Below, in pieces: positions 1-64,000 of a stretch of 64,000 bases of DNA. A model generated the notes under the pieces. The model saw nothing but the letters and a program-made list of their open reading frames with translations, did no database searches and was not told the origin of the DNA. The translations under genes and the position numbers were made by a program. Numbering within the stretch: the stretch's first letter is position 1; every line of letters starts with the position of its first letter. The DNA is from Mizuhopecten yessoensis (Eukaryota), in contig NW_018403833.1 in assembly GCF_002113885.1 (NCBI RefSeq), forward strand, positions 124,001 through 188,000. Direction: 5' to 3'.

Positions 1-99
1 ATAAACCTTTTCTCACAATATGAGATTATTCTTACAATACAGACTGCACAGATTTATATACAAATATGTATACATAACGTTCTAAAATGCCAACAAATT

Positions 100-130
100 G
101 AAAGGAATATCAGAACACCGACTATCTCTA

Positions 131-169
<39 letters not shown>

Positions 170-295
170 ATCAGAACATCGATTCTCTCTCTCTCTCTCT
201 CTCTCTCTCTAGAAATATCAGAACATCGATTATCTCTATCCCCCTCTCTTTCTCTCCCTCTCTCTTCTTCTTCTTCTTCTCTCTCGCCCTTTCTC
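100..295. repeat. (CT)n microsatellite inside a ~45-60-bp unit (AATATCAGAACATCGATT), directly after the paralog 1 stop
   Basis: Three AATATCAGAACA heads, each followed by CT runs. Confidence 0.85.
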
Positions 296-300
296 AGTAT

Positions 301-3300
301 CTAAAGAGACATGTTTCTCAACGGCGTATCAACTTGGCTAGGTATGGACAGATTTTTCAGACTTTTTAAATCCGTTATTGCTCTGAACCCCACTGTTCTG
401 TACAATTTCACACAGTTCCTGTCAATCTGTTGTACACGACTGAATTGTATGGTGAACCTCCACAGAGAAGATGCAAGCTTGGCATTAGTCTTCTTAACGC
501 ACCAGTAACAGTCGTCCCGCACATTTTTGTGTAACGTTATCGATTTTACATGTTGAAGTATTTGTGTCGTAAATTTTAAGTTTAAAAAATTAAACATTAT
601 TTGAGTCTTCTGTATAGGATCGTTTGAGAAACTCTCATATTGAAGAGTTCTGATGTTTTGGGGGTATTGTTTATGTAACCGGCTGGCTAATATGATATCT
701 GACAGCATTTGGTTACAATGTAAAGATGCTTTGGATTCTATCGACGACCACCCTTTCTCATCAATCTTAAGTTCGGACAACAATTTCCCTCTCGGATCCC
801 GGAGTAAGTGTATAACTTTAAGTCCTGGCAGCCATTTTAATAACAACTCCACTGACGTCATCTCTAAGCGAATAGTCTTGATGATTAAAACTTTCCTGGT
901 TCTGCAAGGTTTTTGAAGAAGTGCCAAACAACCATTTATGGAGGTTGTACGTTGCTTAATTGTTGGAACCTTGGCCCTTTCAATTCCACTACTGACACAT
1001 CTATAGTAGTTTTCGTAAGCATTGGAGTAGGTCAGCATTATGCTCGTAAGATCTTGTACATTGATTTTCTGAAAATCACAGGTGAACCAGCGATAGAGCA
1101 TATCCGCCATTACAAAGTGGACGTCGGTTTTGTCATACAATCTGTAAATTGAAGGAATGTAGTTACAGACTGAAGTTTATCTTTTTTGCACTTCTTTTAA
1201 AATTGTTGTCAATGAAGTTCAAAGAATCGCTTGAAAATAACTAACTGAAAAAAGAGACGGTAACATTGAAAAAGCGATACCCACTAACCTTTTTGTTCCG
1301 TTGAGAAAGGTAACACTGCTTGCGTTCTTGACATCTTCTTCAATATATCTTAGTGGTTCAAATGCGTATGTACTGTTGTCATAGTGTTGTAATATGTCTC
1401 CAATAAGGGTGGATCCACTGCGCATGTACGTTACGACTAGGACATGGGTGGGATCTGTACCTAAAAATATACCACTTTAATACAAAGTATCAAACTACAT
1501 TTGTTACTATAGTAACAGATATACAAAGTATCAATATTCACCTGTTACTATAGCAACACATCATAATATACAAAGTATCAATCTACATCTGTTACTATAG
1601 TAACACATGTAGATTGATACTTTGTATATGTGTTACTATAGTAACAGATATACAAAGTATCAATCTATATCTGTTACTATAGCTATTAATTATAGGTACA
1701 CATGTACAAAGTATCGGTATACAATGTACATAGTAACATACGTACATTGTATTCCGATACTTTGTACATGTGTACCTATAATTAATAGCTATAGTGACAG
1801 ATGTAGATTGATACTATGTATATGTGTTACTATAGTAACAGATATACAAAGTATCAATATTCGCCTGTTCCTATAGCAACACATCATAATATACAAAGTA
1901 TCAAACTACATTTGTTACTATAGTAACAAATATACAAAGTATCAATATTCACCTGTTACTATAGCAACACATCATAATACACAAAGTATCAATCTACATA
2001 TGTTACTATAGTAACACATATACAAAGAATAATCTACATCTGTTACTGTAGTAACACATATACAAAGAATCAATCTACATCTGTTACGATAGTAACACAT
2101 ATACAAAGAATCAATCTACATCTGTTACGATAGTAACACATATACAAAGAATAATCTACATCTGTTACTGTAGTAACACATATACAAAGTATCAATCTAC
2201 ATCTGTTACTATAGCTATTAATTATAGATACACATGTACAAAGTATCGGTATACAATGTACGTATGTTACTATGTACACTTAGACATATACATGTAGATA
2301 TAAAACACGCTAATATACATCTGTTACATGTACCATAGCAACACATTATAAATATTAAAAAAACACCAGTATTCATCTGTTACTGTCGACTCCGTTACTA
2401 AACCAACATATTATAGATACAAAAGAAAAATCAATACGAATGTTTTACTATGCATTATAGATCTTAAGCGATTCAAAATATATATGTTACAATAACCGTT
2501 CATTATAAATATGTAAAAATATATGATAGATATATATGTATATAAGAACCAAGATATAACCTGTCTATAGAGACCATGTGTCTTTAAAGATAGGGTTTGG
2601 TCGTTCCCTTTGATCGTCTCTTTAGACAAGTGTACTTGAATACAAATTGAAGCTGAAAAAAACGTTACGAATAAGAATAACATACCTTCATTAGTTTGAT
2701 TTTGTGGCCTTGGTAGACTTGACAAATTCAAATTACCTGAAATGAGACAATCACATTTTAGTTACCAGTCCCCAGTAGCTAATTAAAGAATCATTTGCAA
2801 AGTCAATTATCCTTTATAAATTTAGGATATATTGTAATGAAGTTTCAAACTCAAATAACTGCTCATGAAAATTTGTTCGAAATATCTTTTCTCTGTGTTG
2901 TTTTCCTTTTATGACTCTGAAATCTCAATGAATTCTGATAAACTAAAAACAAATGTTATCATTAAGACACATTATTAACGAGTTCACTGATGTAAATCAG
3001 TTTCCTTTGTCAACATGTCTATTTTTTCTTCATGAGGGTTATCATAAATGTATACCGGATATTCTACGCGGTCACGTTAGTGAAGACCAACATTAAATGT
3101 CCAAAATCAATATCTAAGTGTTGTGAGGGGGACGCTAATTAACATCAACACTGCAATTAAAACATGCATTAGAACACATCTTTAACCACTGGGTTTTCAT
3201 CAGGTACTCCGGTTTCCTCCCACACAAAGACCCGCGCGCGCTAACATCCGGGCCAACAAGAGTGATTTATATAAGTTGAATACCTTGTTTCATAATTGTT

Positions 3301-4405
3301 GTAAAATATATAAAGTTTATATTTGACTACTGAAATTATCATCGTCATTGTGGCTCACCTGTCCACAGTTTATTTGTAATAAGTTGGGTGGAATTTGTAT
3401 TGTGATGCTAATTGATTAAAACACTAAACAAGCCTGATCTTAATGTACAATAAAAGAATGCACCTCGTTCATTTTGCCACCTCGCTTGCCGCCAACATAT
3501 TTCAAGGTTCTTATTAGTTGTTTCTCTGGAGAATTCATGTTTACGTTTCTCTCAATTTTCTCGCCAAACCCCTTATAACGCCAGATGTTGCCAGTATAAA
3601 GAGAGTTGTTATATTGATAAAGGTACATTGTATTTTAATAAATACCTAAATAGGTTGAGTGGACAATATGTTTAATACAGTCTTTTTTAAAACTAAACAT
3701 GCTTGCTATACATGTATGAATAAATAAGGTATACATATCAAACCCCGTTTTACTGCCAGCTTTTGTTAAATGATATATTGGCAGTATAAAGAGATTTCGC
3801 GGTACATAAAGAGAGGTGTGTCCAGTTTACATGTTCACAGTGTGTATGTTGAGTAAAAACTAAAAAGGGGACCTTGAGATATGTTGCTCTTAAACAAAGT
3901 AGAAAATTATACGAATGTCAATTTAGCGATGGTTGCTGTAGGTACAAGGGGACAAAGGTGGGGAACTCCGTTTATTAGTTCTCTGGGCTATTTATAAATT
4001 CTGTCGGATTTTGCTTGTAATTGTGGGAGAATGTTGTGATGCCCGATTGCAAGTTTGACACAATTGTTGTTCTATTTTCGTGAAAATGTCCTCAAAGTTA
4101 ATCAGTACTCTTGTAATAATCTAAAATGTTAATTTTGACATGCTAAAAATAGCACACACGCCAAGTAGCACACACTACAATGCGTGTATCCATACCACGA
4201 GAAGAAATTTAATATAGTTAATATAGGACTAAAAGACATTATAAATGTTTTAAAAACATCACTTACCTTTTATTTCGAATCTTGGCACAAAATCTGGCCA
4301 AAGATAGTACACATTCCCGAAGGATTGGAGAGTCACGGTTATGTATACTAGCACTGTTAAGCTCAGAAATAGAAACCAACATCTACTAAGATTAAAAGCA
4401 GCCAT
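301..4405 (-). CDS. Carbohydrate sulfotransferase paralog 1 (CHST1/3/4/5-like Golgi type II membrane sulfotransferase), ~400 aa, intact
   Basis: Exons 4405-4267 (MAAFNLSRCWFLFLSLTVLVYITV, signal anchor), 2736-2686 (51-nt phase 1-1 stem exon), 1460-1289 (VLVVTYMRSGST 5'-PSB motif, YAFEPL) and 1141-301 (IKTIRL, VIHLLRDPRG 3'-PB motif, QYE, WR). All introns are GT-AG and the exons join in frame to 1203 nt. Confidence 0.9.
1477..2345. repeat. ~38-bp minisatellite with internal inversions in paralog 1 intron 2
   Basis: Unit ATATACAAAGTATCAATCTACATCTGTTACTATAGTAACAC contains the palindrome GTTACTATAGTAAC. Some units are reversed. Confidence 0.9.
3190..3320 (+). mobile_element. 5'-truncated SINE fragment with V-domain-like core
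   Basis: GGGTTTTCATCAGGTACTCCGGTTTCCTCCCACACAAAGAC matches the conserved GGT(A/G)CTCCGGTTTCCTCCCAC core of V-SINEs, followed by an A/T-rich tail. Confidence 0.55.
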
Positions 4406-5788
4406 CTTGTACTTTCAACTTTTGAAAGAATACCGTGTTATTCATTAAAAAACCCATTCTTGTCTATAATTAGATAGCGACGATGACCAAGTCAGGCGCT
4501 CACAACGTTAACAGAGATAGCCCAATTAAAATACACGAAGCGCCAGTCAATACATTTTTCTCTCAATAGATGTATACAAAGGAATGGTACCTTAGTGGAA
4601 CTGGCGCTATGGGGTATACATTGTAAGTATTGTCTCGTAAGTCAGTATGGCTGGGCATATTTTTGCATATGTGAATTTTTATTATGTAAGTGATGTGTTA
4701 TGTAAAATATGTGTGACACTTAAATAAAATATACTTTATTATTATTATTATTATATTAGTTACAAGTATTTACAGACATGGTCATCATTTTTTGTTTCTG
4801 CTCAGGTAAAGGGCATGGTATTTCTCCTAATACACTGCAAACACAGTCCAAAGTATTTCGTTCGATGTTCACACTATTGTTTAGAGAAACATATGCATCA
4901 CGAATATCGAAAATATTATTCGTGTTATATTTGATTTTTGTAATCAAATAATATTTCTAGTACCATTTCTGTGAAGTTTCAAAGTATTAGCTATTTAAAG
5001 CAGTTTTATTAAACGATCTCATATGAAATATATAATTGTTTTACAAAGATGTTATAATTTATACAAGCGGTGGTTTTTACTGATCCAATTGTCTCAATCA
5101 AGGTCCACGCCCATTTGATCAGTTTAAACGCCGGTATTGTATACTTAACTAGGTACTGTTAGATCAATGTAACAGAGTTGACATATAGTTTGTCTTGTAT
5201 AGACCTATCTAGTGTCTTAATAAATATCTGACTATTAGGAATGTCATTGAAGAGGTGTTAATCCCAAAGATAAATTTGTTTATGGATTGAGTCAAGCATA
5301 CATAAACATTATTAACGAGACGACATAAGCCTAGGTATTCACGTGATATTTCCTAAAAGTCATCGATAGAGTATCGGAGTAGCAATACTATCTGACCAAA
5401 TACTTAAAGACATCGGACCGGATATCAATATTTGATTTCAAACCCTGCCGTCAGCCATCTCAAACTCTGGATTAACCCCCTGTGATGTTGAATTCTTTAA
5501 AGAAAACCTGAATTATTAAAATTTATTATTATAATACTATTTCACATGATGTAGTGAGACCTGTTGAAATCTGAACGCCTCATGAATCAATATTTCCATT
5601 CGGATTTGACCATTTTTCTGATCACAACGTTTGAGTAGTGACACTGTTCACGAGATACATGTCACAGTTTATTCGTTTTACTTAGAAACTAACCGATACA
5701 ACTATGATGTTTGTATTTCATATAAATAAGGGGTTCTGTTTAACAGTAGTTAAGATCTATTCAGATTGCCAACTTTTCGGCCCCTATA

Positions 5789-5832
5789 GCGTCACTGATA
5801 AGTCCTAGAAGGACGAAACACCTGTATGATGC
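5789..5832 (+). ncRNA. Minimal type I hammerhead ribozyme motif, probably a decayed Penelope-like or retrozyme relic
   Basis: GCGTCA-CTGATAA-GTCCT-AGA-AGGAC-GAA-AC-ACCT-GT-A-TGATGC. Stem I is GCGTCA/TGATGC, stem II is 5 bp, stem III is 2 bp, and the cleavage triplet is GUA. The core differs from CUGANGA at G8. Confidence 0.6.
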
Positions 5833-6885
5833 AGTGTGATTAAATTTTGGCTCACTTTATCAATTACCTTTAAAAGTGCATCACATGTCCCAATTTTAAT
5901 ACATGCCAACTTTGTTGAATGCTTGTTCAGTTAAATTTCCATAGTGCCGGGGCTGAGGCATTTTTATTAAAAAATGCGGTATGGTGTGGTTATACGGCCA
6001 TGGATTATTTCCATTGACATATCAAGTGAATGTCACATTTAAGCTTAATTTAGAATATTGTTCAGAAACGAATATTTACACATAAACAATATATCAGTAG
6101 TCATAGACAGACACGAAACAACATTGATAAGAATTTTCTGTTTGATCTACGATAGTTGAACCTGTCCCAGGTATTCACCAACACCGGGTTTCGCTATGTA
6201 CTCTAGTGTCCCTGGTTTTTGACTCAATCGTGTAGCGAGTTCTATCGTGAACACGTACCTCGATTGTTAACGAGCACGATTATCTATACAAGTTTATATC
6301 AGTGGAAGATATATCAATGTCATACTCGAACATATTAAACATAATGAAATCACGATCACGTACGCCTTTAAGCAAATACACTAGTTGTTTAGTAATTAAA
6401 TGAGTTTGTTTCCCTTTTCTTCAATAACTTCAAATAATGTGTGCCAAAATGTTTGCTTGATTGAACAACTTTCTATGGGATCAATTGACTTAAAATACAC
6501 CAGACAAAAATAGATTTGAGTATTTTTAGCGCCTGGTGTTTATAAACGACTCCATTAAGAAAATTCGGTATTTTTCCAAAGAACTTGTTTTAACATTTAT
6601 CATGACATATCAACAATCATTGAAAAATGGGATTAAAAATGCTTCATAAACATATAATAGAAAATGTAATAACTAAGGTTTCTTTATGAAATATTCTATT
6701 TATAGATCAATGCTGTGACCCTAAATCATGTTTTGTTTAAATTGTACACATGGAGATTTGCATAAATTTCCACAGTCCTGTCTATATACTAAATTTCATA
6801 CCACCAATGTTACTGAGCTGAGCGTCAATCACGTCTGAAATCGACACTACACAACTTTCTTACTTCTAGTCGATACGCCTGAATA

Positions 6886-9774
6886 ATGGCAGGCCGTCTG
6901 GTTCGTAATTTTACTCTGATAATATCAGTAGGATCTTGTGGCATCCTCGGGTTGTTGTATTTTACGCACGTGTTCAGTAGAAACACAAATGAAGGTAAGA
7001 ATTTTACTTATTTGAAATTGTCATCTTAAAACAGAGTTATGTGATATCGTTTTTCTGGTAACTTACGTCCAGTTAGTTTTTTCGTTTTAGTTGTAGTTTC
7101 TGTCTACTAGTCTGAAATCATGTATTTCGGCTAAATTCGAGGATTCCTTCTTTAAAACAACAGTTCGTTTGGCATACTTGTAAACATTTCTTGATCAGGA
7201 GTAGCCCCAAAAATGAATGAAAAATTAACCTGACATGAAAATTTATTATTCAACATATCATATTTTACACTGTATAATAAGCATTTTAAACTTACCAGTT
7301 AAATTTTATTGAGATTTGCACACACAATAAAATTGCGTAGATAATTGAAAACAAAGTTCATTATTTTCTGGAACATAATTCGAAAGAAATGGCATATTTC
7401 TAATTTGTATATTGATAGCTATTACATTGAATGATCAAAAGAAATATGAAATACGAAAAGGCCTATTTGAGAATAAAGTTTGGAAATGTAGAAAGCCAAA
7501 GAATATTACCATATGACCATTTCGTCTATTTAAGACTCTTCAGTGGCCATTATCGATACTCCAGGGGTTACGCTCTCTTCTCTACACCCCTGGAATATGT
7601 CATAGCAAAATTGAAGGCTCAATGTGCAGCACCTTGTGGACGAGACGAGAAGACTAGTTAGATCCTTGGATGAACATCAAAACAATCCCGCGGCCGTGTA
7701 ACGGTTAAAAATGGCTGCCTTTGAAGTCGGGTGTCGCTCCTCTGTAATATTTAAAGGACAGGTATCAGCCTAGCGATTGGTCATTTTTTTCACCCGAGAC
7801 CAATCAAATAGCTAATTTTGCGCCTTCGATTTTGCCATGACATATTCCAGTGATGCAGAGAGCAAAAGTGGGCGTAACCTCTAGAGTATCGAGGATGATC
7901 AGTGGTATGAAAGTTCATGTCGAAATTTCCCGAAATATAGGAAGAAATACAAGAAAAATGAAAGGTGCTAATGAAAATGACATCTTTTAGGAGGTTACAA
8001 TTTGTCAACGTATGGGGAAAAAAAAGGGATAATTTCGACGAAAACGTTATGATAGCAGCCACATGCGGCGCATGAAACGGATACATTTCTGGAATAGATT
8101 GTTAGAATCTCAGGTTTTATCGCTCACAGTGACGTCTTTCCCTTTGGTTTGATTGATATTATTGTCGTTCCAATCGGACCTTTTGTGCGGTCCCTGTATG
8201 TTGATACTGTGTTTTATCAAATTTATACTACCTATGTGGGCTTGTCAAGTGTTGTGATTTCTATTTCAGCCATGTGTTTTAACGAATCGCCACAGTCCGT
8301 GCGTGCACGTAATCTGTTCCAGCCTCACAGAAAGGTATCGCACGTGCTAATTGTCACCCATCCCCGCAGCGGTTCAACCTTAACTGGCGACATTATTCAG
8401 AAGTCCGGAAGCAGCTTCTATGCGTTTGAACCACTCCGATTCGCAGGAGAGTCGATACAACTTGGACAACCCGTCATCTATCTCAACGGCACACAGCGGT
8501 ACGTCTTTTAGGATTTATCATCCTGTAATTTACTTGTATATCAGTCAGGAAGACGATCACGAACTCCACTTTCTGCCATAACCTGCGTATGTTATAGCGT
8601 TTCCATTGTTTATTGATACGCATAACATACATTGCATACGAAGCATTGCTATTATGAGTCCCCGTCCCACTGCAAGCAAAATAATAGAGAGTTCAGCTGA
8701 GGGGTTTCGTTTCCACAGTAACCGCCCTTTTATTTAATGGGAGATACTGTAATTGGTGCCAAATGTGATGCAGAAATCGCATTATTCACGAACTCCTACC
8801 TTTTGTTTTGTTTTGACATTAAATTGCGATTGTGTCTCTATAATAAATAACTTTTATTTAAATCTTCAATTTCAAACGGGTATTACAGTTTCAGACGGTA
8901 TAACCTTGTATGTTTTTCTCTATTTTTCTTTCTTTCTTTTTTTTTTTATCTTTCTAGTGTGTACAACAATTCGAGAGATGCAGTGTGGGTTGAAGCGGAC
9001 ATATTGTACAGGTGGTTCACTTGTGACTTTTGTCGGGTCAACATCCAAGATCTAAAAAGCAAATTCATTGAGTCCTTTTCGACCAATCTACGAGAATATG
9101 CCGTTTGTCTGAACCGCTATCGTTTCAATCCTTTGCCCCGCTGTTTATCTCAATTACGTAAAACGTGTGAACAGGCAACAGTCCGATCTATCAAAACAGT
9201 ACGCCTGCAAAATTTGGAATCCATACCGATTCTGTTGCGGCGATTGCCAAGCCTGAAGGTCATATATTTGGTGAGAGATCCTAGAGGAAGACTTGCGTCT
9301 CAGGCAGCCTTAGATCCAACGGAATGGAACATCGTGGAAGATCAAGCGGAGACGATGTGTACACAAATGTACCAAGAATTCAGATACATTGCTAAAATAT
9401 GGAAACATCTTGCTGGACGACTGAAAATTCTGATGTATGAAAAATTTGCAAAGGATCCAATAGACGTGTCAAAAAGACTGTTTGAGTTTTTAGATATTGA
9501 TTTTACTGAATATTTGCAATTTTTTGTCAAAACCGTCACCCACGTTGACTTGGATAAGACGGGATGTTATTGGTGTACGAAAAGAACAAACTCACGGGAG
9601 ACAGCCACCAGGTGGCGTAGGGGAATTGAATATAGCCATGTTAAGAAAATAGATGATCAGTGCAGCGATGTGTACAATGAACTAGGCTACATGAAAATTA
9701 GAAATGAACATCACCTACGAAATATGTCCTTATCTATAATAGGGAAGAGCAACCATCCATATCTATACGTATGA
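6886..9774 (+). CDS. Carbohydrate sulfotransferase paralog 2, ~384 aa, intact
   Basis: Exons 6886-6994 (MAGRLVRNFTLIISVGSCGILGLLYF, TM), 8270-8498 (VLIVTHPRSGST, YAFEPL) and 8958-9774 (VIYLVRDPRG, CYWCTKRTNS). GT-AG introns, phases 1 and 2, 1155 nt in frame. Confidence 0.9.
7541..7904. mobile_element. MITE-like element with ~85-bp imperfect terminal inverted repeats in intron 1 of paralog 2
   Basis: TCGATACTCCAGGGGTTACGC...CTGGAATATGTCATAGCAAAATTGAAGGC at the left is mirrored by GCCTTCGATTTTGCCATGACATATTCCAG...GCGTAACCTCTAGAGTATCGA at the right. This explains the RYSRGYA peptide seen in ORFs on both strands. Confidence 0.7.
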
Positions 9775-10090
9775 ACAATATTGTAGATCTTCATTACTAC
9801 ATATTTATTAAATAAATTGTATCATATTAAAATACTATTTTTTATTGTGATGTATTAATCTTTATTACATTTTTACCAGTTAAATATCAGGAATCATCAA
9901 TTTGATAAAAACTTATATCTTAGCTTCAAGATATACGAAATGTTATTTCTTATATCAAGGCGTTTAAGAGTGGCTTATGTTAGCTAGATGGGGCGCTCTA
10001 TCAAATGTTGTGTATTATTAGTATTATTATTATTATTTTAACATGTAAAGATATCAGTTTTAGTATTCAGTATCAGAATTGTACTTTTTA

Positions 10091-10220
10091 TTCACTCGTA
10101 CGGCATATTATACTGATATTTTCATTCGCGCCTCGCGCTCGTGAAAAATATCGATATTCTGCTATACTCGTGAAATATATATATAGTATTCAATTAAAAG
10201 CCATGAAATATTCCCTATTT
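10091..10220. mobile_element. Isolated terminal hairpin fragment of a fourth family (D)
   Basis: TTCACTCGTA...GATATTTTCATTCGCGC-CTC-GCGCTCGTGAAAAATATC...TACTCGTGAA folds back with two TC/TC mismatches. Confidence 0.55.
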
Positions 10221-10705
10221 ACTGTAGGGGGTATTTTACGTGTGTAACCTCTTTGATCAAGTGACAAGATAGAGGATTCGACATTACTCAGGGAATATAA
10301 ACTATGGTCGCGTCAGCAAAATAATATGATGATATCTTCTGTTGTTGATGTATCCACGTTACTTGCTGTTTACTTTTGGTGTCTGTGCTAAAGATTCATT
10401 TATTTATTTCTTGTTTTGCATTTTATTTATTTATTTATTTATTCAATTTATATTTTACCGCAGTAGAAGTACATTGTAATGTCTCAAATTACAAGAGCAG
10501 GATATTAAGAACACTTTTCATCTGGCAAAGATTTGATTTGATACAATTTACAATAGTGTTTACTTTGTATTAAATAGTTTGCCCATTTACTTAAATAATT
10601 ATACTTATAAATTTTCAACATTACGGGATTGTTACACTTAACCATCACATCTTTTAGGTTGAACATTCACTTACATGTTATTAAAGGAAGAATAAGGATT
10701 TATTC

Positions 10706-12150
10706 CACACTCCCACCCACACTCACTCTCTCTCCCACTCACTCACTTACTCACTCTCTCTCCCACACTCCCACCCACATTCTCTCCCACACTCTATTTC
10801 CCACACACACTCACTCTCTCGCACTCACTGTCTCCCACTTACTCACTCTCTCTCCCACCCACACTCTCTCTCCCACACTCTCTCTCCAACACACACTCAC
10901 TCTCTCCCACTCACTGTCTCCCACTTACTCACTCTCTCTCCCACCCATACTCTCTCCTTCACTCACTCTCTCCCACACTCACTCTCTTCCACTCACTTAC
11001 TCACTCACTTACTCACTCTCTCTCTCTCCCACACTCTCTCCCACACTCTCTCTCCAACACTCTCTCTCCCACCCACACTCACTCTCTCTCCCACTCACTC
11101 ACTCTCTCTCCCATCCACACTCACTCTCTCTCCCTCAATTACTCACTCACTCTCTCCTACACTCACTCTCTCTCCCACATACTCACTCTCTCCCACACTC
11201 ACTCACTCTCTCCCATCAACACTCTCACTCACTCTCCCACTCACTCTCTCCCCCACACTCTCCTACAATCACTCTCTCCCACACACACTCACTGTCTCTC
11301 CCACACTCACTCTCTCCCACTCTCTTACTCACTCTCTCTCCCACACTCCCACCCACACTCACTCTCTCTCCCACATTCACTCTCTCCCACTCACTCTCTC
11401 CCACACACTCACTCCCCAACCCACACTTACTCCCACTCCCACCCTCCCACCCACACTCACTCTCTCTCCCACTCACTCACTCTCTCTCCCATCCACACTC
11501 ACTCTCTCTCCCTCAATTACTCACTCACTCTCTCCCACACTCACTCTCTTCCACTCACTTACTCACTCTCTCCCACACTCACTCACTCTCTCCCATCAAC
11601 ACTCTCACTCACTCTCCCACTCACTCTCTCCCCCACACTCTCCTACAATCACTCTCTCCCACACACGCTCACTGTCTCTCCCACACTCACTCTCTCCCAC
11701 TCTCTTACTCACTCTCTCTCCCGCACTCCCACCCACACTCACTCTCTCTCCCACATTCACTCTCTCCCACTCACTCTCTCCCACACACTCTCCAACCCAC
11801 ACTTACTCCCACTCCCACACTCCCACCCACACTCACTCTCTCTCCCACATTCACTCTCTCCCACTCGCTCTCTCCCACACACTCACTCTCACACTCTCTC
11901 CCAAACACTCTCACTCACTCTCTCTCCTTCACTCTCTCTCTCCCACTCACTTACTAACTTTCCCACACTCAGTCTCTCCCACACTCCCACCCACACTCTC
12001 TCTCTACCACCTACACTCCCACACTCCCACCCACTCTCCCACACTCTCTCTCTACCACCTACACTCCCACACTCCCACCCACCCTTATCAATTCACTCTC
12101 TCCCACCCACACTCACTCACTCTCTCCCCCACCAACACTCACTCTCTTCC
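10706..12150. repeat. C/T/A-rich low-complexity cryptic microsatellite (CTCTCTCCCACACTCA)n
   Basis: ~1.45 kb almost devoid of G, with internal higher-order duplication. Confidence 0.95.
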
Positions 12151-13189
12151 ACCCACTCCGTCTTCTATTAGTGCTTATTGTGAAATTGCTCATGTAGCTG
12201 AACGTGTAGTATGTGTACACGTAACAATTTACAGTCGCTTCACAACAACAAAATTATGCTAAAAGGCCGATCAGGGGTTAGGGGAGCTTTGATTACACAT
12301 CAGCGCATAGTTTGGCTCTTCCGTGTTTGAAACAACAACAGCAATGCTAGGAAATTATACAGTTTTTATATCAGATACATTCTTTCTACACAGGTGTGCA
12401 GTTTTTATAACATTAAATGTAGCACTACAACAATTTTCTTACTCTCGGTCATTTTGAAGGGAGACATTTGAGCGCGTTCTGAACAATTGCATATATATTA
12501 TGTTTTAAAATGGGAATGGAAACACTAAAATAAGATAAATATTTGCTATTTCCAAGTTGAGTGAGATGGTAGGTAACTCTTTATTGTTTGATTTTATATC
12601 AAGTAGACCAATTACAGTTAATCCCTCCCGACTACCGCTACTAATCCCTGTAATTATCGCTATCATTATTGATTACTACTCAGATCAACGGTCTACCGAC
12701 TATCTCCTAAAATGCATTATTTTTTTGATGAAGAACGCTTTAAAGACTACATAGTCTATGTGTTACTGGAATTTGTGCCCCCACCCCAACCATTTTCACT
12801 TCAACACCACCAATATGGGGTTGGGGTTCAATCTATACACCGTGTCTTGAAAACAGTTGAGATCTCGACAGTTTAACCCCACAATGCTGAATAATGAAAA
12901 AAAATGGCATAAAGACACATTGGGACCTTGGAATCATTTAGTTAAAAAGCGTAGATCTAGCTCCACTGGGGTCTGAGGTGATACATGTATGCCAAAAAGG
13001 GGAAGCTGGGTGATAAATATTAGGAAGCCTACTCCTCTAGACCACTCTGAGGCATTCCTGGGATGAGGAGTGTTGTATGAGGACGGTATGAACTGTCGTA
13101 AAATTTGTACTGTGTGTAATATGTAATACTATTTTAACAATGTGTACATGGGACAATAGCACGATATTTTCCTGTCTCGTAAGCGTATA

Positions 13190-14352
13190 GCGACCACAGG
13201 GGTCTGTATGCACGATACTTGCATCCCCTATAGAACATGGCTCTTAGCTACCACCCCTTTAGTACATATATATAGCTACCACAACGCATATAGCATGATC
13301 TTTGCCTCCTCTATATTACATAGCCACCACAGGAAACTGTAGCACAATCATGGTCTCCTCTGTAGTATACAGCTACCATAGATGACTGCACCACAATCAC
13401 TGCCTCCCCTAGAGTATATAGCTACCACAGGGGACAGTAGTACGATAATTGCCTCCCCTGAGTATATCAAAACTACCACAGGGGACTGTAGCACGATAAT
13501 TGCCTCCCCTAGAGTATATAGCTATCACATGGGACTGAAGCGCGATCATTGCCTCCCCTACAGTATATAACTACCACAGGGGACAGTAGCACGATTTTTG
13601 CCTTCTCTAGAGTATATAGCTACAAAAGAGGACTGCAGCACGATCTTTGCCTCCCCTGTAGAATACAGTTACATAGAGGATTGTAGCACGATCTTTGCCT
13701 CCCCTGTAGTATACAATTACCATAGAGGACTGTAGTACGATCATTGTCTCCCCTAGAGTATATATATAACAACCACAGGGGACTGTAGCACGATCTTTGC
13801 CTCCCCTAAAGTATATACATAACTACCACAGTAGACTGTAGCACGACCATTGCCTTCCCTTGAGTATACATATAACTATAACAGGGGACTGTAGCACGAT
13901 CATTTCCTCCATTAGAATATATACATAACTACCACAGGGGACAGTAGTACGATTTTTGCCTCCCCTAGAGTATATAGCTACCACAGGGTACTGTAGCACG
14001 ATCATTGCCNNNNNNNNNNNNNNNNNNNNNNNNNNNNNNNNNNNNNNNNNNNNNNNNNNNNNNNNNNNNNNNNNNNNNNNNNNNNNNNNNNNNNNNNNNN
14101 NNNNNNNNNNNNNNNNNNNNNNNNNNNNNNNNNNNNNNNNNNNNNNNNNNNNNNNNNNNNNNNNNNNNNNNNNNNNNNNNNNNNNNNNNNNNNNNNNNNN
14201 NNNNNNNNNNNNNNNNNNNNNNNNNNNNNNNNNNNNNNNNNNNNNNNNNNNNNNNNNNNNNNNNNNNGGGACTGTTGCACGAGCTAGCAGGAGACTCTAG
14301 GTCGATCTTTGTCGCCACTATAGTATATAGCTACCACGGGGGACTGTAGCAC
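13190..14352. repeat. ~57-60-bp minisatellite spanning an assembly gap
   Basis: Unit CTACCACAGGGGACTGTAGCACGATCATTGCCTCCCCTAGAGTATATAG is present on both sides of the N run. Confidence 0.9.
14010..14267. other. Assembly gap (258 N)
   Basis: Run of N inside the minisatellite. Confidence 0.99.
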
Positions 14353-16841
14353 GGAATTGTTTTCACATGACCTTGGACAGACGGATATACGGACGTAATG
14401 ACGGACGATTTTGGATACTAATGATTGTTTCTTTAGGATCGTACCTATTATCTTCCAAAAACAGTCAAAAAGGAAAGATGGACAATGATAGAATAATCAA
14501 TGAATGTCTAATATTTACAACAACAAAATTAAAAGAAAGTATTTCTGACACAAAAGAAATGTCAAAAGCGATGTTTATATATTGATTTTTGGAAAGTTCC
14601 ATTGTCTTGGATAATTATATATCTTTTGGGCAGTGCCCGAATGTTGAGATTTTTGTGTGATAAACAGTTCGAAGTTTGGACGACAAATGAATAATAGATG
14701 ATCAAGAGTTGTGTTCATGGGCCATTTTACATTAGTTCCTTGTGAAAAATTGCGGAATAATGTTGTTTAATGTTCTTTTCATCAATACAGCTCTCTGAAA
14801 TCTTATTGAATTGCTATTTCGATATTTCAATGAGCTATTTTTTTCTTTCTCTATATTTTACCATAGTGTTGACCATATTTTTCCGTTTCGGTACGGTACC
14901 CGACCATGATATTCACGAATCCAGCTCGTTGTTTATTGCGTCTTACTCTTTTCTTTTTATCAGTGCATGTATATTTGCATGAATAATTTCGCGAAGTCAA
15001 TTACAAAAAGCAATATCGATATAATATGTGTTACATTGTACATGTATCAATCAACAGAAAAGAAATATGTTGATAGAGCTAAATCAGGACTTATTATGAA
15101 CAAACAAATTATTAACACGGAGGCCCTTGGAAAGTAGAACAGGAGGAAGACCAGTATTCCGGAAGGGTAAGCGTCCCCTGCTTCCATCAACGACACCCGC
15201 CATGTAAATCTAGGTCAAATCACAGGTATCTGCTTCTGAAATGTGTACATGTAAATGTTTTATCATAATTTCCCCGTTTCCGGGGCAGATACTATGGTCA
15301 AATCAAAGTAATGTCATGAGGGATAAGGCAGAGTAATGAGAATTTAAAAAACAACGTTGATGTCCCTATTGCACAAAAAATAGTATATGTTCGGATAGCC
15401 TTAATCTTGAACATTTGCTAAAACCTACATTATAAAGGAATTCCCTTTATTGTGGGGAAACAGGATTCTTCGTTTCATTCGATTGATCGTGTTTCACAAG
15501 GAATTTCGGAATCTAAGTGCACTATCATTGACTACCATTTCCGTCACCATGCCAACCATTCTTGAGCAAGGAGATGCACTTTAGTCCGTGTATTCCAAAA
15601 CAAAAGAAAAGGTGTTTTTTTAATTAAAAAAGGCATAAGTATGAACCTTTCACAACTTAAATATCATCATATAACCAATATCTAGCCAAGTTGCATGCTT
15701 ATCCCAAACTGCCTTTTATGTACAATCAGCGCATAAACATTGGAAACAGTCACAACAATTGATAAAACAATGAAATGGGTTAATTTTAGTGATTAAAACA
15801 GATACTTTCCTTGAAGCTAGGAGACTTAGAATTACCAGCAAATCAATCTTCATATATTATTACTGTAGTTGTGATGAGCCATAACTCAGTATAAAAGAAA
15901 AGGAAAGTGTGTAGTGAATATGCATTTTATGTAAGTGAACTCAAATGAGTAAAGTTGTAAATTTGAAACTCAAAATATAAATTAGAAAGGAAATTATTGA
16001 GAAAAAAAAACACTTTTCATTTGAAAATTACATAAAAGAACCCCCTGACTTAATCCTCGTTTTTTATATCAACGACTTTAAGTGACAATTGAATTTCTGT
16101 CATTTTTCATTCTTTTATATATGCCTGTTTAGTTTACGCATGCTTTCAAAAACAGAAATGGAACTGGAACTTTTTTGTTTTTTAAGCTCATTTTGTAAAC
16201 AGAAAAATTATATTTGTGATTTACCCTACCTCTTTTGGTACCCCAAAAACTCACTTTCGGTCAAACTTTTACCTATAGTTTTTGCGCATGTAATACAATA
16301 GGACATCTTTGAACAAATTAAGGAGGGCAAAATCGGAATAAAACGGGGCCCAAAATGGGGCCGTATAGGCACTCATCCTTACTCGTTTTATTTGTCGGGA
16401 GAACAAATCCGATTTGATCATACGGTTAATACTGCCAATAGGTAAATACTGGCTGATAAACAGCTCGTGTGTAGCATTGTCTTGTGATCAGTCATTGGTA
16501 GAATCTATTTACCAGTAACCCGACACCATAGCCCTGCAGTAACAAAGGGTATATTGTATATAACATGGAGTGATATGGGTACGTGTCAAATGGCTATTAT
16601 AGTGTCACCGACTACCAAAATGGAGACGTTGTTCTAAAATTTATTTTAATATTTGATCACATATTTACCTGATTTGATTAGGGTTTTTATCCAAAAGAAT
16701 GCAGCAATAGTGTGCCTGAAGAGTGGGTTGTTAATCAAATTTGCTTTTATCTATACATATACCTAAATTTTCCTTGGTGTACCGGATATACAGAAACGGC
16801 CTGTTTGGATATTAGCTACATTAAAACATGTGTGTTCTGTT

Positions 16842-19613
16842 ATGGGTTCGAATTCCAGAATGGGCATTTACTACAGCTGTTTTCTCATTCTTTCTATTTT
16901 GACAGTTGTAGTTCTAAGTTCTATGTATATTACTCTGCTACGATACGAGAACAGAAACACTCACCGGACCACAGTCACGGTCAGACCTAACCCAATTGCA
17001 GGTAAGCATATGTAATCAAAACGTTTTTAACATAGCTTGTTTGTTCGTGTTTAATCTAAGGTGGAAATCGTGCAACTTTTTTAATTTAGACCCATATATA
17101 CATGGTGTCACGAGACAAATGCCACGTTGAAATTGTACTGTATGCCCTTATCAGAAAACACATCATGCTTGTAATCTATTTGCATATTATAATATGTATA
17201 GTTTACTTATGTATTATTTAAGAGATTTAAACGACATTGGGATTTTTTTCAAATATACACATTTTACTGTGTGAAATAATTGACAAGTTTGTTGGAGAGA
17301 AATAAAATAAATTTATATACAATGTATTGTGCAAAATGTAATATTAACATATTTTATTATACTCTGTATTGTCATTATTTTACCCTACCAAAGTGAGTTG
17401 TTATTTATGAGATCATAAATCTGAACGGAAGATCGGCACGTCATTATATTTGTGACGTTAGCGATAGCTGACTGAGACCCACTGTTGTCTGTTCCATTTA
17501 TTGAAATCTACATCTTATTTGGAGAGATTTTTTTTTAGAAATCTTAATATCAACAATACGTTCAAAATAAATGAAAAAGAAAAGTAAAAGTATTCGACTG
17601 CAATCTAATCAGAGTTAAAGTCCGATAACTCTAGACAAGATTTTAGATAAATACATGTAACGCCTGTCATTCAATTTTCAGTTTATATCATATCATTAAT
17701 ACGCAATGACAAAATTGTTAAAGAATTGTGGATTGTTTCATTGTATGTGCCGTCTATAAAAGACAGCTAAAAATGGAAAGTATGGATATGTCGACTTCGG
17801 ATGAAGGACAGGATACACGAGTGGCGGACTATAGGGGTCACATGTAATAGTTACATATAAGTACAGTAATATTAATACTGGTATTGATTGTATTAAAGCA
17901 AATTACGATTTTTAATATTCAATTACAGTAAAGACCAAAAGAGACCGTCAGATACAAAAGCTACAAAGGATCCAAAGGAAAGGACTGAGCAGTCCTTCTT
18001 GTCCACACGTGCTGATATTCACTCATCCACGGAGTGGTTCAACCTTGACAGGTCACATTATTCAGCATGTTCATGAAAGCTTCTACGCTTTCGAGCCACT
18101 CCGATATCTTTCCGAGTCCTTGGAAAAGCGAGAACGGATTGTGTTTCTCAACCGAACCGAAAGGTAAGACTTTTGTAGAACAGGGTCTGCCTTCAAACTA
18201 CCGTTTTTCTCGATCCGATATATATACTTTCTCCGATTACATAGCCTTAAGGTTTTTGTATATACCCTGTCACTAGATCACTTTGACTGTACAATCTGTT
18301 TTGATCACTAAACGAGTTGTTGATGATTTTATTTGAAGTAAGTTGTAGCAAAATAACAAAAATATCTGTACGGTTAGAAAATTTTCAAAAGATGCATCTT
18401 GTGAGGGCATATCAAATCTTACATAAATAGTCGTCTGCTGGGAAGGAAAGAAACGGAAATGAGAACACAGAATTGTATATCACTAGTAGCTTTGATCACA
18501 ATTATTGTTTTGAAATATGACAATATTTCTGTTTGAGATTTTACAGATTAATATACAGAAAATCAGAACCTCATAAACGTAAACAACAAACCAAAGACTT
18601 AGGTTTTCAATGCATCTACTGAAGAGCTGAGTGTTCCACACATTTTTCTATAGAATGTTTCAAATCAATACTTTAAAAAGGAAAAAAAACACAGATGAAA
18701 ATTGGTAAAATAAACATTTATGAATATATTATAAACCCAGATGTAATTTAGTTTTTGTTACATTGTTTATGTTTTGAAATTCTTTTACATTTTCAGGTCG
18801 TACCAAGAAAGCGATACAATTTGGATGAAAGCTGAAATACTGTACAGGTGGTTTACGTGTGATTTTGATCGCGTAAACCTCAAAGATCTTAGTAGCATGT
18901 TCATAGGAGCATACTCAACCAACCTAAATGAGTACGCAGCTTGTGTGCGGCGGATCCATATTCCAACTAAAACAGTTCCTGAGTGCATACCGTTGCTGAA
19001 GGGACAGTGTAACAGAGCAGGGGTTCGGATAATCAAAACAATCAGACTTAACATTGAGTCTGTCGAGTTACTGTTGGAACTAATGCCTAATCTTAAGGTC
19101 ATCTACTTGACGAGGGATCCCAGAGGCAAACTGGCTTCTCAAATGGCTTTAAAACCAGCTGAATGGGATATTGTGACATTCGTTGCGAAGGATCTTTGTG
19201 AATTGCTGATCAAGGAAACTGATTTTATTCTAAAACTACGAGAAAAATATCCACAAAGATTGAAAATATAAATATACGAAAGATTTGCAAATGATCCTGT
19301 TGAATTTTCCAGAAGATTGTTTGCATATATTAATTTGAAGTTTACAACTGAAATTAAACTTGCAGTTAAGAGTTTAACGATGACAAACGTCGACAGTTCC
19401 GGTTGCTACTGGTGTGCGAAACGAACAAACTCGGACATAACAGCCAACAGGTGGCGCCAGCGTGTTCTTTTTAAACACATTCAGCAAGTGGACAAGGTCT
19501 GTTCAAATGCATACCAGCAGCTTGGCTATAGAACATTACCTGATGAAGCAATCCTTCGCAACATGTCTTGCCCTTTATTTCTTGACACAAACATCATAGA
19601 CTCATTTTTGTAA
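16842..19613 (+). pseudogene. Carbohydrate sulfotransferase paralog 3 with one in-frame premature stop (young pseudogene, null allele or base-call error)
   Basis: Exons 16842-17001 (TM FLILSILTVVVLSSMYITLL), 17929-18163 (VLIFTHPRSGST) and 18797-19613. The last exon reads RLKI*IYERFA with TAA at 19269-19271, where paralog 2 has RLKILMYEKFA. The frame then continues intact to 19613 (403 aa if read through). Confidence 0.8.
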
Positions 19614-19622
19614 TATTTTTAT

Positions 19623-19748
19623 ATCAATCTAAAAACAATTCTATCTTCACATCGCTCCCGTTTACTGATATGTCGCGTGGAAGATCTAACAACACGCGAC
19701 ACACAGTAAACGGGCGCGATGTGAAGATATAATCTTAATTAGATTGAT
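19623..19748. repeat. ~125-bp fold-back inverted repeat 10 nt after the stop of paralog 3 (MITE-like or hairpin RNA)
   Basis: ATCAATCTAA..TATCTTCACATCGCTCCCGTTTACTG..TGTCGCGTG, a 13-nt loop, then CACGCGACA..CAGTAAACGGGCGCGATGTGAAGATA..TTAGATTGAT. Confidence 0.8.
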
Positions 19749-20852
19749 TTTCATATAGCCCTTTGTGTTTTTTAAAGTGAGAAAACACTGTCCGCAATAT
19801 ACCATCCCATCCATGAGATTGAGAAACATCTAAATGTAGCATTGAATGAAAATGATTACCAACTATATATTTAATTTTCATATGATAGATTTTTAATCTT
19901 TTTTAATCGATGAAATTGCTTTGTCGGATCGCTACATTACAGAAATGTTATTAAGGTACAGTTAACTTTGAGCAGATCTAAACGGGCATGGTAACGATTT
20001 ACTATGTTTTCATTTATGATAAGAAATTAATGTCCTCTTTTAGGAAATGATGAGTGAGTATATGTGAATGCTGTGAGTGAGTGTATGGGTGTAAGGGAGC
20101 ATGAAAAGATTGTATCTATATATGCATATTGTACCAGAAGTACATTTGAAAAATAAAAATAATACAAAAACAAAAGACAAAACAAAAATGTCCTCTTTTT
20201 TAATATTGTTGTTCCTCCCTTTATTTTCCTTCCCTATATTGGATCTCCAAAACAAATATGTCTTGTGAGCGAAAATCTGAGTTTCAAAAGAAAAAGGTTT
20301 TGTGAATAAGGACCATAGTAAATCAACATTTCTTATAAACCGATTTTATGAGTTGTACATATTCATTATGTTGAACTCAAGGATCGCTGCCCCACTGCAA
20401 GCAAACACAAAATAATTCCATTGTAATTTGCTGTAGGTAACAGAAACTTCCCCTTAATTTCGTTTTTGATAGAACTGTAGCGCAGGTGGGCCAATGGTTC
20501 CATGGAACAGTAAGCTCTACTGGTAAGAGCGACAGTATAACAATAAGTGGTTCAGGGTTTGAAACCTGGTCTATCCCCGTTGATTTTTTAAACTCAGAAC
20601 AATATTGTTGATTATCTTTGGTTTATATTATCAGTATTGTTTTTTTTCATGGAAATCTTGTATGGAGTATGGCATTAAATCAAATATATAACCGGTACAA
20701 ATCTCAAAAAGGTGACTTTTTGGTCTGTTTCTTTCTTTAATTAGCAAATGTCTATGACTATTATTGGAAACTGGACCAATATCGTAGACCAGTTAAAATA
20801 TTACATTATAGGCAAGAAAAGATTAACATTCTCTACTTCAGTGTCTTAGCTT

Positions 20853-21145
20853 GATATTTACCTACAGCATGAAAATACTGGACACCGTCTAACTCTTGCC
20901 TATTTGTCTACAGTAGGATTATAATGGTCAATTCGCTACTAATTTCTTTGATATTTACCTACAGTATGAAAATACTGGACACCTCCTAACTCTAGGATTT
21001 TATCTGCAGTAGGATTATAATGGTCACTTCGCTACCAATCTCTAGGATATTTACCTACAGAATGAAAATACTGGACACCTCCTAACTCTAGGATTTTATC
21101 TGCAGTAGGATTATAATGGTCACTTCGCTACCAATCTCTATGATA
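20853..21145. repeat. 96-97-bp tandem repeat, 3 copies
   Basis: GATATTTACCTACAG starts at 20853, 20950 and 21046. Confidence 0.9.
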
Positions 21146-21613
21146 ATAAGTTAAAACTTTATTTTATTGATGTAAAATTACAATAGTACATGGTTATAAA
21201 TACAGAAAAGCTGAAAGAACAAACCTGTTTGCTTCTATATCGGTAAAAGAGATATATACTTTATATCGTTTGAGCATTTGATGGAACAACCAAGTGTCGC
21301 GTGATAATCTGTAGACCACTCTTTACCTAACAACAGCAAAAATGCAGAACAAAACATATTTTCTTTGTGACATCACTACCAAGTAAGATAAGTGTGATTG
21401 TTCACTAGCATTTTGATATTTTTACGAAGCTATATTACAACTTTAAAAGACTGTCATAGTTCAAAATATGGACAAATCTCAAATTTAAACCATTTACAAG
21501 AATGACGAAAAAATAGGTTTAAGGTATAAATTTCGTGTTTTCACGTCCAAAGATTATTGGTATTTTATAAAGGTGTAATACTAAAACTATAAATCTCTTC
21601 TATGCATTGACAG

Positions 21614-23578
21614 AAACTGAGCCGACCCGTGTCCTAGTCGTTACATACATGCGCAGTGGATCCACACTTATCGGAGACATATTACAACACTATGCCAATA
21701 GCGCAGATGCTTTTGAACCATTGAGGTACCTTGAAGAAGATATAAAGAATTAGAGCAAAGTTACTTTTATCAACGGAACAAGTAGGTAATTACACCTCTC
21801 TTGAAAAATAAGAGATACGTGGGTAAAGAGTAATGGATGCCCAATGTACAAACAACTTGTTTCGCCCTTTTAAATGAAACATCATTATGTCCACATCTGA
21901 CGAAGGAAGACATTGTTTCCACCCGTGCCCTGTCCAGACTTCGAACTTAGGTATCTGGCAGCCAATCACCTAACCTAGAAATAACTGCATATTTGACTTG
22001 AACACAATCGTGGCATCCTTCTTACCATTACACGGCCTCTAAGTAGGAAAGCGCGGTGGTGTAAAGGTTAAAACTCCAGATATATCTCGGCTGTTCCGTC
22101 TGTTGCTGAAATAGTTCTTTTTAAATGTATTTTCAATCAAGAACCAAATACTTCTACAAAAACGATAAAATTATATTATCCTGCTGTTTTGAATGTAAAT
22201 ATATAGATAGAAATGCATATTTGTCACATTCAAACATATTCTTGAAGGAGGGCAAAATGTTTAAAAGATGCATTTAAATTATAAAATAAGGAATTCAATA
22301 TAACGTGTACCGTAGTGGATGTTGATCCGATGGTTTAAGATATAAACTACCTGTCTAGGATGTATGTATCCATATTTAAGTGATATTTCAAATTATATTT
22401 ATTGTATCACTTAATATGTCAAAACAAATTGAAAAGGTTGTCGTCATACATATTATAAGCATTCAAGACACCATCATAACACAACATCAAAAACTGATAT
22501 AATAGTAGCTATAACGATTCATATCACTATTTTGCGACAATATATGTTATCGGAAACCAAAACTGTCCCCAACAACGAGGTTAACTTCCGGGGTTATTTG
22601 TTTAACCTACAACTGTCTGTGGCCGTGGTTTTTTTTTAAATCTATCTATGATTGTACCTGTCCTGCCGCCTTTGCAGATCAACTTTTGATTATGATAATG
22701 CAATTTACCTTAATTGACATGGTAGTATATAGTATTTATAATTTGTTGTATTTATTTAAAGGTTGTACGCCCGGAAAGAGTATAGATTAGTAAAGGCGGA
22801 GATGCTGTATCGATGGTTCACTTGTGATTGGCTGAAAATCAACATAATGGACCTCTCTATCGGTATGTTGATCTACTCTACAGATATTACTACTGTATCA
22901 GAAGAAGTATGAGGACAAAGGGTGCATTACTCCATCAAAGAAGAAACTATATTAACGCTTGTTTGGAACACCTTAAAACATCTTGCAGAACCAGGAACGT
23001 TTTAATCATCAAGGCTTAGAGATGACGTCAGTGGAGTTGTTACTAAAATGGCTGCCAGGGCTGAAAGTTATACACTGACTCCGGGATCCGAGGGGGAAGT
23101 TGTCATCCGAACTTAAGAAAGATCTTAAAGGGTGGTCAACAATAGCATCTTAAGCATCTTCACATTGTAACCAAATGCTGTCAGATATCAAAGTAACGCA
23201 TCGATTATATAAGCAATACTCCAAAAATATCAGAATTCTACAATATGAGGGTTTCTCAAATGATCCAATTCAGAAAACGAGAAGAATCTTAATTTTTTAA
23301 TCTTGAAATTTACCTACAAAGTATATTATTATGTAAGAGTACATACTTTGAAACAAAATGTGAGTGAATATTGCTACTGGTGCGCAAAAAGGACAAATGC
23401 CAAACTCGCATCTTCTAACTGGAGACTTTTAATACAACTTACACATGCTAGACAAATTGATAAAAGCTGTGGGAAACTGTACAGGAATGTGGGATTCCAG
23501 CCGATGAAGAATGAAACACGCCTCAGAAACCTATCCATACCTAGTCAGGTTGAATCGTTGAAATATATGTCCCTCTAG
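21614..23578 (+). pseudogene. Carbohydrate sulfotransferase paralog 4, disrupted pseudogene closest to paralogs 1 and 5
   Basis: Exon 21614-21785 (172 nt, TYMRSGST) has an in-frame TAG at 21751-21753. Exon 22762-23578 has frameshifts near 22880, 23013 and 23295, a TGA at 23076-23078 (IH*LRDPRG) and a TAA at 23151-23153. It ends RNLSIPSQVESLKYMSL, like paralogs 1 and 5. Confidence 0.9.
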
Positions 23579-23804
23579 AAAACGGAAAGATGGAATAGGA
23601 TAAGGATGTAGGCAGACAGACATTAAGACATCATACAGACATGTCTAATTCAATGTACATATCATTCCAGCAAAAAACAGGGATAGCTCAAATGTTTTAA
23701 ACCAATCCACTTATTAAGAGAGACAGGATGTTTTGGAAGATTGCAATATTAGTAATATATTAGTTAGTTGGTCTTTAGAGATACATAGTTGTTATGGCGA
23801 TTGT

Positions 23805-24801
23805 ATTGAAGCTTCATCAGCTAATTAAGAGAGAAGAGATTATCCTGGGAATTCTATTGAAGCTTCATCAGCTAATTTAGAGAGAAGTGATTATCCTCCT
23901 GGGAATTCTATTGCAGCTTCATCAGCTAATTTAGAGAGACGTGATTATCCTGGGAATTCTATTGAAGCTTCATCAGCTAATTAAGAGAGAAGTGATTATC
24001 CTGGGAATTCTATTGAAGCTTCATCAGCTAATTTAAAGAGAAGTGATTATCCTCCTGGGAATTCTATTGCAGCTTCATCAGCTAATTTAGAGAGACGTGA
24101 TTATCCTGGGAATTCTATTGAAGCTTCATCAGCTCATTTAGAGAGAAGTGATTTTCCTGGGAATTCTATTGCAGCTTCATCAACTCATTTAGAGAGAAGT
24201 GATTATCCACCTGGGAATTCTATTGAAGCTTCACCAGCTAATTAAGAGAGAAGATATTATCCTGGGAATTCTATTGAAGCTTCATCAGCTCATTTAGAGA
24301 GAAGTGATTTTCCTGGGATTTATAATGCAGCTTCATCAGCTAATTTAGAGAGAAGTGATTATCCTCCTGGGAATTCTATTAAGCTTCATCAGCTAATTTA
24401 GAGAGAAGTGAGTATCCTCATGTGAATTCTATTAAGCTTCATCAGCTAATTTAGAGAGAAGATATTATCCTGGGAATTCTATTGAAGCTTCATCAGCTAA
24501 TTTAGAGAGAAGTGATTATCCTCATGGGAATACATTTAGCTTCATCAGCTAATTTAGAGAGAAGTGATTATCCTCCTGGGAATTCTTCTAAGCTTCATCA
24601 GCTAATTTAGAGAGAAGTGATTATCCTCATGGGAATACATTTAGCTTCATCAGCTAATTTAGAGAGAAGTGATTATCCTCATGGGAATTCTATTGAAACT
24701 TCATCAGCTAATTTAGAGAGAAGATATTATCCTGGGAATTCTATTGAAGCTTCATCAGCTAATCTAGAGAGAAGTGATTATTCTGGGAATTCTATTGAAG
24801 C
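23805..24801. repeat. ~51-55-bp minisatellite
   Basis: Unit GAAGCTTCATCAGCTAATTTAGAGAGAAGTGATTATCC(TCC)TGGGAATTCTATT, about 19 copies. Confidence 0.95.
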
Positions 24802-25429
24802 AGAAAAACTGCTTTGAAAGGTCGGGCATCTCTATCTGGACATAATATTGAAGTAATGAACTGGTTAAGAGAGAGCGTTTATATGAGTGACGCAACCATC
24901 TTATTTAAAGAGGGTTGATTATTTAGAATGTTATTCTGAAGCAATCAGTTGATTTAGAAAGAATAGATTGGTGATGAAGTTAAGTTGAAGCATTTGGTTG
25001 TTTTTCAGAGCGTGTTTGAAAGATTATAATGACGCAATATACTTTTAATGAGAGAACAAGTTATTAGAAAATTATATTGTTTTCTTCTATAAAGTTATTA
25101 AAGTTAACTTTTATTACTTTGTTGCTCTAATATTTCACATATGACTTTTGTTCGCTATATACATATTAACAGAAATAAAACAAAAGAAATACAAACTACG
25201 CCATTTTGTCATCTTTCTGATAAGAGGTTTGTTGAACACATTTTGTTCGATGCCCTTTTGTTTATAGGGTGAGTGCATTTTCCGACCCGAACGCCTGATT
25301 TAAACTTGTAGGAAGACATTCGCTTGTATTTTGAATAGTTTACATTATTTCACGAACCAGGTTTTAATTAAGGAAAATTTAAAAATGGAATGTACAGAGT
25401 GTTCCTCAAAAACGTCCATAAACGATGTT

Positions 25430-40697: not shown

Positions 40698-42149
40698 ACG
40701 AAATTCATTATATCTTCAGGTTGCTGATAACCCGATCAGATTTATTTTCGACACGTGACATGTGTAATGTCACTCCTTGTGACGTAAGAGGAAACAATAC
40801 AATGACATCACAACGTCATAGTGAAGGCAGCACTGGTGTTTTCCTTTGATTTTATTGGTCTGAATATTCTGAAAATATGTAATTTAACCTGATTGTATTG
40901 AGCATTTAACCAAATAGAATCTCAAAATTACTCTGAAAAATGTTGAAACACGTGTTCGAAAAATGACATGCAATGGGAATACTTTTGAGATGATTTCCTT
41001 TGATAATATATCTTACTTGAGCTCATTACGGCATTCTGCTGTTGACTGCTCTGTATTTTGACCCAACAATCACATATTATTGGTGCATATTTCAACCAAA
41101 GACATTTTGGTCTGCAACGTTTATACACAAAAAAAAAAAAAAAATTGATTATATTATTAAAATGCAGCAATGTTGTTGGATAAGAAAAATAATTCTTGAA
41201 ATTAAAAAAATAAAGAAATATTTCTTAGCTGATAATCTAAAAAACTGAAATCAGCAAGTTCAAGGGCAATTAAACGTTATACATACATTTATTAAAACAA
41301 CTTATCAAACTGTGTTTGCAGTGCTTTCATGATTAGCGGGTCCAACGTGTTTCTGACGGTCTTAATTTGCGTGGATTTAATACTACGGGAATGTTCGCGA
41401 GTTCTTATTTTCACGTATGTTCAAATAATAATATTAGTGTGTGCTTCAAATGTTATAATTCACGCATTTCTGTTAATTTCCGAAAAAAACACGTTTTTCG
41501 CGGAAAACCTCCTATTGTAATATCGATAAAATTAAAGCCACACAAAAAATAAACAATTTTACAGTATCATATTAGTTTATAAAGTTCCCGAACGTGCAGG
41601 GAACATTTGATTTGAAGTGAAACATTAACTTAATAACATTGAAATAAATATAAGGTTTATATGTATACACACGCCAATATAGATATATTAGTTATAAAGA
41701 AGTTTGTTTGCTAGCAAATACATGTACGTTGAATTTTAAGAAGAATAGAGGCAATCATTAAATTAACTAGCATTGATTTGTCGGTACAATAGGCTTTGAT
41801 TTAGGAGAAGATAATATAATTATCAGCTGATTTAATCATTACTACCCGCCTGGCATATTATACACACCGAAGTAGTCTTCCGTAGGGTCGGATAGAATAC
41901 ACTTAGAAGGCATTCTGTCGAAATGTACCTGTGTGGGACTACCAGTCTAAAATCTACGTACATATCCGTGTGGTAACATTCTAATTACATGTAATTATAA
42001 AATTACTAGACTGAACTCTCAAGCGAATGTTTAATTGTAAAATAAACACGATTTGTGACTCAACATCTGCTTCTTCTTCAGAACAACATGTGCGCACACT
42101 ATTCTGTATTTGTTCCGTATGTATATAAGACCTTTCCTTCGTCACAGTG

Positions 42150-45100
42150 ATGGATTTTGTAATGTTTAGGACATGTTTTATGCTCCTGGTGACATTTACT
42201 GTACTTTTTGTGTTCACCATGCTCCTCACCGTCCGTCATGATGGATTTATTCGGGTGGGGCCTCTCAAGATTCGGTTATCTACAAGTACAGGTAAGACAA
42301 TCGTGTGTTTGTGTGTATTGTTATAAATCTACCGATATCAGTTATCTGTATTCTTTTAGCTGTAAAGCGCCTTGATGTAAATGATTTCGAATTATACAAA
42401 GTGTATCATACACACTATGCCTATCATTAGTGTCTGTTATACAACATAAAACGCTTTATGACATGATTACCGTATAACTCAAGAAATGCAAGCATATCAT
42501 GTATTTGCTTATAAAATATGACAAAGTGTGACGTCATTAAATGATAAATAAAATAATGTCCACATTAAAGCATGACGTCACAATGGAGACAATGGTAAAA
42601 GTGTCAAAACCGGAAAACTTTACTTAAGAAAATGACAAAAAAAATGTGTTTTTGCAAATTTCAAAAAATGAAAAATTATCTTGTATAAATTTCCACTTTA
42701 AATAGAAAATGATTAAATGATTACGTTCCTGAAGGAGACGGAGATTTGTATATATTCATGGGTTAGAGGAGCTTCAGTTATTAAACTGGGCGTTGAGAGA
42801 ATCTCGAGACAGAGATTTTCTTTCTTTTTCATTTTTTGCTTTGTAGTAGCAACTGGAGATTGAGAGTATGTGGAGGGGGAAGGATGTTAACTGGAGTCCT
42901 AGTTTGAGTTAGGGTTAAGAAGATTTATTCTCATGCGAAAATTACTGGAGTATTTTGTTACTTCCTTTTTGTTAGGATTTTTTTACTCATGTTTGGGTGT
43001 TGGAGGGTGCAATTGGAAATCGGCCTTACGTAGGGGATAGGAGTCGGGGTTCCGATGACTTTCTTTCGGTGATGCATTTCTTTTGTTTTCCATTTCCTGT
43101 TTTTCGTGGCGAGAAAGTTTTTATTTGATATATTGAAATATTTGAGTTTACTTTTACAGAAACATACAAAGTTAAATTACGTAATACAAGTGTGCCCGTC
43201 CTCATCTTTACCTACATGCGAAGTGGTTCTACACTGACAGGCGACATCCTTCAGCATCACCCAGGCAGCTTTTACGTGTTCGAACCACTGCGTTACATAG
43301 ACGAAGATATCGACAAGGCTCGAACTGTGCGCTTTTATAACGGCACCACAAGGTACTTGTAAGTCATATAAATCACTCTCACTTCCTTAAAATCCTGTTC
43401 ACACATAGTTATGTAAATTACTCTCACTTCCCTAAAACCCTGTTCACACATAGTTATGTAAATTACTCTCACTTCCCTAAAACCCTGTTTACACATAGTT
43501 ATGTAAATCACTCTCACCTCCCTAAAATCCTGTTCACACATAGTTATGTAAATTACTCTCACTTCCCTAAAACCCTGTTCACATATAGTTAAGTAAATCA
43601 CTCTCACTTCCCTAAAACCCTTTTCACACATAGTTATGTAAATCACTCTCACTTCCCTAAAACCCTGTTCGCATATAGTTATGTAAATCACTCTCACTTC
43701 CCTAAAACCCTGTTCACACATAGTTATGTAAATTACTCTCACTTCCCTAAACCCCTGTTCACATATAGTTAAGTAAATCACTCTCACTTCCCTAAAACCC
43801 TTTTCACACAAAGTTATGTAAATCACTCTCACTTTCCTAAAACCCTGTTCGCATATAGTTATGTAAATCACTCTCACTTCCCTAAAACCATGTTCACATA
43901 TAGTTATGTAAATCACTCTCACTTCCTTAAAATTCTGTTCACACATAGTTATGTAAATCACTCTCACTTCCTTAAAATCCTGTTCACATATAGTTAAGTA
44001 AATCACTCTCACTTCCCTAAAACCCTTTCTCACATAGTTATGTAAATCACTCTCACTTCCCTAAAACCCTGTTCGCATATAGTTATGTAAAGTCACTCTC
44101 ATTTCCCTAAAACCCTGTTCGCATATAGTTATGTAAATCACTCTCACTTCCCTAAAACCCTGTCAATATATGGTTTTATTAATCACCTTTACTTTCGTAA
44201 AATCCTTCCAATATAAAGCCATATAAATCACCTTTACTTCCTTAAAATCCTGTCTATATAAAAACCAAATTAATCAATTTTACTTCCGTAAAATCCTGTC
44301 AATATAAAGCCATATTAATCACCTTTACTTCCTTAAAATTCTGTCTATATAAAGCCTTATTTATCATCTTTACTTCCGTAAAATCCTGTCTATATAAAGC
44401 CATATTAATCACATTTACTTCCTTAAAATCCTGTTTATATAAAGCCATATTTATCATTTATCACTATCACTTCCTAAAGATCCTGACAAAATAAATAGTC
44501 ATAATAATCACTCAAACATCCGTAAAATTCTTTCAATATACAGTTATAGGAATCACTCTCAATTCCTATAAATAAATCATCTCATTATATAGCCATATTA
44601 ATTACTCACACATCCTTATAATCCTTTTGATATATAGTTATATCAAACCCTCCCACTTCCTTCAAATCCTGTCAATATATATTTATATTAATTAATCTCA
44701 CTTCCTTCAAATCCTCTCAACATATATAACATACATTGGTATATACTATAGGGTTATTAGTTAGCTAATGCATATTGGACCAGTTATTAGGCCAAGGTCT
44801 GTCATATTGGCCCAAGGCCGCAGGCCGAGGGCCAATGTGACAGACCGAGGCCTAATAACTTTGCCAATATGGAATTAGCTGATTAATGACACTTTTATTA
44901 ATTTACTACTTGTATATACTTGGCAATAATCTTAAATTAACAAAAACTAAAGTGATTAAATTCAACAAATTTAATAACAATTAATTTAAAATATTGTTCA
45001 GCTGTTTTTTCTTGTGAACTATACTCGGACTGACTGTACTTCGCTTTTTTCTGGGGAGGCATTACATTGATATTTATGGTACCTCCTGATATATTTGCAC

Positions 45101-47516
45101 CACTTACAGGGAAAAGGGCAGACAATCTTGTAGTTCAGAATTCACCATTGAGTATGTACTACTAATATATCATGAAGCAATGTTTGGCTTAACTCGCTAA
45201 ACACTTCCTATCTAGTAATGTCATGCATTAAACTGCTAACATGTCATCGCCGATAAGTCTAGAAATATTCAGAATAATATGGCGTGCATTCGATTGGCGT
45301 GTTATCAATATTGGCCCAGTTTATCCCGTATTGGCCCAGTTCTTCGATATTGGCCCAGTTTATCCCATATTGGCCCAGTTTGTTATGATATTGATTGGTC
45401 AGTTTTCTCATATTATTGTCAATGCGCAAGTAGTTAATTAATAATAAATATTACAAATAACTTCATCTATGTATATCAGACTGCTATTTGATTGATGTTT
45501 GGAATAAAATGGCGTTGGGATACGTTTTCTCTACCTGTTTGGCATGGGAGAATGAAAAATGAATTACCTGGCAATATTTCACGAATTGATTTTTTTTTTT
45601 AATTTTCAACTACATATGAATTTCTGACCTATTCAGGATCATCACTAGTAAGTCAAATTCTACAGAAAAGTATTATATATATATATATATTTGCACTAAG
45701 CTTGAGCCAGCTGAGGTAACATACAACGGTAGTGAAGACAACATGCAAGTGAACTGTTTTATACTATTTATGCTCGTACGATTAAGTAAAAGTATTGTTG
45801 CTCTGTACTTACTCCACACGTCGGAGTAAACCCTTGGTCACCTTTTTTAAATGGACATGTCCGAAATCATTACAGAAAATCTGATGGTTATCCAACGCTT
45901 AAAAGTCAGTCTCTATATAAGGGTCAATGACTTCTTTTTGTGTTTGCTTCCTGCTTTCATTATGATTCGTCATTCAGGTTTGGTTTTCTCATGATGTATG
46001 GCTGTATAGTTTAATTCACCTTTGTACGTTATCACTTGTTACTGAAAAATCATGTTTGAATAATAATTTAAGATCATGCAGTATAATCTTTCTGTTTTAA
46101 TTTTTTTTTCACTGGTCAAAGACAACAAATTATACTTAAGAAACTCACACTTATTATATCGTTTCCGTTGAAAGAAAACGATACAAACGCAAAAATAAAA
46201 AATGAAAATTAACAAATAAATCCGTTTATTTCATTGATTGGGGAAGGAGAAATAAGATGTATTAACAGATGATTTATTGTTTAACCAATAAATGGTTACA
46301 GTGTGTGATCTCTATTCAGTTTTGGGACACTAAGATCGTGGACAACGCTCCATGTTAAAACATATCTTAATTTGCCAAAGTAGGTGCCATATTTAAAAAT
46401 CAAAGATGACGCCTAATAATAGCCAGGAATCAGCAAATGAAACCATTTTGACCAACTTGATTAGCACAAAGCCGATTAATTTTGCCTCTATATATTGCTA
46501 TTTATCTTTAAAATTCAGTAAATTAAATTACACAGATTAATTCATATAGTCCGTTTATGGTAACATATTGGTTAGTTGGTTATTGGTTTTTGTCGAGACT
46601 TATTCTGATCTTTGGGTTTTACCCGCTATTCTCCAAATATGTATCATATATTGAGAGTCTTCATTTTACCTTAGCGTCTTTGTTTTAATACCACAGAGGG
46701 ATTCGCAAGCAGCAGAAAGTATGGATCCATGCTGAAATGATGTACAGATGGTTAACTTGTGACTTTCGCTTTATCAACATCAAAGACCTGACTAGCCAGT
46801 TCTTGGGATCATTCTCCTTGACATCGAAAAATTACGCCAAATGTATTCATGACAATAAAACAACAATAAGAGCCGTGAAGAGATGTATTACCTTGTTAGA
46901 AAAACCGTGTGCCAGGAGTGATTTAAGAATCGTTAAAACCATACGAATGGCCATGGAATCTGTGAATCTGTTATTACAGCGGTTACCGGACCTGAAAGTC
47001 ATATACTTGATTAGGGATCCTCGAGGAAAGCTGTCTTCTCAAATCATGGCTTATGGTCAAAACTGGGGCGCTGTCATGACGCTAGCGAAGGAAACATGTG
47101 ACAGAATGATGGTAGATACTAACATGATGAGTGAACTTAAACAAAAATATCCAGACAGAATTCGTCTTCTTTTGTACGAGACGTTAGCCAGACGACCTGT
47201 AGAGACGTCTGGTCGAATTTTTGAATACTTAAATATTAATTTTACTAATAGCATTATGCTTTCTATTCGCTCGTTAACATCGGGTGCTCCTGGTAAAAGA
47301 GATAGATGCATTTGGTGCTCGAAGCGGGGTAATTCACGAAAAATAGCATACAATTGGAGAATTAAAACGAATGTTTTGCACCTTGATTACATAGACCAGA
47401 CCTGTGCCAGTGTCTATAAAAAGGTTGGATATGTTCTTTTCAAAGACTCGCATGACTTTCGAAACTTGAACAAACCGTTGCTGGAATACTCGCCATTCAC
47501 AGAAGATGCCTTGTAG
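42150..47516 (+). CDS. Carbohydrate sulfotransferase paralog 7, ~384 aa, intact
   Basis: Exons 42150-42291 (TM CFMLLVTFTVLFVFTMLLTV), 43160-43352 (VLIFTYMRSGST, YVFEPL) and 46697-47516 (VIYLIRDPRG, CIWCSKRGNS). 1155 nt in frame. Confidence 0.9.
43365..44720. repeat. 45-bp minisatellite in paralog 7 intron 2, homogeneous to ~44160 then progressively degenerate
   Basis: Unit AATCACTCTCACTTCCCTAAAACCCTGTTCACACATAGTTATGTA. Confidence 0.95.
44745..45445 (-). mobile_element. Internally deleted hairpin element in opposite orientation (family C), possibly Crypton-like, with a coding remnant
   Basis: Hairpin at ~44753-44890 with apex GGCC-GCA-GGCC. Inverted repeat TTATTAATTTACTACTTG / CAAGTAGTTAATTAATAA. 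ATATTGGCCCAG arm copies at the far end. Minus-strand remnant LFPVSGANISGGTININV. Confidence 0.65.
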
Positions 47517-49143
47517 CTAAACATTAACATTTTTAAGACTTGATATTGTTTCTGATAAAGAGTATCAAAAATATTTCAAATTGCAATAGGATTTCCACCA
47601 AATAAAAAAGATAGAAAGTGACTTTCCGTCAAATATTTGCTGGAAGAAGAGAGAAGTTGCACTTTTTAGAGCAAATTTTTATTAATTCCATTTCTTAGTA
47701 TTTTTCATAACAACACTGATTAATACTTGTTATCAACAGGAAATTAACAAATATGAATAAACAACCTTGTATGATATATTAAACGATAAAAACGATCGGA
47801 ACCCAGGTGATGAAAGGTATTCCATTGTATTTAGATTGGTCAGCTATTGACAATATACGCCAAAGAAAATTGTAAATATGAATATAAAGCAATGTCACGT
47901 TTTTATATATTTAACTGAACTGCGTGCCTCATTTATTTAAGTTATATATTTATATATATATATATTGACATACACAATGTAGCTGATTCATACATGTAAA
48001 ACTAAACATGTCGTTAAGATGTACTTAACCTGTCATCGTGTTAGTTATTACATTATAACCGGGATTAGTGTTAAGTTTGTCGCAGTTAAGGATATAAATA
48101 CCACCTATAATATGTTATCTGTGAGTTGGTTTATAGTTAAACGCACAAATGATATAATCTACAAAACATTGTTTACTAATGAGTTGATATGCACTTTCTA
48201 ACACGTTATGCTTATTATGTTTGATAGAGTTTTCTCCCTTAAGGATATAAGACACATTATACGTTGCTCTGATATGTGTTACAGTAAGCTCCCATTATGT
48301 GTTTTAATTAATATTTTCAAATAAAACACCTATGATTTTTCAATAAATTCATTCTTCTGTGGCCTTCGAATGCCTCATCATTTAATAATTTAGTCCATGT
48401 TACCCATTTGAATGGAATCTTCCATTTTTGTCGAATCCTGCGTAGTGTATATAGTAGAGTCACAGTGATAAAAATATGATTAAAAATTAAAAATTATTAA
48501 CATTTTGAAAAATAATCATGCTTTTGATTGCTCAGTCTTCTTTTGTACAGTTAGCGAGAAAATTACGATACACACGTCGATGTTCAAACAAAAACATTGT
48601 GTGGAGTTATATTTGAAAAAACGACCATATATTTTTAAATATTTCAAACAAAGGTAAATTGATATTGAAAAACAGGATTAAGTTATGGTACACAGGACAT
48701 GACATTCACAAGAAAAACAAAGTACAAAAATATAACGGATTTCATATTCATGTTATAATCTTAAATTCTTGAAACATTTCATATATTTTACATTTTCAAC
48801 GTGTCGCAATGTAATTACAGTTTCTTCATCAACTACAGTCATTATTTACATCGTAGCCATAGCATTAATTTATGAAATATATTGATTACTTTTAGTGGCA
48901 ATACAAACATAGAACATGTATCAGTGATGGACATTAACAAATAATTCTATATAATTTACAAACAATGTATTCAACACAACAATAGGTAAAACAATTTCAA
49001 CAAATCACACAAACTTCACAGCCATTGTCAAGGCAGACGTTCAGTTAGTCCTCTTCTGTTGGATTTAAAAACTTCTCAGATTGAATTGTGTAGCATTATA
49101 TATTGGATTTATATTTGCATGTCTATTTCCTCGACACTGTTTT

Positions 49144-52100
49144 TTATGATCCATTCACGGGTGGGTTTGTCGATATTGGTGGCGGAGCGTAAGGAGAGGT
49201 ATTCATCACACTTTCGTACGAGGGAGGTGGTTTGAAACTGTCTGGATAGCTTCCGCTTGTGTTTGAATACATGACAGGGTTTCTCAAACCCTGTGCTTGT
49301 GTGGGCGCGCTATAACCTTATAAAGTAAAGAGATGCGAACATTATTACTGCACAATGACACTATGAATTTTCATTAAGGACGATCGAATTACTTTTGAAC
49401 CCTGGAAAGATAATTGATTTACATTTTGTGAACGTCTCAGATTAATATATTCTCAAAATTGCCCGACTTTCAACACAGGAATCAGTCATATATAATGAGG
49501 ATTACTACAATATAATGTCTTTGTAAATAGGTATATCAATATCAGCATTTATAGATAGCAAAATAGTCTACAATGATATGAAATAGCTACTGTTAATTAT
49601 AAAAATACAATTTACAGCCATAAGGTAACGCAAGATATCACAAAACAATTATGGTGTATGATTGTTTTTACAAAATTAAATTTTACATAGACATCAATTT
49701 TAGGTATTGTATTTCCTGTGGACGAAGCGTATGATTGATCATACAGATGAATACATAATATTACATAACCAATATATTTAATAAATATCGCTATATATTC
49801 TTTACATATTGCAACATTTATTTCCAATATCCCACTCTATCAAACAGAACTAAATAACTGATGATAATCTCGATATATTTGAAAATTGGGTGGGGACAGC
49901 AAAATGGTTTTGAAATTATGTTTTACCTATAGACAACAACAATATTAACGAAATAAGTTCAAGAATTTCCTTTCTTACATTAAGATGTCTAACTAACATC
50001 GATGTGATTTCGATTCTGATATAGTTTGGTAATGAACTGTTAGTGAACTAATCCTGAGGTGAGGGAGATATTTCTATATCCATACCAATTACAGGCAACA
50101 AGCCAGGATTTAACGACAGATTTAATTGGTTAAAAATACAATGGACCACATAAAAGTTTTTTTCACAACCATTTATCATTTTTTCATAGGGAACAATTTA
50201 TTCGTGTTTAAACGATGAAAATGTAATGACTTATTAAAAAAGTATATCTAATGTTATTATATATAAAATATGTCGTTGTTTATTCTTTAAGGGTAGCGAC
50301 TACCACAGATGTAACAAAAAAAAGGGTGTTTTCATACACAATTCTCAATTCCAATCGATAAAAGGATGTAATCAAAAATGAATTGGCATATACATAGCTA
50401 CAATGTGTCACCTGTGATAAAAGTAAAGATTACCATCTTACTAGAGATAAGATTATTGAGTGAATGTCAGAGTTCAGAACTGCAGGATAATGTCTAACCT
50501 CAAGTCATAGTATGAATGTCTTATCGTGGTAAGAGTTACAGATCATTTTCTTACCTGCGGTCAGAATTACAGATTATTGTCTTACCTGATGTCAGAATTA
50601 CAGGTGAAAGTCGTCGGGCTCTGACCCTTGAAATGAGCACTATGGCGAGTATCAGGAAAAACAAACCGCCAACACATCCGCCGACTGCGAGACCAATGGT
50701 CATTGTGTCTGTAAGTGAAATGGTACATTTTTGTAATAAACAGCACGTTTTCAATATAGAAGAAACAAATCGTTACAGGCATCAAAACGGACTGCAACAT
50801 AAGATCTGATAAGGCAGTTTGTGTTTAAAGTATTGGGAAAAACGGAGAAAGTAGACCTTTCATGGCGGGATACCCATGTCCCAAATCTTAGGATGTCTAA
50901 CATATAGTGTCATACAACAGAGAAAGAAGACTTACAGGGTGGGATACCCATTTCTCTTACCCTGGACAGATGCATCCGCACTTTTACCGGTGTGAGATTT
51001 CCTTGTCTCACCCTAGGGTTGAGACGGGGGTGGGGTCCCCTATTTATAACAATGGCATGACGTCACTTCAACAATACAATGACGTCACGTCAACAATCCA
51101 TCAACGTCACGTCAACCTTGAATTTAGCATGTAACGTTTTCGTTACATTGTGTGTATGATACACAATGGGAGAACAGGGTAAGAGAAAAGAATCATTCAC
51201 CCCCTTGTGGGTTAGACAGGGGAATCTCAACCCTCGGGAAAAGATTCTTAAGTTGCCAAACACTCGACAAAGCATCGTGTTTGGCAACTTAAGAATCTTC
51301 CCCCTCGGGTTGAGATTCTCCCATCTCACCCCAAGAGGGTGAAAGATTTTATTAGTCCCAAATCTTAGGATGTCTAACATATAGTGTCATGCAACAGAGA
51401 AAGGAGACTTACAGGGTGGGATACCCATGTCCCACATCTTAGGATGTCTAACATCTAGTGTAAAGATAGTCTCAGTTTTCCTTACATTTACTATTGAAAA
51501 TATAACATATTACTGCATGTTTGGAAATACAGAAATTAATAAAAATATGTCCTTATTTTAAAATATAGCAATTTAACAATTAATTTAATTTAGTTTAACA
51601 ATCATCATTACAATAAATGATACACACGATATCATAGTTAAAACTATGAACATACAATTTTATTGCAATATAACTTTCAATGAAAGTGCATAAGATAGCA
51701 TTAATATGATCACTTAAAATGTTCACTTTTGATAATTAACCATTATGATGACTGTAAGATACTTTTAATCAGACCGTAAGTGGGTGAAATGTTTTCACAT
51801 TTAATATATTTCACTTTAATCATTGAGTACTGTCTGTTACCACTGAAATATAACTTTTGAGGATTAATCAATGACATATGAAACAAAACGTTTTACTAGT
51901 GAAATGAAAAGCATGTCCGATTTTCTTCAATATTAGAAAATCTGTCTCACTTGTGAAATTAATACAATATGTTGTATATTGTTTTGTTTTGACGATGTGG
52001 TACTGTAATAATTTGTCCCTGTGTGTGGTTGACATGCTGTAATTTACAGTGGACTCGTGGAAGGGTTTCTTTGTTGGAAAGCTGAAAATGTATGCAAAAT

Positions 52101-55072
52101 AATACGAATCATAACGTACAATTGTATGTCATAGTGGCTGTGACTTTGAGGCGAATTTCAGCAGTCTGTCCTGATGAATGTGTGGGTGTAGACTCGAACA
52201 TGATATCCACATAGTCATCAGAGTCTCCACACCAACTTGAAGGCGACTGGTAGCAGGAATAGACCTGATTGGATAAAACGTAGATCATTTACAGCAAATC
52301 ATACATACAACAATAGCACAGCCAAACTTACCTGAGAAGGAGGGCTGATGCAATTGCTTGAAACTGAGTTGGCTATTTGTGTTCAGAAACGAACAATAAG
52401 GGCAGGTACCATGTTTTGTCACAGATTCACGTTATATAATCAAAGATAAATTAGTCCCTCTTTGTAACTTATTAATTTTTCTTTATAAATACAAAGTCTT
52501 TACACTTAATTAAAACATAAAAGTTTATTAAAAAGTAAACAATATATATATATATGTGTTTACGTAAAAATTGATCAGGAAAACGATTATTATAAATAAA
52601 CAAACAATCGATATTCTTTGCCTTATTTTGTCACTTATTACTTTACTTTTGAATCTAAGGACACTTTATATAATGAAAATATAATTTCAATTGACTAAAA
52701 GCGAAAATACTTTTGATTATGTGATCTTTATTGTTGTCTTAAAATCAGGTTTACCACCAAACGTCGTCCTAAAATAACATCTCATTTAATTATTCTAACA
52801 AACTTGGCAATGGTCGAAGTCATACTTATATCGTACTAATATTCAGGAAAATTCCAAATTGACAAATAACGTACGGCGGCTAAGATTGTGCTAATCTTCA
52901 GTAGGCAAATAAGAATATTTCTTAACCTAAAAGGAAAACTTATTTAATTTCAAAATGCTTTTTTAAATGAAGAAAAAACTGTTTATTTACATAAATAAAG
53001 AACAACGCAATTACAAGACTTTTTATAAGCAAAACATGTTTTGTGCTATTCCTGTAGTTATATAGTGCATGTTTCCAGAGGTTAAAATGACTTCAAATTA
53101 TTCCCAATAATATATAAACAAATTTTATTACTGGTAGCGTAGTGGAAAGGTTCCCATATATATAGTTTTGAGGGAATCCCAGCTACAGAGATACATATTA
53201 TGTTGTTTTATTTGTGGATCATACAATTATAATAAATACGTTTTCTTTGTTCATTTTATATACTTAATAGTGGCAATGACATGAGAAGCAAAGATACAAC
53301 ACAGAAACTGGGACGCTCGACCTTAATGCATAGATAAGATTGATCGGCTTAAAACAGCTGTGTACCAACCATATGCATATGTAATAGATTTGAATCGATG
53401 TTTCGGATTATGTTAACATAACACGGTACGATCCGATTGTACTACATGTATAACAATACCTGTAGCCGCGTCATAAGTGCACGTTATAGCAGGCGCATAT
53501 TTGAGTATAAAGCTTACATATATATTTCTCTCATTTCCCTGTGTGTAAGATAGAACTGTCCAGAGTAGGAAATTTCTATCTTACACATCATTTCACGTGA
53601 CGTTACGTCACAACGGCTCAAACAATGACGTGGCGTCACGAATTTGGAAATCTCCGACGCCGCAATGCGGAAAGGGCGACGTGAGGGAATCAAAACCTTT
53701 CATGATATATTTACCATGGCATATACGTTAGAAAGATGTAATTACCTTTCATTGTTTGTAAATATGGGGTATGCTTAATCTGACTGACAGATTCATTTTC
53801 GTCTAAAAAGCTTAGGAGGAGATTGATATTTTCAAAATGGTGGCCAATCGAAACACATTTTTATGGTCTCTGAGCTTATTCTGGTAGTCTAATTGAGAGA
53901 AAAATACTCTTCCATGCCCAAGGGTGTATGATAGGGAAATTCCACCCTCGGGATTTTCAAATTTTGCAAAACCCTCGGCAAAGCACGGGTTTTTCCCTAA
54001 TTTGAAAACCTCTTTGGTTGCACTTTCCTATCCTACATCCATGGGCATGAAATAGTCTTATAATATTTTGATCAAATATACATATAGATTTACTCATTAT
54101 TATAAGGCAAACTACAAATTAAACGAATACAAGAGTGAAAATTTTAATACAGGAATTATTTCACGTGTAGAAGTTAGTGAAATATGAATAGAAATATAAA
54201 ACAGGACTTTGTTCAATACATTATTAAAATGACCTATCAACCTTTTACCAGTTACGAACCAAACGAAACGGAATTGTATATTATCTAGTAATTGTTTCCT
54301 AGTATATTTGAAAACAAACGTAGGATAGTTCATAAATCCGTTTTTTTTTATGTAAGAACAGTGTCGCCATATTGTGTAACTACCTCTGAAAGGACGCTGA
54401 CAACTCCTTTTTCTAACTTGACCTTTGCCCCGCAGTTCGGAACTTTCCACGTCTCTGCCTCTACACAGACCTTGTACTCGTTCATGTAACCATCATCACG
54501 GCCAATGAAACCAATGGAGCAATAATTAGGTATCACGCCACCGTTCCACACAATCGTGTACGTGTCCTCCTTATTCACATGATGTATTTTATAGTTTTCA
54601 CAATCATTTCCGATGTACACTGTAAAGAAAAATGTAACAAACAATATGAGAATTAACAAAAGATTTCTATGAAGTAAAAACAATGAGTTAGGAGCATAAG
54701 TATTAAATAAATAAAGCAACAATGCGAAATCGTCACTTCCTATCATATTGTGGTCATTCCTTAAATATGTAATGAGAGATAAAATTGTCAAGGTGCATCA
54801 TGTACCCTGAGGAACAACAATGTTAACCTTTCTCCTAATACAAACTCTGGGAACAAATACTACTGAAGCCAACAAAAAAGCACACTACGATAAATATCAC
54901 CATTATTGATTACTTTTGACTATGATTGGGATAGGTTTAAGAAGTGTGTATTACATTGATAGAGAAAGATGAAATGTGTGAGCTTACGTGTTTGGTCACT
55001 GGAATATTGTGTTGACAACCCAATCATGGATATCCAAATCATCAGAATGATATTCTGTCCCATTGTCATCAT
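49144..55072 (-). CDS. Uncharacterised single-pass type I membrane protein, ~253 aa: signal peptide, 6-Cys beta-rich (CUB-like) ectodomain, TM helix, PPxY cytoplasmic tail
   Basis: Exons 55072-54988 (MMTMGQNIILMIWISMIGLS), 54619-54384, 52264-52120, 50708-50586 (IGLAVGGCVGGLFFLILAIVLI-SRVRARR) and 49316-49144 (KPPPSYESV...NGS*). All GT-AG, phases 1,0,1,1, 762 nt in frame. The CUB-like label is inference from the Cys and beta-strand pattern. Confidence 0.82.
50952..51354. mobile_element. Non-autonomous DNA element with ~160-bp terminal hairpin (family A, copy 1)
   Basis: Left end TTCTCTTACCCTG is an inverted repeat of internal CAGGGTAAGAGAA. The hairpin at 51191-51348 follows. Both ends are near-identical to 62700-63264 while the interiors differ. 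Confidence 0.8.
53521..54064. mobile_element. Older non-autonomous hairpin element with the same architecture (family B)
   Basis: Short inverted repeat TATATTTCTCTCA / TGAGAGAAAAATA, then a degenerate hairpin at 53906-54056 with apex CCCTCGGC-AAA-GC. TGACGT motifs lie internally, as in family A. Confidence 0.6.
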
Positions 55073-57939
55073 TCTGATATATATGAAGAAGATATTATTT
55101 TTATATGCATGAAAATATGTACAGTCCTATAACATCTACTATATAATTATTATTATAGGTTTTCAATCTAGAGAATATACATAACACCGTTATTAAACAT
55201 TAATATAGAAATCAATGCACGCGTCAAATTCATCAACCTTGGTCGCTAAGTATGTCTAAGTTTTTTCTTTTAATAATTCAACATATCTAAAACAGATCAT
55301 GTATGCATCGACCCAAATTTACAAAACCTCAATATACATAAACCCAAGTCTACAAAACTTCATTATGCATAACCCAAGTCTATAAATCATCAGTATGTAT
55401 ATTTCAAAAACTACTGTTTACGTTACCCAAGTCTACATGTACAAAGACAAAGTTTACCAAAATAACAATAAATGTTTTCCCAAATCTTCTTCATACAAAA
55501 CAATGAAAAAAACTCTTACATACACACAAACACAAACCTACAAAACCCTAATCTATAAAACCTAATGTACATTATATTCATCTACACATAAATATCAAAC
55601 CTATAAAACTCCATTATATATAAATCACAAAGCTATCAATATCCAGTATACATAAACCCTGGAATGAATGCAAAATCTACTTAATCACAGTATATATAAA
55701 TTATAGCGCCTACAAAGCCCAAATCACAGCAAACATTAACCAAAACCTTTAAACATTAAAATATATTAACCCAACTCTACAAACCATTAGTCTATACATT
55801 CCCATGTTTAAAAAATCTCAGTTATATCCCATGTTTACAAAATCCCAGTATACATTTTCCACTAAATCCAAGTGTAAATTAAAAATAATTTTGCAAAACA
55901 CAATTTTACAAAATTCCAGAACTCACATTTCCATACTTTACAAAAATTCGCTGTAAATAAATCCTTATGTCTGCAATATCTAACTAAACATCAACTAAGT
56001 CTACATAGATCTACATGGAACAGATCTAAACAAATACAAATATAATTTATAATTAAACTCAAAACTACTTCCTGTCTACAAATTGTATTGTTTTACTCTG
56101 TCTTGGTAAACATTATTGTGACTCTAAGATAGAAAAATCACAAACACGTGAGGTCCCGCTGAGATCTTTTATTCAAGTGGGGTTCTCCACGGAGTCCCGA
56201 AAATCATTCATACAATGGGGACGTATTACATACAACAAGGTTGCACAACAGTAAACAAGTCCACATATCGTTACACAAATCATTAGTGCATGCACTCAAG
56301 TCTATAAATTAACACTTTAGGCAACTCAACTCTAAATAAATCGAGACTTGCACCTACCGTTGTCTACATAAACGTAATTTTACAAATTTGTTTCAGTTAA
56401 CTTTTTGAATCTATTTTTCAAAATATAAAGTATTTTTCACAAACATCTTCGCCATGGGGATTCGATCACGCGATCTCTTGATGGTCAATCAGGAAGTCAT
56501 CATATTGAGTGTTTTAATAATCCTCTGAAGCACTCTAAACATGTGTTCAAACCTCCTCAGAAAAACCCATTACTTTTAATAATCTCTTCATGTAAATATA
56601 GCAAATTTGACGTTTATTTAACAGGAAAATAACTATCCAATGCACAGTAGAAATGTAATGGGGCCATCTTCTTTATTTATACGTAAACCAAGCCAGTGCG
56701 TGACCTCCCCCTCTCTCCACATAAAGTGGGTCACCCTACTTATCACACATATATTTACACATGCTCCTTTATTCATACTAGCACATAATTATCCATAGCT
56801 TCATATGTGCCCCTTTACTAGCACAACACTATCTATATTCACACAAACATTGAAATACTTTACACCATATTATTAAATGTTCAATTTCCTCATTTGAGAT
56901 TTGTATTCTTTGTTTGACGTCGGATTGTTTACATTTCATGATTAACAGTTGTCAGAATATTTTATCTAAGTTCACATTCCCTTTACACATACCTGTTACT
57001 TATAAAAGAAAATAACATATATCCAAGACAATCTCCACAGTGACACTCATTAGTATTCAATATTAATCTGAAGTATATCAAAAAATAGCTCACGTACCTG
57101 TAAATTCTTTGTCCATATGCTAAAGTCACCCGGGATAAAATAAGGGTTTCTGGGTTGATAAATATTCACGTGACACAGAATTGATTTCGCAACACTGTGT
57201 ACAGGTGCGCTGAGATAAGATAGCCGGTCTGACCGGTGTGTCGTGCAGTGACTTAACTTCCCGAGTTGTTAAATATATTTCCACTAGCAATTGTATTTTA
57301 CTCAAGTTTTAATTCAATTCATTCAATTATAAAAATGTAAGTATGTCTTTATTTTCACTGAAAATAAAATTGATAAGTGGTATAATAAAAGCATGTCTAC
57401 ACATGAGACGGTAAAAGTAACTAGTAGTTGTAAGGATATGTGTTTTTCATATTCAATTTTTATGGCCTCCAATGTAATTGTCGAAATCGCGCATTAATTT
57501 AAATATCTAATGAGCAAAGACTTTATGCTGGTGTCAAGCTTCGGAGAAACGAAAAGAAAGTAATTTCAATATCAAAACATAATTAGTATTTATTTAATAA
57601 AGTGATACATCACTACTATTTTACAAGACACAAATAGACCATCCTATTTTATTAATCATAAGGGAAGATATCTACATAAATATTTAAAATCAGAGTTAGA
57701 CGAAACAGACATACTACACATATGCATATGACGTCATAGTCCTGTGATGACGGGGAATGTGCAATATCATCTGAGCGTGGAGAAATTCGTTCTCTTCGTG
57801 AAATGCATTAGATGATTGTATGACTATTATAATTATCATGTCAAAAGTACCATTATATGCTGAATTAAATCGTGCATGATATAAAACATGGATATAACAT
57901 AGACGAAACACCATCGATTAAATGATATATAGTTTATAA

Positions 57940-58215
57940 TTTAGATAAAAATTGCAGATGAATATTGTACAATATAATTATACACTTTAGATGATATAAT
58001 GTAGATGATTTATTAAACTTGTAGATGACATATTTTAGATGATATATTGTACACGATATAATTTAGATGATATTTTGTTGACAATATATTTTAGACGATA
58101 TATTGTAGGCAATATATTTTAGATGATATAATGTTGACAATATATTTTAGATGATATATTGTAGACAATATATTTTAGATGATATATATTAGTTAATATA
58201 TTTTAGATGATATAT
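57940..58215. repeat. AT-rich ~14/28-bp tandem repeat
   Basis: GATGATATATTGTAGACAATATATTTTA repeated. Confidence 0.85.
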
Positions 58216-59197
58216 TACACACCCATAATACTTAATGTATTGTTTGAAAATAACCAGTACTCCTATTATTTTAGGAATTAATATCATTATGGGGTTTGAT
58301 GCATCTCCCCTTTTGTTTCAACATTAGTTTAGACCAATTTGGATAAGTACAGTGCAATTAATGTTTTGCATACCGTATCAATTACCCAATTGTATAGGTA
58401 CATTCTTGTGTATCTTACGGTTACCATTATGATATGTTATAGGTGATTTGATATCGAGGTTATGTTGTAAAATTATATGACATAGGTGAACAGAGAGATA
58501 AGGACTAATTTTACAATAACTTGAAATGTGTATAATTGACTTTAATTGATATAAGGATTGAAAATTATTCACATAAAAGTGCGAGGGTTCAAAAGTGCTG
58601 TCATTGTAAATATGAGGATAAACATATATGAACAATATATAAGGAAAATAAAAATTTAATAAAGCGAGAAACAATATCTTCTTTATCCAAATATACTATT
58701 GTTGTTGTCTACAACGTTTTCTGCAATGAAAACCCTTCATCCTGAGGAATTGCAAAAGAAAAAATATGAAGAAAAAGTTTGCCTTGGAGAGCTGGGTACG
58801 ACATGCACTTCGAACGAAAAGCCAAAGGGAAACTAGAAAACTGTTATATAGCTATAGGTCCTGTACAGATTAGCTTTTTTCTGAATAATCTCGTCTTTAA
58901 ATGACCTTAGCTGTTAATTGGACGTTTGGCCCAATGAAACAAAAACAATACCGGTGGTCATCACAGGAAACATTTCACTTGTAGTTCATACATTTCTTTA
59001 TGAATAGTTTAGCTTGTGAATTCATTCTTTTTTAAAGGACGTTGTTCATAAAGAAAACAAATGTAGCATCAATAATATGAAAACTTCCTGTTATATATGT
59101 AAATACTTTTTAGTCCCCAAACGACGAAATGGAAGTCGAAAATGTAACTGTAAGAACTCCTAAATATCCAAATTAATACATATCATTGCGTTCCTTT

Positions 59198-61474
59198 TTA
59201 CTTCTTGCGATGTGTTTTCTTTTTTGACCCATACGCATTAACCTCCTTGACCTCTCCGTAGTCTTTGTTGTTTCCCGAACCATACATGTCCTCTCCTACC
59301 ATCACCTGGGGACCGAAGTACTCGACCTCCTTCTGCTTTTGCAACAGACCCCTGATCTGTACCTGTTGTTTCTCCACTTTATCCTTCAGTCTTTTACACT
59401 CACGGTCTTTCTCCCTCAGCATATTCTTCAGTCGTTCTTCCTCAGACTTCATCTCAGTATTCTGGTCTTCTAGAGTTTGATAGGCTTCTTTTTCCTCCTT
59501 AAGACCCATCTGGACAGACTCCAGCGCTTGCTGTAAAGAATAGTTCTCCTCAGAAAGCTTGCTGCATCTGTTTCGTAAGTCTTCGTTACTTCGCTTCAAG
59601 TCGCCTCCTCTTTCTTCAACACCTCTGTCCTCGTTCTTTGCACGGCGGGAGGAGAGCTGCGAGTATTGATCTTTTAAATTATCATACTGCCTCTTCAACT
59701 CTTCATATTGGTTTTTTAATACATCAAATGCATCCATTTGATCTTGAAGCTTTTCTGAAGTTTTCCTGTTTGTTTTCATTAATTCCTGTTTTTCATTTTC
59801 CCATCGACCGAAGAATTTCTGAATTTGCTGCAATTGATTTTGGTAAGTGCCCATTATAACTTCATTCTTCAGTATGAAATCCTGCTGTTCCTTTTTCATC
59901 TCCCGTGCTCTCTTATCCAGGATTATGTTTTGCTTCTGCTGGAATTGCTCCAACATAGCCTTCAGTCCTCCTGTCTCCGAGTAGTCTGAATCCTTACTAG
60001 GTACAGTACTGACGCGTTCGGCAAACTCGTATCGGCTATGCTCCTAAAATATAAGCACAAGTCGGGAAATCATATTTTTATTGTCAAAAATAGACTTACA
60101 TGACATTGATGTGTTGTAAAATTAATATTAAAAATAATTACTCTGAAAGTTTGATGCATTTACATTAGTAGATAATACAGCTACATTAACACTTGAACAC
60201 TTTTTATACTGATTTTAGAACAGATTATTTCGTATTTTTTAGCAAATATAGAAAACATATAGCTAGTGTTATAAACTTTTTCTAAAATATGATTGATTAA
60301 AAATTACATTCCAACAAAGATCTGTGTAATCTCTCATTATTACAATAATTTGTTTATTTTAAAACATTAATTGTAGCAAAATGCCTTATGTATAAATGAA
60401 GTATAAATGTAAGACAACCAGTACCGCAGGGGAGGTCTACAAGGCGGTTTTCTTCTTCGTAACTTTTGTCGGTCCTTTAAACAGGGCTTTGAATTTTTCA
60501 CCAATATGATTTGTGTAGGGACAGCCCTTAGTGGAAGTTTTATTTGCAGCGTCTAATTTAGTGTTGTATGTTTGGATTTGTAGTAATGTTTAGAAAATGC
60601 GCTGCTTTGGGATGTAGCCACTGTACTTCACAAAATATATTCAAATCAACTGTATGTTACAATCTGAAATGTTCCTATAGCGTCACATGAGAGTAATGAA
60701 AGTTATCCTAGACATTGAACCAACCATGTTTGTTGTTACTAGTAAAATATTCCTTACCACTGGTGTGTTGGAGGTAGAAGGCTCGTGTCGGCTTGTAAGG
60801 AGACTGCTAGAGGTATGAGGGGCGGTTGGTTTAGGCTGAGCAGTTGTCTGACGAGGAGGAGGGACAACCACTTTCCCGGGAGTTTTGGCGAAACCTGGAA
60901 TGTGTATAATCAGCTAAATCAAAGCAAAGACCATTGTATATATAGTTATAATCGAAACTGAAACGACAGCAATTTTGACTGAAATAATGCTTAATTAGAT
61001 TTTATTTATGTTTATTCCTGATCGAATGTAAGCAATTGCCTGAATTATTTTGTAAAGGTTATTTATAGTTGACATCAAAATTACCAACACAATGTTATCA
61101 TCAGCATATGTTCAAATTATTGTAATTACAAATAACATATCAATTCAAAGAAGTATCACTCATGTTTTTCTATGTAACATACCAATCTCTCTTGGCACCG
61201 TGCTTTGGAGTTTCTGGACTAGTGCCTGATGTCCGTCCGCAATAAGAGCATCAAGGAAGCAGGCGAACGCGTCCTTGTGTGGAGACGCTCTCAGTATCTT
61301 GATGAACTCGTTGAACTGACGATGTGCTGTCGGGTGGCATTCTATCTGTTCCCTGTGTTCGAACTTGAAAACGTCCTTCTCAATAAGTTTGTCTATGAGT
61401 GGATCAAGTTCCACAAGTCGTCCTTTCATATAGGTAAGATTTTGTAGAATCTTCTTGTGTTCCTCTTGGTTCAT
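59198..61474 (-). CDS. CARD (death-fold) domain + Pro/Ser/Thr linker + long coiled-coil protein, ~424 aa
   Basis: Exons 61474-61183 (ILQNLTYMKGRLVELDPLIDKLIEKDVF...AFACFLDALIADGHQALVQKL, typical CARD pattern), 60894-60758 (PPPRQTTAQPKPTAP) and 60043-59198 (heptad E/K/Q/L-rich, basic C-terminus). Phases 1 and 0, 1275 nt in frame. Confidence 0.85.
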
Positions 61475-62699
61475 ATTGATAGGTGCAACAGCGATAAACT
61501 AACTCATAATCCGCGATTGAAATAGAAAAAAAAGTGCCCCTCACAAATATCACACTACCTTAAATTTACCAACGATCGTATATTATTTCAAAGATTGTGT
61601 TTACCGCTTGAAGAGTTAACGTCTGTGGGGCTAAGCTCGTTCAGTGTTCGGGTATGACATTGGCAGATGACATTAAAAGATAGGCAGAATTAAATGGGAC
61701 CATCAACCATGCAGGCTAACTCAATGCAATGTATATAAAACGTCCCTATTGTTTTACCAACACGACATTTAATTATAGCATTTAATACCTACGACAATGC
61801 CTTTGATACCACAATAACAAGTTACCGAAGACCTGGGTCTGCTTGTATTGAATACCATCAGCTTGATAATTCAACTGCATAAAATATATATCTCTGTTAT
61901 TTTCTTTATTATCTTAACTAAAACTAAAACATAATCACCTTGGATTCCAAAATCGCCATCACCAAACGAGCGACACAGAAATCGTGTATATTTTCAGAAG
62001 AGGAAAAATGTTTAATTGATTTGCCGGTAAGCTGATGTTACTTAATACTGCTAGCTGGGTCCTTGATTATAGACCGTAAGAAAACACTTTAATCATATTA
62101 TCTGTACTTAATGAACGTTTTATTTAAAACAGAAAATCTGTATACCTTCTGCAGATTATTTCAATTTCGCGAATAGATTTTGTTTGTTTGATGGTTTATA
62201 CTTTTTATGGTTTATTCGGATTTGTTTTAATTTAAATTATCCTGTTTTATTGTGATAACGGTATAATAACACTGCGTTCATAAGTTTTCAGATTTTATTA
62301 TGCAGAAAATAAAACCGGTAATTTGCATCTTAAAAACAGCGTTTATAGGCGAAAGGACGAAATTCCCCAAACCCACTCCCCGAGGAAATAAGTAAATGAC
62401 ACTTTAAAATTTTGTTACACGAATAATACGAAGTTAAAGTTTGATCATATTGTCAATCTATATTTGATAAGCTAGGTTAATACATCTCCACTAAACCGTG
62501 CATGTTCTCATTACGACAAACGTTAAGTAGTATTCAACCACCCCTATCTGAAAGTTCCGTGTCAATATATATCCCAATTTATGATCCTAAAATGAATAAG
62601 GCACTATATGTAAAATCTAAAGCCGTATATGATAATTGTGAGTACGACGAGTGGCGTTATCTGCTGGGTGGGTGAGCTTTCACTTACTCTATAGTGATA

Positions 62700-63264
62700 A
62701 CCTTTTCTCTTTACCCTGGACAGATTTATCCTTACTTTTACCGGTGTGAGATTTCCATGTCTCACCCTAGGGTTGAGACAAGCTACGCGTGCTCTTTGCA
62801 CGTTCTCCACAATAAACCTGACGTCACTGATGTGACCCGGAAGAAGAACTACTTTTATGAGGTCACACACTTATACACAGGTTCGTCTGCTAATATTGTC
62901 ATGTTTACATTTGACATCAAAGAAGACGGGATTGATTTTAAAATGTTTAAAATCGGTGATCTGGTAAATGTTGGATCATATGATGCGTGAAGCGTCTGAC
63001 GCATACATATAATATTAATACGCTATCCACGTGTTCCTGTTTACAAACAATATGGTTGATCTTAAACTTAGGCTGGAACAACAGGGTAAGAGAAAAATAA
63101 TCATTCACCCCCTCGGGGATGAGATAGGGGGATTGCAACCCTCGGGGGAAGATTCTTAAGTTGCCAAACACTCGGCAAAGCCTCGTGTTTGGCAACTTAA
63201 GAATCTTCCCCCATCGGGTTGAGATCCCCCTATCTCAACCCCAAGAGGGTAAAAGATTTCATTA
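62700..63264. mobile_element. Non-autonomous DNA element with ~160-bp terminal hairpin (family A, copy 2)
   Basis: Shares ~75 bp at the left end and ~185 bp at the right end with 50952-51354. Hairpin at 63099-63258 with apex CTCGGC-AAA-GCCTCG. Confidence 0.8.
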
Positions 63265-64000
63265 ATCCCTCAACAACAGTTTGGCTGCTACTTAAAAACG
63301 TTAGAAAAACTATATACAGCTTTGAATTTGTGCATGTTTTTTTGCGTTTTCGTCTGGAAATTATTACTCGCGCGGTGTAGATTCGTGAAAAGAAGGTCGG
63401 TCAATGCAAAAAACACAGTGAAACGTTTAAATACATTGTAATCCTGTGCTACATGTGCATAGGTTGAAATACCACTGTGGTATTTTAAAATGAAGACCTT
63501 TGTGTCCGTATGTACATTTTAAAAGGAAACCGAGATAACGTGAATGAAAGGCAATTTTCGTTGCATGTACCCCTTTATTCATGATTATATTTTTAATAAA
63601 GAGAATGATACGTTGTACGTTTTATTACTTTATGTTTTTCGTCTCTAACCAAAGTCATAATACTGTAAATGTGGAATTTATTTTTCGGTGTAGAAATTTG
63701 TGTAAATCAGCCAAAAAAATATCCACACACGAATAGATTACATAGATCATAAATAGAATGTGTAGTTTTCAGAACCAATGCCAACGCTAAAATTTCCTCA
63801 CATCGACTATTTCAAAAAGTCCCTTCATGAACATTTCCACGTGCGAAGATTTCCACTTTTACAGGAATACCTGGAACAGGAAATCTTCGCACAACTGCAG
63901 AATTCGCGGTGGAATCAAACCGCGAAAAGCTCGAAAATGGCACATCCGAAAAAATATAATAATCATCTGGCAGATTTCGAAGATGTAATCTATATTTAAG

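Follow-up and report, generated by a model that had tools for sequence, protein, structure and literature searches.

The long hairpins described here are very probably the conserved 3' end module of Crypton-type transposons, elements whose sole gene encodes a tyrosine recombinase of the DUF3504 type. The window, by which we mean the whole 64,000-nt stretch of DNA that was analyzed (G000:C506:124001-188000, from a genome of ~988 Mb in 82,659 contigs), contains five gene-less, non-autonomous derivatives of such elements, belonging to four families. The elements are built in a constant order: a 5' terminal stretch of 9-13 nt, the interior (occupied in autonomous copies by the recombinase ORF, in either orientation), a second, inverse copy of the 5' terminus, then a short A-rich spacer, a hairpin of 110-160 nt and a short T-rich tail. 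The best overall explanation, and one that we consider probable, is a Crypton end module bearing polar mismatches that are read in folded form.

The hairpins of the window and their mismatch code

All five hairpins named in an earlier, sequence-only reading of the window were recovered by an inverted-repeat search and DNA folding, with z-scores calculated against 200 dinucleotide shuffles for single-stranded DNA. The strongest folds are those of the two hairpins of family A (A1, 63104-63253, -69 kcal/mol, z -16.5; A2, 51195-51344, -59 kcal/mol, z -14.4), together with those of family C (44750-44893, -50.7 kcal/mol, z -14.1) and family B (53906-54055, -36.6 kcal/mol, z -7.75). The hairpin of family D (10088-10177) folds weakly, at -12.7 kcal/mol and a z of only -2.2. 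An ungapped scan of the whole window yielded no further hairpin of the CTCG/CTCG type. The central claim of the sequence-only reading, that the five share one mismatch design, was borne out on refolding: the sole regular interruptions of each hairpin are 2x2 internal loops in which CTCG, or a CpG-decayed form of it, occupies both arms of the same strand. It follows from this arrangement that one strand folds with TC/TC bubbles and the other with CGAG/CGAG, that is, with tandem G.A mismatches. When CGAG faces CGAG, two sheared G:A pairs form in a stable block (PMC10085684), and under standard DNA parameters the GA strand is the more stable of the two by a small 0-5 kcal/mol.

Family A is represented by many copies in the genome, of which 22 full copies of ~530 bp were aligned at 84-91% identity. 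The copy A1 (62705-63267, plus strand) is a non-autonomous, Crypton-derived element of 563 nt that aligns from end to end with the 21 others. It begins with TCTCTT... after a flanking T, and it ends in ...ATTARTC before a flanking T/C. Its 5' terminal inverted repeat, TTCTCT(T)TACCCTG at 62705-62718, is the inverse complement of the subterminal 3' repeat CAGGGTAAGAGAA at 63082-63094, directly 5' of the hairpin, with which it pairs once the ends are joined. The hairpin itself (63099-63258, plus strand) has the apex GC-AAA-GC at 63175-63181 and CTCG/CTCG bubbles at two sites. The first places CTCG on either side of the apex (63171-74 and 63182-85); the second opposes 63141-44 to 63213-16 and reads ATCG in this copy, CTCG in the consensus. 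An outermost apparent site in family A, CTCG against CAAG, is a decayed ordinary pair and no conserved bubble. The second copy, A2 (50952-51357, plus strand), is shorter, differs in its interior and carries its hairpin at 51191-51348, with a decayed first site (51263-66 against 51274-77) and a second site at 51233-36 against 51304-07.

The remaining families are each present once. The family B element (53526-54066, plus strand) is an eroded copy whose 5' terminus, TTCTCTCATT, is the inverse of 53891-53901 and whose hairpin, at 53906-54056, has its sites at 53974-77 against 53984-87 (CACG here, CTCG in the consensus) and 53947-50 against 54010-13. Family C lies on the minus strand (44743-45251; hairpin 44753-44890, loop GCA), so that the GA strand is the plus strand of the window and the sites appear there as CAAG/CGAG, at 44813-16/44826-29 and 44793-96/44846-49. 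Family D, of low copy number and decayed, is seen as a weakly folding hairpin at 10091-10174 (plus strand) with TTCG/CTCG and CTCG/CTCG bubbles at 10125-28/10138-41 and 10095-98/10167-70. Elsewhere in the window, a CT/CA-rich array with a GC skew of -0.75 (10705-12147) and large arrays of 51-bp units (23800-24801) and 44-bp units (25434-27548) account for its anomalies of composition.

Consensus sequences were built genome-wide from 22 copies of family A, 21 of family B and 11 of family C; the genomic copies sampled for the latter two numbered 20 (77-80% identity) and 10 (76-86%), respectively, and family D has two decayed homologues in the genome, both of which keep the outer CTCG/CTCG. The consensus of A and of B reads CTCG/CTCG at both sites, that of C reads CTCG/CTTG and CTTG/CTTG, where CTTG is the CpG-decayed form, and the eroded CACG of the window copy of B is restored to CTCG in its family consensus. 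Across the seven family hairpins, including those of the recombinase-encoding groups described below, 13/13 2x2 loops read (C/T)T(C/T)G on both arms. The mismatches thus belong to the consensus, as the sequence-only reading had supposed, and are not products of decay: they are kept in A, B and C and in relatives elsewhere, and all 13 loops are of one type. On this comparative evidence, the CTCG/CTCG mismatches are in all likelihood under selection.

Other parts of the earlier description need adjustment. The five hairpins all exist, but those at 63099-63258 and 51191-51348 belong to a single family, as two of its copies, and the families were not all unrelated in sequence as had been claimed. 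Families A and B have in common the apex CTCG-GC-AAA-GC-CTCG (CTCGGCAAAGCCTCG) and arms that are 68% identical, and they are therefore related; the claim stands for C and D, which cannot be aligned to A or B. A 3-nt loop with a mismatch 3-5 bp away is likewise not universal. Measured from the apex, the first site of the consensus hairpins is found at 2-4 bp and the second at 19-31 bp; the exception is the recombinase-encoding family G4, which has an ATAT loop and its first site 13 bp out. Since the spacing between sites ranges from 16 to 29 bp across families and loop size varies too, the geometry of the hairpin is not rigid. The argument from stabilizing GNA triloops applies only to family C, whose loop is GCA; the loops AAA and CTC fall outside that class. 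The far end does carry the partial arm copy that had been noted; more precisely, it is a stretch of 9-13 nt that inverts the sequence immediately 5' of the hairpin.

Similarity between the left arms of unrelated families is only 42-60%, but within the hairpins 79-94% of arm positions still pair. Changes at single sites are consistent with this pairing being physical. Among ~216 site observations there are five in which TC has flipped to GA, or to its decayed form, leaving the site perfectly paired (copies L006, L018, L019, L084 and L096), where by a rough estimate well under 0.1 double transversions would be expected. We read these flips as corrections templated by the opposite arm, and if that reading of the copies is right, the arms would pair in vivo at least sometimes. 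At L087:3504 and 3515, reads and contigs of other copies have the apex variant CTCGCCAAAGGCTCG where the apex of this G4 copy is AT-rich, from which the tip of the hairpin seems to be exchangeable between subfamilies.

Recombinase-encoding elements, their ends and their insertions

The link between hairpin and recombinase came from matches to the 5' 274 nt of family A alone, at 92-95% identity, which led to an element of ~3 kb at L063:137-3170. This element combines the 5' 274 nt of family A (95% identity) with the 3' hairpin part of the same family, and its interior encodes QRICH1-like and Phage_integrase domains; three additional copies of it have decayed in different ways. By sequence, family A is an internal-deletion derivative of this DUF3504 tyrosine recombinase element. 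Family A is the only case in which a gene-less family and a recombinase element have both ends in common, and families B, C and D share the end design. No recombinase remnant was found within the window.

A search with the L063 protein found more than 150 places in the genome, including several groups with intact ORFs. Three of these groups end in long CTCG/CTCG hairpins in every unit: G4 (unit L087:1423-3578, G000:C143; a 506-aa ORF; at least 10 copies at 98-100% identity), G2 (unit L088:1268-3754; 640 aa; at least six copies at 98-99%) and G1 (unit L089:1233-3627; 595 aa, antisense to the element; at least six copies at 94-97%). Their units measure 2.15-2.49 kb and each has one ORF longer than 200 aa, with no reverse transcriptase or second enzyme; internal-deletion derivatives are present for all three. 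The sequence-only reading had envisaged a Crypton-like tyrosine recombinase as the partner, as opposed to a DDE transposase or a Helitron, and the partners recovered, namely that of family A with the same ends and G1, G2 and G4 with their hairpin ends, do encode DUF3504 tyrosine recombinases. A fourth DUF3504 group, G3 (L090:1501-3304), showed no CTCG hairpin in its repeated unit or in the regions upstream and downstream. Beside an N gap in the same locus (L090:659-1261, G000:C5567) there is a repeat of at least 592 bp, with more than 40 copies at 99% identity, that starts with a hairpin of 80-nt arms without CTCG bubbles and that occurs as head-to-tail pairs 17 nt apart at two loci.

The recombinase ORFs of the groups are 38-49% identical to each other. 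PF12012 (DUF3504) scores above the Pfam cut-off in all four intact ORFs (E 1.6e-33 to 3.5e-21), and PF00589 is matched as well, above its cut-off in G4 and G3. In an alignment of eight sequences, including homologues from coral, oyster, Pecten and acorn worm, R250, K283, R385, H408 and Y417 are invariant, and the His of HxxR is replaced by Thr in several. The only solved relative by sequence is QRICH1.

Relatives beyond this genome were sought by scanning metagenome contigs with the recombinase alignment, which gave 80 loci encoding them. These loci hold 27 hairpins with 34 2x2 loops, among them 12 TC/TC, 3 GA/GA (in reverse orientation) and ~5 decayed forms. The CTCG code is found in ten of the loci, beside recombinases 33-52% identical to that of G4. 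One of them, L119, has the CTCGGCAAAGCCTCG apex; in another, L110, the base of the G4 hairpin is kept and the inner arms are entirely different and still complementary.

The two ends of an element are matched to one another. The 5' end of families A, B, G1, G2 and G4 opens with 9-13 nt that are the inverse complement of the sequence directly 5' of the hairpin, and a terminal inverse repeat is also present in the metagenome loci L110, L120 and L131. The terminal/subterminal pair varies between families (TTCTCTTACCCTG, TTCTCTCATT, TTCTCCCAC and TTATTATATAAT), and its two copies co-vary. When the 3' end is folded joined to the 5' end, the stem gains 9-13 bp in A, B, G1, G2 and G4, and a few tail bases are left unpaired beside the junction. 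Motifs of the TGACGTCA type, which are CRE-like, turn up repeatedly in families A and B, in the 5' third of the element (window 62842-62849, 51059-51110 and 53593-53640) and upstream of the G2 ORF (L088:1360-1370); they may be promoter remnants or protein-binding sites.

A target duplication is normally absent. All 20 of the family A copies compared (20/20) are preceded by T and followed by T or C, and none has the short (4-6 bp) terminal direct repeats characteristic of fungal Cryptons, having T or T/C on each side only. A minority of insertions, at loci including L028, lie between long direct duplications of the flank, of 43 bp (L087), 37 bp and ~74 bp (window). The filled allele of the G4 copy at L087 has the 43-bp duplication at L087:1381-1423 and 3579-3621, and an empty allele, with 1374 joined to 3573, was seen in another sample's DNA run and in an RNA-library run. 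Since the empty allele in other samples has a single 43-bp copy, the duplication arose at insertion. The ~74-bp repeats around A2 (50878-50951 and 51355-51428) are ambiguous, because the flank there is a local tandem repeat. Duplications of 37-74 bp are not predicted by a simple recombinase crossover. Judged by its copies, which are 98-100% identical, and by the one insertion that is polymorphic, G4 is probably still active.

Tandem arrays accompany several copies. In the window, an array of ~30 units of 45 bp (43361-44715) stops 28 nt short of the family C copy, on the hairpin side of that copy, and 2/4 copies of G4 lie inside arrays of 23-bp and ~40-bp units (L104/L105, G000:C1165; L108/L109, G000:C2300). 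Such arrays beside element copies could reflect a target preference, or could be generated next to the hairpin. Others are satellite-like and born from element ends: at L010 (G000:C76700:390015-391621) the first ~69 nt of family A are repeated in ~28 tandem copies with a 53-bp period, and at L065:1266-2681 a long family A copy has an internal array of 66-68-bp units.

Reading of the end module and its rivals

The arms evolve freely and yet remain complementary, and CTCG is kept on both arms of the same strand at two or three fixed places. Under the explanation that we prefer, the recombinase would recognize the module when it is folded, whether into a single-strand hairpin or an extruded cruciform, and the polar mismatches would let it tell apart the strands and the ends. 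Joining of the 3' to the 5' end, as in an excised circle, would complete the stem and set the crossover point at its base, beside the few unpaired tail bases. Recognition as folded DNA is somewhat favored by the co-varying arms, by the stem that the joined ends complete and by the TC-to-GA flips. A single-strand mechanism with exchange of one strand, like that of attC or the CTX phage, is by analogy a possibility that we entertain with some doubt. Just as tentative is its fullest form, in which this animal Crypton lineage would move as a self-encoded integron cassette, with a folded hairpin as its site, CGAG/CGAG blocks that choose the strand and one strand pair exchanged.

A serious rival, if in our view an unlikely one, accepts the same Crypton end module and has it read as ordinary duplex DNA, with the arms serving as inverted binding sites and CTCG as direct-repeat contacts that give polarity, much as the spacer does in lox or FRT. 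The usual site of a tyrosine recombinase consists of an asymmetric core between inverted binding arms, and CTCG in direct orientation within a palindrome would indeed break the symmetry of the duplex. It also agrees with duplex recognition that no 3'-to-5' circle junction was found in four runs ill suited to show one, three of them consisting of contigs and the raw reads being RNA. A search of the genome found no head-to-tail A-A junctions of family A. What duplex recognition leaves unexplained is the complementarity of arms 55-80 nt long despite near-random similarity between families, the terminal repeat that extends the same stem, and the conversion of single sites to the complement of the opposite arm.

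The remaining rivals concern the enzyme and the mismatches themselves. A first reading took the elements for Helitron2/Helentron HINEs, given their inverse repeat at the termini, their 3' hairpin and their T flanks; it was dropped when the Rep loci proved to be unlinked and the 5'-only hits led to the recombinase element. In its strongest version, which we now consider improbable, these would be rolling-circle elements with the recombinase as a passenger, and a Rep/helicase acting in trans would use the hairpin as a terminator. In their asymmetric terminal inverted repeats, their hairpin at the 3' end, their 5' T and their insertion between T's, the elements do fit the published definition of Helitron2 (PMC3627910). 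Variable target duplications are known for Chlamydomonas Helitron2 (PMC3627910), the tandem arrays of the family A 5' part resemble HINEs, and the genome has at least 56 Helitron_like_N matches. Against this, four recombinase lineages and 10 metagenome relatives have their own co-diverged ends, a single intact ORF and invariant catalytic residues, which argues that the recombinase is not a passenger. The hairpins here are also far longer, at 110-160 nt, than the ~20-60 nt of HINEs, and no Rep locus examined shares sequence or hairpin type with families A-D: 30 Rep loci and a 20-kb Rep/helicase locus have no sequence in common with them, and 117 kb of Helitron Rep loci contain no TC/TC loop. 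This control is incomplete, since the ends of no Rep element could be defined (the C217 element extends past 20 kb). A hairpin at L061:2880-2944, considered as the end of that Rep element, belongs instead to a separate repeat of ~450 bp (L061:2550-2993, G000:C217), of which over 35 copies exist (82-87% identity) and which here lies upstream of a Rep/helicase open frame of 2064 aa; the repeat is HINE-like, with a terminal hairpin of 25-bp arms, a TGACGTCA palindrome and tandem copies elsewhere. Least credible of all is that the mismatches are neutral, either as inherited decay of one ancestral hairpin or as a feature at the RNA level, such as a 3' UTR stem-loop or a small-RNA precursor. CTCG contains a CpG and readily decays, its variants CTTG and CTCA are common, and most families have their hairpin in sense orientation downstream of the ORF, as neutrality would allow. 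The motif nevertheless persists in the consensus and across recombinases only 33% identical, where the surrounding arms have been replaced; G1 and the metagenome locus L184 have their hairpin antisense to the ORF and on its upstream side; and raw RNA reads on the G4 copy at L087 cover its 5' and 3' parts, mostly from a deletion form, and leave the hairpin uncovered.

Significance and comparison with known systems

No class of eukaryotic DNA transposons is less well understood than the Cryptons, for which, to our knowledge, no transposition assay exists. They have also given rise to several conserved vertebrate genes, namely KIAA1958, the ZMYM genes and QRICH1. Their boundaries are hard to call, because published work saw no terminal structures in animal Cryptons, and we found no description of a Crypton hairpin or palindrome in the searchable literature. 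A defined end module would permit automatic annotation of the elements and of their very numerous gene-less derivatives, and it offers a handle on element recognition and movement, with pairing, strand and spacing as concrete targets for mutation. Repeats that have been filed as Helitron2 or HINE by structure alone may belong to another class of enzyme. If the folded-strand mechanism is true, animals join bacterial integrons and filamentous phages, the only systems from which this recombination principle is known; if the cassette-like reading is true, this would be the first eukaryotic tyrosine-recombinase system with a structured single-strand site, and part of the structure-based 'Helitron-N/HINE-like' annotations in bivalves would be Crypton derivatives.

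Among known systems, CTX-type phages provide a precedent in which mismatches choose a strand. At their attP(+) site, the XerCD tyrosine recombinases act on a one-strand hairpin, mismatches in the stem limit exchange to one strand pair, and replication resolves the product. That system is bacterial and employs host recombinases and a fixed dif site, and the likeness to the present elements is by analogy only. The closest structural counterpart is the integron attC site, where joining of the cassette ends completes the hairpin, and unpaired features together with a purine skew select the bottom strand (PMC5027507). Here, too, an imperfect hairpin sits at the 3' end of the mobile unit, varies in sequence while structure and unpaired features are kept, gains its full stem only once the 3' and 5' ends of the unit join, and has strands that differ in purine content. 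The differences are nevertheless considerable. The host is eukaryotic; the recombinase is of the DUF3504 type, not IntI, and is carried by the element itself; the mismatches are symmetric and 2x2, not single extrahelical bases; and the hairpins reach 110-160 nt. The RYYYAAC/GTTRRRY core is absent, the terminal repeats being TTCTCT..., TTCTCCCAC... or TTATTATATAAT, and single-strand recombination is for the present elements a conjecture.

The likeness to Helitron2, Helentron and HINE elements (PMC3627910), including the oyster Cg_HINE (PMC7492417), covers the asymmetric inverted repeats, the subterminal repeat followed by a 3' hairpin, the T at the 5' end, T-rich insertion sites where a target duplication is usually lacking (with exceptions of 37-74 bp) and associated arrays of tandem repeats. 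The present elements differ from them in that the partner is a tyrosine recombinase and not a Rep/helicase, and in having a hairpin that bears the CTCG code and has several times the length. The authors who described Cg_HINE could not link these elements to any autonomous Helentron (PMC7492417), and the apex and end motifs of the present families were not found in the legible supplements of that work. The affinities of the coding elements lie with CryptonA: their single ORF, for a tyrosine recombinase, combines DUF3504 with a QRICH1-like N domain, reverse transcriptase is lacking, internal-deletion derivatives abound, and their recombinases are related to the domesticated genes KIAA1958, ZMYM and QRICH1. 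Terminal repeats of any kind were not found in the animal Cryptons described previously (Kojima and Jurka, 2011; PMC3212892), whereas the ends of the elements considered here are defined by a terminal/subterminal inverse repeat and a long hairpin with polar CTCG/CTCG mismatches.
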